64,000 bases of DNA. It comes from a virus. The position numbers and the translations under genes are program-made. The stretch is taken from positions 79,078 through 143,077 of IMG/VR virus record IMGVR_UViG_3300024999_000041, one strand, 5' to 3'. Below, one piece after another: positions 1-64,000 of the stretch. The notes under the pieces were generated by a model that saw nothing but the letters and a program-made list of their open reading frames with translations, did no database searches and had not been told where the DNA came from. Position 1 is the stretch's first letter. The number at the start of each line of letters is the position of its first letter.

Positions 1-211
1 CATCACAAATATTTATTTCTATGTTCCCTTTGACTAATGAAGCACTTATCTTTTTATACTTAGATAAATATAACCTATCTGTATTTCTACAAACCTCCTT
101 CATGTTCTTTAAAATTATATACAATAGTAAGTGAACATCTCTCTTATTTAAATATATTCCTAACTCAGCTAGGTCATTGCATATACCTGTATATAAATCA
201 TCAGCTTTCAA
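1..211 (-). CDS. Partial hypothetical protein running off the window edge (weakly HU/IHF-like helices)
   Basis: Own translation from TTG at 211: MKADDLYTGICNDLAELGIYLNKRDVHLLLYIILKNMKEVC... open to position 1; directly follows ORF 214..606. Confidence 0.45.
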   Translation of the reverse strand, partial: MKADDLYTGICNDLAELGIYLNKRDVHLLLYIILKNMKEVCRNTDRLYLSKYKKISASLVKGNIEINICD

Positions 212-213
212 GT

Positions 214-606
214 CTAATACCTGCGTGTATCAGGATTTGCCATTTGTTTAATTTTTAACAAGTCCGCCAAGGTTCTAGCCCTTTGAGAAAAAGTATATAC
301 ATGGTTCTTATATTCTTCTAACATGGAATTAACTTCCTCATAAGCTTTCTTGGATTGAACTTGTTCTGATACAGTTCCTCCTTTTTTTACTTTATCCTTA
401 ATAAGACTGGACAAATTGTATAGAATGGAAACAATGTAACTAGCATTATATTGTAGCTCTAAGCTAACATTTATCCTACTTTCATACTCTGTTATAGACA
501 AGTTTAAATTTTCTAAGTCGTCTCTGTTATCCGCTAACACAGTCTTGAATACATTTATACTATTTCCTAAGTCTGTCCTTAGCCTAGATATTCCTTCCCA
601 ACTCAT
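214..606 (-). CDS. Hypothetical all-helical protein (possible UvsY-like recombination mediator)
   Basis: 130 aa coiled-coil character, in replication operon; family call is a guess. Confidence 0.45.
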   Translation of the reverse strand: MSWEGISRLRTDLGNSINVFKTVLADNRDDLENLNLSITEYESRINVSLELQYNASYIVSILYNLSSLIKDKVKKGGTVSEQVQSKKAYEEVNSMLEEYKNHVYTFSQRARTLADLLKIKQMANPDTRRY

Positions 607-1043
607 TCACAAATCTCCTTTAAAAATTTTACTCTACCTAAATCTTCCTCTCCCAAATTCTGGTAAGCAAGTATCAAGGAGTAATATCTGTTTTTTAATT
701 CTTTACTTCTCGTTGAAGATATTATAGATAATATAATTCCTATGTCCAACTTAGAAGTTATGAGTAAATTATTTAAATTAAGATTACTTATATTGTCCAT
801 TATAAATTCTTTTCCCAAATTAGGGTTAGTAGAGATACCGTCCCAAGTTAAATAGTCTTTAAAAGAATTTATAAACTTCTCTGGTAAATTAGGCAAATAA
901 GATATATCTAACCAAGAATGTTCTCCAAATTTATGTTCTACTTCAAGTATAACATCTTCTTTGGATTGGATACCTAACATATAATTATTTATTAATGAAT
1001 CGTACTTACTAGAAATATTTATCATGTCCATAATAAAACCCAT
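603..1043 (-). CDS. Hypothetical protein with short Trp-repeat-like units
   Basis: Repeated W-x-x-IS-x-x-PNL-x-x-x-FI units (WLDISYLPNLPEKFI, WDGISTNPNLGKEFI). Confidence 0.5.
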   Translation of the reverse strand: MGFIMDMINISSKYDSLINNYMLGIQSKEDVILEVEHKFGEHSWLDISYLPNLPEKFINSFKDYLTWDGISTNPNLGKEFIMDNISNLNLNNLLITSKLDIGIILSIISSTRSKELKNRYYSLILAYQNLGEEDLGRVKFLKEICE

Positions 1044-1054
1044 CCTTATAATAC

Positions 1055-1083
1055 ATTATATCATTAATGTAAATAAATGTCAA
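1055..1083 (-). promoter_or_regulatory. Sigma70-type promoter with extended -10
   Basis: Minus strand TTGACA-17 nt-TATAAT with TG before the -10. Confidence 0.8.
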
Positions 1084-2343
1084 CTACAAAATCATGCTGT
1101 TTATAAATTCTCGAGTAATTATACAATCGTCTGGCTTCTTATCAATCCTAAAGTTCCAATCCATAGCCCTGCAATGGGACATTCTATTATTTTTTGAGCT
1201 AAAATCCTGACCCTCACAAGCTAATACCAATCCTAGGTATTCAGTATTCAATGTAGGATTACCTTGTTCATCTATTACTGTCATCTTTCTTCTCAAAGAA
1301 TCAGTTATTCCAGAGATAGTTCCAATCCATTGTTCAGTTAAAGATTCATCTTCTTCCTCAACATAACAAGAAACTTTGATGCCTCCTATTAAATTCTGTA
1401 CTGCTAGGGCTGAATTCTTTTTAGGAAGTATGGAACCTGAGATAAAACAATCTATATCTTCATTCTTACTTCCAGATAGTGTTCTCTTCATCTTAACTTG
1501 AACATGTCTCTTACGAGAAGTAGTAGCATAGTATTGCTCGTTAAGATTCTTTAGTACTATCCCTTCTCCCCCGTTAGCTACTATCCCATCAAAGAATTCT
1601 TGTTTATTTATTATAGTACTTTCTGGTAACTCAAAAGGAGTTATCCCTTCAATCTTTTTCATAAAGCTAGTTAATAGTTGTCTGCGTTGTCTGAGTGTTT
1701 TAGGTTTAAGGTCTTGGTTATCAAACTCCAACATATCAAACACACAAAACTTCAAAGGATTCCCATCCATCTGAATCTCTATAGCTCTTTCTGCATGGGA
1801 ACCTAAGATAGAAACAGTGGCATTCAACTCAGTAGCTGAGAATGTTCCGCCCCTTGAAGTAGTATCTAAAGTTTTATTAGATACTAAAACCTCAGCATCC
1901 AAGATAAAAGATTGTTTGAACACCCCTCTATAACTCTGGGGGGTTCTAACTTTACCATCTTTAGTTATTAATAATATTTTTTCCGTATAACAATTAGGTA
2001 GAAAAGTTATATCTGATATATCCCTAGAGAAAAACTCAAATCCCCAGTCGGGGTGATAAGTTATTATAACACGGCATCCATCAATCTTAACCTCGCCCAA
2101 CCAGTCCTCTGATGTCAAGAGGTGTTTTTGTTCCTCTGGTTTAAGTTCTTTAAAAGAAAAACATAGTTGTGGAGTATGTAATTCAAACAATCGTTTATAC
2201 ATCCCCCATGTTTGAACTTTAGGATACTTATTATAGTAATCTATTCCCAATATTTTTTCAAGCTCTTTGTTGGTAGTCTTAGGATTAGATGGTATAGGAA
2301 TACCTCGTACCTTGAAATGTTGTAATATTTCCTCCTTTTTCAT
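1084..2343 (-). CDS. ATP-dependent DNA ligase
   Basis: Motif I EVKIDGCR (KxDG), motif III LDAE, IIIa FCVFDML, IV EGIVLK, V VKMK, C-terminal RIDK. Confidence 0.9.
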   Translation of the reverse strand: MKKEEILQHFKVRGIPIPSNPKTTNKELEKILGIDYYNKYPKVQTWGMYKRLFELHTPQLCFSFKELKPEEQKHLLTSEDWLGEVKIDGCRVIITYHPDWGFEFFSRDISDITFLPNCYTEKILLITKDGKVRTPQSYRGVFKQSFILDAEVLVSNKTLDTTSRGGTFSATELNATVSILGSHAERAIEIQMDGNPLKFCVFDMLEFDNQDLKPKTLRQRRQLLTSFMKKIEGITPFELPESTIINKQEFFDGIVANGGEGIVLKNLNEQYYATTSRKRHVQVKMKRTLSGSKNEDIDCFISGSILPKKNSALAVQNLIGGIKVSCYVEEEDESLTEQWIGTISGITDSLRRKMTVIDEQGNPTLNTEYLGLVLACEGQDFSSKNNRMSHCRAMDWNFRIDKKPDDCIITREFINSMIL

Positions 2344-2354
2344 AATCCCCTCCG

Positions 2355-3164
2355 TTAATCTGGAGTACCCTCTTGAGAATCCTCTTCGGGATTTATTAAC
2401 TTCTCAAGTTTTTTCTTAATACGTTTATCCCTTTGAAGTTCTTTTTTCTCTTCTAAGTCTCTTCTTGTCTGCTCTTCTAAAGCTAATCTAACTTCTTCAG
2501 CTAAAGCTTCTTGTTCTTTCTGCTTCTTACTTTTTCTTTTCTTTTTGGGTTTCTCTTCTTCCGTCTCATCATCTTCTAAATCTTTTAAAGAATCTGTCGT
2601 AACTGCATCTTCATCATTGGTCATTATATATACATCTTCATTTACAGATACAACATACTTACTTGTTTTCTGAATAGCCTTAAGTATCTTCTCAGCAGGA
2701 GACAACTTCGTATCCTGTAATGATTCTAAGATAGCTTGGGAGTGATATTCTCCAGAGCCTATACAAACAAAATTATCAGCAGGTTCTAATATAGATAAGT
2801 CTGTTTGAACTACAAATAACTTATTCTCTATACCTACAATGAGTTCACTGCCTCCTCCCATAAGTTCTACACCATTCACATCTATGAGAAATTTCTCTTG
2901 TCTTAAACAATTAATAAGTGAATCATAAAAAGAAGTATATACATACTCATATATATCTTGGTCAATAAATCTAGGAACTACAACTAACTTGTGAGTTAAT
3001 ATCTGTATCATCCTAAAACTTCCACAAACTCCTATGATAAAATCTCCTACTTGAAAAACTTTTCTCGGATAATTTATCTTAGCTCCAGTAAAACTATTAG
3101 AACCAAAACTATCAGTTCCTAAGTATACATAATCCTCAGTCCGTATCCCTACTACACAAGTCAT
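2355..3164 (-). CDS. HslV/proteasome beta-like Ntn-hydrolase peptidase with charged C-terminal tail
   Basis: N-terminal M-T-C-V-V-G (Thr nucleophile), GTDS, RKVF, IGSG motifs. Confidence 0.8.
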   Translation of the reverse strand: MTCVVGIRTEDYVYLGTDSFGSNSFTGAKINYPRKVFQVGDFIIGVCGSFRMIQILTHKLVVVPRFIDQDIYEYVYTSFYDSLINCLRQEKFLIDVNGVELMGGGSELIVGIENKLFVVQTDLSILEPADNFVCIGSGEYHSQAILESLQDTKLSPAEKILKAIQKTSKYVVSVNEDVYIMTNDEDAVTTDSLKDLEDDETEEEKPKKKRKSKKQKEQEALAEEVRLALEEQTRRDLEEKKELQRDKRIKKKLEKLINPEEDSQEGTPD

Positions 3165-3748
3165 GAAAAATCCCCCACTGAACTATTATAACCTACTATT
3201 TTATTGAAAACATCAAATAAATTTCTAATATTCTCTGTCTTCGACTCTATATCTTTCGAGTCGTAGTGTAATGAAAATGTTTTGCACAGAGTAGCAAATT
3301 TATAATCCCTATAAGATTCTCTAGTAGCATTCTCTATTAATGGAGCTATGTAAAGTAAGTCATACCCTCCAAACTTAATATAACTATATAGATTATACTC
3401 CGTATATAATTTTATAAAGTTATTAAGAAATTCTAAATCGAATTTAATATTATGCCCCACGACAGTCAATTTATCTTTTCCTTTATTGGTAACTTCTTTA
3501 AGAGTAGATATGAACTTATAACAAGCTTCTTCTGGATTTCCATAACCTCTAAGAGTATCTATGTCTATTCCATTAAAATCTAAAGCTTCTTTAGCTATAG
3601 TGGAAGGAAGTCTACCTCGTCTGGGCTTAATATGAAATGTATTCTGGTCTACTATAGCATTATTGTGTTCTACTCTATAACATAATTTTATTATATCGTC
3701 ATACTCTGAATTCAATCCAGTAGTAGCCGTGGATAAAAACAGATACAT
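3161..3748 (-). CDS. DEDDh (Pol III epsilon-like) exonuclease homologue with degenerate active site
   Basis: FLSTATTGL in place of FLDxETTGL; GHNIKFD ExoII intact. Confidence 0.7.
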   Translation of the reverse strand: MYLFLSTATTGLNSEYDDIIKLCYRVEHNNAIVDQNTFHIKPRRGRLPSTIAKEALDFNGIDIDTLRGYGNPEEACYKFISTLKEVTNKGKDKLTVVGHNIKFDLEFLNNFIKLYTEYNLYSYIKFGGYDLLYIAPLIENATRESYRDYKFATLCKTFSLHYDSKDIESKTENIRNLFDVFNKIVGYNSSVGDFS

Positions 3749-3777
3749 CCCTTCTCCTTTATATCATTCTTAATCCA

Positions 3778-3805
3778 TTATATCACAATATTTAAGATAT
3801 GTCAA
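3778..3805 (-). promoter_or_regulatory. Sigma70-type promoter
   Basis: TTGACA-17 nt-TATAAT with TG extension upstream of 3748. Confidence 0.75.
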
Positions 3806-3811
3806 TTTAAA

Positions 3812-5146
3812 TTATATAACAACTTTAATAATAGTTTTATTATCACAAAGTTTATCGTGGCTCTTAGCATTGTACGCTTCTATCTCTTTAGTAACATCGT
3901 AACCAACTACGTCTCCGTAATTTTGTAAATCCACCTTAATTATATCCCTGTTCTTATTCTTATAGAAAATTCCTATATTCTGAGAAGCTCTTCCCGATAA
4001 TTGTAATCCTCTATCGGAGTAAGCATTCTGACCACACATACTAGCCGACCTACTATAATTATCAGACACACAAGCTTCATGTAAATGTCCACTAAGCACA
4101 TAGTCAATAAAAATTCCATCATAAGCATACTTCGCTACAGCCTTCTTGATTCCGTTAGCTAAATCAGATTTAAATTGATGCCCGTGAATTAACAAAACAT
4201 TGTTACCTGCAACATCTATGACTTGTTCTAGTGGGTCTTCTAAATGAAAAGACACTGACGGAGAACCCATGAATCTAGCGTTAAGCATATTATATAACAT
4301 CAAATCATAATTGTCAGAAGCTATAATATCTGTCCATGCAATATCTTTAGCCATTCTAGTTTCATTACCCGTTACACCGCAAAAAGTAATTTTAAAATCT
4401 TTATTTAAGTCCAAGATAAATTGGGACAACAAACTTGTAGCAAGTAAACAAGCCTTCATTCTATTAGTAGCATTGTTTAATAACTTATCTAGGATATCGT
4501 CTTTGTTGAGTAAATCCCCCGTAGAACAGACAGCAACACTTTTAATACCGTTTAATTTAAAATAGCTAACTGCTCTATCTGCTAACAACTTTAATCTCTT
4601 AGAAGCTATATGAAAATCATATTTATTATTCTTTAAATTGATTAACTCGTTAAAATGTAAATCAGATAGTTGAATGATACCCATACAATCTGAGCTTACG
4701 TTAGTATGTTTAATTGTTTTCTCTGAAAGATTAATACTTTTCAATAACTGTATTAATTCTAAATTAGATTCCTCTAAAGCGTTAGTTAATCTATCTTCGT
4801 GTCTAAGCCCCTTACGTTCTATTCTATTAATATCTTGAAGCTTTTGAACCTTACGTCTTAATTGAATGTTAGCAATTAAAACATCCTCATCTACTTCTTT
4901 CTCTACATCCTCTTTTAATTCTTGTTGTTTCTGCTTAGACAAATCAGAAGGATATATATCTGACTTAGATAATTCTAATACTAATTTATCTCTATATTCC
5001 GAACTAAAGAACATATTAATATCATTAGTTGTGTACTCATTAGATACTTCTCTTATTCTTTTTCTCCAGTAACTTCTTCCCCTGTATTTACCTTCTGAGA
5101 TACACCCTTGATACAATAACTCAAAAAGCTTTTCAAATTTTTCCAT
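3812..5146 (-). CDS. Calcineurin-like metallophosphoesterase (Mre11/SbcD-like) with coiled-coil N-terminus
   Basis: SDLH, GDL, GNE, HGH and GHLH motifs in canonical order. Confidence 0.8.
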   Translation of the reverse strand: MEKFEKLFELLYQGCISEGKYRGRSYWRKRIREVSNEYTTNDINMFFSSEYRDKLVLELSKSDIYPSDLSKQKQQELKEDVEKEVDEDVLIANIQLRRKVQKLQDINRIERKGLRHEDRLTNALEESNLELIQLLKSINLSEKTIKHTNVSSDCMGIIQLSDLHFNELINLKNNKYDFHIASKRLKLLADRAVSYFKLNGIKSVAVCSTGDLLNKDDILDKLLNNATNRMKACLLATSLLSQFILDLNKDFKITFCGVTGNETRMAKDIAWTDIIASDNYDLMLYNMLNARFMGSPSVSFHLEDPLEQVIDVAGNNVLLIHGHQFKSDLANGIKKAVAKYAYDGIFIDYVLSGHLHEACVSDNYSRSASMCGQNAYSDRGLQLSGRASQNIGIFYKNKNRDIIKVDLQNYGDVVGYDVTKEIEAYNAKSHDKLCDNKTIIKVVI

Positions 5147-5190
5147 CGTCTTCCCTCTTCCGTTTTATCTATATATAATATAACTTAAGA

Positions 5191-7695
5191 TTAATTACAG
5201 CGTTTAGGAATCAGTCTTACTCTGCTGTCGTCTTCCCATTTGAAAGCAAATAGGTGTCCAAGACTGTCTCCCACCTCTATAGAACAATCTATAGGTATTG
5301 GGAAGTTAGGAGGATTGAATACCATCAAATCTTCTATTACTTTAGCCCACTGAGTAAATCTTCTTTTGTTTATTCTATAATTACATTCATCATGTACGGA
5401 TGAGACATAAGCTACCTCACTAGAGTACTTAGGATTAAGAAATATCTTATTAGCTAAGTTCACTAACAATTGCCTCATAATAGAACTTCCAGAACCTTGA
5501 ATTTTATGAGAAGCTATTGTCCTAACTCCAAAGTTATAAGTTCCTCTATCATCGGAAGTTAAGTAGTGTTTAACTCTCCGAGGTCTTCCGAACATATCGG
5601 TTACTGTAAAGTTAGTTTCCTTCTCTGCCTTATTCAACTCTAGGTCTTTCCAAACTTTAAGAGTTATGTTAGCATTCCACCATTTATTATACAGCTCTTG
5701 AGATTCCTCTTCAGACATCATAACTCCCATCTGTTCAGCTACCGCTTTCAAGACTGGAGGACTTCCTCCGTATAATAAACCAAAGTTAGCTACCTTAGCT
5801 GCTTTTCTTTTTTCTTTATCGTAATTCTCTTCTCCGAATAATTTCTTAGCCATTTCAGTATGAACGTCCCTACCTTCTTTAAAAGGTTCTACGAAGTTAG
5901 GTTCCCCGCTAATAACACCAGCTAACTTAAGTTCTTGTGCTGAATAATCCACTGATAGGATTAACTCATCATCGTTCTTAACCCGTATAGCTTTTCTTAC
6001 ATTAAGGTCTGGGCTTAATCCCTCTACAAAATACTTATTAGGATTCTGAGATACATATTCCTTAACATCATCTGGCTTACCGATTAATTTAAACTCATAC
6101 CCAAGAATGCCTTGGTAGTCATTATCCAACTTGATAGCTTCGTATATAGCTGGTTTAGGCTTAGTTAAATTCTGTATATTTAAATTTATGAAATAATCAT
6201 TGTCCTCGGCTTTAGACTTACCCCCCGTTCCAGAAGCTAACCTTCCAGAAGCAGTGTCGAATAATTTATAGTTAATCCTGCATATTCCTATGTTAGGGTT
6301 ATCTGGAAGCGAATCACACTTAGATAGTTTATCTATATAAGAATTTAATTGTTTCTCCAAAGAACTAAGCTCTATCAACTCTTTGACTATAGGATGCTGA
6401 CCAGATACTTGCAATAAAGCATCCTTAGCAGTACTCATACAACCAGTCTCTGTTCTGACTCCCGTATCTATTCCCAAGGACATTAAGGCTGCTGGTAGCT
6501 CTTTAGTCCTAGAACGTATGTTAAAAGGGTATCCTACTGTTTGGAAGATACTCATCTCTAGTTCTTCTATTCTCTTTAATATAGTATCTTTGTACTCGTT
6601 CATAACAAGCTTATCTATGTACAAAGGATTCTCTACATAGTAATCAGCAAATGCCTTAACAAGCTTATTATCTAAGGATAATATTTTTTCGCAACCTTCC
6701 CTTTTCAAAGTTGGATAGAGAACTTGAAATAGCCCAAAAGTATTTCCAGTATCACAAGAAGCATAAAAAGCACAAGCAGAAGGGTCTACGTCTTTTAATG
6801 TCTTGTTGGTACCTAATACTTCTTTAAATTTAGTAGCACGTCTTCCCAAGAAATGTTCCGTTGCTGGTTTTAATCCCATCATACCTTTAGCATTTGTATC
6901 TGAATTATAGGTCAATACCATAGTATCAAAAATATTTATCTTTGAAGTATCATAACCTTCCTTCTTAAGCATTGACATATCAAATGTGGCATTATGACAT
7001 AAGGTTAATTTTGATTTACGTAAAGCATCATAAATTATATCTAAACAATTTTTAGGATTTAAATTCTTTTCACTTTCTTTATACTTCTTGATTTTAATTT
7101 TTTTCATAGAAGGTTCAAGAGTATAAAAATTCTCTTTAAGAATTTTTAATGACTCTGGGAAATGTTCTTCTAAATCAAGAGGATAGATACAAGTAGCTTC
7201 TTCTATCTTCTCTTTAATTATTTCAAGATAGTCCTTATCGAGGGACTTAGCTTCCATTAAGGATTCTAAAAATATATTAGGATAGTCTATGACACTATCA
7301 TCATCTGGAGAAAATCCCTCGATACTTTCATTAGCTTTAATTAATTTTTTAAGAATCTTATCTTGAGTAGGTTTCTTGAAATGAATTAATCCTGTATCTT
7401 CATATCTTTTTTCTTCTTTCCCTTCCTCATCCCACGAAAGGACATGTCGAATGGGAATATAATATCCCGACCAAGCATCAAAACTAAAAGAGAATCCTAT
7501 CATTTCATTTCTCCTGTAGTCCAGTCCGTCCGTCTCACAGTCATAAGCCATTACTCTTCCAGTACAATCTCCTAACAAGTCTTTTAATTCTTGTTCTGAC
7601 TCTATCAACTTATATTTAAATTTATCTTCCCAATTAAAATCTAATGGTACTGGGTCAAAATAATGTCGGTAGTCTATTTTATTTGCTATGCTCAC
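5191..7695 (-). CDS. polA: DNA polymerase family A with 3'-5' exonuclease domain
   Basis: ExoI YDCETDG, ExoII HNATFD, ExoIII YASCD; TASGRLAS; motif A DYSAQEL; motif B RKAAKVANFGLLYG; motif C VHDE. Confidence 0.93.
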   Translation of the reverse strand: MSIANKIDYRHYFDPVPLDFNWEDKFKYKLIESEQELKDLLGDCTGRVMAYDCETDGLDYRRNEMIGFSFSFDAWSGYYIPIRHVLSWDEEGKEEKRYEDTGLIHFKKPTQDKILKKLIKANESIEGFSPDDDSVIDYPNIFLESLMEAKSLDKDYLEIIKEKIEEATCIYPLDLEEHFPESLKILKENFYTLEPSMKKIKIKKYKESEKNLNPKNCLDIIYDALRKSKLTLCHNATFDMSMLKKEGYDTSKINIFDTMVLTYNSDTNAKGMMGLKPATEHFLGRRATKFKEVLGTNKTLKDVDPSACAFYASCDTGNTFGLFQVLYPTLKREGCEKILSLDNKLVKAFADYYVENPLYIDKLVMNEYKDTILKRIEELEMSIFQTVGYPFNIRSRTKELPAALMSLGIDTGVRTETGCMSTAKDALLQVSGQHPIVKELIELSSLEKQLNSYIDKLSKCDSLPDNPNIGICRINYKLFDTASGRLASGTGGKSKAEDNDYFINLNIQNLTKPKPAIYEAIKLDNDYQGILGYEFKLIGKPDDVKEYVSQNPNKYFVEGLSPDLNVRKAIRVKNDDELILSVDYSAQELKLAGVISGEPNFVEPFKEGRDVHTEMAKKLFGEENYDKEKRKAAKVANFGLLYGGSPPVLKAVAEQMGVMMSEEESQELYNKWWNANITLKVWKDLELNKAEKETNFTVTDMFGRPRRVKHYLTSDDRGTYNFGVRTIASHKIQGSGSSIMRQLLVNLANKIFLNPKYSSEVAYVSSVHDECNYRINKRRFTQWAKVIEDLMVFNPPNFPIPIDCSIEVGDSLGHLFAFKWEDDSRVRLIPKRCN

Positions 7696-7707
7696 TATAA
7701 AATCTCC

Positions 7708-8151
7708 TCAATTAACTTCATCTAATCTGTAACCGTGATATAGATTGTCTAAAAAGACATCTATTCTTTCAAAGCTATCCACCCAAGTATTATTTACTTT
7801 TAATATTACTTCCTCATCCCTTAATCCATTTTTTAACAATCCCAAGTCTTTTATAAGTTTACTGTAATCTTTTATTTCTTTATCGGAAAAATTATCTTTA
7901 AGATATTTAAATGGATTTATATTTAATTTTAATTTTAAATAATCATAAGAAGTAAAAAATCTATGTTCTCCCCAACAATGTAATCTAATTACTCCATCAT
8001 CATCGAAATAAAATCTAGCAGACTTAGACTTACTGTACCTAGGGTCTTCGTGGAAAGGACAAAAGACATTACCGTATCCAACATCAATCAAAGAATCAAA
8101 AGGAACTAATTTTTCTATAAGTATTCTAACCTCTCTCTCATTTAGATTCAT
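7708..8151 (-). CDS. Stand-alone primase-type (CHC2-like) zinc-binding domain protein
   Basis: CPFHED...SARFY...HCWGEH; 147 aa with no Toprim domain; between helicase and polymerase. Confidence 0.7.
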   Translation of the reverse strand: MNLNEREVRILIEKLVPFDSLIDVGYGNVFCPFHEDPRYSKSKSARFYFDDDGVIRLHCWGEHRFFTSYDYLKLKLNINPFKYLKDNFSDKEIKDYSKLIKDLGLLKNGLRDEEVILKVNNTWVDSFERIDVFLDNLYHGYRLDEVN

Positions 8152-9730
8152 CGTTGGGTTCCTTCATTAAATCATCTAATGTTATAATATCTTCTATATT
8201 TGGAAGAACCTCCTCTCCTATAACAGTTACTCCTTCGGTATTGGCAATTTCTGAAGTAGGTACGTTATCATCCATCCCTATGTCTTCGATATCCCCCACA
8301 ACAAAATCATCCGCAAGAGAATTGATATCTTGAGTTCCAGTAGATACACTATTGTTAAAGGATGGGGATAACACAGAACAGTTAGTAAAGTTACTCCCCT
8401 GAGTCCCAAACACAAAAAACTCTGGCATAATAGGAGAAGGAATAGGTTTATCTGGGGATTCAAAATCTCTGTTCTTTACTATGTGTATGTTTACTACCTT
8501 AGCATTCCTCATGGCGGTGGTACAGTGAAAAATCATAGCAGTCATAGCAGTTCTCCCAAGAGCATTGGCTTCAGCGAAGTATGTAGAAGATGCTAGTTTA
8601 GTATTAGAAGAGGGTGTCCCACTCTTCTCTGCCTTCTCCACAATAGCTTCCAATTTATCTATAGCTTCTGTTTTCAACTGAGCTAATAGTACTATTATTA
8701 AATTATGCTTAACCGCTATCTCTTGTAAGGTATCAACATAATAATTTAAAGCTTGGTACTGGTCTAACTTTAATTTAGGAGGTATTTTGTTCTTAAACAG
8801 GTTTAAGTAGTCCACATAAACTAAGTCTAAACCCCCCATCTCGTCCCTCATCCTGAGTATAAAAGCTTCTATGTATTCCATAGAATACTCTTCTAAATCA
8901 TTAACTCCTGCTATTCTTAAATCTCCTTTACAGGTTTGAAGAAAGTTATCTTTTACTTCTTTAAACTTCTCCTTGCTATCTTCTAATAGTAGAGTCTTTT
9001 TCAAGTCTACGGCTGGAATGGCTCCCTGTTTTCCGTACATTTCATAAGAGTGCCTTGATACGATATTGTATAAAACATTTCTAGGAACAACCTCTAAGGT
9101 TATGAATAATACTTTTTTACCCTCTCTATAAGAGGCGGTGTATGCTGTTGATATAGCAAATGTAGTTTTAAATGATTGAGGAGGAGCCCCAATTACATTC
9201 AGTGTCCCGTAATCCAAACCTTTTAAATAGTGGTCTACTTCAGGGATACCAATCATTACTCCCCTAGGCATAAGTTCTTGACGTTCGTATACATCAAATA
9301 TATCTTCCATACCTAGAAGTTTAGGTTTAGTTACATCCACATCCTGTCTGAGTATATCTCTTACTTTGGATATATCATTCTTATCAATAGCATTTTTTAC
9401 TTCACTAATTTGTTTATGTCTTATTAATTCCTTCTTAAGTTTTATGAGAATATCTAAACTAAAAGGACAATCCTTTTTATGAACTAAAATATTATGCAAA
9501 GATATAATATAATTTATATCAGGGAATCTTTTATTATCTGTATAAAACTTTTTACAATCTTGAAGTACTTTAGAATATAATTTAATACCATCTGGACTAA
9601 ACTCAAGTAATTCTATTAACTCATCCATGGATGAGATATCAGTTATCTTATCTAAATGATTTAATACTATAATAATATAATCGCTTAGTTCTTCCGAATC
9701 CATTGGATTTACTAATTCGTTATTAGCCAA
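8138..9730 (-). CDS. DnaB-like (SF4) replicative helicase
   Basis: Walker A GAPPQSFKTT, FITLE, VYVDYL (Walker B), LAQL, VKNR. Confidence 0.88.
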   Translation of the reverse strand: MANNELVNPMDSEELSDYIIIVLNHLDKITDISSMDELIELLEFSPDGIKLYSKVLQDCKKFYTDNKRFPDINYIISLHNILVHKKDCPFSLDILIKLKKELIRHKQISEVKNAIDKNDISKVRDILRQDVDVTKPKLLGMEDIFDVYERQELMPRGVMIGIPEVDHYLKGLDYGTLNVIGAPPQSFKTTFAISTAYTASYREGKKVLFITLEVVPRNVLYNIVSRHSYEMYGKQGAIPAVDLKKTLLLEDSKEKFKEVKDNFLQTCKGDLRIAGVNDLEEYSMEYIEAFILRMRDEMGGLDLVYVDYLNLFKNKIPPKLKLDQYQALNYYVDTLQEIAVKHNLIIVLLAQLKTEAIDKLEAIVEKAEKSGTPSSNTKLASSTYFAEANALGRTAMTAMIFHCTTAMRNAKVVNIHIVKNRDFESPDKPIPSPIMPEFFVFGTQGSNFTNCSVLSPSFNNSVSTGTQDINSLADDFVVGDIEDIGMDDNVPTSEIANTEGVTVIGEEVLPNIEDIITLDDLMKEPNDESK

Positions 9731-9742
9731 AACTACTCCCCT

Positions 9743-10345
9743 TTAAAAATTTTCAGATGTCCCTATAGATTTAGTTTTAGTACTACTTAATACTTTAACA
9801 GTTTTATCTTGTAATAAATTAACATCTTTATATATTAAACTTCTATCTGAAGTCATATCAGAAATTTTAAGATGCTCTTTTAAATTTGGATTGGTAGTTA
9901 ATATTAAATTAATATGTCTCTCATTATCCCTAGCAGATATCACAGGAGATAAACATTGTACTATCTTATCAAAACTATATATATCCCTTGGAAAATATAA
10001 CATTAAAATATCATTTTCTTTGGCATTATCATACTCATAATTTTTGGACATCATGTCATCCATTAGTTTTTTATAATGTCTAAAAGAAAATCCTTTAAAA
10101 TTAGGATACCCTGTATTACCTATATAATAAATATTTTTATGTACGACAAAAGAAGCAACTTGCATTAGAGTATCCGTGCTATTGGACTTTATAAAATAGT
10201 TATTTCCTCTATGTATCAAACTATCAAGAGTTTCAAACTTCTTGGGATTAGAAGTAACTTTTAAGAAATGCTTCATTAAAAACCCCATGCCCGATATATA
10301 AGCATTTCTATACTGTTCTTCCGTAATATTATTATCAAACGGCAT
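9743..10345 (-). CDS. Hypothetical protein (possible degenerate DnaC-like helicase loader)
   Basis: Adjacent to helicase; DILML...ISARDNE...ILTTN resembles a DnaC/IstB C-terminus but there is no Walker A. Confidence 0.35.
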   Translation of the reverse strand: MPFDNNITEEQYRNAYISGMGFLMKHFLKVTSNPKKFETLDSLIHRGNNYFIKSNSTDTLMQVASFVVHKNIYYIGNTGYPNFKGFSFRHYKKLMDDMMSKNYEYDNAKENDILMLYFPRDIYSFDKIVQCLSPVISARDNERHINLILTTNPNLKEHLKISDMTSDRSLIYKDVNLLQDKTVKVLSSTKTKSIGTSENF

Positions 10346-10406
10346 AGATAATATTCTCCTCCTCTTGAAATATATTATACCACAAATATATCTTTTTGTA
10401 AAGTGG

Positions 10407-11822
10407 TTACTTCTTTCTCTTGTAAATCCACAACATTTGTTCTTTAAGTTTTTTTATTAATCGAGCATTAAAAGAAGTCAATTCTGCTTTAGGAACTTCT
10501 TTGGCATTAAATACTTTTTCTGTTATTTCCCCATAAGAAGATATGAGTTCGTGTTTATATCTATCAACAGTTCCAGTTATCTTTCCTTCTACTTCTATAT
10601 CTGTAAGTATAAAATGAATTTTAAAATTAGTATGTTGGCTAAATAATCTTTCTATTCTTCCCTTAGCCTGACTAAAAGCCCCAAACCCAAACGGAATATT
10701 ATAAAAGAACATATTGTTTACAGATTGAAGATTCAAACTTTGAGAACCCGCACTTGATATTAATAAAACTTTTTTAGCAGGGTCTGAGTTAAACCACTGT
10801 TTAATTTCTCTTCTTTCTTTAGTATTAACTTTACCACTAATAACTCTATAGTCTATTCCTATCTTATCAAAAATAGAAGATAGAGTATCTATTGTTTCTC
10901 TGAAATGACAATAAGTTATAAGACCCTCTCTAAGAATAGGTTTAATAGCCATGAGATACAGTTTAAGTTTATTCTCGTCCTTGTCCACCACTTGTTGTAA
11001 ATCTATCAACCTAGTAGCATGTATCTTAGTATCCTTCGTTTTAAATAATCCCTCAGAAGCTTCTATGTAAGAATCTATATCCTTTATCTTAATAGAATGT
11101 TCAATATACTGAGTATCTTGTTCGGGATAATATTGAAAACATACGGGAGCTATAAGCTCTCTCAAAAGTTCTAAATTTTTATATCCCGTTATTTCTGGGT
11201 ACTGATGACCCGTTTGCCAATTCTTAATCATTTTAATTTCTACGAATGTATTAGTAAAAGCCGTTTTGTTTTTAAAAATACTTTTATCCAATATATGTAC
11301 GATATGAAATAAGTCCATTAACGAGGTTGTTAAAGGAGTAGCAGTTAAGAAGACAAGGTATTTAAATCCCCTCCTTATTGCTATCATACTCCTAGTCAAC
11401 ATAGCTTTAGGAGTTTTAAGCTTATGGGCTTCGTCCGCATAACAAGCCGTTCTAAATTTAGTTAGAAACTTAAAGAGTTTACTTAAATCTATTTTGTTAA
11501 AATTTTCATATTGAAGTAAAGCTATCTTAGAACTACCCTTAAAAAAATCTTCTATGTCTATGTCTGTTATTAAAATATCGGGTCTATAGTTAGTCTTTCC
11601 GTTAAAATCGTCTTGAACTTCCAACAATGCAGATTTAGTACATAGCACTAAAATCTTATCGCATAAATTATTATTTATTAAATCCATGGAAGACTTAATA
11701 ATAATTACACTCTTGCCCGTTCCCGTCTTCATACTCATCAAAGAAGCAGGTCGAGATGTGGAAAAATCCACAGCCTGTACTTGATAGTCTTTTAAAACTA
11801 TATCATCATTTAACTTTAACAA
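10407..11822 (-). CDS. SF2 (SNF2-like) helicase
   Basis: DYQ Q-motif, TGTGKS, DEAH, LTATP, SLNLQ, QAKGRIER. Confidence 0.88.
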   Translation of the reverse strand: MLKLNDDIVLKDYQVQAVDFSTSRPASLMSMKTGTGKSVIIIKSSMDLINNNLCDKILVLCTKSALLEVQDDFNGKTNYRPDILITDIDIEDFFKGSSKIALLQYENFNKIDLSKLFKFLTKFRTACYADEAHKLKTPKAMLTRSMIAIRRGFKYLVFLTATPLTTSLMDLFHIVHILDKSIFKNKTAFTNTFVEIKMIKNWQTGHQYPEITGYKNLELLRELIAPVCFQYYPEQDTQYIEHSIKIKDIDSYIEASEGLFKTKDTKIHATRLIDLQQVVDKDENKLKLYLMAIKPILREGLITYCHFRETIDTLSSIFDKIGIDYRVISGKVNTKERREIKQWFNSDPAKKVLLISSAGSQSLNLQSVNNMFFYNIPFGFGAFSQAKGRIERLFSQHTNFKIHFILTDIEVEGKITGTVDRYKHELISSYGEITEKVFNAKEVPKAELTSFNARLIKKLKEQMLWIYKRKK

Positions 11823-11839
11823 TTTCTATCCCTTATATA

Positions 11840-12274
11840 TTAGTATCCATTCCCGCATTGAAACACATACAATCCAGAACTTCTAAAGCTTTGAACACAT
11901 GAGCTACGGTCATCTATACAAAATAATATTTCCCCGTACTTTTCAGGTATGTCCTTAATAAGTTTTACTTTTATATCACAATCTTCTTCAGTTGTATTAT
12001 CGGGTTTAAGAATCAAGTCATCATGATATATGCTATATTTATTTAACCATTCTTCTGTTTCTTCCCTACTCTTCTCACTTCTAGCAGAAAGAATAATTAT
12101 GTTGTAGTCGCTTTTAAATCTCTCTATTATTTCAACTACTGGTTTACTAGGAACATCTGAGAAAGAAGCAGCTATATAAGCATCCCAATCTATGTCCCTT
12201 AGATAGTCCCTTTTTGAGTAATCGGCAATAGTTCCGTCAAAATCGAATACAATACATTTATTCTTCTTACTCAT
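11840..12274 (-). CDS. HAD-family phosphatase (polynucleotide kinase 3'-phosphatase-like)
   Basis: FDFDGTI, LSAR, IK, IDDR motifs. Confidence 0.85.
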   Translation of the reverse strand: MSKKNKCIVFDFDGTIADYSKRDYLRDIDWDAYIAASFSDVPSKPVVEIIERFKSDYNIIILSARSEKSREETEEWLNKYSIYHDDLILKPDNTTEEDCDIKVKLIKDIPEKYGEILFCIDDRSSCVQSFRSSGLYVFQCGNGY

Positions 12275-12821
12275 AGATTACTCCCCAATCCCCACATATT
12301 ATACTCTCTACCTGTTTATGCAAATCTTCTATAGAACCATCGTTCATTAGTATATAATCAAAGGAATAATCATCCAACTTACCTTCAGATATACTTTCTA
12401 CTAAAGGTACTCTAGGATTAATAACTCTTATGAGTTTAAATCCTTTTTCTCTTAAATGTTCTGCCTCGTTGAAAAGTCTTACATCCTCGCACACATATCT
12501 TAAGTTAGGGTCTAAATTCCCGAGGGCTATCTTAATCCACATATCGTCATTAATCATTCCTCTTCCCCACTTGCTACCCAAAGTAACAAGTAAGAATCTG
12601 GGGGTAACTCCTAGCTCTGGTATGATAACCTCTTTTAAATTACCATAAAGCATATCATAAATTTTAATTTTATCGTAACCTAGTCCTTTTAATATTATTT
12701 CAATCATATCTTTCATGGGCTCTGCAAACGTAAGCATATTATATTTATATTCTTTTACAAAATATTTAGCCGTTTCTGATTTTCCCATCCTCATCGCAGA
12801 AGAATATATACCCACATTAAA
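12267..12821 (-). CDS. Deoxynucleoside monophosphate kinase
   Basis: MRMGKS P-loop, FAEPMK, TPR..L..LG..WGR, DVR..NE, SE..LD; probable start is MFNVGIY with GGAG upstream. Confidence 0.85.
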   Translation of the reverse strand, partial: FNVGIYSSAMRMGKSETAKYFVKEYKYNMLTFAEPMKDMIEIILKGLGYDKIKIYDMLYGNLKEVIIPELGVTPRFLLVTLGSKWGRGMINDDMWIKIALGNLDPNLRYVCEDVRLFNEAEHLREKGFKLIRVINPRVPLVESISEGKLDDYSFDYILMNDGSIEDLHKQVESIICGDWGVIYE

Positions 12822-13731
12822 CATTAACACTAGCTCCCTTAAGTATGTCATAAAGAAAAACTTCAAATTGTCTTAGTTCATAATACGAGATTAAATCTCT
12901 GTTCGGGGTTCCCCTAAATAATTTATATTCTATTCTATTCTCTTTATCATTATATTTACGTAAGTCCATCAATTCCAAGTAGTTATCAACAACATCTATA
13001 ACATCCAAATATTTTTTAGCTGTTGCTTCCCACTTTGTTCCCTCAAAAGAATTAACTGCTTCTAAGAACTTCTCGGGTGTAGTAGGATTCCATCTCTCAG
13101 CAAATAACTTCTTAAACTCTGTCTTAACAAAAGGAACGGGAGCTTTTAAATTATCTGACTTATCCCCATCCAAAATTCTAAAGGATAATAGGTTCTCAGT
13201 AGAAACTCCGAATTTACTAAAAACTAAGTTATTATCTACAAATTTAAATCCTTTATCGTAATCGTTAGAAACTTTAAATATCTGAGATAATTGCCAAAAA
13301 TCTTTATCTCCTGAATAAATTATTATTTCTTCATTGCCTTTTTCTTTTAATTCAAAAGCTATGTTAGCTATAAGGTCATCAGCCTCACATTCCTCGTTCT
13401 TTGCAAAAGCTATATGGTTTAAGTTGGATAATATATTTACGATATGTGAAGTATCCATATATACTTTAGTTTTATCTTTGTCCCTATTAGCTTTATATTC
13501 TTCATTTATTTCTTTTTTAGAACATTTCCCATCCATCACAAAGATAACTTTATGCTCTGGATATTTTTTATATAGCCTCTCCACTAAAAAAGAAAAACCT
13601 TTTATACTTCCTACAAATATATTCTCTTCGTCTTTTTTAATGTAATGGTCCTTGAATCCAAAATGAAAACGATTTAAACACCACGAAAAATCTACTATAA
13701 TAAATTTTCCCAAAATTCCTCCTCTTAACAT
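12817..13731 (-). CDS. 5'-3' exonuclease (FEN/T4 RNase H-like)
   Basis: IVD, YKANR, EADD, SGDKDFWQL, GDKSDNL. Confidence 0.9.
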   Translation of the reverse strand: MLRGGILGKFIIVDFSWCLNRFHFGFKDHYIKKDEENIFVGSIKGFSFLVERLYKKYPEHKVIFVMDGKCSKKEINEEYKANRDKDKTKVYMDTSHIVNILSNLNHIAFAKNEECEADDLIANIAFELKEKGNEEIIIYSGDKDFWQLSQIFKVSNDYDKGFKFVDNNLVFSKFGVSTENLLSFRILDGDKSDNLKAPVPFVKTEFKKLFAERWNPTTPEKFLEAVNSFEGTKWEATAKKYLDVIDVVDNYLELMDLRKYNDKENRIEYKLFRGTPNRDLISYYELRQFEVFLYDILKGASVNV

Positions 13732-13734
13732 AAA

Positions 13735-14067
13735 TTATATTAAAGTCATAAGCACCTTTGCGTTATTGGGATTTATCTGATTGTATCCAATTATACCTAA
13801 TATCAAAAGTTCCTTTGATACACTTCCCGATACTAAATCAGTAAATAAATGAGACAGTACCCTCAAATCAAATTCAATGTCTGATTTATCTTTATCCTTA
13901 AACATTGGATTACCGTAAATAATATCTATTAGTCTATCGAATCTGTACTCGTTCAATTTAAAATATAGAGTACCACTTTTCTTATGAGGATATTCTCCCA
14001 TAAAAATATCTTCTTCTTTTAAATATTCTATATCTTCTGGCTCAAAAATAAAATCAGGTATAAACAT
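13735..14067 (-). CDS. Hypothetical protein
   Basis: 110 aa ORF at the head of the replication operon, downstream of a sigma70 promoter. Confidence 0.6.
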   Translation of the reverse strand: MFIPDFIFEPEDIEYLKEEDIFMGEYPHKKSGTLYFKLNEYRFDRLIDIIYGNPMFKDKDKSDIEFDLRVLSHLFTDLVSGSVSKELLILGIIGYNQINPNNAKVLMTLI

Positions 14068-14096
14068 ACTAATTCCTATTATTACTATTTAATACC

Positions 14097-14125
14097 ATTT
14101 TACCACATGAAATTATAAATGTCAA
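14097..14125 (-). promoter_or_regulatory. Sigma70-type promoter for replication operon
   Basis: TTGACA-17 nt-TAAAAT with TG extension. Confidence 0.75.
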
Positions 14126-14134
14126 TACCAAAGT

Positions 14135-14163
14135 AAAAAAAGAGCCGTAATTTCTTACAGCTC
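14135..14163 (-). terminator. Rho-independent terminator after endolysin
   Basis: GAGCTGTAA-GAAA-TTACGGCTC followed by a T-tract. Confidence 0.75.
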
Positions 14164-14191
14164 ATAAAAGGGTTGTCGGAGGTGGATTCTA

Positions 14192-14680
14192 TTAAATTTT
14201 ATTTACATTAGTGTATATGGGTTTACCTGCTTTATTAAAAACAGCTTTCATCTTTTGTCTTCTTGGAGTACCATTACATCTTCCTATATGAATCCAAGGG
14301 TTAGACGGGTTCTCGAATATAACTTGGTCTACTATATCCATCAATGGTTTTCCGTTAGATTGTTTAATGTTCCCCAAAACTATATCATTAAATAGTTGTT
14401 GTAAAGATACTCCTATGACATGAAAATCCGTAGCATTACCGCCCATGTGCTTAGAAGGTGGTTTTACACTTCCCCCCACCTTCTTATTAACTGCGGGACT
14501 TCTATACCCAGAAGTTATTATAAGAGGCTTATTGTAGTAAGCTCTTATAATATCCAAATAATCATTACATAAAATTATAGCATTATTTTTAATAGTACCT
14601 GTTGGAAGTGAATTATCTACTCCCCTAACCTGAGTTACAGTAAACTCCCTCTCGGATATGTATTTACTTAACATATTCAT
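14192..14680 (-). CDS. Endolysin, peptidase M15A family
   Basis: ITSGYRS...N..VGG...SKHM.G.ATD...WIHI. Confidence 0.85.
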   Translation of the reverse strand: MNMLSKYISEREFTVTQVRGVDNSLPTGTIKNNAIILCNDYLDIIRAYYNKPLIITSGYRSPAVNKKVGGSVKPPSKHMGGNATDFHVIGVSLQQLFNDIVLGNIKQSNGKPLMDIVDQVIFENPSNPWIHIGRCNGTPRRQKMKAVFNKAGKPIYTNVNKI

Positions 14681-14695
14681 ATTACACCTCTCTTA

Positions 14696-15769
14696 TTAAT
14701 GTCCAATTGCAAACCAATAGAAACCATCAGGATTCCCAGAACCGCCTCCCGAAGGATGTTGAGCAAATAGAGTAGCTCCCGTGGTAGACAAAGATACTAT
14801 TTGTAGTATCATATCTGAAGTAATATCAGCTATACTATTGCTCAGAGTTCCAGTGATATTTAAGCATGCTGTAGGAAATGCTTGGGGGAAAGTTATTGGA
14901 TAGGAACCTTCTGAAATAGTGGCAGAGTTAAATCCCCATTGCATTATTAAGCCATTAGGTAAAGTACAATATCCATCAGTTGTAAGAGAACTTGGGAATT
15001 GACTTATATTAACTACCTGATTTCCAGTAGTTCCGTCTGAAGCACTAAATAATTGAGTAGAGGAGCCAGCTATTCCAGCATAGGTTCCGTCTGCATATCC
15101 CTTAGTCATTGCATCTTGAGGATTAGAAGGATTATTGAGATTTATTATGTTGTTGTTATTAAGATTTAAACTTCCCGCCATGGCTACTGACCCATCAGTG
15201 AGAATAACGGGTTCAGCTAACATGTTGGTAGGAAGAAGACCTTGAACTTCTTCTCCTCCAGTTAGCATTACTTTAGTGGGATTGAATCCTAAAGCATTAT
15301 GTTTGTGTATCTGAAGGTCGTCCTGAGTTACATAAACCGTAGAAGCACTCAAATTTATTGTTACTTCGGGTAAATTTACTATTTCTATTAATAACTTCTC
15401 CCTAAAATCATATACGGCTCCTTCGCTCGGTACATTTTTATACACCTCTGGGTGAGCTGCTACACAGAATAGTTCATTGTTATCTGTAAATATTCCTACT
15501 TCTCTTATATAGAATCCTCCAACACTAGCAGGAACTATAGTTAAAATTTCTAACCATATAGCTACATTGCTATTAATATATAATGAAGTTATATTTTGTC
15601 TATATACTTCATTAACTAAATTTTGTTGGGATTGACTAGGATTTACATTAAATCCTCCTCCGTCGCCCCAAGCAAAGTATTTTAAATTGATAGGAGTTCC
15701 GTGAGCCAAACTTTCTAAAACTAAGGTTTGTCCTACAGTAGTAAGTATTGGATTATAAATAGTAACCAT
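14696..15769 (-). CDS. Tail fibre protein
   Basis: N-terminal tail-collar-like domain (LTTVG...GDGGG...EVYR...GGFYIREVGIF) and C-terminal GYCTLPNGLIMQWG...FP.AFP...WFAIGH. Confidence 0.85.
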   Translation of the reverse strand: MVTIYNPILTTVGQTLVLESLAHGTPINLKYFAWGDGGGFNVNPSQSQQNLVNEVYRQNITSLYINSNVAIWLEILTIVPASVGGFYIREVGIFTDNNELFCVAAHPEVYKNVPSEGAVYDFREKLLIEIVNLPEVTINLSASTVYVTQDDLQIHKHNALGFNPTKVMLTGGEEVQGLLPTNMLAEPVILTDGSVAMAGSLNLNNNNIINLNNPSNPQDAMTKGYADGTYAGIAGSSTQLFSASDGTTGNQVVNISQFPSSLTTDGYCTLPNGLIMQWGFNSATISEGSYPITFPQAFPTACLNITGTLSNSIADITSDMILQIVSLSTTGATLFAQHPSGGGSGNPDGFYWFAIGH

Positions 15770-15826
15770 AATTTGTATCCTCTATATGTAAATAACTTTT
15801 ATAATATATATATAAAAACCGTCCGC

Positions 15827-16534
15827 TCACCAATTCCATTTGGATGTATCCCAATCTGAAATATCCCAAATCATAAAATCTATTCCGAAATACCATTTTT
15901 TCTCATCCCAGTTAAACACGTCCCATATAAGGTATTCGGTGTCTGGATAAGCTGTATACATTAACGTACCCTGACTCGCAATTCCTATATAGTATGTAGA
16001 CTTGTCTAAAGCGAATTCTAAGGTAAGTTTATTTATAATAGGATAAATATAATTCCTAGCAAAATTTACTATCTTATCTACAACTTCAAAACCTCTAACT
16101 TTAGTAGGGCTAAAAGATACTAAATCCAAAGAAATGGTATGAGGCTCTCCTACTGGAGTTTGTTCATACCAATCAGATAATTCAAAATCTATATCTAAAA
16201 GTTTTAAAGCAAACTCAAAACCTTTTCTGCTCCCCTTATTGATATGTATAAAATTTATAAAAGATAAAAATGTCCTTACTGACTCTTCCTCTAAGTAAAG
16301 AGTATCTATTATATACCCGTAACCAAATTCATTAATCAGAGAATACACATCCTCCAAAGGAATATCTTTTAAACTTCTATATTTACTCTTAACAGAGTAA
16401 AATCTTTGAGCTAATTTATCAGAGTATGGATAATCAACACTAAGAAGCCAATCTACAGAGTCTGCAAATTGTTGCATAGTTTCTTCTTCTCTTCTATTTT
16501 CGGGTATCCATTTTCTTATTGAATGATTAAACAT
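15827..16534 (-). CDS. Baseplate wedge/fibre-attachment protein (P2 gpI-like)
   Basis: KGSRKG...L..L...DWYEQ..VGEPHT; position between wedge and fibre. Confidence 0.65.
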   Translation of the reverse strand: MFNHSIRKWIPENRREEETMQQFADSVDWLLSVDYPYSDKLAQRFYSVKSKYRSLKDIPLEDVYSLINEFGYGYIIDTLYLEEESVRTFLSFINFIHINKGSRKGFEFALKLLDIDFELSDWYEQTPVGEPHTISLDLVSFSPTKVRGFEVVDKIVNFARNYIYPIINKLTLEFALDKSTYYIGIASQGTLMYTAYPDTEYLIWDVFNWDEKKWYFGIDFMIWDISDWDTSKWNW

Positions 16535-16645
16535 GTCTTTATAAAATCCACCCTCCCGAATTCCTACCTATAATATAAATAAAAAACCGTTGATTGATGG
16601 TTCAACGGTCAAAACCTTTATACATCTCTTACCTTTGGTAAGAGA

Positions 16646-18757
16646 CTATACTATGGCTACATTGGTTTTAATTTTTATATATTCATTCCAATTATATTGG
16701 AATAAGATATTATCACTATCATAGTACTTCCAAAGGATACCTCCATCCTTAGTAAGAGTATCTTCCATAACTAAATCTCCTCCCACATTACTAGTAGGAA
16801 TAGGATTAGATACTTGTACTACGGTGTTACCACTAGATATTGTAGCTGAAATAACATTATAATATCCATCATTTCCGTTAGAACTCTGAACCCTCACTAC
16901 GTCATTAGGTAGAAAATGAGATGTCTTATCTCCAGAAACAGTAAAAGTATACGGACTAGAATTATTAACAGCTATTATAGAGTACCTATCTGTGGTTTTA
17001 AATAAGGGTAAAGAACTATTGGAAGAATCTAAAAACCCTACGCACTCATAAGAGAAATTACCAGACAACACCGAATCCCCTATTTGATAGTGATGATTAG
17101 CTTGCCAGTTTGGGTCTCCCTCTACCTTGGTCTTACATACCCATATTATGTCGTTGTCCTCGGTAAAATCACCTAGTGTGGTAGTAAATGTAGGAATAGA
17201 AGAACCAGAATACTTAACAATATCTACAAGCTCAAACATAACATCTATAGATAAAGCATTTATTAAAGTACCTTGAACTAAATCGCCCAATTTATAATAT
17301 CTGCTAGGGTACCATGTAGGAACTAGCTTACCGTATCTTTGTATACATTTCCATGTCATTCCATTATCTATAATTAAATCTCCATCAACATAAGACCAAG
17401 CGGGTTCTGTAGCTCCCGATTGTTGTATAAAATCAGAAGCCATATATATTTTTCCGTTATCTGGGGAGAGAGTTATGAAATCTCCCAATCTGTATTTAGT
17501 ACTATTGTCTCTAACTGTGGTATTAACAGTTACTCTGGTTCTTTTTATATAAGAAAAATTATCCATATCGTGTTCTAATTGTTCTAAATCAAATTCAGTA
17601 CTTAGAGATTTCTCATAAGCAGACATTAAAGAAGCTACATCACTTTCTACATCAGTTATGGCTATTACATTATTAAGATACTTTCTTAAGTTAAAATTCA
17701 ATTCTAATTTAAAATGTCTGGGGTCTGATATTCTAGGCATAGGAACTCCCATAGCCCTTCTTATATCCAAAGAACTAAGAACACTAGACTTCTCATCATC
17801 TGTCATAATAGTATAGTCATTCTTAATATAAGTCAAATTTACTATAGCTGGAGAAAAATCAGTACTATTAGTATCTGCAAAGTTATATCCTAAATTTCTA
17901 AATTCTTTCAAATAGTCATTTCTAGCTCTTATAAGTACTTGTGTTTCGTGATACAAAGGAGCATTTACCCTTATACTATCGTTACTCTCTGGAGCTATAT
18001 ATGGAAAAGTACTAGTTACTGAAGTTACGGAACCAAAGTCAAATTTAATATCTGATAGAGAATAAGATACGGTAGCTAACTCTATGTACTGAAGCGTTAA
18101 TGTATCTGAGGGAGAATATAAATAGCTACCCTCTTGTATGTATGAAACATCTACAGCTCCTAGAGGATTAGACAAAGCTACATACATATCGTTAAATAAG
18201 TCTTTAAGATTGCTACTGAGAGGAACTATTGTTCCATTCAATAGTATCCTTATGTAATCACTCACATTTTCAGATATAAATCTAAAAACTTTCAATTTGT
18301 CTGTGTCTACTATCAAATCTTCTGTTTTTAAATTACCTATATATACTTTGATAGTGGAAGCTACGTTTTTATTTAATTGTGTTTTATCTACTGTTATGAT
18401 TTCTAAGTTTTGTATAGTTCCCACTTGAGTGTATTCTGGAATAAATCCAGTAGTATTAGGTATTATATTTAATTCTATTATCTCATTCTTACCCCTGATT
18501 ACAGAATATCCTAAGTTCTGAGATATTCCTACCAAAGAAGTTCTATTTTGTGCATAAGTAATATAGTTCTCTCGTCTAGCTATGGTAACTAGATAAGATA
18601 TAAATGAAGCAAAAGCTGATAACAGTCTTATTAACAACCTACCTGTAGAAGATTCGTAAAAATCTTTCCACTTCTGAGATTGGGCTTGACTATTATAGTA
18701 CTCAGTCAAACTATCAAATATCTGAGAAAACGATAATGAATCTAATTTAATAACCAT
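16646..18757 (-). CDS. Baseplate wedge protein (T4 gp6-like) with C-terminal carbohydrate-binding-like repeats
   Basis: LSFSQI..SL..Y...W.DF..SS.G..LI.LL; AQNRTS; LGY; ESNDSIRVNAP; then repeated W...Y..GD.V...Y.C units. Confidence 0.8.
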   Translation of the reverse strand: MVIKLDSLSFSQIFDSLTEYYNSQAQSQKWKDFYESSTGRLLIRLLSAFASFISYLVTIARRENYITYAQNRTSLVGISQNLGYSVIRGKNEIIELNIIPNTTGFIPEYTQVGTIQNLEIITVDKTQLNKNVASTIKVYIGNLKTEDLIVDTDKLKVFRFISENVSDYIRILLNGTIVPLSSNLKDLFNDMYVALSNPLGAVDVSYIQEGSYLYSPSDTLTLQYIELATVSYSLSDIKFDFGSVTSVTSTFPYIAPESNDSIRVNAPLYHETQVLIRARNDYLKEFRNLGYNFADTNSTDFSPAIVNLTYIKNDYTIMTDDEKSSVLSSLDIRRAMGVPMPRISDPRHFKLELNFNLRKYLNNVIAITDVESDVASLMSAYEKSLSTEFDLEQLEHDMDNFSYIKRTRVTVNTTVRDNSTKYRLGDFITLSPDNGKIYMASDFIQQSGATEPAWSYVDGDLIIDNGMTWKCIQRYGKLVPTWYPSRYYKLGDLVQGTLINALSIDVMFELVDIVKYSGSSIPTFTTTLGDFTEDNDIIWVCKTKVEGDPNWQANHHYQIGDSVLSGNFSYECVGFLDSSNSSLPLFKTTDRYSIIAVNNSSPYTFTVSGDKTSHFLPNDVVRVQSSNGNDGYYNVISATISSGNTVVQVSNPIPTSNVGGDLVMEDTLTKDGGILWKYYDSDNILFQYNWNEYIKIKTNVAIV

Positions 18758-18766
18758 TTTATATAT

Positions 18767-19129
18767 CTAACCCCTAACTGTTTCTACAACTGAAAATTTT
18801 TCAGTAAATCCTTTTATCTTGAAATAGATAAAAGCTTTATAAGCATTATTATCTATGTCTGTAACAACCCTAGACATATTCATATCTAACAATACTCTAT
18901 CATCCCAAAAAGTTATATTATTTACTATATCCTGAAAAAGTATTATAGCATTTGTATCATCTATAACATCAAAAAGATAATCATCCCTCTCAAATCCAAA
19001 ATCTGGAAGATACAGTACTTCCGTCTTTCTGGTTTTTATTATACTACTAATACTCTGAATTACAGAATCTAAATCTATAACTTCAGGTCTTTTGTAGGAA
19101 TCATTAGCATTTATATCAGAATACAACAT
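18767..19129 (-). CDS. Baseplate protein, gp25-like
   Basis: YSDIN, SV.QSI..II.T.K.E....PDFG, WDDRV. Confidence 0.8.
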   Translation of the reverse strand: MLYSDINANDSYKRPEVIDLDSVIQSISSIIKTRKTEVLYLPDFGFERDDYLFDVIDDTNAIILFQDIVNNITFWDDRVLLDMNMSRVVTDIDNNAYKAFIYFKIKGFTEKFSVVETVRG

Positions 19130-19169
19130 TTATTTTCTCTTTCGTTAAACTTCTACATATAATATAAAT

Positions 19170-19886
19170 CTATAGAGGGGGAGAAGTTGTACCGCCTTGA
19201 GGGTCGATGTGTATATGACTTTTTCCAGATTTACCACTAGAAATATTATCATTGGCTGTAACAGTTCCAACAACATTAACAGCTCCTCCTATGTTGACAT
19301 CTCCCGATATATTAGTAGTGGTAGCTGTTATATTATATACAGTAGTTATTAAATCGGTGGTTCCATCAGGATTCATCCTCAAAACATTACCAGAGACTTG
19401 AAAAATATCTATCGTAGTATCTTGATGAATTTTAACATAGTTACCCGAAGGATGTAAAAATTCCCAAGTTTGTTTTTGTTTGTTGATTCTAAAGGTGGTT
19501 CCAGTAGGGTCAACAAACCCATAAGAATGAGGGTAGTCCTCATCAAAGGCAGTAGTTCTAGTTTCTAAAGAAGTAACCCCTCCTTTATAATATCCGAAAT
19601 AGGGGTCTGAGGTAGGATATTCAACAGTTACTTTAGTTCCTATATCTGGTACTGAAAACATTCCAGAGTTAGTACTATTGCCTAAAAATGAAGAGGGTAC
19701 CTGATTTATCCAAGGTAAGTCGTCGTCTGGAATATACTCAGACGTTCCTACAAATCCGTGATACTGAGGAACTCTAACTCTAACTCTACCTAATTTTAAA
19801 GGGTCATTATTGTCTGTTATAGTTCCCTCAAACGAAGATGTCTTTCTATTTTTATCTTTAAGCCATATAAGAGGTTTAGCTAACAT
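19170..19886 (-). CDS. Baseplate central spike (gp5/gpV OB-fold)
   Basis: NNDPLKLGRVRVRVP, LPW, VPDIGTKV, C-terminal HIH metal-binding tip. Confidence 0.85.
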   Translation of the reverse strand: MLAKPLIWLKDKNRKTSSFEGTITDNNDPLKLGRVRVRVPQYHGFVGTSEYIPDDDLPWINQVPSSFLGNSTNSGMFSVPDIGTKVTVEYPTSDPYFGYYKGGVTSLETRTTAFDEDYPHSYGFVDPTGTTFRINKQKQTWEFLHPSGNYVKIHQDTTIDIFQVSGNVLRMNPDGTTDLITTVYNITATTTNISGDVNIGGAVNVVGTVTANDNISSGKSGKSHIHIDPQGGTTSPPL

Positions 19887-19887
19887 A

Positions 19888-21942
19888 CTAAATTATCTCC
19901 AGTGTTATTTTGTTTGAAAATTTTACATTACTACGATATATTATATAATCGTAATATTTGTTATTTATTTTTATACTCTTATAATTAACCTTAAAACTTT
20001 TCTTATCCACGATATCTTCGTCTGGAAGATAAACTTTATAGTCTTCCCCATCAACCCTAACAGTTCCTACTTCCATATAAGATGGATAGGCTATGTACAC
20101 ATATCCTTTAGGAACGAATATTTTATGTATATATCTTCTTATGCTTTCATCACTGTACAGTTGTTTTAATTCATCTTCATTGATATTAATATCATTATAG
20201 GAGCCCCAATATCTTCTGAATACTGCTGAATCCTGTTGATTTATTATAGCTCCGTCTTTAAGATATGCTAATGTTTCTAATAAAAGATTATTCAAACTAG
20301 CATTTCCTGTCTCTACAGTATCTGTTAATTTATCCTGTACATACCACCCGAAGGTACTAGCAGTATATTCGGTTGCTTTCAAGGAGGTAGCTCCCATATT
20401 AGGTATAACTAAATAACCCATATCTATGAAACTATCGTAAGTTCCTGAAGTTAGTTCTAATATGATAGAATTATCCTCTGAAAGATATACCGTCTCTCCT
20501 CTAGTCGATAAATAATCAAAGGTAGTCTTAAGTATATCAAATATTAAACTATCCGATAAAGAGCTTAAAACATGTTCTAACTTAATCCAAATTCCATTAT
20601 CATCAAATCCAAATAAAGTGGAGGTTAAACTTTCTAACTCCTGAGCAAGTATTCTTATATTAGGTAAATTTAATTTTAGTCCTTTTAAGGATAATAAGTC
20701 TTTTATTTGATTCATTACATCATTTATTTTAGATATAGCTTGTGTATAATCATTATTCTCTTGTACCTCCAAAGACACGCTATTCACCTCCCTAGTATAA
20801 TCAATTAATTCATTAAAAGACTCTCTAGTAAGAACTAGATGAGTTTGAAAATTTTTATTTTCTCCTATAGTTCTAACAACTTTAGATATTAGATATTTCC
20901 CAGAATATAATCCCTCTGTTATATTAATATTACTATCGGTACCCTCTAGGTACTCTACCATATCTAAAACATGTAAATCCTCTATATATTTACCAATAAA
21001 GGATACGGTTAATCTAGCAGTCGACAAGTTAATCAAACTTGATATATTATGTAGATAGTTATTCCAATATCCAGAAAAAACATTATCGTTAGAAAGAAAA
21101 TCATAACCATCTTTTCTTTCTACATTAAAAGAATCTAAATCAGAGGTCATGGCTATAATAGGGGATTGGGTAAACTTTACCTCTTGATAACCTCCCTTAA
21201 TCATATCATAAACCCTGTTTATTCTATTTTGAACCATACTATTAACTGCCCCAGCATCGTTAGTTATTTCTGGAGTACCATTTATCCGTATATCATTTGA
21301 GTTAATTGCAGGTCTGTTACTTAACCTATACTTGGGTTTACTTTTCACTTGAGTATCAGAATTAAATAATCTGAATGCTCCGTTCTTAGTAATAGCTACC
21401 AAAGGAATAGCCTTATTAGATAATCCCATCCTATACCAAATATCGGTTATAAATTCCCTATAACTTTTTCTACAGCATAACCATTTTTGTAATCCTGAAT
21501 CTTCCCCATCTATATTTGTTTCAAAAGTGAAAAACCTAGATACTACTTGTTTTATGGCTCCAAATCCAGATACTTCAGTATTTGAGTCAGAAGTAACAGA
21601 TTCTGTATGGCTTCCCTTCATATATCCTAAAGCATCGTAGAATCCAGATATCTCTATATAAAATCTATTCTGTCCGTAATTCTGTAAATCTTTTTTAAAT
21701 ATTCTTAGGGGTATCGAGACTTTATCCTCGTCAGAACTTCCTATAGTTATTCTTATAACATTATTTTCTATTAAATAACTTCTTAGTTCTGGAATAGAAA
21801 AACGGAACTTCAAGTCAAAACTAGGAAGAGTGTTACCTGCTTCCTCTATTAAAGTAAATTCTACAAGGTCTCTGGATTCTATAAAATCCTTATAGTTACC
21901 TACTTGCATATCAAAAATATATTGTCCTTGAATTTCTATCAT
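19888..21942 (-). CDS. Baseplate hub (gp27/P2 D-like) with long C-terminal extension
   Basis: Synteny; YSGKYLISKVVR...LVLTRES hub-like end at about aa 375, followed by about 300 extra aa. Confidence 0.6.
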   Translation of the reverse strand: MIEIQGQYIFDMQVGNYKDFIESRDLVEFTLIEEAGNTLPSFDLKFRFSIPELRSYLIENNVIRITIGSSDEDKVSIPLRIFKKDLQNYGQNRFYIEISGFYDALGYMKGSHTESVTSDSNTEVSGFGAIKQVVSRFFTFETNIDGEDSGLQKWLCCRKSYREFITDIWYRMGLSNKAIPLVAITKNGAFRLFNSDTQVKSKPKYRLSNRPAINSNDIRINGTPEITNDAGAVNSMVQNRINRVYDMIKGGYQEVKFTQSPIIAMTSDLDSFNVERKDGYDFLSNDNVFSGYWNNYLHNISSLINLSTARLTVSFIGKYIEDLHVLDMVEYLEGTDSNINITEGLYSGKYLISKVVRTIGENKNFQTHLVLTRESFNELIDYTREVNSVSLEVQENNDYTQAISKINDVMNQIKDLLSLKGLKLNLPNIRILAQELESLTSTLFGFDDNGIWIKLEHVLSSLSDSLIFDILKTTFDYLSTRGETVYLSEDNSIILELTSGTYDSFIDMGYLVIPNMGATSLKATEYTASTFGWYVQDKLTDTVETGNASLNNLLLETLAYLKDGAIINQQDSAVFRRYWGSYNDININEDELKQLYSDESIRRYIHKIFVPKGYVYIAYPSYMEVGTVRVDGEDYKVYLPDEDIVDKKSFKVNYKSIKINNKYYDYIIYRSNVKFSNKITLEII

Positions 21943-21949
21943 GATTATC

Positions 21950-22282
21950 CTATTGAAGACTTTTTAAACTATAGTATAAAGATTCTAAGTCAGATACACT
22001 AAAATAGTTTAACAATCTCCCCGTTTTTAATTCTGATAAATCTATTATATTATTATACAACATTATTAAATGAGTATATATTACAGTATCATATATTCTA
22101 TACGATATTAAGTCTGGTCTTTCCTCTTCTACGGTTATAGTAAAAACTCCTTTTACTGGAAGATTTTTAAAATTTTCTAAAAAATAAGAATCCAATACGT
22201 CAAAATTATCATCTTTCCAAGGAAGAAGTTTTCCTAAATCATATCTCTCCTTACTTATATATTCTGGGTTGACAAAAAACAT
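21950..22282 (-). CDS. Baseplate wedge gp53-like/LysM protein
   Basis: ERPDLISYRIY......IMLYNNI. Confidence 0.75.
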   Translation of the reverse strand: MFFVNPEYISKERYDLGKLLPWKDDNFDVLDSYFLENFKNLPVKGVFTITVEEERPDLISYRIYDTVIYTHLIMLYNNIIDLSELKTGRLLNYFSVSDLESLYYSLKSLQ

Positions 22283-22965
22283 TATTGTATCTCCATATTT
22301 GGTGTTTGTAAAAACATAGACTGCATTTCATCATAGTAGGGAAGTCTGGTAGGACTTAAAGTAACTGTAAGTTTAGTCCAATATGGCTGACCATCAGGAG
22401 TAAGGGTAGTGGAGTATTCTGGTCTAAAACCTTTAATTAAAAGATTCATAGCTCTAAACCATTGACCTATAGTCAATATCACTGTTCCTTTTAATGGTTT
22501 CCTATTAATACCTATATTATTACCATATTGTGCTAAGTTGACTGGTTGGTACCCCCAATGATATTTAACAGCTACAGGAACTCCTAATACTGGAGAATTC
22601 TCTGGATAAATAGCTTGGTATAGTTTATTAACTATCTCTGTTGGTTTAATAGTACTGTTAGTTGCTATGATATAAAAGCTAAGATTGAATACAGGTATAT
22701 TGGCTCCAGTCCACTGCTGAGTAGTGTCTAGGTGATTCAATATTTGAATGTCGCTTCCTAGCCTAGCTAACCATTGATTAGCTTTAGTAGAATATTCTCT
22801 TCCGAATAACTGGTCAGACCAGTTAGCTTCGTTTTGAAAATCAAAAGGTCCCTCAAGATACCCCAAAATAACATTACCTTGGTCTGGTTCTCCTCCAGTT
22901 TGTTTTGGTAGTATTAATTTTACCTTTAGTCTATCATCATTTATAACTCTATCGAAAATATTCAT
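22282..22965 (-). CDS. Putative tail tube initiator/baseplate protein
   Basis: Synteny between tape measure and LysM protein; LTIGQWF...DGQP...TVTL. Confidence 0.55.
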   Translation of the reverse strand: MNIFDRVINDDRLKVKLILPKQTGGEPDQGNVILGYLEGPFDFQNEANWSDQLFGREYSTKANQWLARLGSDIQILNHLDTTQQWTGANIPVFNLSFYIIATNSTIKPTEIVNKLYQAIYPENSPVLGVPVAVKYHWGYQPVNLAQYGNNIGINRKPLKGTVILTIGQWFRAMNLLIKGFRPEYSTTLTPDGQPYWTKLTVTLSPTRLPYYDEMQSMFLQTPNMEIQ

Positions 22966-25130
22966 TATGCTATATCCCCATAATCTATATGATGATTAAG
23001 TAATTCGTTGTCTGATTTTAATTTTCTAGTTGATTTATCTTTAGCTGGCTGAGGAATAGGTATCATCTGAGCTTTATTATCCGCTATATTTCCTACTGTC
23101 TGAGATATGGATTTTTGTTCTGGCATAGTAGCTACTTCGTTACCTATGTTTGAAAACTCGGCAGGATTTTTCACCCATTTATTTTGACCCCCTACATCGT
23201 AAGTTAATACGTCAGATGCGTTTAAGCTCTTCATCTCTCCTGTAGTTTTATTGGAGGCTAAAACTTTATAATTACCATCTTTATCCTGAGTTATGTTCTT
23301 AATATTGTATTTATTTTTAAAGTTATCGTAGTTAGTTGTATCTACTGCCTGTCCTTTATTAGATAATGCTAATTTTGTAGTATCCACGTTACTGGCATCC
23401 ATCATAAATTTTTGTCTTTGCTCCCAAATAGACGGACTAGCAGAGGATAATTTATCCCCCAATGAACTAACAGTACTTTTATTCTTTTGATAGGCTGGAA
23501 TTACCTTTGTGGGGTCTATAGCTTTTCCAGAAGTATCCCTTACTTTATAATGTAGAACAGATTGACCCTTTCCTACTCCCACAACTCTACCAGTAGTCCC
23601 AGTCTCTCCTACAACCCCTCCAGTAGGTACTATGTCTCCGAGTTTAACATTCTGTTTACTTAAGTGAGAAAAAGATTCAGTAGTTCCTTTGGGATTTTTA
23701 ACAAAGACATAGTTACCTGAAAGTTTATCGCTTCCTATTTTTGTAACTTTCCCGCCCCCCAAAGATGATTTAACTGGACTTCCATAAGGCTGTGCTAAAT
23801 CTAGGGCACCATGTATTCCATAGTCTCTAGGCGAACTAAAAGTATCTGTTATTTTTCCTTTAGTGGGTAATAGCCCTTTTAACCCCTTAAGAATTCCAGC
23901 ACCCACTCCAGTATACTCACTTTGTACTTGAGCTGGGGTTTTGCCCTGTCTTTTAGCCATGGCATCTATTCCCTTACCAGCAGTATTAGTAGCATTACTT
24001 AGAGCTATTCCTCCTCCCACCACTAGAGCTCCTCCCGCTAAATAAGGAAGTAATGGAGCCAATGCTCCAGCAGCAGCGGTTAATTTAGGTAAATCTGTAG
24101 CTGGATTAAAATTCTTTACCATATCCCCAACACCTTTACCCATCATTTCAGCAGAGGAGAAAACAGCGGGACTAGCTCCTCTTAACATTGGATTTTCAGC
24201 CATGCCTAAAGCAGCGGTTTTCCCTGTCATTACTACTGCAAAATCTGCTAAATCAGCAGTAGTCTTTTTAAGCTCTCTAGCTAAATGTGATACTGCTCCC
24301 CCTTCATCTTTGCCTTTTCCTCCCTTGCCTCCAGTTTCCCCCTGTTCTTCCAGATAACCTTCTATCTTATCATTACTTCTTTGATTATCGGTTAATAGTC
24401 TAACTACCTCTTCTAAAGATACGTTAGCTTCTTTCAAATCAGTATCTAATTTCTTATAAGGGGCAAAGGTAGCAGTTTTAAATTCCTTCTCGTTTTCTGC
24501 ATAATATTCTAAATTTTTATCTAGCTCCATTAAAATATTTACAATCTTCTCATCATTAACTTTACCCGTCTTTAAAGTACTATCTAACAATCCTTTGAGT
24601 TCTTTGCTCAAAGCTAAATCCTCATCAGAATAATCTCTGAGAAAACTAAACAGGTCTAATTTAAAATCATTACTAATCTTCTCATCTTTAACCATCTTCT
24701 TAAAATTAGTCAAGATATCTTTTATAGGCACTCCTATCTGTTCTTGACTATCCGACAAAGCATCTTTCATAGTCTGTACAAATTTAGCTAGTTCTTTTTT
24801 CTCTTCTAACTGTAATCTCTGTCCAGATACATATCTATCCATAGTTTTTTTAAAGTTACCGTCTATCTTAGTCATGAGGTCTATTAACTTTAAAAATCCC
24901 TTATCGTCATTAAGACTCTCTTCTCTTCCCTTTTTACTAGAAACTTTATCTTTATTGTAAGAATTCTCCAATAATTTATAATAGAGAACCATTTGTTTTA
25001 TAAGTTTGTCTAATTTATCATTAGTGGCTTTCTCCCTTTGTTCCATGCCAGAAAACATCTTCGACATTGAAGATGTTAAATCCAAAAATGGATTATTCTT
25101 TATTGGTTCTTTTGGTTCGTTTAAAGCCAT
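22965..25130 (-). CDS. Tape-measure-like protein with M23 peptidase domain
   Basis: Long helical N-terminus, Gly/Ala-rich hydrophobic middle, HGALD...GNYV...SHLS...G.TG M23 signature; probable start ATG at 25130 after AGGA. Confidence 0.7.
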   Translation of the reverse strand: MALNEPKEPIKNNPFLDLTSSMSKMFSGMEQREKATNDKLDKLIKQMVLYYKLLENSYNKDKVSSKKGREESLNDDKGFLKLIDLMTKIDGNFKKTMDRYVSGQRLQLEEKKELAKFVQTMKDALSDSQEQIGVPIKDILTNFKKMVKDEKISNDFKLDLFSFLRDYSDEDLALSKELKGLLDSTLKTGKVNDEKIVNILMELDKNLEYYAENEKEFKTATFAPYKKLDTDLKEANVSLEEVVRLLTDNQRSNDKIEGYLEEQGETGGKGGKGKDEGGAVSHLARELKKTTADLADFAVVMTGKTAALGMAENPMLRGASPAVFSSAEMMGKGVGDMVKNFNPATDLPKLTAAAGALAPLLPYLAGGALVVGGGIALSNATNTAGKGIDAMAKRQGKTPAQVQSEYTGVGAGILKGLKGLLPTKGKITDTFSSPRDYGIHGALDLAQPYGSPVKSSLGGGKVTKIGSDKLSGNYVFVKNPKGTTESFSHLSKQNVKLGDIVPTGGVVGETGTTGRVVGVGKGQSVLHYKVRDTSGKAIDPTKVIPAYQKNKSTVSSLGDKLSSASPSIWEQRQKFMMDASNVDTTKLALSNKGQAVDTTNYDNFKNKYNIKNITQDKDGNYKVLASNKTTGEMKSLNASDVLTYDVGGQNKWVKNPAEFSNIGNEVATMPEQKSISQTVGNIADNKAQMIPIPQPAKDKSTRKLKSDNELLNHHIDYGDIA

Positions 25131-25135
25131 GATTC

Positions 25136-25276
25136 CTATTTCTTTTTCTCTTTTATTAAGGATTCCCACATATATAATATTTCTGAATAAGGTATATCCA
25201 TAATATTTACAATATCTGCTACTTCATTTCTAGCCAAATGATATTTCATTTCTAATATCATATTCCTGTCCACGAA
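25136..25276 (-). CDS. Unannotated gp51-like / chaperone 'T' reading frame (probably reached by +1 frameshift)
   Basis: FVDRNMILEMKYHLARNEVADIVNIMDIPYSEILYMWESLIKEKKK*, overlapping the end of 25230..25955. Confidence 0.6.
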   Translation of the reverse strand, partial: FVDRNMILEMKYHLARNEVADIVNIMDIPYSEILYMWESLIKEKKK

Positions 25277-25955
25277 AGGGTCTGGTTATTTCTGCCTCCG
25301 CATAATTCGCAGGATTAACAAGATATTCAAAATGACAATCAGAACATTTGAATGGTATCTTAGATAATCCATGATAAAGTAATTTATTGATATATTCTAC
25401 TTTTTCTACATCATCTCCTACTAGGCTATATATTAAGTTATAGGCTTCTCCCGAAGGTAAGTTATCCACGTGTTTAGCAAAAACATATATGACATCTCTT
25501 ATTTTATCTAACTTTAATATCTCCAAGTAATCCCTAATAGTTAAAAATTTAAAAGAAACTTCTGTTTCTTTAATTCTAATTCTTATAGGCATCTTAGGAA
25601 TCTCAGTATCCTCAAAATCCATATCTTTTAATTCTAGGGTTCTCGAGTTTTTTAAATCACAGTTAGGACAGAAAGCTTGCATTTGAAACAAAGGAGTTCC
25701 AAGACTTGCTATCTTTCTTAACCATCCAATATAAACAACATCATAGAAAGTTAATTCATATTTATCCATTCCAGTAGCCCTTACACCCTGTAAAAGATAT
25801 TCATATAATTGTACAGCATCCATATTAGAGTTATTTATCTTTTGTAAATCTCCCAATGTATAAGGATTATAATAAATCCTAGTAGCTTCTGGGTAAGATA
25901 GTTTTTTAGAAGGTAGATTCTTAATCTCCACTTCTGGTAAAAATTTGTTTTCCAT
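25230..25955 (-). CDS. Baseplate hub assembly / tail chaperone (T4 gp26-like)
   Basis: LPSK...Y...PYT, LT..D..YI...R..S, CPNC and CSDC; upstream of tape measure. Confidence 0.75.
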   Translation of the reverse strand: MENKFLPEVEIKNLPSKKLSYPEATRIYYNPYTLGDLQKINNSNMDAVQLYEYLLQGVRATGMDKYELTFYDVVYIGWLRKIASLGTPLFQMQAFCPNCDLKNSRTLELKDMDFEDTEIPKMPIRIRIKETEVSFKFLTIRDYLEILKLDKIRDVIYVFAKHVDNLPSGEAYNLIYSLVGDDVEKVEYINKLLYHGLSKIPFKCSDCHFEYLVNPANYAEAEITRPFRGQEYDIRNEISFG

Positions 25956-25971
25956 CCAACAACCTCTCCTG

Positions 25972-26640
25972 TTATCCTAAATAATCAATTACTAAAAAAT
26001 TAACTGTTAATTCTCTAGCAGAGGAATCCCGAGAGGACATTTCTACTTTAACATCCCCCCTAGGAATTACTTTATATTTAGTTTCTAATACGATATTTCT
26101 CTCAAAATTTAATTTATACACAGATAAATCTCGATAGGAATCTTCTAAATAGTTACAAGTAACTCCATCATGCACCTCTAAAAACCAAGCACGTAATGAT
26201 TTTTCTATTATACATTCTTCTGTATCATATATTGTCATACTTATTTCTGGTATACCTTTTTGAGAAGGTATCCTGAAATTATTATAGTTTGGTAATGCTA
26301 TATCTTGGGTAACTATCTCTGGTAAGTTTTCTGTAACGGTACTAGCGGGAATGATGTAATTATCCAAAGGACTATTTATACCCCCCTGAAGTCTTACCAT
26401 GAATAGATATTTAGCTCCCCAAGTAATATCGAAAACGGTGGATAAATCGTCCCTCGAAGAATTATTAACAACTCCAGAAGAAAGAAGTCTTTGAATATCG
26501 CCTACCTTATCTGACAATGCTCCTAGAGAGGATATCTTACCTAAGCTATCCTTAGCATTTTGAATTCCTTCTTTAGCTACAGAATCCGCTGTCTGAGATA
26601 TCGCTCCAGTTAATAATTTAGGAGTGTATTTATCAACCAT
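25972..26640 (-). CDS. Tail tube-like baseplate protein (gp48/gp54-like)
   Basis: Tube-fold pattern MTIYDT......LRAW...Y.DL.VYKL...ELTVNF; synteny. Confidence 0.55.
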   Translation of the reverse strand: MVDKYTPKLLTGAISQTADSVAKEGIQNAKDSLGKISSLGALSDKVGDIQRLLSSGVVNNSSRDDLSTVFDITWGAKYLFMVRLQGGINSPLDNYIIPASTVTENLPEIVTQDIALPNYNNFRIPSQKGIPEISMTIYDTEECIIEKSLRAWFLEVHDGVTCNYLEDSYRDLSVYKLNFERNIVLETKYKVIPRGDVKVEMSSRDSSARELTVNFLVIDYLG

Positions 26641-26701
26641 AATTAAATCCTACCTCATTCCTATTTATAATATAAATTATCTTGAGGTAGTATTTTTAAA
26701 T

Positions 26702-27076
26702 TTAAACTCGGTAGATAGCTAAGATACGTTCTATTGATGGGTCGCTTTTAGCTAAAGCACTCGCTTCATTAACACAAGTAGCGTAAACAAATTTCTTAGA
26801 TTGAGCAAAACCTTTAATAGTACAGTCTATTCTATATTGATAATAGTTACTCCCATAAATATTATTGCTAACAGTTTCTTCTTTCGTTTCCTTGGAACAA
26901 GAAATTGCTGGAGGAGTATTAAACATAACCCAAACTACAAAAGCTATGAAAGCTACTACTAAAATAACAACTGGATTAATCATCATAGCTATTAAAGAAC
27001 CCATAACTAGGATACCTATCAAGATATTAGAAACAAAATTGTCTTCCTTGGTTTGGTATCTTTCTATATCTAACAT
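26702..27076 (-). CDS. Hypothetical membrane protein
   Basis: Two N-terminal hydrophobic segments; own late-motif promoter. Confidence 0.6.
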   Translation of the reverse strand: MLDIERYQTKEDNFVSNILIGILVMGSLIAMMINPVVILVVAFIAFVVWVMFNTPPAISCSKETKEETVSNNIYGSNYYQYRIDCTIKGFAQSKKFVYATCVNEASALAKSDPSIERILAIYRV

Positions 27077-27120
27077 AATTCAGTCCTCTATCTTAACCTT
27101 ATATAATTAGTATAATATAA

Positions 27121-27143
27121 AAGAGGGTTGTTGTCAACCCTCT
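27121..27143 (-). terminator. Terminator after tail tube gene
   Basis: AAGAGGGTTG-ACAA-CAACCCTCTT plus T-tract. Confidence 0.8.
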
Positions 27144-27172
27144 TTAAGCGTATTATGAACTTTTGTAACGTA

Positions 27173-27709
27173 TTATACCTTTTGTCCATCTGCCAAGAAA
27201 TAATCGAATCTCAAAGTTATTTCTGGGTTTATTGTAGCATTAGAATCTCCCGCAGGGCTTCCTATGGTATGAGACTGCATCCAGCAATTTTTAAGAGTAT
27301 ACTCTTAAAAATTGCCATTTTCACTGGCTAGAGGTCTTAATACTATAGTAGGACAAATATACTCAGGTTTTCTTTTTTGGGTACCTGCCCCTGGTTTCCA
27401 AAGTAACTCTCCCCAGTCTCTGATAAATCTTTCAATGATACCATTATCACTTTCAACAAATGTTAAAGTGATGGGGTCATACGTCCTTAATCCTGCTTGG
27501 TATACTTTGTGTCCATGAATACCAACCTCTATTTCTTCATTAGAAAATTTAGGGTATTCTGAAGAAAGAGCACGAGCGTTCAAAGAATCGCTGTTGTAAT
27601 TTCCAGCATTAGCTATAGCCGATGGAAGGGTAGGTATAATAACTTCCCATCTATACAGAACAGCAAAATCCTGATTGTTGATGATTTGAATTATGTCTGG
27701 TCTAGTCAT
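27173..27709 (-). CDS. Tail tube protein (T4 gp19-like) with internal in-frame TAA at 27305-27307
   Basis: YRWEV, P.F.NEEIEV...G.KVYQAG..TY..ITLTF; the frame continues after the stop as EYTLKNCWMQSHTIGSPAGDSNATINPEITLRFDYFLADGQKV*, a typical tube C-terminus. Confidence 0.85.
27284..27315. repeat. Perfect 32-bp palindrome
   Basis: gcaatttttaagagta|tactcttaaaaattgc. Confidence 0.95.
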
Positions 27710-27729
27710 CTAAAAGACTCCTATCTATA

Positions 27730-29787
27730 TTATCCTAGTAAGTTCTGAGCTAAATTTAAGTCAAATCCAGTTCTTGTGATAACCACTGACAGTGTAATAA
27801 ATTCTGCTGTTTTAGTTGGTTGCACAAATAACCAGACGTTCATTATGTTATTGTCTATATCGGCTGGAGTATTGTTTGTTTCATCACAAACAACTTTATA
27901 ATCATAGACACCTTTTCTGGATTTTATGTTATCCATATAAGATTCCATACCTGTTCTTATTAATAATCTTGTGAAGTCGTCATTAAATTCAAACAGATAA
28001 TCTTCTAAGAAAGCTGCTAAAGCTGGTTCTATGGTTATTAAAAGTAATCTCACGTTCAATCTATCTAGTGCTGAAGGTCTAGCAGATAATGTTTTTTGAC
28101 CCCAGATAGCTATCCCTTTTCCCACAGAAAATTTAATAGGGTTAATTCCTGAATCATAGAGTAAATCCAATTCCCCTTCAGTAAATCTTCTTTTGGTGTC
28201 AAGTACATTAATCATACCTCTTTTGAAACCTGCTGGAGCGAACCATATTTCGTAATTTGAAGAGGTATCTGATATAGCTGCTGCTGCGTATCCGTCAGGT
28301 GCCACGAATATATCTCTATCATTAAACCTGTCTCTAATTTTAACGTGGGGTGAGTATAGAGCAGAGTATGAAGAATTCAGGTTAAGAGTGGTTTTTCTAT
28401 AAGTAACTATGTCCGTCATATAGTTACTTGAATCTTCAGTATAATATGGAGTAGACAATATACCAACACAGTCTTTTCTGCTTTGGCACAAACTATCTAT
28501 AGCTTGTTGATATGCTACGGTAGCCCATCCTCCGTCCATTATTACTGTTAAAGGTATCTCTGCTTTGTTATTCAATGTATTAAGAGCACTAATCATATTA
28601 GTATCAGTTACTGATAATCCGTCTAATGCTCCAGTTAATGTCAAGAAGGTAGTTTGTTCTTTTATAGTCTCAGTACTGACAAGAGAAGTATTATCTATTG
28701 CCCTAATATAACTAGAACCTAATAGAACATCTTCTATGTAGATGTTTTTACCATATCCATCTTTAGCATTTACATCTCTCGAACATGTAAATACCTCTAA
28801 AGTTTCTCCAGTAGATTGTTTATACACTTGAATCTGAAACGCATCTGGTTCTTTTACAACGTCTGGACTATTAGCATAAGTAAATAATTTTATCTCAATA
28901 TCATTAGCCCAAGAACCTTGATTAGCTCCTGTTATAAGGAATAAGTCATCTGATTGAAATTCATAAGTTTGTGGATTTACTAAACTGTTTCTAAAAATGG
29001 TACCGTCTACTACGTTACTAGCTAATGTTTCGGATACTACAACTTCTGTATCTCCTGCTACTAAAGTAGCACTTACTACTGTATAAACTCCATCATTTCC
29101 CGTAGAGCCTTGAACTCCTATTTTATCTCCAACATGACAAAAAGATGTTAAATCTGTAGCCATTGTGAATTTTTTGTTAGGTTGGTCTACTGCTGTAATA
29201 GCTCCTATCTCAACATCAGTTAATTGGATGTTGGTATTAATAGTAGATACCTCTTTGTATATGCTACCGTCTGCTGTAGCATCGGGAACAACTTCGGATA
29301 CTACAACTTCTGTATCTCCTGCTACTAAAGTAGCACTTACTACTGTATAAACTCCGTCATTTCCAGTAGAGCCTTGAACATTTATAGAAGTAACTCCTGT
29401 AAAGGAAGCTGTTAAATCTCCAGTTAATGTGAATTTTTTGTTAGGTTGGTCTACTGCTGTGATAGCTCCTATTAGAGTATTAACTAATATAGGAGTTTTT
29501 CTCACAACTAAACCACCGTATGTGGAACCATTATCGGCTCTTACAACCCATAATCTATTAGCTTTTGATAAATAGGCTAAGGCAGAATAAAAAGCCATAT
29601 TATATCCCACTTCTACTCTTTGATTAGGAGTAAAATAGTTTAATAAGTCTGTATCCGAAGTTACAAATATAGGCTTATTAATATCACCTTTTGGTGCTGG
29701 GATAGCTATAGCTGCATAAGTTCCTAAGGAACTTGGAACTCTTGTAGAGATATCAATCTCTTTTACATTTATGCGAGGTGCTGTCAT
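27730..29787 (-). CDS. Tail sheath protein (T4 gp18-like)
   Basis: PRINVKEID, VVRA, WFAPAGFKRG, INPI, WGQKTL, DRLNVRLL, FEFND, VCDETNNTP, PTKTAEFI. Confidence 0.95.
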   Translation of the reverse strand: MTAPRINVKEIDISTRVPSSLGTYAAIAIPAPKGDINKPIFVTSDTDLLNYFTPNQRVEVGYNMAFYSALAYLSKANRLWVVRADNGSTYGGLVVRKTPILVNTLIGAITAVDQPNKKFTLTGDLTASFTGVTSINVQGSTGNDGVYTVVSATLVAGDTEVVVSEVVPDATADGSIYKEVSTINTNIQLTDVEIGAITAVDQPNKKFTMATDLTSFCHVGDKIGVQGSTGNDGVYTVVSATLVAGDTEVVVSETLASNVVDGTIFRNSLVNPQTYEFQSDDLFLITGANQGSWANDIEIKLFTYANSPDVVKEPDAFQIQVYKQSTGETLEVFTCSRDVNAKDGYGKNIYIEDVLLGSSYIRAIDNTSLVSTETIKEQTTFLTLTGALDGLSVTDTNMISALNTLNNKAEIPLTVIMDGGWATVAYQQAIDSLCQSRKDCVGILSTPYYTEDSSNYMTDIVTYRKTTLNLNSSYSALYSPHVKIRDRFNDRDIFVAPDGYAAAAISDTSSNYEIWFAPAGFKRGMINVLDTKRRFTEGELDLLYDSGINPIKFSVGKGIAIWGQKTLSARPSALDRLNVRLLLITIEPALAAFLEDYLFEFNDDFTRLLIRTGMESYMDNIKSRKGVYDYKVVCDETNNTPADIDNNIMNVWLFVQPTKTAEFITLSVVITRTGFDLNLAQNLLG
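29029..29471. repeat. Tandem 264-nt-offset duplication inside sheath gene (88-aa module twice)
   Basis: 29029-29115 vs 29293-29379 (2 mismatches) and 29164-29207 vs 29428-29471 (1 mismatch). Confidence 0.9.
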
Positions 29788-29808
29788 TATTAATTCTCCC
29801 GTATCAAA

Positions 29809-30024
29809 TTATATTAATTTTTGTATTTTTAACAGAGGATTAAGTGCTCCTTCTATATCGGAGATTTTCTCAACAAAGAAACTTTCCCTAGGAGATACTA
29901 CTTTAGATTCTCCTTTAAGAACTATATTTATAGGGTAATCTGCTCTGGAAACGATTTTTGCTTCAAACATTTTATTATAACTCCTAATTAATACTTCAAT
30001 CCTATTTATAATATAAACTATCAA
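29809..30024 (-). CDS. Small hypothetical virion-region protein
   Basis: Likely true start MFEAK (about 29970) after AGGAG. Confidence 0.5.
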   Translation of the reverse strand: MIVYIINRIEVLIRSYNKMFEAKIVSRADYPINIVLKGESKVVSPRESFFVEKISDIEGALNPLLKIQKLI

Positions 30025-30953
30025 CCATCTATATTTATTTCCTCGTATGGTTGGTTCATAATTAAATTTCCCATATCTGGAACATTTTTTATCTTTAAAG
30101 ATATATGTTTTATTAGCTTAGAACTTGCAATTCCAGAAGGACCCCCTGAAGCATTTTCTTTTTTTATGACGGGATACTCTAAATTAAACGAATTAACTAA
30201 AAAGCATATTTCCCCTCTTGATTGGTCGTTATAGTTTTCAAATTGGTTAGATTCAATATCTTTTAAAAATATTGTAGCTGGAACTTCCATTATCGTATTT
30301 TGTTTAATCATGATTCCATCAGCTATAGCAGAATTTATAGATTCTTGAACTATTATTTCTGTGGTTCCCGCTACTATGATTGAACTTACTACGGTATAAG
30401 AACCGTTATTACCAGTAGAGTTTATAAGTAACAGAGAGTTTAGAGGTTCTAAAGTAAATTCTGCATTCAAAGTAAATTTTTTAAGTCCTTGGTCTACTCC
30501 AATTACAGTATCCAAATCCAAATAATCTGTTGGAACTTGATAAGTAGTCTGATAATGTTTGGTTCTGTCGTAAGCCATTAAAAAATATTCTTCAAACTCC
30601 ATTAAATAGGTAGGGTCGTTAGATACCCAACAAATATTAGTTTGAGCTTGCACATTCTTAACAGTATATAAATCTGCCGATAATGCTCCTACGTTTCTAT
30701 GAGATGCTTTAAATTGTCTTGGTTGTGTGGGAACAGCATTTAAAACTCCTCTATTATACATAGCAAAAATAAAAGGTTCCCCCCTATCCTCATAAACAAA
30801 TTGAGATAATCTTTTGTATACCTTGTCTTCAAAGCTAAAATTAATATTATAAAAATAATGCTTGTTCCCTATATCTGGAAACTCTAAAAAATTAAAGCCA
30901 GAATTAACTTTCATATCTATAAAGAATCTTTGTACTGCAAACTGATAAAACAT
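30021..30953 (-). CDS. Putative tail completion/terminator protein with inserted beta-module
   Basis: Synteny upstream of sheath; carries the sheath-type module GVDQGLKKFTL...STGNNGSYTVVS. Confidence 0.55.
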   Translation of the reverse strand: MFYQFAVQRFFIDMKVNSGFNFLEFPDIGNKHYFYNINFSFEDKVYKRLSQFVYEDRGEPFIFAMYNRGVLNAVPTQPRQFKASHRNVGALSADLYTVKNVQAQTNICWVSNDPTYLMEFEEYFLMAYDRTKHYQTTYQVPTDYLDLDTVIGVDQGLKKFTLNAEFTLEPLNSLLLINSTGNNGSYTVVSSIIVAGTTEIIVQESINSAIADGIMIKQNTIMEVPATIFLKDIESNQFENYNDQSRGEICFLVNSFNLEYPVIKKENASGGPSGIASSKLIKHISLKIKNVPDMGNLIMNQPYEEINIDG

Positions 30954-30963
30954 ATTCTTTCCT

Positions 30964-31425
30964 TTAAGTAAGTGGACGTAAGTATTGTTTAATCATAATA
31001 GTGCTGTGGTCTCCAGTAACAACTCCATTAGCATCTGTAGCTAAGGCACCAGTAACCACTTTATCTATTTCTGTTTGGAAAGACATCTTAGCCCCTCCTA
31101 AGAAAGCATCTATCCTAGCTCTTGGGGGTATCCTTTTCTGTTCATGAGTTATTATGTAAGGTCTTTCGTCTCCAAAGAAGCTTTCAAACTGAGTTAAATT
31201 TCCTCTCATAGCATCTGGTTTTATAAAATTAACTATAAGGATTTTTCTATTCGTTTCATCTGGAATAGCCTTATATCTTACTTTTCCAAAATCATCAAAC
31301 ATATCATCCAACTTATCTGGTAAGTATACACTACAAGGGAGTCCAAACAAATCTTCGTATATGTCTAAAATATCTGGTGTTAAATCCGTAAAAATCTGCA
31401 ATAAATCTGTAAGAATTGACGACAT
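30964..31425 (-). CDS. Putative head-tail joining (neck) protein
   Basis: Synteny; D..EDLFG.PC.VY.P pattern reminiscent of head-closure proteins. Confidence 0.45.
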   Translation of the reverse strand: MSSILTDLLQIFTDLTPDILDIYEDLFGLPCSVYLPDKLDDMFDDFGKVRYKAIPDETNRKILIVNFIKPDAMRGNLTQFESFFGDERPYIITHEQKRIPPRARIDAFLGGAKMSFQTEIDKVVTGALATDANGVVTGDHSTIMIKQYLRPLT

Positions 31426-31509
31426 CTAATAATCCTCTCAATCTAAATATAATATAAAACAAAAATGGGACAGACCTCTCGGTTGTCCCTTAGTAATTAT
31501 AATATAAAA

Positions 31510-32088
31510 TTATCTTTCGTTTATGAGATTATCTAAATGTTTACTAAAATAGAAGAGAACTTCTCTTTTATCAGACTCTGTAGCGTGGTGGTATTTCTGT
31601 ATCTCTTTCCATACCTCTTCTTTGCTCAAATCCTTCCATCTATTTTTTATGTTGTTCTCTATCCGTTCTATAGTTCCAGTATAACCTGTTTTATGATTTC
31701 CTCCTCCAAAGTCTCCTACCCCTTCATGTTTCTTTTTCTTTTTAGTCGATTTCATTTTCTTAGAGGCACCAGCACCCGATAAGTTATAATTCTGACCTCT
31801 GGCATCTACTACGCTCAAAGGAAGTTTAGGAAGTGCTCCTAAGTCAGCTACCGTTCCGTCCTCTTGTATTTTTGCTCTTCCTACATTTATAGCTTGTATT
31901 AAATGTTCTTTTACCTGTTTAGCTCTTTCTACTACATCGTCGGATGCTCCGTAGGACATTCCTTCGTCTTTTATTATGCTGTCTAAGGTCTCGAGAGAAT
32001 TGTGTATATCGTCAAGAGTACTTTGTAGAGTATCTTCATATATATCATAGTTTTCGTTTATTACTTTTTTTATTCTCTTGAAAGACAT
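31510..32088 (-). CDS. Hypothetical protein, probable internal head protein
   Basis: Leader MSFKRIKKVINE. Confidence 0.55.
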   Translation of the reverse strand: MSFKRIKKVINENYDIYEDTLQSTLDDIHNSLETLDSIIKDEGMSYGASDDVVERAKQVKEHLIQAINVGRAKIQEDGTVADLGALPKLPLSVVDARGQNYNLSGAGASKKMKSTKKKKKHEGVGDFGGGNHKTGYTGTIERIENNIKNRWKDLSKEEVWKEIQKYHHATESDKREVLFYFSKHLDNLINER

Positions 32089-32093
32089 TTTTA

Positions 32094-32327
32094 TTACCAT
32101 CCATCTTCTTCGTTATCGTAATCATCGTAACTGTCTTCTTCTGACTGTTCAAAATGGATACATCCAAAGTTCATACCAACCATGTGGTTTCCTTCTTCTA
32201 CATACACTCCAGCACCATCTATGTTTAGTTCATTATGTTCATTGACATCTTCGCTAGTACATTCACCCATCAGTCTGGAAGATTCATTCTCTTTATAAAA
32301 TTTACACTCGTGGCAATACCCAGTCAT
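32094..32327 (-). CDS. Small Cys-containing acidic protein
   Basis: CHECKFY...C...FGCIHF. Confidence 0.55.
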   Translation of the reverse strand: MTGYCHECKFYKENESSRLMGECTSEDVNEHNELNIDGAGVYVEEGNHMVGMNFGCIHFEQSEEDSYDDYDNEEDGW

Positions 32328-33472
32328 TATTCTTCCTCGTCTCCAGATAATTCTTTGTGTAGTTGTACATAGTGGTCATAGTTATCTAAATCTGCTTTAG
32401 ACACTGAGCCAACACCCATACGTCTTCCTTCTTTTTGAGCTTGCATAGCTTTAACCTTAGCTATAAATTTAGCTTTCTCTATCTGTTCTGGAGTTCCTGC
32501 TCCGACAGCACCTCCAGTTCCACCCTGAACATCTATCGCATGGAGTTTAGGAATGTTATTTTTTATATTATCCATAAAGCCTTCACTTTTTTCTGGACGG
32601 AATTTAACTTTAAGTTTATCCATGAGAGCATCAGCTTTATTACCAATCTCTGGGTCTTCCGATTTATGCCAAACTTTAATATTGTTTAAAGCTCTTATTA
32701 CCTTGGCATACCCTTTTTTATCTACTAAGTCAACATAATGTTTAAAAGGAACTTGCCAGAAGTTTTTATCCTCTGGTATCTCTAATAAATCACTATGTTT
32801 AACTTTAATCTTGACTTTGGCTTTTTCGTCGAGTTTTAGAGAATCAATCAATTGATTAATTCGTCCGAAATTTTTACTCTCCATCTTATTTTCCCCATTA
32901 TCTTTATTATCAATTCTATCCATTTTATCTTTAGGAGATTCTTCTTCTCCCCCTTTATCTTCCGTAGATAATTGATTCCATTTTTTATTTACATATTCAT
33001 CGTCAAAAAAAGGTATTACAAACTTCACTCCCTTATAAGAAGAATAATTTTCTTCTGCTTTGTCTCTAAAAACAAAAGTTCTTCTTACTTGAGTACTGTT
33101 ATAATTTCCATCATCGTCTACTTCCATATAATGAAATATCATATTGTCATCAACACCATTTCCATATATAAAAGAAAGTTGTCCGAATTCCTTAGCTAAC
33201 TCTTCTAATTCATCTAAAGATAATCCAGTAACTAAATAAGAATTTTCCAAAACTCCTTCAAAATTTCCTTGAAGGGGAAATACCCTCGTATTGGGATGAG
33301 TTTTAAATTTCTTTAAAAGAGTATAATTTCTTTTATTATTAACAGAGTCGGGTAATCTTTTACCCATACTATTTTCAGCAGTAATAATACCAATACTTAA
33401 ATTCTTTCCAGACTTTCCTCTTAGTACTTTTTCCACATCTGAAAAAATAGTTCTTTGCTCTGAGGTTAGCAT
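32327..33472 (-). CDS. Hypothetical protein with DUF3293-like N-terminal domain
   Basis: IITAENSMG...N...N..L...G.F....ENSYLV...LA.EFGQ.S. Confidence 0.55.
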   Translation of the reverse strand: MLTSEQRTIFSDVEKVLRGKSGKNLSIGIITAENSMGKRLPDSVNNKRNYTLLKKFKTHPNTRVFPLQGNFEGVLENSYLVTGLSLDELEELAKEFGQLSFIYGNGVDDNMIFHYMEVDDDGNYNSTQVRRTFVFRDKAEENYSSYKGVKFVIPFFDDEYVNKKWNQLSTEDKGGEEESPKDKMDRIDNKDNGENKMESKNFGRINQLIDSLKLDEKAKVKIKVKHSDLLEIPEDKNFWQVPFKHYVDLVDKKGYAKVIRALNNIKVWHKSEDPEIGNKADALMDKLKVKFRPEKSEGFMDNIKNNIPKLHAIDVQGGTGGAVGAGTPEQIEKAKFIAKVKAMQAQKEGRRMGVGSVSKADLDNYDHYVQLHKELSGDEEE

Positions 33473-33514
33473 TTTTAATCTCCGAATTTAGTTTTCCTAA
33501 ATATAATATAAATA

Positions 33515-33733
33515 TTACAACCTTGTTTTTCTAAACTCAAACTTTTTATCGTTTATTAATCCATATAATATAATAGACTCTTTATCACAATCACAAGAAG
33601 TTTCCTTACTTCCTAGTTCCAAAGTATTAGATACTAGTTTAATATTTCCACAAGAATGACATTCTAAGATAGAATAAGTATTCATGGTTAAACTCCTAAT
33701 TCGTTCCATACTTGTAATATAGTGCCATAACAA
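33515..33733 (-). CDS. Small Zn-ribbon-like protein
   Basis: CHSCG and CDC; true start probably MNTYS. Confidence 0.5.
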   Translation of the reverse strand: MLWHYITSMERIRSLTMNTYSILECHSCGNIKLVSNTLELGSKETSCDCDKESIILYGLINDKKFEFRKTRL

Positions 33734-33897
33734 GAATATTCTTTTCCTATCTTATTTCCATCCTTAGTCAAATTCATCACATCTACTAAAATAGAAAAAG
33801 GTAACTGTTTTATCTGAACTTTATAAGAAAGTTGTTTTAACAATTTAACTTTATCTTTTTTATTTAAACTTATTGACCCGTCTTTCAATATTCTCAT
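33688..33897 (-). CDS. Hypothetical protein
   Basis: Strong AAGGAG RBS upstream. Confidence 0.55.
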   Translation of the reverse strand: MRILKDGSISLNKKDKVKLLKQLSYKVQIKQLPFSILVDVMNLTKDGNKIGKEYSCYGTILQVWNELGV

Positions 33898-33991
33898 AGT
33901 ATCTCCTTTAACAATATAATTTTATAATAACAAAAAGAAGACTATATTTCAAGTCTTCTTCTATAAGTTTGTTACAATACTTATTATTGAT

Positions 33992-34201
33992 TTATTCTTC
34001 TTCCCCCCTAAACGTGGGACAAACCTCCCAAGACATATCTTCAACACCACAGGTAATTTTAGTTTTACTACAAGTTCCATTAACTTGTTTTTGAGGACAA
34101 GTTAATATAGTTCCCAAACTAAAACCGCAGGAACCACAGGTGTCCTCTTTTATATCTATCTCACCGCAACTGGGACAGAAAGCTCTCGTATCTTCTGACA
34201 T
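33992..34201 (-). CDS. Small Cys-rich zinc-ribbon protein
   Basis: CPSCG, CGSCG and four further Cys; GGGGAGG RBS. Confidence 0.65.
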   Translation of the reverse strand: MSEDTRAFCPSCGEIDIKEDTCGSCGFSLGTILTCPQKQVNGTCSKTKITCGVEDMSWEVCPTFRGEEE

Positions 34202-34227
34202 GTTATCCTCCCCTTAAACTTTATATA

Positions 34228-34872
34228 CTATAAAGATAATCCATTATTCTGTAACATGGCTGCAAACTGAGCTAGGTGCTTACAAAGACCTTGATATTTT
34301 CTAACATCTGGATTTCTGGGGGCATGAGTTTTTGTTTTCCTGACATAAGGTTTAAATCTTCCTCCAAATTGAATACCAGCAAGCATATTAGACCAAGACC
34401 ATGTGAAGTAATAATCGCTACAGGAGCAACGCACCAATACAGATTGTCTTTTCATATCAAACTTCTTTATCCAATAAAACTTATTTTGATACTGTATCCT
34501 AAAATGTGTATTGGGGTCATAGGTAGGATTAACATTAGTATTAACTATAGGTTTTCTTACAGGTATCTGAGGTTTCTCTGAATCTATTATAGTAGGTTCT
34601 TGAGTTTCTTCTTCTGCCTGTACTGTTTCCGCTACCTCTTCTATTATTTCACAATTCATAAATAATATATTGGATAAGTGAACTGAGTTTTCAGTCAATC
34701 CCCAGAAAGAAGCGGATATAAGAACCGTCTTAGTTCCTAAAAAAGGAACTATCTGGTTTATTTGTCTCTTAGGAGATTGAGAATAATTTCTTCTCCAAAC
34801 CGCTGGTTGCCCTTTAGCATTGGGTATTTGTGTAGCCTTTATCCATATTTGTTCTAGCGTTAATCTAGCCAT
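34228..34872 (-). CDS. SWIM-type zinc-finger protein
   Basis: VRCSCSDY...RNP....GLCKHL. Confidence 0.7.
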   Translation of the reverse strand: MARLTLEQIWIKATQIPNAKGQPAVWRRNYSQSPKRQINQIVPFLGTKTVLISASFWGLTENSVHLSNILFMNCEIIEEVAETVQAEEETQEPTIIDSEKPQIPVRKPIVNTNVNPTYDPNTHFRIQYQNKFYWIKKFDMKRQSVLVRCSCSDYYFTWSWSNMLAGIQFGGRFKPYVRKTKTHAPRNPDVRKYQGLCKHLAQFAAMLQNNGLSL

Positions 34873-34926
34873 TTAATTTTCCCCGACAACTTATTACTAA
34901 TATTATATCATAAATTAATTAAAATA

Positions 34927-35214
34927 TCAATAGTCTTCCCTATTGCGTATTAAGTTTATTATATCTACATTATTATTCAGTAAGTCTTTTTTATCTATTG
35001 ATATAGAATTAATCTTATCTCCTCCCTTAAATACATCCAATAAAAATTTATTAGGATATTCTTTAACAGTCTTTATGTCGTAACCTTTTTCTCTAGCTAA
35101 TTTAATTACATTATCCAATTCATAGTTAGGTGTGGGTTTGGAATAAGTATCCAATATACCCACTTCTTCTGGACTTAAAACTCCTTCTACTAATTTTAAT
35201 ATCCTTTTCATCAT
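34927..35214 (-). CDS. Hypothetical protein, probable internal head protein
   Basis: Leader MMKRILKLVEG. Confidence 0.5.
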   Translation of the reverse strand: MMKRILKLVEGVLSPEEVGILDTYSKPTPNYELDNVIKLAREKGYDIKTVKEYPNKFLLDVFKGGDKINSISIDKKDLLNNNVDIINLIRNREDY

Positions 35215-35792
35215 GATTTTAATTCCCATAATTCATTTAAATATTCTACTACAAAACTAGCCTCATCTTCCGTATCCATGTTTTCCAACCATGCTACGGG
35301 TATTGGAAATACTCTGGGATTTCTTTTAGTATCTAATATAGGTTTTCTATTAGACAATATAAATAACTGAGCTAAATAAAAACTAGGGCTTCTAAGTTTA
35401 CCCGTAACTTGAACTAAGTACCCTTTTTTATTAAAGGCTGGTAATAGTAACTTATTCACCTTATCCACTACTTCATAAGTAATAGGTAATTTAGGTAATT
35501 CTCTATAATATAATTTATTACCATAGTACCAATTTCTTATTTCATTTCTATCTTTTTCATGTATCTTTTCTATAAAAGTTTTAGAGATAGTTTTTCCTAT
35601 CATATCTGAAAAAGCGTTTACTAGAGGCAGGGGGACTGCTCTTAAAAATCCAGTAGCTAATCCTCCCAAAACATCAGCTAATTCGTTTCCTACCGTGGAT
35701 AAAACACTTTTTCCTACTCCCTTCAATAAGGACAAAGCAGGATTTTCTTCATTTATTTTATTACTCAATTCTATTATTTTATTAAACTTCAT
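35211..35792 (-). CDS. Hypothetical protein, probable internal head protein
   Basis: Probable start MKFNKIIELSNKINEE; amphipathic Gly-rich helix follows. Confidence 0.55.
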   Translation of the reverse strand: MKFNKIIELSNKINEENPALSLLKGVGKSVLSTVGNELADVLGGLATGFLRAVPLPLVNAFSDMIGKTISKTFIEKIHEKDRNEIRNWYYGNKLYYRELPKLPITYEVVDKVNKLLLPAFNKKGYLVQVTGKLRSPSFYLAQLFILSNRKPILDTKRNPRVFPIPVAWLENMDTEDEASFVVEYLNELWELKS

Positions 35793-37863
35793 TATTACTA
35801 ACCTTATTTTCATTAATAAGTTTATTAAAAATATCAAACAGGGGAACTTTCTTGTCCCCCAACTCAAAAACTCTAGTCCTGAAGTACTCTCCTAGAGTCA
35901 TTTCTTTCTGACCATCATTTATTATAGTATCCTCGTTAAACATCCTCTCAAGTAATCTTCTGAATTGTTCTATCTGAGGCTCATTAAAAGATACTCTATC
36001 TTGGAGATACTTATCATAATGGTATTTATCATCACTAGACGTTTTTATGCCATTCAAAGTTTCAGTGAATAATTGATTACTGTAAGGTTTCTCCTCTGTA
36101 GCAAAGTGAATTCTTGTAAATAATAAATAAAGTAGGAACAAGGTAGACTTATCGCTAGTGGGTGTAAAAGAAAATCCATAATGTATACATAACTCAATAA
36201 TAGATTTTAACTGTGTCTCAAACCACTGTACTAATTTATTAATACTAGCTTCACTTCTAGCCACTTCTTCTTTACTTAAATAAGATTGTTGATTTTCTGG
36301 TTTGAAATCTGGATTATCTGGGGAAGTATCCCAATCACTAGCTATCTGTCTAGCTATTTCCTCAAAAGTAGTATCTTTAGAAAAAGTGATAGTTAGAAAT
36401 TTCTTTTCGGCATATATCATAATCTTAGGTCTGTGATAATCTGACCATTTGTTTTCCTTATGTGTTTTTTCTCCCCAAGATTTATTTTTATAATAATCGT
36501 CATCTACATCAAATTTTATCGCTATTCTCCTGCCTTTATTAGTCCAGTACACACTATAGCCGTTTTGATTAGTTCTTAAAGCTTCTTGAGATAACAATTT
36601 ATCCCCATCTATCATAGCAAGTATCATAGATGCTAATTTTCTGGATAACCTTTCTTCGTCTTGAGAAGACATACTGCCAGCTATATAGTCCTCTTTTCCT
36701 CCCCTTAACTCATAGATATCTACAATTTTAAAAGAATCTCTAGTTAAAAATATGGTTTGTTGAGGTTCCCTAGGATTAATAACAGCACCTTTTTGATTCT
36801 TAGCATTATCTATTATACAATCAAAACCTGCTTTCAGAAATAAACCTGTCTGCTCTTTTCCAGAACGCATCTCCAATTTTACTTTCTCATCACTACTCCA
36901 AAAAGGTTTCTTTCCCGATAATTCATTTACATTTTTTATCTGAACTACGGACATAAAAGCTTTTCTCATAGCATTAGACCCTGTATATCCAAAATACTTC
37001 TTAGCTCTTTTCAAAAGGTCTTCGATTTGAGAAGGCTTAAACCCCATGTTATTTAAAATTATCTCTATTTGCCTATCAGTCATCTCTGTTATATACAGGG
37101 GATTCTTAGAATTATCTTGAATAACCCTAAGATATTTAGCGTTTCTTCCATACCATATATCAGCAGGGTAATCTATAACATACTTTAAAGGATACCCATA
37201 TATGCCTACGGGGTCTGTGTGGTTAGGATTGTCGTAGGGATTCTTATCTATAGTGTTATCATTAAAATTTGAAAAATTAACATATACTCCATAATCGTCT
37301 TTCTTCTTAGTATAGTCTTTTCTGAATTTAATAAAATCTTTGGGATATAAATCAGTCCAAGATATTTCATTAATAATATCTTTTATATCTTTTAAAGATT
37401 TATTTTCATTTTTAGGAAAGCTATTGAATAAATTTATGGTAGATAAATCCAAAACAACTACTTCCATTATATGACTATCTTCATCCTTAGTTATAACAGA
37501 AGTATAACCTTCTCTCATAATTCTTTTAGCTAATATTTTCCCATTAGTAGTCTTGTACTTACCATGAAGATAATCTTTCCAAAACTTACCATCAGTATAG
37601 AATCCTAATTCTAACGGGTTAGCTTTAGAGTTAAATTTAGCATATATAGTAGCAGTTTTACCTAAACCTTTCCATGACAAGGTTTCTTCGTCGTAGGGTT
37701 CATTGGTAACAGAAAAACTAATACCGTATAAATCTTTCTTATAGTCCATACCCCAAACTTTGGAAGTTTCTCCAAACTTATTTAAATTAAAGCCACTTCC
37801 TAATATGTTAATCTTTGCTTCCTTGGTAGTGTTATGTGCTAATATCAATTTAGAATAATTCAT
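35782..37863 (-). CDS. Large multidomain protein with ADP-ribosyltransferase-like N-terminal domain(s)
   Basis: LAHNT...ILGSGF...YGISFS...EVVVLD; second unit PVGIYGYP...GFDCIID...EPQQTIFL. Confidence 0.5.
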   Translation of the reverse strand: MNYSKLILAHNTTKEAKINILGSGFNLNKFGETSKVWGMDYKKDLYGISFSVTNEPYDEETLSWKGLGKTATIYAKFNSKANPLELGFYTDGKFWKDYLHGKYKTTNGKILAKRIMREGYTSVITKDEDSHIMEVVVLDLSTINLFNSFPKNENKSLKDIKDIINEISWTDLYPKDFIKFRKDYTKKKDDYGVYVNFSNFNDNTIDKNPYDNPNHTDPVGIYGYPLKYVIDYPADIWYGRNAKYLRVIQDNSKNPLYITEMTDRQIEIILNNMGFKPSQIEDLLKRAKKYFGYTGSNAMRKAFMSVVQIKNVNELSGKKPFWSSDEKVKLEMRSGKEQTGLFLKAGFDCIIDNAKNQKGAVINPREPQQTIFLTRDSFKIVDIYELRGGKEDYIAGSMSSQDEERLSRKLASMILAMIDGDKLLSQEALRTNQNGYSVYWTNKGRRIAIKFDVDDDYYKNKSWGEKTHKENKWSDYHRPKIMIYAEKKFLTITFSKDTTFEEIARQIASDWDTSPDNPDFKPENQQSYLSKEEVARSEASINKLVQWFETQLKSIIELCIHYGFSFTPTSDKSTLFLLYLLFTRIHFATEEKPYSNQLFTETLNGIKTSSDDKYHYDKYLQDRVSFNEPQIEQFRRLLERMFNEDTIINDGQKEMTLGEYFRTRVFELGDKKVPLFDIFNKLINENKVSNNEV

Positions 37864-38480
37864 TATTCTATAACCTCATAGGTTACATTGTTATCATTTA
37901 GATATTTTATAAAAGCATCATAAAATTGATTAGCTATTAAAATATTGGGAGAATCTAGTTCTCCATTCTCTATATTCAAATTAAGCTCATCTCTTAAGTC
38001 TCTTCTTTCAGACCTAAGCATGCCCCCTACTCTCATCTCTTGTAGAAATTTATCTCTATATATTATAATCTTTGTTACATAATCTAAAAAATTAGGTATT
38101 TCTATACCCTCTATAGCATAAATACCTTTACCTACTACTCTTTCCTCTGCTTCTACACGTTCTGGGTTACTTTTATCTGCATAGTTATAGTAATTAAAAG
38201 GTTCTATTTTATACTTATTAGATAATTTATCCCCATCCACTATAAAAACTATAGCTGTACCAGATATACTTCCCCTAGGTACTTTGTTAAAATTTTTATC
38301 CCTAGTAAAAGATATGTACCCATAACCACCATAACCGCTATCTGGTTGTCTCCTACTAGATTTAAGAGAATTCTCTTTAAGAATATGTATAAATTTATCA
38401 GCATTAGTAAAATGATAAAGAGTTCCTACCTGTTTACCTTCTAACATCTCTATCAAATTTTTAATCTTTTTAATGGACAT
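37863..38480 (-). CDS. ADP-ribosyltransferase-fold protein
   Basis: LYHFT....IL....LKSS, YISFTR, EAEE (ExE) motif. Confidence 0.6.
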   Translation of the reverse strand: MSIKKIKNLIEMLEGKQVGTLYHFTNADKFIHILKENSLKSSRRQPDSGYGGYGYISFTRDKNFNKVPRGSISGTAIVFIVDGDKLSNKYKIEPFNYYNYADKSNPERVEAEERVVGKGIYAIEGIEIPNFLDYVTKIIIYRDKFLQEMRVGGMLRSERRDLRDELNLNIENGELDSPNILIANQFYDAFIKYLNDNNVTYEVIE

Positions 38481-38487
38481 AATACAC

Positions 38488-38919
38488 CTAATATACTAAC
38501 TTACTCATAGGAACCCCGTGAACTAACTTTTGTCTTAGTAAGTTATCATGAAAGTCTTTATCCAGAACATTCATTATTTTGCTACTCTCCACTTCTGGAT
38601 ATACTCTCTCTGGTGTTTTAACCTTAAAAAATTCAATATAATCAGGATTATAGTAAACACCCTTTACTTTATAGTTCTTCTTTAATTGATTAGCTACTTC
38701 ATCATGTTCTGCATCATCAAAAGCCCATACGTAAAAGTCTCCGTTAAGAGCTATAAAAAATCTAACAGGAGTTTTACCTCCTCTAGTCATTTTTAATATC
38801 TCCCCTTTACTGGGATTAACAAAAACATCTATGAGGGCATCTTTTTTCCAACTGGTTTTTACAGAACCCGCCCACTCTTCTTTAACATTATTACATAGTT
38901 TTAATATTTTGTCAAACAT
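38488..38919 (-). CDS. Hypothetical protein, probable internal head protein
   Basis: Leader MFDKILKLCNNVKEE; VFVNP...VRF......YVW.....H. Confidence 0.55.
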   Translation of the reverse strand: MFDKILKLCNNVKEEWAGSVKTSWKKDALIDVFVNPSKGEILKMTRGGKTPVRFFIALNGDFYVWAFDDAEHDEVANQLKKNYKVKGVYYNPDYIEFFKVKTPERVYPEVESSKIMNVLDKDFHDNLLRQKLVHGVPMSKLVY

Positions 38920-38925
38920 GTCGAA

Positions 38926-39798
38926 TCAATACCCGAACTCGTACCACTTATCATTGTTATTAAGCATCGTTTGTAACTGGTCTTCTAATACTCTAGCACG
39001 GTCTAGCATGGTATCCGCTTGCAGAGAGAAAGGAAGTCCCGCAGAAGGGTCTAATGTTGCTTGATATTTCAAGCTACCGAATGACCTTAGTACAGCTACA
39101 GTGAAAGCTAACATAAAGGGTCTATTACTTATATCAAAGTCTCTTATAGCTTTTCTTTTATTGTACATAGTAACAGTTATATTACCCGCACTTGTATCAG
39201 TAAGGGTCATATTTACTTTCAAAGTACTCAAATCTATAGTTCCAGAGCCTAAAGTACCTCCTAGTGTAACAATATTACCTACACGTGATACTTCCGTAGC
39301 TATATGTTTAACATTAAGAACATCCGTTTTAGATATTTCTAAGCTACCTTGTTTATAATTACATCTTAAAAAGAAATCTATAACAGATTCCCCGTCAATG
39401 GTATATGTGGGAGTATCACTTATCTGAAAATTACCTATTACATACTCTCTAAGATATACTACGTTAAAAGTAGATGAAAAAATAGACTTTAATATCCTAG
39501 TATGAGGGTCAAACCACCACAAATTACGTGCTATGGGAGCACTATTTCTGTCAAGATTTGGGTATAGTGGATATTTTAAAGCTAAAACAGATAAAGCATT
39601 AGGAATGCTAACACCATTTTGATTTACATTCACATTTAAAATATCTCTAACAGGTCTCTTGTTCTGCAATTGTTTAGCAGTGTATACAAATAGTTGTTCT
39701 AAATTATCATCATCAAGTCTTAAAGCTTGTAAAGGTATAAGAAGTTGACCTTCACTTATCTTAACTTGCTTTATAGCTTCTTCAAAAGTCAAAACCAT
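38926..39798 (-). CDS. Neck/head completion protein (gp13-like) with inserted domain
   Basis: C-terminal G.LK.......G....AD.ML..A..LE.QL pattern; downstream of capsid gene. Confidence 0.55.
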   Translation of the reverse strand: MVLTFEEAIKQVKISEGQLLIPLQALRLDDDNLEQLFVYTAKQLQNKRPVRDILNVNVNQNGVSIPNALSVLALKYPLYPNLDRNSAPIARNLWWFDPHTRILKSIFSSTFNVVYLREYVIGNFQISDTPTYTIDGESVIDFFLRCNYKQGSLEISKTDVLNVKHIATEVSRVGNIVTLGGTLGSGTIDLSTLKVNMTLTDTSAGNITVTMYNKRKAIRDFDISNRPFMLAFTVAVLRSFGSLKYQATLDPSAGLPFSLQADTMLDRARVLEDQLQTMLNNNDKWYEFGY

Positions 39799-39858
39799 AT
39801 AAATACTCCAAAGATAGTTTTATCCTACTTAAAATATAAACTATCTTTGTTAAAAATA

Positions 39859-40605
39859 TTATGATTTAGGAGTATTCTTCTTAGAACCTTTCTTCTTAGC
39901 AGGTAATGTATTTTCCGACTCTTTTATTTCTAGGTTAGGGTCTATCGTAACATCTCCTACTAACTCTTCATCTTCTGGATAATTATTATCTGATAATTCG
40001 TCTGCATCTAATACAGAAGCATCGTCGTGATTAAAATCTTTTAATTTATCTAATAGCTCTATATTCTTTTTACTAAATGCTATTTCTTCTTTAATCCCTT
40101 TAACTATGGCTAAGTTAGGTTCACTATCTTCAAAATTAAATGTAGTCTTCAAGTAAGTTTCTATTTCTTCTTCAGATAAGGGCATCAGTTCAGATTTTAT
40201 ATCCTCAGAGGAATCAGTTTTCAAAGAAACATATAGTTCGTTTAAATCCTCATTTACATTTTTATTTATATTAATAGCCACATCTCCAGTTACTCTCCTA
40301 TTAATAGGAATTAACTTTCCCTCGTCAGTAACTTGGTTGAATAAAGATTCTTCTGGTTCCTCGTCGTACAATCCCATCTCTTGGGAAAGCCTTGAAAGTT
40401 TACTCAATCCATCTTCTTCTATAATTTCTTCTAAAATTATATCGCCTTTAAATATTCTTATAGTCTCAGTAAGATGATTTATATAATAGTTATCTAATAA
40501 TTCCTCTTCACCGTCTGGAGGAATATTAAATACTTGTTTCATTCCATTAACACTCACACCGATAACCCTATTAGATTTATTTATTAATTTATATCTTTTA
40601 TCCAT
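39859..40605 (-). CDS. Hypothetical acidic protein
   Basis: ORF with AAGGAG RBS and two tandem sigma70 promoters. Confidence 0.6.
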   Translation of the reverse strand: MDKRYKLINKSNRVIGVSVNGMKQVFNIPPDGEEELLDNYYINHLTETIRIFKGDIILEEIIEEDGLSKLSRLSQEMGLYDEEPEESLFNQVTDEGKLIPINRRVTGDVAININKNVNEDLNELYVSLKTDSSEDIKSELMPLSEEEIETYLKTTFNFEDSEPNLAIVKGIKEEIAFSKKNIELLDKLKDFNHDDASVLDADELSDNNYPEDEELVGDVTIDPNLEIKESENTLPAKKKGSKKNTPKS

Positions 40606-40634
40606 TAAAAAACTCCTTATCGAACTACTAATAT

Positions 40635-40719
40635 ATTATAACATACCTAATTTAAAAAGTCAACATTAGGATATCTTAGATTATGCCTATAGTATACCAT
40701 GATTATTATATAATGTCAA
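40635..40719 (-). promoter_or_regulatory. Two tandem sigma70-type promoters
   Basis: TTGACA-17-TATACT (about 40691-40719) and TTGACT-17-TATAAT (40635-40663), both with TG extension. Confidence 0.7.
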
Positions 40720-40725
40720 TATAGA

Positions 40726-40755
40726 AATAGAGATGGTTTTTAAACCATCTCTATT
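40726..40755 (-). terminator. Terminator after major capsid gene
   Basis: ATAGAGATGGTTT...AAACCATCTCTAT hairpin followed by TTC. Confidence 0.75.
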
Positions 40756-40781
40756 ATTGATTCTATGTTTATTACAGAGTC

Positions 40782-42194
40782 TTATACTAAGTTCTGCACG
40801 TCAATCTTAGTAATAAACCTGTTCACGATGACCTTCATGGCTGACCAAACCAATGCGTACCCTTGGGTTTTTAACACATTGTTTAATACTGGTAAACTTC
40901 CGTTTACAACTAAAGGCATATATGGACAGTAAACAGCAGGAGCATCGAAGTTGCCTGTACCTTTGTAGATACAATATACAGCACTGTCGTCTATTACGTC
41001 TATCGCTCTGATTACTGGAATATTTTTGTTGTACATACCATAAAGTGTAGGTCCTGAAGAAGCAAATCCAGTTCTTTCAAATAAGGTTCCTAATTGGTCA
41101 AACAAGGCTGCTGCTTTAACACCACAGATAATAGCTGTTACTTCACCACGACCTGCGTTTTGAGCAATGTGGGAAGAAGCTTCAGCGATTCTGTTTCTGA
41201 AAGCAAGTTTGTGTTCGACTTCGGAGGTTCCTGCTGGAGCTGCTGAATCCCATACGATAGGAGTACCGAAAGAAGCATTAGCTATTCTGCTAATAAGAGT
41301 GTTTCCCAATTCAGCGTTTATTTCCATTGTAAGGTCGTTAATCATTTCTGTTTCAGCATCCTTACCAAAGGTTTGTTTTAATTCAAACGCTTTCAAGCTA
41401 CCCATTTCACTTCTTAATGCGAACACTTCGGCTCTAACATCAGCGGAATCGAAACTTGATTGAATCGTAGGAAGGTTTCCGTTTTCTTCGTATTCTGTAC
41501 CAAACTCAGCTCTAGCAACTTCTACACCAGTAATAGGGGTGATGAAGTCGATAGTTACTAAACCTGTAGCATAGTTAATAGTACCTGTACCTAATGCTCC
41601 ACCAACTGGAACAATGTTTCCATTACCATCATCTATTAAGGTTTGGGTTGTCGTGGAAAGACTGATTGTTAATTGTCTTTCTCTAACAGGTGCTGGAGTT
41701 AAGTTGAAAGTATAACTTTGTTGAGCAGCTATCAATGTTCCTAAGTTCTGATAAACTTTCTCACCAGCGAAACCTACTGCTTGTACTTGAGGTTTAGCAA
41801 TAGCATTTCTAAGGATGTCATTTTCACTAACATTTCCTCTAGTTGTTCTAGCTTTGATTTGTTTGAAATAAACAATACCTTGTTGACCTTTAATAGGTTG
41901 AACTGAAGCTAGTAAAGGAAGAATGGAAGCTGCGTAGTTAGCTGTGATAACATCATAAGCGTATTTAGGTAATTGACCTAAATCTTTTAATGTACCAAAT
42001 GTTTCACTTACCATTTTTTTAGTGTTTTCAAACTGTCTAAATTGTTTTCCTAAGATTACATAATCCATAGGGGAAATAGCTCTTACTCTTGCAAGTGGTG
42101 ATTCTTCCAAGGATTCCATGTAAGGCTTGTAGGTAGGGTTCTTTAAGAAGTATTCCGCACCTCTTAATACTTTTTCATTCTGAGTCATCTTCAT
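40782..42194 (-). CDS. Major capsid protein (T4 gp23-like)
   Basis: SVQPI.G.QG.VYF, V.A...ALRS, L....G.DAE..M...L..EI..E, GRG, YKG....DA..VYCPYMPL. Confidence 0.92.
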   Translation of the reverse strand: MKMTQNEKVLRGAEYFLKNPTYKPYMESLEESPLARVRAISPMDYVILGKQFRQFENTKKMVSETFGTLKDLGQLPKYAYDVITANYAASILPLLASVQPIKGQQGIVYFKQIKARTTRGNVSENDILRNAIAKPQVQAVGFAGEKVYQNLGTLIAAQQSYTFNLTPAPVRERQLTISLSTTTQTLIDDGNGNIVPVGGALGTGTINYATGLVTIDFITPITGVEVARAEFGTEYEENGNLPTIQSSFDSADVRAEVFALRSEMGSLKAFELKQTFGKDAETEMINDLTMEINAELGNTLISRIANASFGTPIVWDSAAPAGTSEVEHKLAFRNRIAEASSHIAQNAGRGEVTAIICGVKAAALFDQLGTLFERTGFASSGPTLYGMYNKNIPVIRAIDVIDDSAVYCIYKGTGNFDAPAVYCPYMPLVVNGSLPVLNNVLKTQGYALVWSAMKVIVNRFITKIDVQNLV

Positions 42195-42261
42195 AATTTT
42201 AAATCACTCCTGTGGTCTGACGTTACTTATATCTTACAAACTATCTAACAATACATCTATA

Positions 42262-42272
42262 TATAATATAAA
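42262..42272 (-). promoter_or_regulatory. Representative copy of putative late promoter TTTATATTATA (upstream of major capsid gene)
   Basis: Exact copies at 16569, 19158, 26666, 27111, 31448, 31498, 33502, 42262, 45119, 46902, 53112, 53963, 54793, 56756, 59224, 59876, 59909 (minus) and 56095 (plus), all at gene boundaries. Confidence 0.8.
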
Positions 42273-42275
42273 GAA

Positions 42276-43712
42276 CTATTTTGATTTTTCATTTTTGTAC
42301 TGTCTGAACAAATTATAGACAGGTGGTTTATCCTCTTTCAAAGACTGTTGCTGTTTTTTATCAACAACTTTTTTCTCTTCCATTCTAACTTCTTCTTTAA
42401 CAATTTTTTTGTTTTTAAGGTTAAGTGATTGAAGAATACCAACTGTTTGAACTTCTCCCAATGTTTCTAACATGCTTCTTACGTTTTCTATAGGAGCATT
42501 GTATTCTCTCGAAATAGAAAGAACTAAATTTTCATTTTGTTTTTCTTTTTCTTCATTTACTAAATGTTCCGCTCTTGAAATTATTTCTTTAACTTCACTA
42601 AGAGGAATACCTAAATTAACAGTTTCTTCAAGAACATATTCAATAACAGGTATAGCTTCTACGATAGAATCTAACTCACCAAGTTCTGACCACTTTTCAT
42701 TGTCTTCTGTTAATTTTTTAACTTTTCTTTCAATCTGTTCAGGTCTTCCTAATTTAGCATAAGCTTCGAGTAATGAACCAGACTTCTCTAAATCTTCTTT
42801 AAGAGTGGTAATATCTTCTATTTCACACTCTTTCAAATGATTCTCAATAACTGCTAATTTTTCTGAAATCTGATTTTTTTCTGTTTCTACTTCTTCTGCT
42901 TTAGCTAATTTTTCTGTAAGACTAGCTATCTCAGCATTTTTCTTAATAACTTCTTCATCTAATTGTTTTGCTTTAGCTTCAGAAATAGCTTTCTCTTCCC
43001 TAAGTTTCATAACTTCTTCGTTAAGAGAATTCTTTTCTGTTCTTAAGTCTTCATAAATTTTTTGGGTAAATTCCATCTCTAGTCTCCTCATGTCTTCTTT
43101 TATCTTTTTGATATTTTCTTTAATCAAAGGATTAGTTTCTGTAAAACCTGGATTCAATACGAAGTCAAAAGTTTCCAAATAATAACTATTTTCGTCAACT
43201 ATTGGCATACCTTCGTGAGTCTCGTTGGATTTATAGTCCCCAGATGCTCTGGAAGATACTTTTATTCTCGAACCTGCTTTCATAACAACATAAAGGTTTC
43301 TTCCAGCAGGAGTACCTAGAATATATGCCTCGCCCATACCCATCTTAGTTTCTTCGTCAATCCATAATTTAGTAACAATATGAGAAACTTTGCCATCCGT
43401 TATATCTGATTCAGTTATACCTCTATCTTCATGACCTATACAACCAAACATAACTTTATCGTCCAGTCTTCTTCTTAAATCTGGATGACCTATAATAGTT
43501 TCCCAAAATACTTTAGGATAATATCTTTCATTTCTTGAAACACCGTCTGGAACAAAGAAAACACCTTGAACAACTGCCAAGATATTTCTACCGTCTGCAA
43601 CAGATTTATTAGAAGATTCATTTAAATAATCTTCTTTTAATTCCCATTTATTATCGGGTATGTCCCAAAGCTCATATTGAAAATTTTTACTCATTACTTT
43701 CATACTCTCCAA
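42276..43712 (-). CDS. Prohead protease (gp21-like) fused to coiled-coil scaffold
   Basis: SRNERYY, GCIGH, VSH, ILGTPAGR, VSSRASG, TFDFVLNPGF followed by about 280 aa of coiled coil. Confidence 0.88.
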   Translation of the reverse strand: MESMKVMSKNFQYELWDIPDNKWELKEDYLNESSNKSVADGRNILAVVQGVFFVPDGVSRNERYYPKVFWETIIGHPDLRRRLDDKVMFGCIGHEDRGITESDITDGKVSHIVTKLWIDEETKMGMGEAYILGTPAGRNLYVVMKAGSRIKVSSRASGDYKSNETHEGMPIVDENSYYLETFDFVLNPGFTETNPLIKENIKKIKEDMRRLEMEFTQKIYEDLRTEKNSLNEEVMKLREEKAISEAKAKQLDEEVIKKNAEIASLTEKLAKAEEVETEKNQISEKLAVIENHLKECEIEDITTLKEDLEKSGSLLEAYAKLGRPEQIERKVKKLTEDNEKWSELGELDSIVEAIPVIEYVLEETVNLGIPLSEVKEIISRAEHLVNEEKEKQNENLVLSISREYNAPIENVRSMLETLGEVQTVGILQSLNLKNKKIVKEEVRMEEKKVVDKKQQQSLKEDKPPVYNLFRQYKNEKSK

Positions 43713-44109
43713 AATTTATTGTTTTTGAATAGATGACTTGATTAGTTGTTTCCGTTTTTTTCCAAGATGCTAAATTAAATAAATTTTTAATTTGTTTATT
43801 GTGAGGCTCGAATTGTTGAAGAGCATGTACCAAATCTGAAAAACTTTCATTATTCTTAATTGATTTTAATACATATTCTTCTATTTCTGTATCCTCGTCC
43901 ATAGCTCTTTTGTCTATTGTTATCTTTACTTTTATAGTTTTATTCTGATTTTCTGATGTTATATCCCAGATAAGAGGTGCTGTGGTAGAATTTAAATCGT
44001 ATTTAAAGTGTCTTAAACTTAAGGAAACTAGAGGACTTTCTATATTTACATCTCTGGGTATCCCTACTTTTTCAGTCAACTCTAATACTTTTTGTAATTT
44101 ACCTTTCAC
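43687..44109 (-). CDS. Hypothetical head-region protein
   Basis: Leader MKGKLQKVLELTE. Confidence 0.55.
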   Translation of the reverse strand: MKGKLQKVLELTEKVGIPRDVNIESPLVSLSLRHFKYDLNSTTAPLIWDITSENQNKTIKVKITIDKRAMDEDTEIEEYVLKSIKNNESFSDLVHALQQFEPHNKQIKNLFNLASWKKTETTNQVIYSKTINFGEYESNE

Positions 44110-44431
44110 CGTCTACTTTCCTTCTTCTTATTAATAGTGAATGTTTTTTGGCTAATTTTGCTTGGGGGGTTCTCGATTTCAACCTAGCTTTTATTAAAGT
44201 AGCTTTATTGTGTAAATCGTCTACCTCTTCCACATCCCCCAACTTATTTCTAATGTTCTTAACTCTTCCGTGTTCAACTTTTTTAGTGAAAAGTTCCTCC
44301 TTTAACTCGTCCTCCTCGTCTTCAGAGTTGGTCTCTTCACCATCATGGCGACGTGGTGATTCTGTTATCTCCACAGCAGACCCACCACCTTCGCAAATTA
44401 TTCTAACTAGTTCATTAATTCTTTTAAACAT
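44099..44431 (-). CDS. Putative prohead core protein (gp68-like)
   Basis: Basic C-terminus AKLAKKHSLLIRRRK; between portal and protease. Confidence 0.45.
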   Translation of the reverse strand: MFKRINELVRIICEGGGSAVEITESPRRHDGEETNSEDEEDELKEELFTKKVEHGRVKNIRNKLGDVEEVDDLHNKATLIKARLKSRTPQAKLAKKHSLLIRRRKVDGER

Positions 44432-44433
44432 TA

Positions 44434-45072
44434 TTAATCCAATAAATCAAACATGTCGAATTCATCAGCTACTATAGACTCGTTAGTAAAATAAGTACTT
44501 CTACTTGATTCAAACAACTCATTTTTAAATTCGTTATATTCTTCATCTTCGTCGCTTAAGGATTCATTTGGCTCTTCTTCATCTTCTTCTGAACTTTCTT
44601 CGCCTTCTTCATCCTCTTCGCCATACATATCATCTTCGTTGTCGAAACCTTCACCGTCATCTTCGTAATCTTCTTCGCTTTCTTCCTCTTCGCCCTCATC
44701 TACATCGTCTATAAATTGTTGAAGAGTGAAAGCGAAGAAGATTATATCTATCATAATTCTAGTAAACATTATTAAAGCATGCTGAACTTCTTCTGGAGAT
44801 GATTCAAAAGCATTTGTTAATTTAGATAAAGCATGAACATTATCCTCATCTCCATCTCCGTCAACATCTTCTCCATTTTCGTCATCTTCTTCGTGGTCTG
44901 AATGTTCTTCATCATCCAAACTTTGACTATCCAAAGATTCTTCATCGTCTTCTTCTGGTTCTGCTATAGCTCTAACAGATAAATCTTCCAACTCGTCGTC
45001 TTTTTCATATTTAAAACTAGGAGTTAGTTCTCTAAGACTTTCTAAAAGTGATTTTTTCTTATCCATCTTCAA
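44434..45072 (-). CDS. Highly acidic putative prohead core protein
   Basis: Very D/E-rich; position after portal as for T4 gp67. Confidence 0.5.
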   Translation of the reverse strand: MKMDKKKSLLESLRELTPSFKYEKDDELEDLSVRAIAEPEEDDEESLDSQSLDDEEHSDHEEDDENGEDVDGDGDEDNVHALSKLTNAFESSPEEVQHALIMFTRIMIDIIFFAFTLQQFIDDVDEGEEEESEEDYEDDGEGFDNEDDMYGEEDEEGEESSEEDEEEPNESLSDEDEEYNEFKNELFESSRSTYFTNESIVADEFDMFDLLD

Positions 45073-45151
45073 TTCTCCAAACTTATATAATATACATATT
45101 ATGTATTAAGCCTCTAATTATAATATAAATTAGACTTAATTAATTATAAAA

Positions 45152-46876
45152 TTAAAACGTATCAGCTACATTAACACTACCACCACTAGGGGTTTCTGGA
45201 GGTGTTGGAGCCTCTGCTGTTATAGTTGGAGTTTCTCCTGTAGGAGTACTAGAAGTACTAGGAGCTCCTTGAGGAGATTGAGTAGATAATTGAGGACCTT
45301 GGAAAGAAGTATTTCCTCTGCTAGGAGTTCCAGAAGGAGTCATAAGTTCTCCCCCCCTATCGGGTAATGATACCCTACCCTTACCATCAGCATATAATTT
45401 TAAAACTTTTTGCATTTTAGGGAAAGCAGCGGTATACATTTTAAAGAATTCAAGTAACTCTTTACTGTCTACTTCTAAAGCTATCTGGTCAGATGAAGAA
45501 ATCTCGTTTAATAAAGCTACAAAATCTTTAAGTGTAGTCATTACTGCTACTATTACTTCCATATCGTCCATTAAATCCACATTAGTAACAGATTTAAATT
45601 TTACTTTTATATCATTTTTCTCAACATAATACCCCTTATGGAATAAATGTTTCCACATTATATCTTTGATACCATTACCGTAACATGTTTGAATATTTAC
45701 TAGCTTGGTAGAGTAAGCAGAATAAACTTTTAGCATATCTGTCTTACCTAATAATTGGTCTCCGTATGCTAAATAAAAAGAAGGAACTCCCATAGCCAAA
45801 GCTATGTTTTTCCTTACATCGTTTATTCTATTATTTAAATCAGAACTATCAAAATTAAACTGTATTTGTTCTATACCACCCTTACCGTCTGAGAATCTTG
45901 GGATAACTTTAAACCTAGAAGCTGTCTGTAGAATATCTCCTACGTTAAGATTTTCCATATTTAAGGCTTCAGTGTTCATACTGTTAAGTATGTTCTCGTA
46001 TCTGTCTATAGCTTCTGAAGTATTAGTATTATCCATATCTGCGTTCATGTCTACAGATACTATAATGGGGGCTAATACCCTTTTCAACTCTGAGGCTAGG
46101 GCAGTAGTCTCTAATACACTTAATTTTTTAACTGAAGATAATACGGGATATATTACCGATGTTCCAACTCTTACAGACTCTGGAACATCTATAATATCTG
46201 TATCTGTTTCTACTTTTACTCTCAGTCTGTTGTTATTTAAACAGAAGTGTACTATCTCGTCCTTATCTATAAGCTCAAACTTAGAAGCCTTTCTGTTAAA
46301 TCTGAAAAATGAATCAATATCTCTTCCCTTATAAATAGCCAAGTAATCGTCTAAATCACAATTATCTGTAATTTCTACTACTCCAACACCTTTTACTATC
46401 TTAGTCTTAAGGAAGTATTCTCCCATTAGCATAAAGTCTGGAAGAATATCCGAAGAGAGACCAGCTAAATCATGCTGGTCTACAAACCCGTCCATTATTT
46501 TTTGTATATCTTCATCTGTTTTATATCTTTTTTCTCTATTAGGAGAATATTCTATGGATATAAATTTATCATCAGATACACTACTGAAAGCATCGTTATA
46601 TAAAGAAGTCAATAAAGTTTGTACAAGTTCATTATCTCGTACAGTCATTAAATTTTTTATTAAATCTTCCCTAGACTTGAAACTAGCCCCCATCTGTTTC
46701 ATTATCTGACCGATAACATTACTTCTGGAATAGTCCCCATAAGAGTCCACGGGTAAATTATATCTGTTAGTTAAATCAAACGTCTTAGTACTGTCGGGTT
46801 TTAAATCATAATGTCCCGTTAGTCCTCTAAATATGTTCATTGCTTGACTTAATTCAAAACCGCCACCAAAAGGCAT
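45152..46876 (-). CDS. Portal protein (gp20-like)
   Basis: Between terminase and protease; GEYFL, IVHF, GTSVIYP...KKL..LE, ALAMGVP; P/S/T-rich tail. Confidence 0.8.
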   Translation of the reverse strand: MPFGGGFELSQAMNIFRGLTGHYDLKPDSTKTFDLTNRYNLPVDSYGDYSRSNVIGQIMKQMGASFKSREDLIKNLMTVRDNELVQTLLTSLYNDAFSSVSDDKFISIEYSPNREKRYKTDEDIQKIMDGFVDQHDLAGLSSDILPDFMLMGEYFLKTKIVKGVGVVEITDNCDLDDYLAIYKGRDIDSFFRFNRKASKFELIDKDEIVHFCLNNNRLRVKVETDTDIIDVPESVRVGTSVIYPVLSSVKKLSVLETTALASELKRVLAPIIVSVDMNADMDNTNTSEAIDRYENILNSMNTEALNMENLNVGDILQTASRFKVIPRFSDGKGGIEQIQFNFDSSDLNNRINDVRKNIALAMGVPSFYLAYGDQLLGKTDMLKVYSAYSTKLVNIQTCYGNGIKDIMWKHLFHKGYYVEKNDIKVKFKSVTNVDLMDDMEVIVAVMTTLKDFVALLNEISSSDQIALEVDSKELLEFFKMYTAAFPKMQKVLKLYADGKGRVSLPDRGGELMTPSGTPSRGNTSFQGPQLSTQSPQGAPSTSSTPTGETPTITAEAPTPPETPSGGSVNVADTF

Positions 46877-46912
46877 ATAAAAACCTCCGAATAAATCTAC
46901 TTATAATATAAA

Positions 46913-48808
46913 TTATTTAAAGTTCCATGTTTTATTTATCTGTTCTTTTTGTTGTTGTGTCCTAGCCTGTCTCATTAACTGAGATAAACCAAGTCCTAAA
47001 TCTGGAGTCAGTCCATCTTTATTAGACAGGTCTACGTAAACCTGATTTCTGTTCATATAATCTTTAGAATTGATACATTTCCAGATACCCCCACACACAG
47101 AGTCAGCAATATCTTTGCTGTTATTTGATATATGGTCTATCTTCTTTTCTAAATCTCTTAGCCCTAACAGTTCTGTTATTAGTAGTTCGTTTTTAACCCC
47201 TATTAGTTTATTAGTATACATTAATTCTCTTAAAGTGTAATAAGGTTCCTTAGTTCTATCCACAGATAAATATTCTGTTTCTACATTACTTGTTCTAAGT
47301 AACTGACGAGTAACATCTCCTTGAAACATGTCAGTAGTTATAACTTTAATAGGGTATCCCATTTTTATCAATAAAAATAAAAAATCTATGACTTTAATTA
47401 TATTTATTTCTTCCCCTTTTTTGGCTTCTATCCCTATAGCAAAATCTACATAGAACATTCTTTCTCTTTTTTTAGTTACAGGAATACTAGGATTCTCTAT
47501 AGTAGGTCTTATTTCAAATTCCTCTAGTGTGCTATATACTGAAGATAGTCCAAATCTATCTTTCTTAGTAGCTATATCTAAATGAACAAACCTGTAACTA
47601 TCCTGATGAAGAGGTTTTTTAAAATAATCTAAACTATGAACATAATTCTCTAACTTATCGTTTGGGTCATTAAAACTCATGCTAATAATATCATTTTTGA
47701 ATCTGTTTGGATTAACAAATAAGTTCCTAACGAGTTGTTTAGATTTAAACAAAGATATATCTGCATGAACCCTACGTCCAGCTACATCCCTTATACTCCC
47801 TATTAATCTAGTACCACTAAAATCTTCATAATAAGTATAAGGAACATCTATTGTATTTTCTTCCATCTCTGGAGAAATTATTTCTTCATCATCAACTAAT
47901 CGGGGGTCTCTTTTAGAATCCCCTAAGAAAACCCTAAAAGTATCTTTTGTAAAAGTACCCTTAACTTGCCAAGCTGACAAGTTATCCCTAAAATTTCCGA
48001 ATGGGTTAGTCTGTATTTCTTCAATAGCAGTATTTAAATAGTCTTGTTCGTCTATGGGGGAACTTACTAACCATAAAATACCAGGCATAAAATCGCTAAA
48101 TTTATCAAACCTAGATTTTCTTCTCGTCTTGAACAGGTTATGAATATCTTGAGCTTTTTTTATAGACTCCTTCCCTAAGTAATAAGAAACTTCGTCCATT
48201 AAACACCCGAAATTCATCTTACCTAATAAATGGTTAATATTTGAACCAATATTAACTAGGATGATATCGTTAATTATAACACCCTCGTCTGAAGCAGTGG
48301 TTCTAGCTTTTGGAGTTGCTTTTCTCTCTATAAAATAGGGAGAAGTATTAACCATCCCCAAAAACTTAGAGAAAGCAACAGAACTTCCCTGAGCTTTATC
48401 TGGTGTCATTATTGTAAAAGCAAAAGGGTCTAAGCGTTTTGTCTGTAAATAATAGGTATAGGGGTCTTTTAAACACATCAATTTGTACATTTCATATACC
48501 ATAGAGGCTATTGCTATAGTCGTCTTACCTACTCCTATTGCAGTTGAGAGAATAAATTCGTTATACATGTTAATACAAGGGTGCGGATGTACTTCTTGAA
48601 GTAGTTCTAACCAGTAATCGTATATCTCGTCCCCTAAAGAATTTCCTAAATAATAAGGGTCTTTTATAAAAGTAACTATATCTACAGGTTTCTCCGTATA
48701 AGAATCTTCTTCAGCATAATAAATAGCCTCCCCTTTATCCCAAATGGAAAGGTCTTTGTAATTGGTAAAAACATCTTCAGTATAATTAATCCTCTGAAGG
48801 TAAGTCAT
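46913..48808 (-). CDS. Terminase large subunit
   Basis: Walker A AIGVGKTT, Walker B LMDEV, LVSSP, nuclease HLDIA...DR.G, KIDH...SKDIADS. Confidence 0.9.
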   Translation of the reverse strand: MTYLQRINYTEDVFTNYKDLSIWDKGEAIYYAEEDSYTEKPVDIVTFIKDPYYLGNSLGDEIYDYWLELLQEVHPHPCINMYNEFILSTAIGVGKTTIAIASMVYEMYKLMCLKDPYTYYLQTKRLDPFAFTIMTPDKAQGSSVAFSKFLGMVNTSPYFIERKATPKARTTASDEGVIINDIILVNIGSNINHLLGKMNFGCLMDEVSYYLGKESIKKAQDIHNLFKTRRKSRFDKFSDFMPGILWLVSSPIDEQDYLNTAIEEIQTNPFGNFRDNLSAWQVKGTFTKDTFRVFLGDSKRDPRLVDDEEIISPEMEENTIDVPYTYYEDFSGTRLIGSIRDVAGRRVHADISLFKSKQLVRNLFVNPNRFKNDIISMSFNDPNDKLENYVHSLDYFKKPLHQDSYRFVHLDIATKKDRFGLSSVYSTLEEFEIRPTIENPSIPVTKKRERMFYVDFAIGIEAKKGEEINIIKVIDFLFLLIKMGYPIKVITTDMFQGDVTRQLLRTSNVETEYLSVDRTKEPYYTLRELMYTNKLIGVKNELLITELLGLRDLEKKIDHISNNSKDIADSVCGGIWKCINSKDYMNRNQVYVDLSNKDGLTPDLGLGLSQLMRQARTQQQKEQINKTWNFK

Positions 48809-49232
48809 TATTTTCTCTAGCCCTTCGTTTCATTTCATTAACAAATTCTCTTATTCGGGCATCCTGTGGAAGATTTCCTCCTTTAGCAGGAGGACTATCT
48901 TGAAAATAAGCTCTTATTATCTCATTTTTTGTTGAAATATCATACAGTTTAGTCAAAAAACCAAGACTAGCGTACTTAGACTTAACCACGCTATTCAATA
49001 GCTGTATTAAATCTTTAGGTTCTAACGCAAAGATAAATTCATCGGAACACAAATACTTCTCTATCTTTCTAATTATCCTGTTACATTTTCTAATACATCC
49101 CATTTCGTTTGAAACAAGACTCATAAACTTGTCAGGTGTCAAATTCCTCTTAATACGAGTTTTATTCTCAACTAAAGATTTTACCTCAGAAGTGATATCT
49201 ATTATTTTATCTTTATTGTCGTTAGAATCCAT
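48786..49232 (-). CDS. Putative terminase small subunit
   Basis: Helical 148 aa ORF overlapping the TerL start. Confidence 0.45.
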   Translation of the reverse strand: MDSNDNKDKIIDITSEVKSLVENKTRIKRNLTPDKFMSLVSNEMGCIRKCNRIIRKIEKYLCSDEFIFALEPKDLIQLLNSVVKSKYASLGFLTKLYDISTKNEIIRAYFQDSPPAKGGNLPQDARIREFVNEMKRRARENNDLPSED

Positions 49233-49255
49233 CTTAACCCCGTACCCTTAATCAA

Positions 49256-49603
49256 CTAAATGTTTATTTCCATAGAATCGTTGTCGATTATTTCTATAAA
49301 TTCTTGATAAATATCTAAAGTCTTAGCTTTATCTATTTTCTTTTTAGGATTGACAGTAACCTTAGAGAATATCTCTTCAGCTTCTTGTATAAACCCATAT
49401 AACTTTTCTTCTTTAGGAAAACTTACCTTCTTACCAGCACACATAAAAAAGAACTTAAAGATATCTACTCCAACATCTTTGTATATAGAATATAAAGTAG
49501 GAAAGTCTATATTCATGTTCCTACTAATATAGAACAAGATACAAGTGGTTCTATTCACTGGTATTTTTAACGATGGTTGAACTGTTGTTTCAGCATGTTC
49601 CAT
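49256..49603 (-). CDS. Hypothetical protein (possible sigma co-factor)
   Basis: Follows sigma factor; FF.MCAGKKVSFP pattern. Confidence 0.45.
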   Translation of the reverse strand: MEHAETTVQPSLKIPVNRTTCILFYISRNMNIDFPTLYSIYKDVGVDIFKFFFMCAGKKVSFPKEEKLYGFIQEAEEIFSKVTVNPKKKIDKAKTLDIYQEFIEIIDNDSMEINI

Positions 49604-50163
49604 AATAAATCTTTCCTCACCACATCTAGCTTATGTAACTCATTTATATCAACATTTTCTAATTCTTTTAACTTTTCATATTGCTTTACGATATCACAAT
49701 AGTATTCTATATCCTCATAAGCATCGTCATACTTTAGCTTACCACAATAATTTTCTACGTTGTCTAAATTATCGTCTTCTATTTCCTCATCTTCTAACGA
49801 GTCGTTAGCCTTTAGCCTTAACTCATCTTTATTTATATATTCAAAGTCTAAAGATATAGGATTTTGATTATTTATCAAACGATAATTAACCTTAGTACAG
49901 TAATTCCTAACTATTGTATGAATAAAAGTCCCTAAACATCCTTTATTAACATCATAGTTTTGGGAAACTTTCTCATAAATAACTACAAAACAATCATTGA
50001 TATTATCCTCATTGAATTGTTTTTGTAACAGATATTTATTTAAAAGTCTTTTAACATAAGCAATTATTTGAAAATAGAACTCTCTACTACAGAGACCTTC
50101 GTTATCATAGATATCCTGTATCTTTTTATAATTGCCGTATAATTTTTTTGGTGTTTCAGACAT
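49567..50163 (-). CDS. RNA polymerase sigma factor (region 2 only; gp55-like late sigma)
   Basis: EDNINDCFVVIYEKVSQNYDVNKGCLGTFIHTIVRNY matches sigma region 2.2-2.4; no clear region 4. Confidence 0.75.
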   Translation of the reverse strand: MSETPKKLYGNYKKIQDIYDNEGLCSREFYFQIIAYVKRLLNKYLLQKQFNEDNINDCFVVIYEKVSQNYDVNKGCLGTFIHTIVRNYCTKVNYRLINNQNPISLDFEYINKDELRLKANDSLEDEEIEDDNLDNVENYCGKLKYDDAYEDIEYYCDIVKQYEKLKELENVDINELHKLDVVRKDLLWNMLKQQFNHR

Positions 50164-50172
50164 ATAGTTTCC

Positions 50173-50379
50173 TTAATCATTCAAATTGAAGTTATGTGAA
50201 TTATCTATATTATCATTTAAATTCATTTTTTTATCTTCTGTTTTATTTTCTTTTTGGGGTTCTTCTGGAACCACTTTCAGCTTGCATTTACAATTAGGAC
50301 ATTCTAACTCTAATTCCTCGTGTTTATGGTCTTCTCCCATTCTAGTATCCCTCCTGAAAGTCTTGTATAAAATCCACAT
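50173..50379 (-). CDS. Small CxxC protein
   Basis: ECPNCKCKL; true start probably MGEDH after GGAGG. Confidence 0.5.
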   Translation of the reverse strand: MWILYKTFRRDTRMGEDHKHEELELECPNCKCKLKVVPEEPQKENKTEDKKMNLNDNIDNSHNFNLND

Positions 50380-51277
50380 TAGGTAGTTTATTGTGTTTCA
50401 ATAAAATGGAATAGATAACATCATGTTTAAATTTAAATTTAGAACTGTATGTTCTTAAATTAGGTAAAAATAAATTACTTAATTCTACAAGTTCTAACAC
50501 ATTTAATAATTGAAGTTCTTCTTTTTCTATGTACCTTCTTATTTTCTTACTCTGAGATTTATTTATGAGTTTATCTTTCTCGAAGGATAATAAAAGATTG
50601 ATGCAGGATTCAGAATCAGTATTAATATTTTGTAAATGTTGAATAGTTTTGTCAATATTAGTTTTCTTAGTATTGTCGATTAAATCTAAAAAATATCTAT
50701 TATGGTCTGTCTCTGGAAGAACTTCATTTTTTAATTTTATCTTCGTATCTGGAATCAATATTTCAGAATTTTTCTCCGAATCCACCGAACTAATTTTGTA
50801 GAAACCTACATTAACCACCATCGATTTAGAGAATAAAATAGGATAGTCAATAAAAGTTCCGAGCATATAGGTATCATTAACCACCTTATCCGCAGTCATA
50901 AAATATCTTTGATATCCCGCTTTTAAATCCTCCTCTATAAAAATCCAATCATTGCTAATAGGAACCCTATCTCCCAACTCAGTAAAATAATCAGAATCTA
51001 ACAAAGTAACAAATTCCACTATATCATTTCTTTTTAAAATTATTAATTCCTTGTCTTGAGGAGTAAATAGCTGTTTCTGATTTAATAATAATTCCATCTG
51101 AGTTTCTACGGGCTGTTTTATAAAATAATTTACAGGTATTTTTAAGGTTTTAAGAAAGGTTTCAATACCTGAATTAGACATTTTAAAAGGATAATTGTCC
51201 TCGAAAAATTTATCAATCTCCTTAACACTTAAATTATAGATTTCCCCGTTTAAGTATTTATCCCTAATTAGTTTCAT
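50342..51277 (-). CDS. Hypothetical protein (DUF932-like N-terminus)
   Basis: L.IP..YF.K.P......L pattern. Confidence 0.45.
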   Translation of the reverse strand: MKLIRDKYLNGEIYNLSVKEIDKFFEDNYPFKMSNSGIETFLKTLKIPVNYFIKQPVETQMELLLNQKQLFTPQDKELIILKRNDIVEFVTLLDSDYFTELGDRVPISNDWIFIEEDLKAGYQRYFMTADKVVNDTYMLGTFIDYPILFSKSMVVNVGFYKISSVDSEKNSEILIPDTKIKLKNEVLPETDHNRYFLDLIDNTKKTNIDKTIQHLQNINTDSESCINLLLSFEKDKLINKSQSKKIRRYIEKEELQLLNVLELVELSNLFLPNLRTYSSKFKFKHDVIYSILLKHNKLPNVDFIQDFQEGY

Positions 51278-51995
51278 ATATTCCTCCTAAATCTTCTATA
51301 GCAAATTTTAGTTTATCTAAAAAAATATTTAATCCCGAAGGATTACTTAAAAACATAGCACAATCTTTATGTGCTGGAGTAACAACTTTATGCTGAACAT
51401 GCCAATCTGTGGAAGTAGTTAAAATTCTATGTATTCTATTTTCTTCTTTATTTACAGATTTCTTACCTACGTTGTCTATTTTATCTTCATCATTATCGTA
51501 ACAAAATATTATCTTAGAGACAGTATTCTTAAATATTTCTAAATTGCTAATAGTTATCTCAGAGCCATTTAAAGCTAGGCAATATTTGTAATATTGTTTT
51601 AACCATATAGCATCTTTAACACCTTCACAAATTATAACAGGTTTGGTATAGTCAAAATCAGAAAAATCCTCCCACCCAAATATAGGGGGAATGTTGTTTT
51701 TATAATCAAAAATAGTTCTATACTCTTTTTTATCATAACTTCTCAAAACAAAACCTATGATTTTTTTACTGGGGGTAGCTAAAGGAATCATCCAAAAACA
51801 AGGATTTTCTTCAAAATACTTCCAAAAACTTTTAATAGGATACTGATATTTTATAGTATCCTTAACAAAAACTAAACCCACAGGTAATCCCTTCTTCAAT
51901 TGAAAACATGTATAGTTTTCATTAGTTTCTGGAACTAACCCACACACAGGTATAGAATGTTTATAAAGTTTTATAAAATCCTCTAACAAACCCAA
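51264..51995 (-). CDS. DnaG-type primase catalytic (Toprim) domain lacking a Zn-binding domain
   Basis: MIPL......IIGF..R.....Y, IFG, ICEGVKDAI, ALNG, CYDND..G, KD. Confidence 0.82.
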   Translation of the reverse strand: MGLLEDFIKLYKHSIPVCGLVPETNENYTCFQLKKGLPVGLVFVKDTIKYQYPIKSFWKYFEENPCFWMIPLATPSKKIIGFVLRSYDKKEYRTIFDYKNNIPPIFGWEDFSDFDYTKPVIICEGVKDAIWLKQYYKYCLALNGSEITISNLEIFKNTVSKIIFCYDNDEDKIDNVGKKSVNKEENRIHRILTTSTDWHVQHKVVTPAHKDCAMFLSNPSGLNIFLDKLKFAIEDLGGIYETN

Positions 51996-52019
51996 TCCTC
52001 AATATTCACCCATAACAAC

Positions 52020-52048
52020 ATTATAACATAACACAAAGGATATGTCAA
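52020..52048 (-). promoter_or_regulatory. Consensus sigma70 promoter for primase-sigma-terminase operon
   Basis: TTGACA-17-TATAAT with TG extension. Confidence 0.85.
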
Positions 52049-52155
52049 TACCGTTACAAGATTAAATTTTAATTAAAATGAGGCAAGTATTACAAAACGC
52101 TAAGATGACAGAGTGTGGTCAATGAGCAAAAGTAATTTAGCCTAAAGTCAGTGAT

Positions 52156-52217
52156 GACAAGATACAATTACTACTATGTAAGTTTGTATAGTTTCATTTC
52201 TTGTTATTAAGATTAAT
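52156..52217. repeat. 62-bp direct repeat copy 1 (hairpin-forming)
   Basis: gacaagatacaattactactatgtaagtttgtatagtttcatttcttgttattaagattaat, identical to 52574-52635. Confidence 0.95.
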
Positions 52218-52522
52218 GATAGTAGTTTTCCATATACAATCCAAGCTTACTCTTCTTAACAGGTATTAATAACCTATTCTCCTCAAAGAGAGATAACTGT
52301 GAACGTGCTTTTTAACCTATTATTATAACAGGTTAGGGCTTTAAAAGAACAACTGTATGGGAAACTTCTGTAACTATTTAAGTGAGATTGCTTTTTTTAT
52401 CAGCGTTTCACCCAGTACATTCATCTCTACGAGATGGTTTAACAATTTACTTACAGGGAGATTTCGTTGTTGCATACAGAAGAGTATTAACCATTTCTTC
52501 AGCATTTTACCCATCTGATAAC

Positions 52523-52551
52523 ATTTTAGCATATTATAACAATTATGTCAA
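52523..52551 (-). promoter_or_regulatory. Sigma70 promoter reading into the non-coding locus
   Basis: TTGACA-17-TAAAAT with TG extension. Confidence 0.75.
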
Positions 52552-52573
52552 GATTTTAATTCCTTCAGTTTCC

Positions 52574-52635
52574 GACAAGATACAATTACTACTATGTAAG
52601 TTTGTATAGTTTCATTTCTTGTTATTAAGATTAAT
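52574..52635. repeat. 62-bp direct repeat copy 2
   Basis: Identical to 52156-52217. Confidence 0.95.
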
Positions 52636-52675
52636 TCTCTAAAGAGAAAAGAAATATAAATATATTTATATAATA

Positions 52676-53080
52676 TTAAACTCTATAATAAGGAGTTTTA
52701 TAAACTCCCATATCTCCAAATAAGTCTAACTTATAATTTCTTTTATCTGCTATTCTTTTTTTAAAATTATTACTAATATTTAACTCTGCTAATTCATTGA
52801 AAAGATTCTGAATAAATTCAGAATTAAATAGGTTATGTAATCTATCTGTTTTCTTAAGATTGTTAAAACTAACTATTAAGCATATAGAATTACCGTCTCT
52901 ATGATAATCAAATTTTGCTTTATACAACTTTCCTAAAGCTTCCTCTTTTTTATACCTGTCTAAAATTTTCATGACATCGTAGATATCTGATTTAATTATT
53001 TCCTCTTCTTCGTCATGAAGAACATCTTCTTTTTCTAAATCTAACTTATCCATTATCTGTTTTATAAAATCTAAAGACAT
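52676..53080 (-). CDS. Hypothetical late protein
   Basis: Preceded by late motif at 53112. Confidence 0.6.
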   Translation of the reverse strand: MSLDFIKQIMDKLDLEKEDVLHDEEEEIIKSDIYDVMKILDRYKKEEALGKLYKAKFDYHRDGNSICLIVSFNNLKKTDRLHNLFNSEFIQNLFNELAELNISNNFKKRIADKRNYKLDLFGDMGVYKTPYYRV

Positions 53081-53172
53081 AAATCCACCCTGACGTATTA
53101 TGTTTTCTAAATATAATATAAAAATATCCGTCGATTTAGGGTCGACGGATACAAACTTATTATAGTTAATTA

Positions 53173-53691
53173 TTATACGCTAGGTTTAATTGAAGGGTTG
53201 CCTCCAGATTGTACATTTTTGTCTACTTTATCAGCAGTACTTTTCCTTGTTATGATACCCATAATGTTATCAATATACTGTTGAAGTTGTGGGTCCATCT
53301 GACCTCCCATAGCAGATTTAAGATATTCAGCAACTCCTAGAGCCCCTTCTTTTCCAGTTGAGTTAGGATTCATAATTTTTTCCAAAGCACTCAACATAAG
53401 AATATTTTCATTCATTAATTCTTCTGACTTAGCCTTAGCTTTACCTTCTCCAGATATACTTTTAGGAACAGTGTGTTCAATGTCTGGAGCTTTATCGTCT
53501 TTAGATTTAGCTAGTTGAGCTTTATCCACTCTTTTTTTAACTCTCTTAAGGTCTACTTTTTGAGTAGTACCTTCCCCAGATATATCACTAGGGGTAGTGT
53601 GTTGTATTTCTACTTCTTTAGCTGATTCTTGCATCTTTCTTAATTGCAGTCTAGCTATAAAGTCATAAGAGCTGTCGAATCTTTCGTTCAT
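53173..53691 (-). CDS. Hypothetical protein with short internal repeat
   Basis: IQHTTPSDISGEG / IEHTVPKSISGEG; terminator at about 53126-53150. Confidence 0.6.
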   Translation of the reverse strand: MNERFDSSYDFIARLQLRKMQESAKEVEIQHTTPSDISGEGTTQKVDLKRVKKRVDKAQLAKSKDDKAPDIEHTVPKSISGEGKAKAKSEELMNENILMLSALEKIMNPNSTGKEGALGVAEYLKSAMGGQMDPQLQQYIDNIMGIITRKSTADKVDKNVQSGGNPSIKPSV

Positions 53692-53705
53692 TTTAATACT
53701 CCTGT

Positions 53706-53936
53706 TTAATAATTATAACTTGTGTCTTTATTTTTTAAAACTCTCTTTAGTTCTTGTTCCAACTCCATATTATCTATTACTTCAAGAGCTTTGGATAAAG
53801 TAATTAAAGTTGGGTCAAATTTTCTAGCAAAGTTTATAATGTCTTGTACTTTATAGTTATCCCCATAAACATTACAAGTCTCTTTTTCATTAAGAACACT
53901 ACAAAATTCTATTATTTTTTGAAATTTACTAATCAT
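53706..53936 (-). CDS. Hypothetical protein, probable internal head protein
   Basis: Leader MISKFQKIIEFCSVLNE; late motif at 53963. Confidence 0.55.
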   Translation of the reverse strand: MISKFQKIIEFCSVLNEKETCNVYGDNYKVQDIINFARKFDPTLITLSKALEVIDNMELEQELKRVLKNKDTSYNY

Positions 53937-53983
53937 AGTGAGTTCCTTATAATATATCTATTTATAATATAAACTAATGTCTT

Positions 53984-54763
53984 CTACAGTTTATATTCCT
54001 TTATGTATTTTATTTTTTTACTAGATACTCTACTTTCGGAATGTTTAAATTCATGGGAACATTCAATACATTTAATAATTTTTGAAGTTACTATTACTTC
54101 AAAACAAGTTATTTTACATTTGTTCTCTAAAACATCTATTTTTTTATCTATTGTTTCTTTTATATTTTTTGTAATTGTCCTAAAAGTTAGGTTACTTCTA
54201 CATTTAGGGCAATTGTGAACATAAGTATCTTTTAACCTCTGTGTCAGCTTATTAGAGACCTCTTCTAAAGTTATTTTACCTATTAACTGATTCAATAAAG
54301 TTTCTTTTAATAAATTATTTATCTTCAAATTTTTATTTTTACATAAATCTAATAAATCTTCTTGTTTTAAATTTCTTAGTTTACTATGTAACTTATTTAT
54401 TTTATCATTTATAAGAGCTTCCCTGCTTATTTCAAAAGATAAATCATCCTTAACTGAAACAATCCCCACCTTATTTAATTTATATCTCTTTAAAACGCTA
54501 CAAACTTCTTCAGAATGTTTATGATGTATAATTAAGTAGATGTAGTCAAAAAATTTAAGATATGTCCTTAGCTGAGGTATAAATCTCTTTAGATTATCTG
54601 CCTCGGACTTTATTTCATATCCTATAAAATGCTCATCTTTAAGTAATGCGAAGTCAACTCTATTCTTCCCATTTATATCATATTCGTTAATAAAAATTCC
54701 CTGATTAAAAAATTCTTTATTTTCTAAAATATACTTTAATCTTATATCTTTATCTTTAATCAT
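53984..54763 (-). CDS. sce7726-like PD-(D/E)xK nuclease with C-terminal Zn ribbon
   Basis: RVDFA...GYEIKSEADNLKRF..Q...Y...FDY; CPKC...CIEC. Confidence 0.75.
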   Translation of the reverse strand: MIKDKDIRLKYILENKEFFNQGIFINEYDINGKNRVDFALLKDEHFIGYEIKSEADNLKRFIPQLRTYLKFFDYIYLIIHHKHSEEVCSVLKRYKLNKVGIVSVKDDLSFEISREALINDKINKLHSKLRNLKQEDLLDLCKNKNLKINNLLKETLLNQLIGKITLEEVSNKLTQRLKDTYVHNCPKCRSNLTFRTITKNIKETIDKKIDVLENKCKITCFEVIVTSKIIKCIECSHEFKHSESRVSSKKIKYIKEYKL

Positions 54764-54805
54764 ACCCTTATACTTGATTATCTAAGCCTAAATATAATAT
54801 AAACC

Positions 54806-55207
54806 TTACTTAGATATAAAATATTCGTAAACTATATAATCTTTCTCATATCTTTTCCAATTTATCGGGTTAAAAAATCCTTTGAAGAATGACCCAGAAT
54901 CTTGAATAAATTTATAATCGTTTAATAATTTTTTTAAAATTCCCCCTAACTTAGTACTGTTTCTTTTATCCTGAAAAAATTTTCTAAAATTGTTATCTAA
55001 TAGTTCACTTTCTTTTTTAATATATAATTTAAATGAAAGCCTGTTTTTACTGTAGTATCTAATCTCTGCCACTCTTTTTGGATTGTAGTAATTAGTTAAG
55101 TTCTTGTTCCAGAGGGTTATTTGGCAATCTAAATCATTCATAATTAACTCCTTAATATAGTGTATATCATACCACCAATAATCAATTATATCAATACATC
55201 TTGACAA
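54806..55207 (-). CDS. Hypothetical protein
   Basis: Likely start MNDLD after AAGGAG. Confidence 0.5.
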   Translation of the reverse strand: MSRCIDIIDYWWYDIHYIKELIMNDLDCQITLWNKNLTNYYNPKRVAEIRYYSKNRLSFKLYIKKESELLDNNFRKFFQDKRNSTKLGGILKKLLNDYKFIQDSGSFFKGFFNPINWKRYEKDYIVYEYFISK

Positions 55208-55229
55208 AACATTAACAATATGTTACAAT
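55201..55229 (+). promoter_or_regulatory. Sigma70 promoter for the only plus-strand operon
   Basis: TTGACA-17-TACAAT with TG extension. Confidence 0.75.
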
Positions 55230-55261
55230 GTATATATAATAAATAAGGAAATATTAAAATT

Positions 55262-55918
55262 ATGATTTATTTTTTAGACAATAATCCAGAATTAGCAGGA
55301 ATCTATTTGTCGGATAAACATCTATCTTGTCAACTGGGAAGTGCTTGTACTGTAATTTGTACGGTATTGGAAAATTACACCGATTCTTCTATGCCTCAAA
55401 AAGTAATAAATAAAAGTAACGCTGTAGTTAGTTGGGCTAGTATCTCTAAATCTAATTTTGAATGGTTAGTAGAATACGCTCAATCCGTGCAACGTCATTT
55501 TTATACCATTTATGGTAAATATCATAATACTACTATAGATTTATCTTCCATTATAGTTCCTGAATTACCCAAAGGAGGACTTATGGAATTTCCTCAGTTA
55601 CTTCCAGATAGGTATAAAATGGAAGGAAATTCTGTAGAAGCCTATAGAAATTATTATGTTATGGAAAAAGCTAAAATATCCAATTATAGACAAAAAGCTC
55701 CAGATTGGTTTTTAAATAAATTAGACGAGACCCAGAGAACTCTATACATGGATTATTTTGAACACATAGGTACCAATTTAAGAATATACAGGGATAGTGA
55801 TACAGGTATTGTTATACAAAAAAAATTAGAGGATAGTTGGGTATCCTTAGGTAACTTAACTTTAGAAGAGCAAATACTGATTGAGAGGATACTGGATAAT
55901 GGGTTTAGGGAAGGATAG
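55262..55918 (+). CDS. Pyrimidine-dimer DNA glycosylase (DenV/endonuclease V)-like protein
   Basis: IYFLD.NP..A.....DKH, WA..S..NF.WL, YGK.H, FPQ.LPD.YK, VEAYRNYY..EK, P.W. Confidence 0.75.
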   Translation: MIYFLDNNPELAGIYLSDKHLSCQLGSACTVICTVLENYTDSSMPQKVINKSNAVVSWASISKSNFEWLVEYAQSVQRHFYTIYGKYHNTTIDLSSIIVPELPKGGLMEFPQLLPDRYKMEGNSVEAYRNYYVMEKAKISNYRQKAPDWFLNKLDETQRTLYMDYFEHIGTNLRIYRDSDTGIVIQKKLEDSWVSLGNLTLEEQILIERILDNGFREG

Positions 55919-56084
55919 CCTAGAGGAGCTGGTTTTTGAACTTTACCAGTCTGGGGAAAATAGGGAAGAGTTATTGAAGTCTTTAATCTGTACTTTTATT
56001 AATCTAGCAAATATTGATAAAGATTCAGAAGTACAATTAACAGCAAAAAGTTTATTAGAAACAGCAAAAAATTTAATAATATAA
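55881..56084 (+). CDS. Small hypothetical protein
   Basis: Overlaps the previous stop; likely start MGLGK. Confidence 0.5.
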   Translation: MRGYWIMGLGKDSLEELVFELYQSGENREELLKSLICTFINLANIDKDSEVQLTAKSLLETAKNLII

Positions 56085-56094
56085 GAAATTGTAT

Positions 56095-56178
56095 TTTATA
56101 TTATAATTGAATACTATATACAATTTACTATGAAGTTTTTCTGAGCAGGTTTCCTCCTTTACTGCTCAGTTTTTATTT
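56095..56178 (+). ncRNA. Candidate ~65-nt late small RNA ending in a terminator hairpin with anti-SD loop
   Basis: TTTATATTATA at 56095-56105, stem CTGAGCAG/CTGCTCAG with loop GTTTCCTCCTTTA, then T-tract. Confidence 0.4.
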
Positions 56179-56266
56179 GTTATATTTTGAATATAGAAAT
56201 AGAGCCTCATAAAGGCTCTATAACGACTACGTATTTCGATTTATACAGATGATATACGAGTAATGA

Positions 56267-56722
56267 TTAATCTGTTAATTTTAACAATATCTGATTACAT
56301 GTATTTCTTATCTCAGATATAGATATCTCTAATTTTTCATTAGTTTTTGCTTGACTGTCTAAGAACATTTTGAACTCTTGTCTCAATAGATATCTTTGGT
56401 CATTGTGTTCTAAGTTAGTATTTTTACATTTAATAGTATGGTTCTCTATTAAATTCTCTGTTTCTTCAAATATTTCTTCTTTTAATTCTTCTTTTAATTC
56501 TTCTTTACAGTCTTTTACTTTTTTATCTATCTCAGAGCTTACCCCTTTTTGCAAATTGTCCTCATAATATTTTTTAATTATATCTTCTACTACTTTCTTA
56601 AATATCCACTTACCTGCATATTTTATAATTAATACTATGATACCAATGCTACTGGCATAGTAAGCTGGTATACTTAAAAAGGATAAACAATCTTTTAATG
56701 TAGTAGCACCTAAATCTATCAT
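56267..56722 (-). CDS. Single-TM coiled-coil protein (holin/antiholin-like)
   Basis: Hydrophobic segment FLSIPAYYASSIGIIVLIIKYAG, then coiled coil; start MIDLG after GAGG and late motif. Confidence 0.45.
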   Translation of the reverse strand: MIDLGATTLKDCLSFLSIPAYYASSIGIIVLIIKYAGKWIFKKVVEDIIKKYYEDNLQKGVSSEIDKKVKDCKEELKEELKEEIFEETENLIENHTIKCKNTNLEHNDQRYLLRQEFKMFLDSQAKTNEKLEISISEIRNTCNQILLKLTD

Positions 56723-56830
56723 ATTTAATTTCCTCGTAAAATACCATTCCCTAAATATAATATAAATCAACCATAATAAAACAAGAGGGCTTTTTACACC
56801 CTCTTGTTTATTTATTTTTTAGATTAACTA

Positions 56831-59155
56831 TTATGCTAAAGGAGCTTCTACGTATTCGATAAGTACCGTAGCAGAACCTATAACAGGAGAACCAGCTACT
56901 ACGACTCTAGCAACACCTACGTTAGTTGCACCTACTGTCAAGAAAGGTCTTGATTCGTATGCGTTAGCTGTTTCAGCATCATTATCTCCAGTAGCTTGAA
57001 TTTCTAAGTCGGTAGCACCGTCTACGATAACTTGAAGAGTAGCACCTGCTGAATAAACTGAGTTTATTCTAGTTGTTACTGATTTAACAATAGCATTTTC
57101 AGGGATTGATGTAGTGGAACTTACGCTCGAAGTACCAACTGTTATCGCTATGTGTTTTGCTAAACCGTTAGATGTAGCGATACCAGAAAGTAAGTTAGCT
57201 TTTGTTATTTTCTTGTTAGTGCCAGAATCGTTAATTAACAATTCATCACTGTCGTCTGCTGATGTTGCAGCCGTTAGACTAGCGATGTCTACATAACTAC
57301 CAGAAACTTTACTATCTTTAAGTAAAACACCGTCTATGCTAACACCATTAGCAGGTGTTAATTCAGAGATAGTGTCCACTTTAACAGCTCCAGAGAAGGA
57401 TTTGTCTCCTGTTACTGTTTCAGTACCAGCTAAATGGACAACTGCTGAATCTGTAGCTAATGTTGAAACGTCTTTACCATCGACTAAACCATCTTTAATA
57501 AGAACTGTTTCAATGGTAACACCAGCATCAAGAGTAGATTCTACGATATCATCAGTTTTTATACCACCCGAGAAATCTTTTTGACCTGTAACAACTTCAG
57601 CACCTGATAAATGGACAACTGCTGAATCTGTAGCTAATGTTGAAACATCCATACCATCGACTAAACCGTCTTTGATAAGAACTCCATCAACAGTAACACC
57701 AGCGTTAAGGGTAGATTCTAAGATATTATCTGTTTTAAGGTCATCTTGGAAATCTTTTTGACCAGTTATTGCTTCAGCACCAGCTAAGTGGACAACTGCG
57801 GAATCGACTGCCAAGCCAGCAACCAAGTTTGATTTTTGCATTTTTCTATAAGCTGTAGCAGAAGCATCGTATATAGGTAAGAAATCTCCATCTGCTATGC
57901 TTGTTTCTTCTGTTAATGTATTAAAGTTATCGTCAGCAGGTCTTCCAGTTAAATCAGTATAAGCTTTTGTAGCTAAATCTGCTAAGGAAGAACCTGTTTT
58001 GTCTATTTTAGACCATGCTATAGCTGCTGTAGCAGAAACCTCGTTGTTTGTGATTCCGCCAGCTTTAACTCTTAATATATCTGTATTTATTTCAATGGTA
58101 GAATCGTCGACTTTAACTTCTAAAGAACCGTCGACATTTTGACCTAAACCAGAACCCGCCACATCAGCGTTAATTTTATCTTTATCTACTGAATCGTTTG
58201 CTAATTTTGCTGTAGATATTCCTAAGTCTTTAACTCTTAACGTATCTGTATTAATTTCTATAGTAGTAGCATCTACGTTTACACTTAGGGTATTACCTGT
58301 TTTTGAAAGTCCATCACCAGCCAGAACTTGACCAGCACCAGAGAATTGAGCAAATGCTAACGCTGTTGTATCAACTGTGATAGGATTATCTGTAGTTAAT
58401 ACAAAACCTGCATCGGCTAAGGTACTACCTGCTTCTACGAAGAAGAATGAACCCGATACTACTTCGGATGCAGGGCTTCCATCAAAATCTGTAGCTCTTG
58501 TTAATACGAATGGATTGGATACATCACCGACAGCAGTTACAACATAAATACCGTTATCTACTCCTGCTACTTGGTTTTTAACTAATATTCTATCACCTGC
58601 CACAACAGCAATACCATCTATAGATAAAGCACCATTAGCATCTGCTGTTAAAGTCTTACCAACTTGAGAACCAGAAGGTGTACAAGCAGGTAACACGTCC
58701 ACACTAGCTAGTCTAACAGGAGCATGTACTGTTAAACCCTGAGCTACTGAGTCTACGTATGCTTTTGTGGCTGCATCTTGAGCTACTGTAGGGTCTGCCA
58801 CACTTGTTAATTTAAAACCACCCATTGATTGAGCTGCCGTAAATGCAACCGTACCATCTTTTTTAATAACTGTGGAGTCAACTGCTAATGTTGAAACATC
58901 CATACCATCTACTAAACCATCTTTAATAAGAACTGTTTCAATGGTAACACCAGCATCGGTTGTTTTTTCTGTGATAGTATCTGTTAAAACTGAAGTATTG
59001 GCTGTTAAACTGTCTACTGTAAGATTTTTTAAAGCCGAACCATCAAAACTTCTAACTTCAAAACCGTTGGTTACTTTTCTAAGCATAATGCCTTTAGGAC
59101 CACCGATTAAGAAATCAGTTTTCATAGTACCTAATAACACTGAAAATAATGACAT
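56831..59155 (-). CDS. Virion fibre/decoration protein with internal repeats
   Basis: ADPTVAQDAATKAYVD, GDRILVKNQ...NGIY..., QFSGAG...AGDGL.KTGNTL, repeated AGVT(I/V)..VLIKDGLVDG.DVSTLA and SAVVHLAG.E..TG.K.F. Confidence 0.75.
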   Translation of the reverse strand: MSLFSVLLGTMKTDFLIGGPKGIMLRKVTNGFEVRSFDGSALKNLTVDSLTANTSVLTDTITEKTTDAGVTIETVLIKDGLVDGMDVSTLAVDSTVIKKDGTVAFTAAQSMGGFKLTSVADPTVAQDAATKAYVDSVAQGLTVHAPVRLASVDVLPACTPSGSQVGKTLTADANGALSIDGIAVVAGDRILVKNQVAGVDNGIYVVTAVGDVSNPFVLTRATDFDGSPASEVVSGSFFFVEAGSTLADAGFVLTTDNPITVDTTALAFAQFSGAGQVLAGDGLSKTGNTLSVNVDATTIEINTDTLRVKDLGISTAKLANDSVDKDKINADVAGSGLGQNVDGSLEVKVDDSTIEINTDILRVKAGGITNNEVSATAAIAWSKIDKTGSSLADLATKAYTDLTGRPADDNFNTLTEETSIADGDFLPIYDASATAYRKMQKSNLVAGLAVDSAVVHLAGAEAITGQKDFQDDLKTDNILESTLNAGVTVDGVLIKDGLVDGMDVSTLATDSAVVHLSGAEVVTGQKDFSGGIKTDDIVESTLDAGVTIETVLIKDGLVDGKDVSTLATDSAVVHLAGTETVTGDKSFSGAVKVDTISELTPANGVSIDGVLLKDSKVSGSYVDIASLTAATSADDSDELLINDSGTNKKITKANLLSGIATSNGLAKHIAITVGTSSVSSTTSIPENAIVKSVTTRINSVYSAGATLQVIVDGATDLEIQATGDNDAETANAYESRPFLTVGATNVGVARVVVAGSPVIGSATVLIEYVEAPLA

Positions 59156-59248
59156 TCTAATTCTCCTACTCTTTTCTACTACGTATGTATAATTATATTA
59201 ATTTTTGGCAACAAGCCTTCATATATAATATAAATTAAAAAATTTGTA

Positions 59249-59854
59249 CTAACTTGAAAATATTACAATCTTTCCAGAACCAGTTATAGGATTTCCTGTA
59301 AAGTATATTTTTACTGTAGTATCTGCTGGGTATACATATTCGCTTCCAACTATGTAGCTACTTGCATAGGTTACATCATTATCGGTAGAAGTCATTAATC
59401 TTGAATTGTCTCCAGCATCCCCAACTGTTATACTTCCCACATCGAAAGGATTATCTATTATAAGTTTTATTTCTTCTATATTTAAATTAGCTTTTAATAT
59501 CCCGATATCTAAGGAACCAGAGATAAAATCAGAATATATGAAATCTAACTCTATTGAAGGGTTTCCTCCAGATAAAGCAACTTCAGCTTCGTCTACTATG
59601 TTATTTAAGTTAGCATCGTAAACGTCTTTAACCATGATACCGTCATGACCAAGTTGTTTACCGTCCAATATATCGTCCTGACTTACAACATACCCATCCA
59701 ATAAAACTAAGTCTGGGAAAGGAGATATGGCTTCCCTTACCTGAGCTTCTGTAAATTGTAAAGGTACGTTTATAGTCGTATCTTCTGCTATCTTTAGATT
59801 TCCTAATAGGTACACATAAGCTGTATTTTTTAATGATTTATTTTTAATTCTCAT
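59249..59854 (-). CDS. Hypothetical virion protein
   Basis: M.K.VYD.N.N.IVD.AE motif and beta-rich C-terminus resembling the end of the fibre protein; late motifs upstream. Confidence 0.55.
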   Translation of the reverse strand: MRIKNKSLKNTAYVYLLGNLKIAEDTTINVPLQFTEAQVREAISPFPDLVLLDGYVVSQDDILDGKQLGHDGIMVKDVYDANLNNIVDEAEVALSGGNPSIELDFIYSDFISGSLDIGILKANLNIEEIKLIIDNPFDVGSITVGDAGDNSRLMTSTDNDVTYASSYIVGSEYVYPADTTVKIYFTGNPITGSGKIVIFSS

Positions 59855-59973
59855 TATTTATTCCTCTCTACTATTTATAATATAAATGAAATAGAGTCAG
59901 TTCTCAAATATAATATAAACCCAATCCTTTTGGGATTGGGTAGAAATAAATACGTATTTATGGCTGACAATTT

Positions 59974-60336
59974 TTAGTCTTTATATAATTTCATAGTAGT
60001 AAGTTGGGGTAATTTTGTACCTTGAGTTTGTTCTAATAAACCTTCTTTTAGGGTATATATTTTTTCAACAGATTCAAAATTATTTATATAATAGGGTTCT
60101 GGAAACAGAGCTCCCATAACTATCAGAAGTTCTTTATACATATCTTTATATAAAGACTTAGCTTCTTCTGAGGTATCTAAAATCATAGCATATATAGAAA
60201 ATATTGGAAGTATTCCCACCTCTCCTGTTAAATCTTCGGAGTCCACCACTCTTTCAAAATTAAGATAGGCATTTATAGCTACTTTTTTATCTTCAGTAGA
60301 TATTAATATAGTATTTTTAACTACGTTTACTATCAT
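59974..60336 (-). CDS. Hypothetical protein
   Basis: ORF in overlapping operon; terminator at about 59918-59941. Confidence 0.55.
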   Translation of the reverse strand: MIVNVVKNTILISTEDKKVAINAYLNFERVVDSEDLTGEVGILPIFSIYAMILDTSEEAKSLYKDMYKELLIVMGALFPEPYYINNFESVEKIYTLKEGLLEQTQGTKLPQLTTMKLYKD

Positions 60337-60778
60337 TTTTAATTCTCCATGATAAACTATTATCTATGTCGGGTAATATCTTTTTATTATTTAATTTTAT
60401 AGATGCTATATAGGATTCACATATAGTTCCATCGTTTAATTTTATCTCCGTCCTATTGCAAATATGGTGTATTTTATCTAGGTATAATAATATCTCTGAA
60501 TTGACTTCATAGAGTTCTCCTTTTATGGGATAGTCAGAAGGTTCTAAATCTGACATTATAGGGTAATCTCCCAAATCATACATGGTATAATTAGACTCAG
60601 TAATTCTTTCACCGAAGAAAAAACAATCGGGATTATTAAATATATCCGACCTACTAAACTCCGATTTAAGAAAATTATATATAAATATCTTAAATTTCTT
60701 ATCTTTATTATTTTCTATGAATAATAAATCTTGGATATTAAGATTGTTCATTTTATAGAAAAAACCTCGAATATTCAT
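60317..60778 (-). CDS. Gamma-glutamylcyclotransferase (GGCT/AIG2)-like protein, degenerate
   Basis: IFIYNFLK (cf. FVYGTL), MYDLG.YP, IKGELYEV...L..LD. Confidence 0.6.
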   Translation of the reverse strand: MNIRGFFYKMNNLNIQDLLFIENNKDKKFKIFIYNFLKSEFSRSDIFNNPDCFFFGERITESNYTMYDLGDYPIMSDLEPSDYPIKGELYEVNSEILLYLDKIHHICNRTEIKLNDGTICESYIASIKLNNKKILPDIDNSLSWRIKNDSKRS

Positions 60779-61058
60779 TTAAGTGCATTATAGTTTCTGA
60801 TAAACTATCTTCAGATAATCCGTCATAATGTTCTCTGTCTTTATCTGTATATGAAAAGAAATCTTCATCTACATTATCTAAAGCATACTGAACATCTTCT
60901 AAGCTTATAATACGTTCAGAAACTTTTTCTTCCTTCTTATTATAGAATAGAGTTTCTCCCGTATAGGAATTACGTACTACTCCGTGTTCATATAGGCTTA
61001 TTTCAGGAGAGGTATTTTCCACACAATCATCATAGTTGTAGAGTTGTTCATTAATCAT
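60753..61058 (-). CDS. Hypothetical acidic protein
   Basis: ORF in overlapping operon. Confidence 0.55.
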   Translation of the reverse strand: MINEQLYNYDDCVENTSPEISLYEHGVVRNSYTGETLFYNKKEEKVSERIISLEDVQYALDNVDEDFFSYTDKDREHYDGLSEDSLSETIMHLNEYSRFFL

Positions 61059-61326
61059 TTTTTGGTTCTTCCTTCTTTTTGCTCTTTTTACTTTCTTTTT
61101 TTATTCTAATTTCTTCTGAAACAATGCCCTTTTTTAATTCTTGTAATTTTCTAATAACTAAGGATATGGCACCTGAATCAAAAAATATAATATCTACTCC
61201 TTCTTCAGTTATTTTATCTTCTATCCTTAAAGTATTATTAACTTTAGTTCTACAAATACCCAAGGATACTTGTAGTTCATGAAGACCAAATAAAACTTGA
61301 CTATTCTTTTCTGCTCTTTTAATCAT
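61051..61326 (-). CDS. Hypothetical protein
   Basis: ORF in overlapping operon. Confidence 0.55.
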   Translation of the reverse strand: MIKRAEKNSQVLFGLHELQVSLGICRTKVNNTLRIEDKITEEGVDIIFFDSGAISLVIRKLQELKKGIVSEEIRIKKESKKSKKKEEPKND

Positions 61327-61329
61327 TTT

Positions 61330-62382
61330 TTAAACTCCCATTTCTACATTACTTATTCTTGTTTGTTTATTATCTTTATATATACTATGTTCTTTTATCT
61401 TTCCTTTTATAGGATAAAAACTACCTGCTGTTAAATCTAAAAACGTATTAGACATGTATGTTAAATCATTACCTTCATGTTGAAATTTATAAATGTTACA
61501 TAACCCAAATCTTGTTTCTGTTTGTATTCTAGTTAAGAATTTTACGGTACCTTGAAAGTCTTTACCTACCTCCCCCACAAAACTTTGATTATTTCTATCC
61601 AAGAAATCTCTAACACTTTTATAAAGAAAGGATACTGTATTTATATCTTGGTATGACACAAATTTTTTATCGGATAATAATTTTATACTGGCTAAAAACT
61701 CGGATACCCTTCCAGACATTATATTTGTATTGTACAAATTAATATAATTTTTAGCTTCTTCAATATATTCCTCACGAGGGATATCATTTTTCATTAATTT
61801 ATTCCATGCTATTATAGGAGTATTATTAGAAGTATCTTCTTTATTATATGTCCATCCCCCAAAAGCACTTTCTTCTTCACATACCTGTATAACACTGGCT
61901 AAAAATATTTCTATAGGAAAATAGTTAGCTATACTACTTGTTCTATCTTGTAAACTATTTATCATTTTATTATCTAAGATATCTACTTTAATAGTCTTCA
62001 AACAGTCTTTACAGTATAAAGCAGTAGTACATTTTTTCCTAGATACTTCGTTCACTAAAAGGTACGATTTTTTAATTTCTTTCAAACCACAACACATTTT
62101 TATTTCATTTACGTCTAATATATTAGATATCTTACCACCAGTCAAATCGTAGTCTATCTTAAAATTTTTCAAATTTTCAAATTTGGATAGTTTTGCTAAA
62201 ATAACTAAATCTTTTTCTTTATTAGGAATAAATATTGGTTTATTTTGTAGCATTACCTCGTATATTTTTCTGTACCTTTCACTATTGCAATCCTTTTCAT
62301 AATAGCTGTTTAATATATTATAAGATATATTGGATTCTTGCAATTCTATTAATTTATTTTTTGTTACAGCTATTTGAATCAT
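61330..62382 (-). CDS. Hypothetical protein with Cys cluster and C-terminal OB-fold-like domain
   Basis: CC...CKDCL; FVGEVGK...FG....F...GN...GKIKEHS.YK..KQT.I. Confidence 0.55.
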   Translation of the reverse strand: MIQIAVTKNKLIELQESNISYNILNSYYEKDCNSERYRKIYEVMLQNKPIFIPNKEKDLVILAKLSKFENLKNFKIDYDLTGGKISNILDVNEIKMCCGLKEIKKSYLLVNEVSRKKCTTALYCKDCLKTIKVDILDNKMINSLQDRTSSIANYFPIEIFLASVIQVCEEESAFGGWTYNKEDTSNNTPIIAWNKLMKNDIPREEYIEEAKNYINLYNTNIMSGRVSEFLASIKLLSDKKFVSYQDINTVSFLYKSVRDFLDRNNQSFVGEVGKDFQGTVKFLTRIQTETRFGLCNIYKFQHEGNDLTYMSNTFLDLTAGSFYPIKGKIKEHSIYKDNKQTRISNVEMGV

Positions 62383-62439
62383 ATCACACTCCGAAGTTAA
62401 AATAGGGAAGGTAGGTTAGTACCTTCCCATATTTATAAT

Positions 62440-63600
62440 TTATCCTCTAGTTGCACCAAGAATGAACTTATATTTTTTACTGAAGTCTAAGAAAGTTTGA
62501 GTAGAAGCCATTATAGTTTGAATGTTAGCGTCTAATCTTAGGATATCTCTAGCCAACAATACTGCATATTCACCAACGAAACCGTCTTGTAGTGTATATC
62601 TAAATATATTTTCCAATTGTTGTTTATCTGCTTTCAGTGCTTTAGCTGTTAAGCTAGAACAAAGAGCAAACATTACATCAGGGGAATTAGGGATAGGGGC
62701 TTGTTTGAAATTACCTTCTAAAATGTATTCTGGATTAGGAAGTTTAGAATACAATTTAGTGTATTGATAAAAGTCAAAACTATTTCCTTCTCCTATTAAT
62801 CCAGAGATTAAAGGCATAGCATCTTCTACACTTAAATAGTTAAGAACTTCGGATACTTTTTCCCAAGAACGAGGTGTGGGGAATGCGTTATCATCAGAAT
62901 TAGCATCAAATTTATGTAACATAGAATTTTGATAGTTAAGATATCCTACTACTTTTTCAGAGATGCCATTAGGTAAAGCCCAAGCTTTCCAGTCATCAAT
63001 TTCTACGGTTATTTTAAGATGGGCTAATCTATTAGCTAATGCTTTAGGCATTTTATAAGCTACAGACTTATCGGTTACTTCGTTACCAGCACACATAACT
63101 AAACAGTTATCAGGTAATTTGTGCTCTCCTATCTGTCTATCTAAAGTTATCTGATAAGCTGCTGCTTGTACAGTGGGAGGTGCTGCTGATATTTCATCCA
63201 AGATTAAAAAGTTCATGTATTCGTTAGAAGGATTCATGTTGAATAATTGAGGTCTTAACCATTTAGCCACAGTTGGTTTTAATTTATCAATATTTTCTTG
63301 AGATGGATTATCTAGTATGTCTTGGTCATCCACAGATGGAACAGGGATACCTCTTAAATCCACTGGATTAAATAATAATAATCTTACATCACTCGTATGA
63401 GTTTTTTTACTAAATTTTTTACCCAGTTTTTCAACTACTTGACCCATAGCTTGAGATTTACCTATACCAGGGCTTCCCCACAACATGATAGGTTGTACTT
63501 TTTTAAATGAGCCTGTTTTTGTGTAAACATTTCCTGCATAATTAACCATAAGATTAATTAATTCATTCACTTTGAGTTTTTGTCCTAAGTTTTCAGCCAT
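62440..63600 (-). CDS. MoxR-like AAA+ ATPase
   Basis: WGSPGIGKS, DLRGIP, LILDE, QAAAYQI.LDR.IG, AGN, ALANR, FPTPRSW. Confidence 0.9.
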   Translation of the reverse strand: MAENLGQKLKVNELINLMVNYAGNVYTKTGSFKKVQPIMLWGSPGIGKSQAMGQVVEKLGKKFSKKTHTSDVRLLLFNPVDLRGIPVPSVDDQDILDNPSQENIDKLKPTVAKWLRPQLFNMNPSNEYMNFLILDEISAAPPTVQAAAYQITLDRQIGEHKLPDNCLVMCAGNEVTDKSVAYKMPKALANRLAHLKITVEIDDWKAWALPNGISEKVVGYLNYQNSMLHKFDANSDDNAFPTPRSWEKVSEVLNYLSVEDAMPLISGLIGEGNSFDFYQYTKLYSKLPNPEYILEGNFKQAPIPNSPDVMFALCSSLTAKALKADKQQLENIFRYTLQDGFVGEYAVLLARDILRLDANIQTIMASTQTFLDFSKKYKFILGATRG

Positions 63601-63719
63601 AAATAAAGTTCTCCTTTTTAAATAAATTTTCTACTTGAATTCTTTTCATATTATTATACTAACAATATAATTTAATTAAGTCAATACTTTTTCTTTTTAT
63701 GTTAAGTTATTTGTTACAA

Positions 63720-64000
63720 TTATTTCTTACCATCGTTTAGATATACAGAACGTCCAAAGGGAGCTTCTTGTATATGATTTTGAGTGAATATCCAAAGGGT
63801 AGGGATGCCCTCTGCGAGTTCCTCACATTCGTCATAGTAACATTCACCGTCTGTCAATAGAACTATACCAGCTATGTCTTCAGTTCTAAAATCATCCCTT
63901 TTATGGATAGCTTCAAAACATACCCTGAAGCATGTTCCTCCGCCAGACCTAGGTTTATTTTGAAGGACATCTTGAACATCCTCGAACTTCTGTAAACTAT
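63720..64000 (-). CDS. C-terminal part of vWA-domain (DUF2201-like) partner of MoxR ATPase
   Basis: Own translation: ...RSGGGTCF...IVLLTDGEC...PTLWIF...APFGRSVYLNDGKK*. Confidence 0.8.
   Translation of the reverse strand, partial: SLQKFEDVQDVLQNKPRSGGGTCFRVCFEAIHKRDDFRTEDIAGIVLLTDGECYYDECEELAEGIPTLWIFTQNHIQEAPFGRSVYLNDGKK

Follow-up and report, generated by a model that had tools for sequence, protein, structure and literature searches.

In the T4 origins oriF and oriG, the T7 phi1.1A/B origin, and ColE1 RNA II, a strong promoter reads into an AT-rich element located by a replication gene, and in ColE1 a long structured transcript determines priming. The replication cis element crr of phage P4, which is used by the primase, consists of two long direct repeats. 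Identical direct repeats also lie on both sides of an RNA unit in CRISPR arrays and among the ToxI repeats of type III antitoxins, and in phage pseudo-ToxI the number of repeats changes by recombination. T4-type phages carry promoter-early stem-loops, or PeSLs (Arbiol et al. 2010, PMC2839356; Comeau et al. 2014, PMC4122927), and homologous recombination has been proposed to shuffle or excise modules at these motifs (PMC4122927; PMC2839356).

Here, we analyze a locus that combines identical repeats, promoters, and a putative structured RNA in a 64-kb window (i.e. the whole stretch of viral DNA under study, 64,000 nt). The source is an uncultured large phage, and the module fronts its only primase gene; neither the DNA of the locus nor the primase protein has a match in the cultured-phage collection, and a literature search returned no description of this repeat-promoter-RNA layout. 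The module occupies a gap of about 680 bp between a gene of 134 aa (52676-53080, minus strand) and a Toprim primase-like gene (51264-51995, minus strand). In minus-sense order, the features are as follows:

52676-53080, minus strand: gene of 134 aa, upstream neighbor of the gap
52671-52636, minus strand: palindrome and U-rich run, the first elements of the gap
52654..52671, minus strand: perfect 18-bp palindrome ATATAAATATATTTATAT, starting 4 nt past the stop of the 134-aa gene
52574..52635, minus strand: upstream copy of repeat R, 62 nt, GC 0.23, with three-base periodicity
52523..52551, minus strand: promoter P2 (TTGACA, 17 nt, TG-n-TAAAAT)
52218..52516, minus strand: core X of the putative structured non-coding RNA, about 300 nt, with predicted multibranch 5' and 3' domains
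52156..52217, minus strand: downstream copy of repeat R, predicted weakly structured AU-rich tail of the X transcript
52070..52143, minus strand: rod hairpin (52081-52143, z = -3.3) followed by CAUUUUAAUU
52020..52048, minus strand: promoter P1 (TTGACA, 17 nt, TG-n-TATAAT; 12/12 matches)
51264..51995, minus strand: DnaG-type Toprim primase-like gene, 243 aa, the conserved right-hand neighbor of the module

The primase-like protein matches Pfam Toprim_2 and PHROG DNA primase, as well as DnaG catalytic cores in the PDB (profile search). No zinc-finger or zinc-binding domain was found in this protein, and no zinc finger in the upstream 134-aa protein. The primase gene is the sole Toprim_2 gene in the complete 190-kb genome of a relative (G001), where a DnaB-like helicase gene lies 45 kb from it and the helicase and recombinase genes lie 45–55 kb from the module. 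The region 3' of the primase gene contains genes without assignment and, in relatives, a weakly sigma-like gene, followed by terminase-like, protease, and capsid genes. ARAGORN detects no tRNA or tmRNA at the locus.

Searches for related loci started from the primase protein, and the distant relatives were found with a nine-member primase profile. The close IMG/VR relatives by primase identity are L001 (83%, a 190-kb complete genome), L002 (82%), and L003 (60%), while the primases of the distant relatives are 48% (L024 and L025), 43% (L010), 42% (L011 and L012), and 27–30% (L028–L032) identical. We refer to the window and L001–L003 as lineage A, to L011 and L012 as lineage B, and to L028–L032 as lineage C. 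Nine loci from three or four lineages, with primases that are 27–100% identical, carry two identical AT-rich repeats of 55–98 nt located 408–1241 bp apart:

Window: repeat of 62 nt, period of 418 bp
L001: repeat of 60 nt, period of 419 bp
L002: repeat of 60 nt, period of 421 bp
L003: repeat of about 70 nt, period of 408 bp
L011: repeat of 63 nt, period of 559 bp
L012: repeat of 63 nt, period of 565 bp
L030: repeat of 90 nt, period of 734 bp
L032: repeat of 98 nt with one mismatch (99% identical), period of 770 bp
L031: repeat of at least 55 nt, period of 1241 bp

All nine loci (9/9) have exactly one TTGACA-17-TAnnnT promoter between the repeats, and it points at the primase. A second promoter stands just before the primase in lineages A and C; none was seen at this position in lineage B (L011 and L012), so the transcript of X and R would be a primase leader there. 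The intergenic region also aligns end to end among the window, L001, L002, and L003. The contig of L010 ends within the region, and what it covers comprises the promoter, one repeat, an X segment, and additional structured sequence. The flanking genes are kept in L024 and L025 and the module is absent, with a promoter and a 150-nt leader that contains short repeat-like remnants, and the layout is also absent from the more distant Toprim genes L013–L016. IMG/VR scans with the exact repeat and the conserved blocks returned only the three close relatives, and a motif scan for family C (L028–L032) returned no matches. Two matches to a two-block motif in bacterial genomes were attributed to chance and rejected by nhmmer.

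The two perfect 62-bp direct repeats that had been reported are indeed found at 52156-52217 and 52574-52635 (spacing 418), and they are the only two copies of R in the 64-kb window, where 0 are expected. R is the only perfect non-coding direct repeat of at least 35 nt in the window, and in the complete 190-kb genome of G001 the repeat is present at this locus only, in two full copies. The hairpin into which each copy was said to fold does not stand out from chance (z = -0.76; 43/200 shuffles fold equally well), and the folding of R is no better than chance in most lineages. We also rejected R as a hairpin or intrinsic terminator, as the hairpin is weak, is not followed by a U-run, and is not called by a consensus terminator scan. 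What does distinguish the repeats is composition—i.e. GC is 0.15–0.24 in R vs 0.32–0.37 in the enclosed segment across all lineages (0.23 for R of the window; 0.15–0.17 in the other lineages vs 0.34–0.37 inside)—and a period-3 A-purine-T pattern, for which every lineage gives a significant shuffle test (P = 0.02 to <0.0005). The coding sequence of the window genome scores as high for period 3 as R does, and R may thus descend from coding sequence. The indels of R between relatives are multiples of three, and its period (unit length) cannot be divided by three in the majority of lineages. Read as (T-A-R)n, the pattern resembles DnaA-trio single-stranded DNA elements; read as (A-R-N)n, it resembles motifs of the Hfq distal face; and the other strand is dense in Y-T-A triplets, which resemble primase start sites. 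No DnaA boxes were found flanking R and no clear short iterons within it. A WAGTART-like motif recurs in R of the window, L010, and L031 and not in the other lineages, and is hard to tell from low complexity.

The downstream copy of R agrees with L001 and L002 at 59/62 positions, against 87–92% for X. Over short evolutionary distances, R is more constrained than X (98% vs 87–92%). At one repeat position, the window has T and L001 and L002 have C in both copies, and such a window-specific change in both copies points to concerted evolution. Between lineages, the repeat sequences are unrelated or weakly related, while within a genome they are identical, with boundaries of identity that are sharp and roughly constant across relatives. 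Taken together, these patterns indicate that the repeats undergo concerted evolution. A RecA/UvsX-type recombinase gene is present in both G001 and G002. When the window is compared with L001 and L002, the pattern at informative sites changes from "window = L002" to "L001 = L002" at or inside the upstream repeat, and a second change occurs inside a conserved block of X; these changes place breakpoints of natural recombination in the module. The mosaic has moderate support, as several of the informative sites belong to one hairpin swap or one alignment shift. Tyrosine (PF00589) and serine (PF00239) recombinases are absent from G001 (100% complete) and G002, and so is reverse transcriptase (PF00078). 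We therefore rejected the attL and attR sites of an integrated element, which would have no cognate tyrosine or serine recombinase in these genomes, and a retroelement with a repeat-ended template RNA (DGR, retron, or DRT2-like), which would have no reverse transcriptase.

Our analyses partly support core X as a structured non-coding RNA in the minus-strand sense. Invariant blocks of up to 15 nt are shared by the window and L001–L003, and both X and R are better conserved than coding sequence nearby; for X, identity is 87% to L001 vs 81% for the adjacent coding sequence, and 73% between the window and L003 vs 68% for the primase coding sequence. The indels of X in the alignment of family A (the window and L001–L003) are not multiples of three; X has no conserved ORF, and alternative codes (TGA=W, TAG=Q) open no conserved frame. 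The minus-sense fold of family A has 92 predicted pairs, with 96% of cells paired. Of these pairs, 13/92 have changed on both sides, vs 4.4 in column shuffles (0/500 reach 13) and 0–4 in slid controls, in covariation statistics that are fragile with four sequences, three of them close. A local hairpin (CAUCUC/GAGAUG) covaries in three compensatory versions and displaces the stem GAGATGGTT/AACCATTTC that had been drawn from the window. In family C, 24/77 pairs are compensatory among five sequences (L028–L032) that are 60–96% identical. Coming from four and five sequences, the compensatory counts are supportive rather than conclusive.

Folding energies are less distinctive. The comparison with dinucleotide shuffles had been set beforehand as a check on the nested-stem fold, and it does not single out the 555-nt region (z = -0.25 on the + strand and -0.98 on the minus strand) or X alone on its sense strand (z = -1.49); X of L011 gives z = -0.45. 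When the window was compared with the 4227 models of Rfam 15, the best scores were 15–28 bits, vs thresholds of 47–90 (E 0.37–4.6), with none in the core. Allowing E up to 1–5, no Rfam match to the RNA was obtained in the window or in nine related loci, including L003, L010, L011, L025, and L028–L032; the sole match among L025 and L028–L032 is to a miRNA model (E 0.0025, 34/80 bits) and lies inside the L028 primase gene. Motifs of X with a by-eye likeness to RNase P, 5S rRNA, tmRNA, or a group I intron receive no support from covariance models. The X segments of lineages A, B, and C share no homology detectable by blastn, nhmmer, MAFFT L-INS-i, or a covariance model built on the 5' domain of family A, so it is the layout, rather than one RNA, that is conserved. 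Either the RNA has diverged past recognition, or different RNAs occupy the same slot. The proposal of an undescribed phage ncRNA is backed by conservation, compensatory changes, and a conserved promoter, although the strand has to be revised to the minus, promoter-sense one.

The minus-strand sigma70 promoters previously noted beside the repeats are recovered at 52551..52523 (P2) and 52048..52020 (P1), and both are near consensus. P2 is of the extended -10 type, is kept in L001, L002, and L003, and presumably starts transcription near 52516. The upstream copy of R ends 23 nt before the -35 of P2, and because this copy lies upstream of P2, the repeats are not simply the duplicated terminal domain of a P2 transcript, as had been suggested. 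The downstream copy is 108 nt from P1, which appears to be the promoter of the primase operon. As already remarked in the original prediction, the + strand offers no clear promoter, and we found no conserved one. The bulged rod at 52081-52143 is clearly stable, as predicted (0/200 shuffles as good), and is retained in L001–L003 with some compensatory changes. A consensus terminator scan did not call it. Together with CAUUUUAAUU, this rod is a candidate terminator or 3' stabilizer of the X-R transcript, and it is a better terminator candidate than R. At the other end of the gap, the palindrome ATATAAATATATTTATAT is followed, in the minus sense, by a U-rich run (52636-52653). The palindrome stretch is 100% identical among the window, L001, and L002, and L003 has ATATACATATATGTATAT at this position—i.e. 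a compensatory change on both arms. It is a candidate for a weak terminator of the upstream gene or for a dimer-binding site. We also considered TATAAATA as a late promoter and rejected it, as it is not enriched (23 observed vs 21.7 expected).

The reading we lean to, with a confidence somewhat short of even, is that the module is an early structured-RNA gene or primase-operon leader, held in a cassette with repeats homogenized by recombination. Specifically, the primase operon would be headed by a cassette of some 418 bp that carries the RNA gene. The host sigma70 RNA polymerase would start at P2, near 52516, on the minus strand, and copy the folded core X of about 300 nt, followed by the AU-rich repeat copy 52217-52156. 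A stop or pause at the rod hairpin and its U-run would yield an RNA of about 445 nt, while read-through would join it to the primase message, and in lineage B, where the P2-type promoter is the only visible one, X-R would serve as the primase leader. Homologous recombination by the phage RecA/UvsX-type protein, through gene conversion or unequal exchange, would keep the repeats identical, and the repeats could double as homology anchors where related phages swap the module. The RNA would then be the functional product—i.e. a regulator or leader tied to the expression of the primase and of the downstream sigma-like gene. We infer the transcription, the 3' end, the homogenizing role of recombination, and the role of the RNA from sequence comparisons. 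Several observations sit uneasily with this explanation: the folding scores are weak (z = -1.49 for X in the sense strand, -0.45 for X of L011), the covariation of family A comes from four sequences of which three are close, X is not detectably homologous across lineages A, B, and C, and the place of the upstream copy relative to the hairpins varies among lineages. Furthermore, simple homogenization does not explain why selection has kept the two copies from diverging, why the short-term constraint on R exceeds that on X (98% vs 87–92%), or why identical repeats have persisted over such deep divergence when they should have deleted the cassette.

Other readings assign the sequence to a different strand or give the repeats a role of their own. 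The original prediction had offered, as one option, a large ncRNA on the + strand, where it would be antisense to the promoter at 52523-52551, with its terminal hairpin domain present twice. A consensus fold with 90 pairs and 13 compensatory changes does exist on this strand, with G-T wobbles in the 13-bp closing stem. However, the covariation term is +0.19 on the + strand vs -3.75 in the minus sense, which also has fewer broken pairs, so the wobble pairs do not speak for the + strand as had been claimed; the G-to-A changes of helix 6 keep pairing in the minus sense only, the + strand z is -0.25, no conserved + strand promoter was found, and the consensus promoter points the other way at every locus. 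We regard a + strand RNA as very unlikely. There is hardly any room for the repeats being the coding sequence, or the relic, of a small Asn/Ser-rich peptide. The genome's real coding sequence has an equal period-3 signal, most lineages have an open Asn-rich frame, and indels are multiples of three, but R lacks a start codon and has stops immediately upstream, an in-frame TGA interrupts both copies of the window, and the two copies lie in different sequence contexts. Third-position T is also over-represented even in four-fold codons, and triplet slippage explains the three-base indels; we accordingly rejected R as a translated peptide. A duplication created during assembly, raised earlier as a possible source of the repeat, falls in the same hardly credible class and is excluded as an artefact by the recurrence of the layout in independent assemblies from different samples and lineages. 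We find it improbable, if conceivable, that R acts on the RNA level, as an AU-rich (A-R-N)n platform for a protein (of the Hfq distal-face type, S1, or a phage repressor) or as an endonuclease entry site, with the repeats delimiting X and releasing it from longer early transcripts, as in CRISPR or ToxI units. Such a role would suit the near-chance folding of R in most lineages, its strand-asymmetric A-purine-U periodicity, the location of the downstream copy, with the folded core before it and a stable, U-tailed hairpin after it, and the upstream copy of L011, which begins 8 nt past the stop of the upstream gene—i.e. in its 3' UTR. By contrast, RNA recognition needs no perfect identity over 60–98 nt, the upstream copy of the window lies between a terminator-like palindrome and a strong promoter and may be poorly transcribed, and the upstream neighbor gene of L030 is convergent.

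Two further readings make direct use of the DNA of the repeats. One is a transcription-activated replication origin, which we consider unlikely but worth keeping in view, with the AT-rich repeats as unwinding or loading elements around a strong promoter. In detail, and with the same reserve, the X-R transcript would activate or prime replication, either from an R-loop formed with the downstream copy or by invasion of the upstream one, and the primase would start the lagging strand; the invasion route would explain why the identity of the repeats matters. The promoter P2, followed after about 300 nt by an AT-rich element (R, GC 0.23), reproduces the general layout of T4 oriF/oriG, the T7 primary origin, and ColE1, and the contrast in GC between R and the enclosed segment, the presumed likeness of its periodicity to the DnaA-trio, and the dense Y-T-A triplets of the other strand point the same way. 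The module also always adjoins the only primase gene of the phage, and the cis replication region of P4 has two long direct repeats bound by its primase. On the other hand, cumulative GC skew runs straight through the locus, with none of the inflection that had been suggested as a sign of an origin, and the non-template strand of X is not biased toward G (GC skew 0.02–0.15); both results count mildly against an R-loop origin, and neither is decisive for a T4-like phage, in which skew carries little information. The strong conservation and compensatory pairs of X are also more readily expected of a functional folded RNA than of a simple primer, the related lineage L024/L025 lacks the module, helicase and recombinase genes are 45–55 kb off in G001, and clear short iterons are missing from R. 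The other is an excisable or amplifiable element, in which recombination between the repeats would generate a 418-bp circle (promoter, RNA gene, and one repeat) or tandem arrays. We rate this as rather doubtful, and equally so the suggestion that it would provide copy-number control or mobility for the RNA gene, as a locus-specific analogue of PeSL-mediated minicircles. Perfect repeats of 55–98 nt persist down to 27% primase identity, even though they would be expected to destabilize the cassette, and their identity has sharp, roughly constant limits. The phages have RecA/UvsX-type recombinases of their own and neither a site-specific recombinase nor a reverse transcriptase, a mosaic breakpoint falls at the upstream repeat, and PeSL terminator/promoter motifs have been proposed to shuffle modules by recombination (PMC4122927; PMC2839356). 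Nevertheless, the 190-kb genome has no other copy of the repeat and thus no second landing site, every assembly found shows exactly one unit, with no deleted or amplified form seen, and gene conversion could leave the repeats identical as a passive side effect.

The layout survives divergence of the primase down to 27% identity while the sequences of the repeats and of the RNA turn over completely, which argues that repeat identity is selected or actively regenerated. Given that perfect repeats are conserved across deep lineages, a role that depends on their identity is plausible. It is less likely, in our opinion, that identity is the mechanism itself—i.e. that the phage recombinase uses the repeats to excise or amplify a minicircle of about 418 bp with only a strong promoter and the structured-RNA gene, or that the tail of the transcript invades the upstream copy to start replication. 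If this were true, large uncultured phages of a deep clade would conserve a self-contained, repeat-defined RNA-gene replicon in front of their primase operon. We likewise see a small but appreciable chance that something mechanistically new operates at this locus. Little has been charted of the conserved non-coding elements of large lytic phages, and the locus would contribute at least two RNA families not represented in Rfam. It also offers a natural case of how recombination-proficient phages maintain and use internal direct repeats, and one for studying phage regulation or the start of replication, and the roles of early structured phage RNAs.

How does the locus compare with the systems already described? 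With PeSLs, it shares a large T4-like phage and repeated units that bracket a module together with near-consensus sigma70 early promoters. PeSLs are, however, short motifs that combine a terminator with a promoter; hyperplastic regions contain many copies of them, next to protein ORFs on either side, whereas R is 55–98 nt long, AT-rich, and triplet-periodic, has no significant hairpin, occurs in two copies at one locus, and brackets an RNA gene. As for the PeSL order of a stem-loop directly followed by a promoter, the upstream copy is 23 nt from a consensus promoter but its hairpin is at chance level (z = -0.76), and the downstream copy is 108 nt from P1. Many dispersed copies are likewise not seen, with only two in G001 (190 kb) and two in the 64-kb window. 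Compared with promoter-plus-unwinding-element origins, the locus shows no clear iterons and no skew signal, and no origin is known in which two identical, concertedly evolving elements flank a conserved structured RNA. The likeness to repeat-delimited RNA units is that identical flanking repeats could give identical processing sites. Unlike CRISPR and ToxI, which have units of 30–70 nt, the units here are 418–1241 nt long, number about 1.15, and contain an internal promoter. A CRISPR-like or ToxI-like array was rejected, as there are two repeats only, the spacer is at least 356 nt, and no cas gene or toxN-like nuclease was found near the locus. GOLLD, ROOL, and HEARO resemble the module as multi-domain phage-encoded non-coding RNAs of about 300–500 nt, yet these families are not bracketed by identical repeats, and the locus matches no Rfam model. 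Although it departs from at least one defining feature of each, the layout of this locus is nearest to PeSL cassettes, to promoter-plus-unwinding-element origins, and to repeat-delimited RNA units.

Conservation around the module extends upstream of the repeats, into the gap that separates them from the 134-aa gene, where one element stands out:

Window 52654-52671: perfect 18-bp palindrome, ATATAAATATATTTATAT, beginning 4 nt past the stop codon of the 134-aa gene; a U-rich run comes next.

The 55-nt stretch that contains this palindrome and reaches to the repeat is 100% identical among the window and its close relatives L001 and L002, whereas the adjoining coding sequence is ~81% identical. 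In a third close relative, L003, the counterpart, ATATACATATATGTATAT, is altered on both arms.

More distant relatives carry further elements, both within the repeat-bounded interval and downstream of it:

L030:1575-1612, L031:487-522, L032:237-270: conserved hairpin, with the upstream repeat on one side and the internal promoter on the other.
L031:1297-1800: second G+C-richer, ORF-poor segment, between the downstream repeat and the primase promoter or start.
L010:420-790: second G+C-richer, ORF-poor segment, in the same position.

The stem of the hairpin, found in these three lineage C loci, covaries (CUCCUAAG/CUUAGGAG, CCUCUAAG/CUUAGAGG), and its purine-rich loop, AAGAAAGGAAAA, is invariant. 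The second segment is 380-500 nt long and structured in appearance; it has no match in Rfam, and may represent an additional RNA or a long leader.

In L025 and L024, whose primase is 48% identical, both flanking genes are kept, and just a promoter and a 150-nt leader lie between them (L025:2286-2500). Short repeat-like remnants, AATAATAGTAAAATAAC and AATAGTTCTAATAGTAGATATTAT, are present at the expected positions of the two repeats, and this site may have decayed or may never have been filled.

The downstream neighbour of the module (window 51264-51995; G001 170785-170985) is the sole Toprim/DnaG-like gene of the 190-kb phage, and its product lacks a zinc-binding domain. The gene adjoins packaging and head genes, and the DnaB-like helicase is encoded 45 kb away. 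Minus-strand structural genes are preceded by a recurrent motif, which is probably the late promoter of the phage:

Window 16547-16584, 26644-26681, 29985-30022, 45087-45132, 59192-59237, 59854-59891: CTATTTATAATATAAA, written on the plus strand.

No enrichment is seen for the plain T4 late box, TATAAATA, which occurs 23 times against 21.7 expected. Separately, one structural gene, encoding a 774-aa protein with matches to tail-fibre and head-decoration families, contains three tandem 177-nt coding repeats (57298-57828; 62-82% identical) and a fourth copy 1.2 kb off (58827-58985).

The phage's ordinary terminators are exemplified by the following:

Window 53124-53152: canonical G+C-rich intrinsic terminator, with an 11-bp stem and a U-run, 3' of the 172-aa gene.

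The 62-nt repeat is unlike such terminators.
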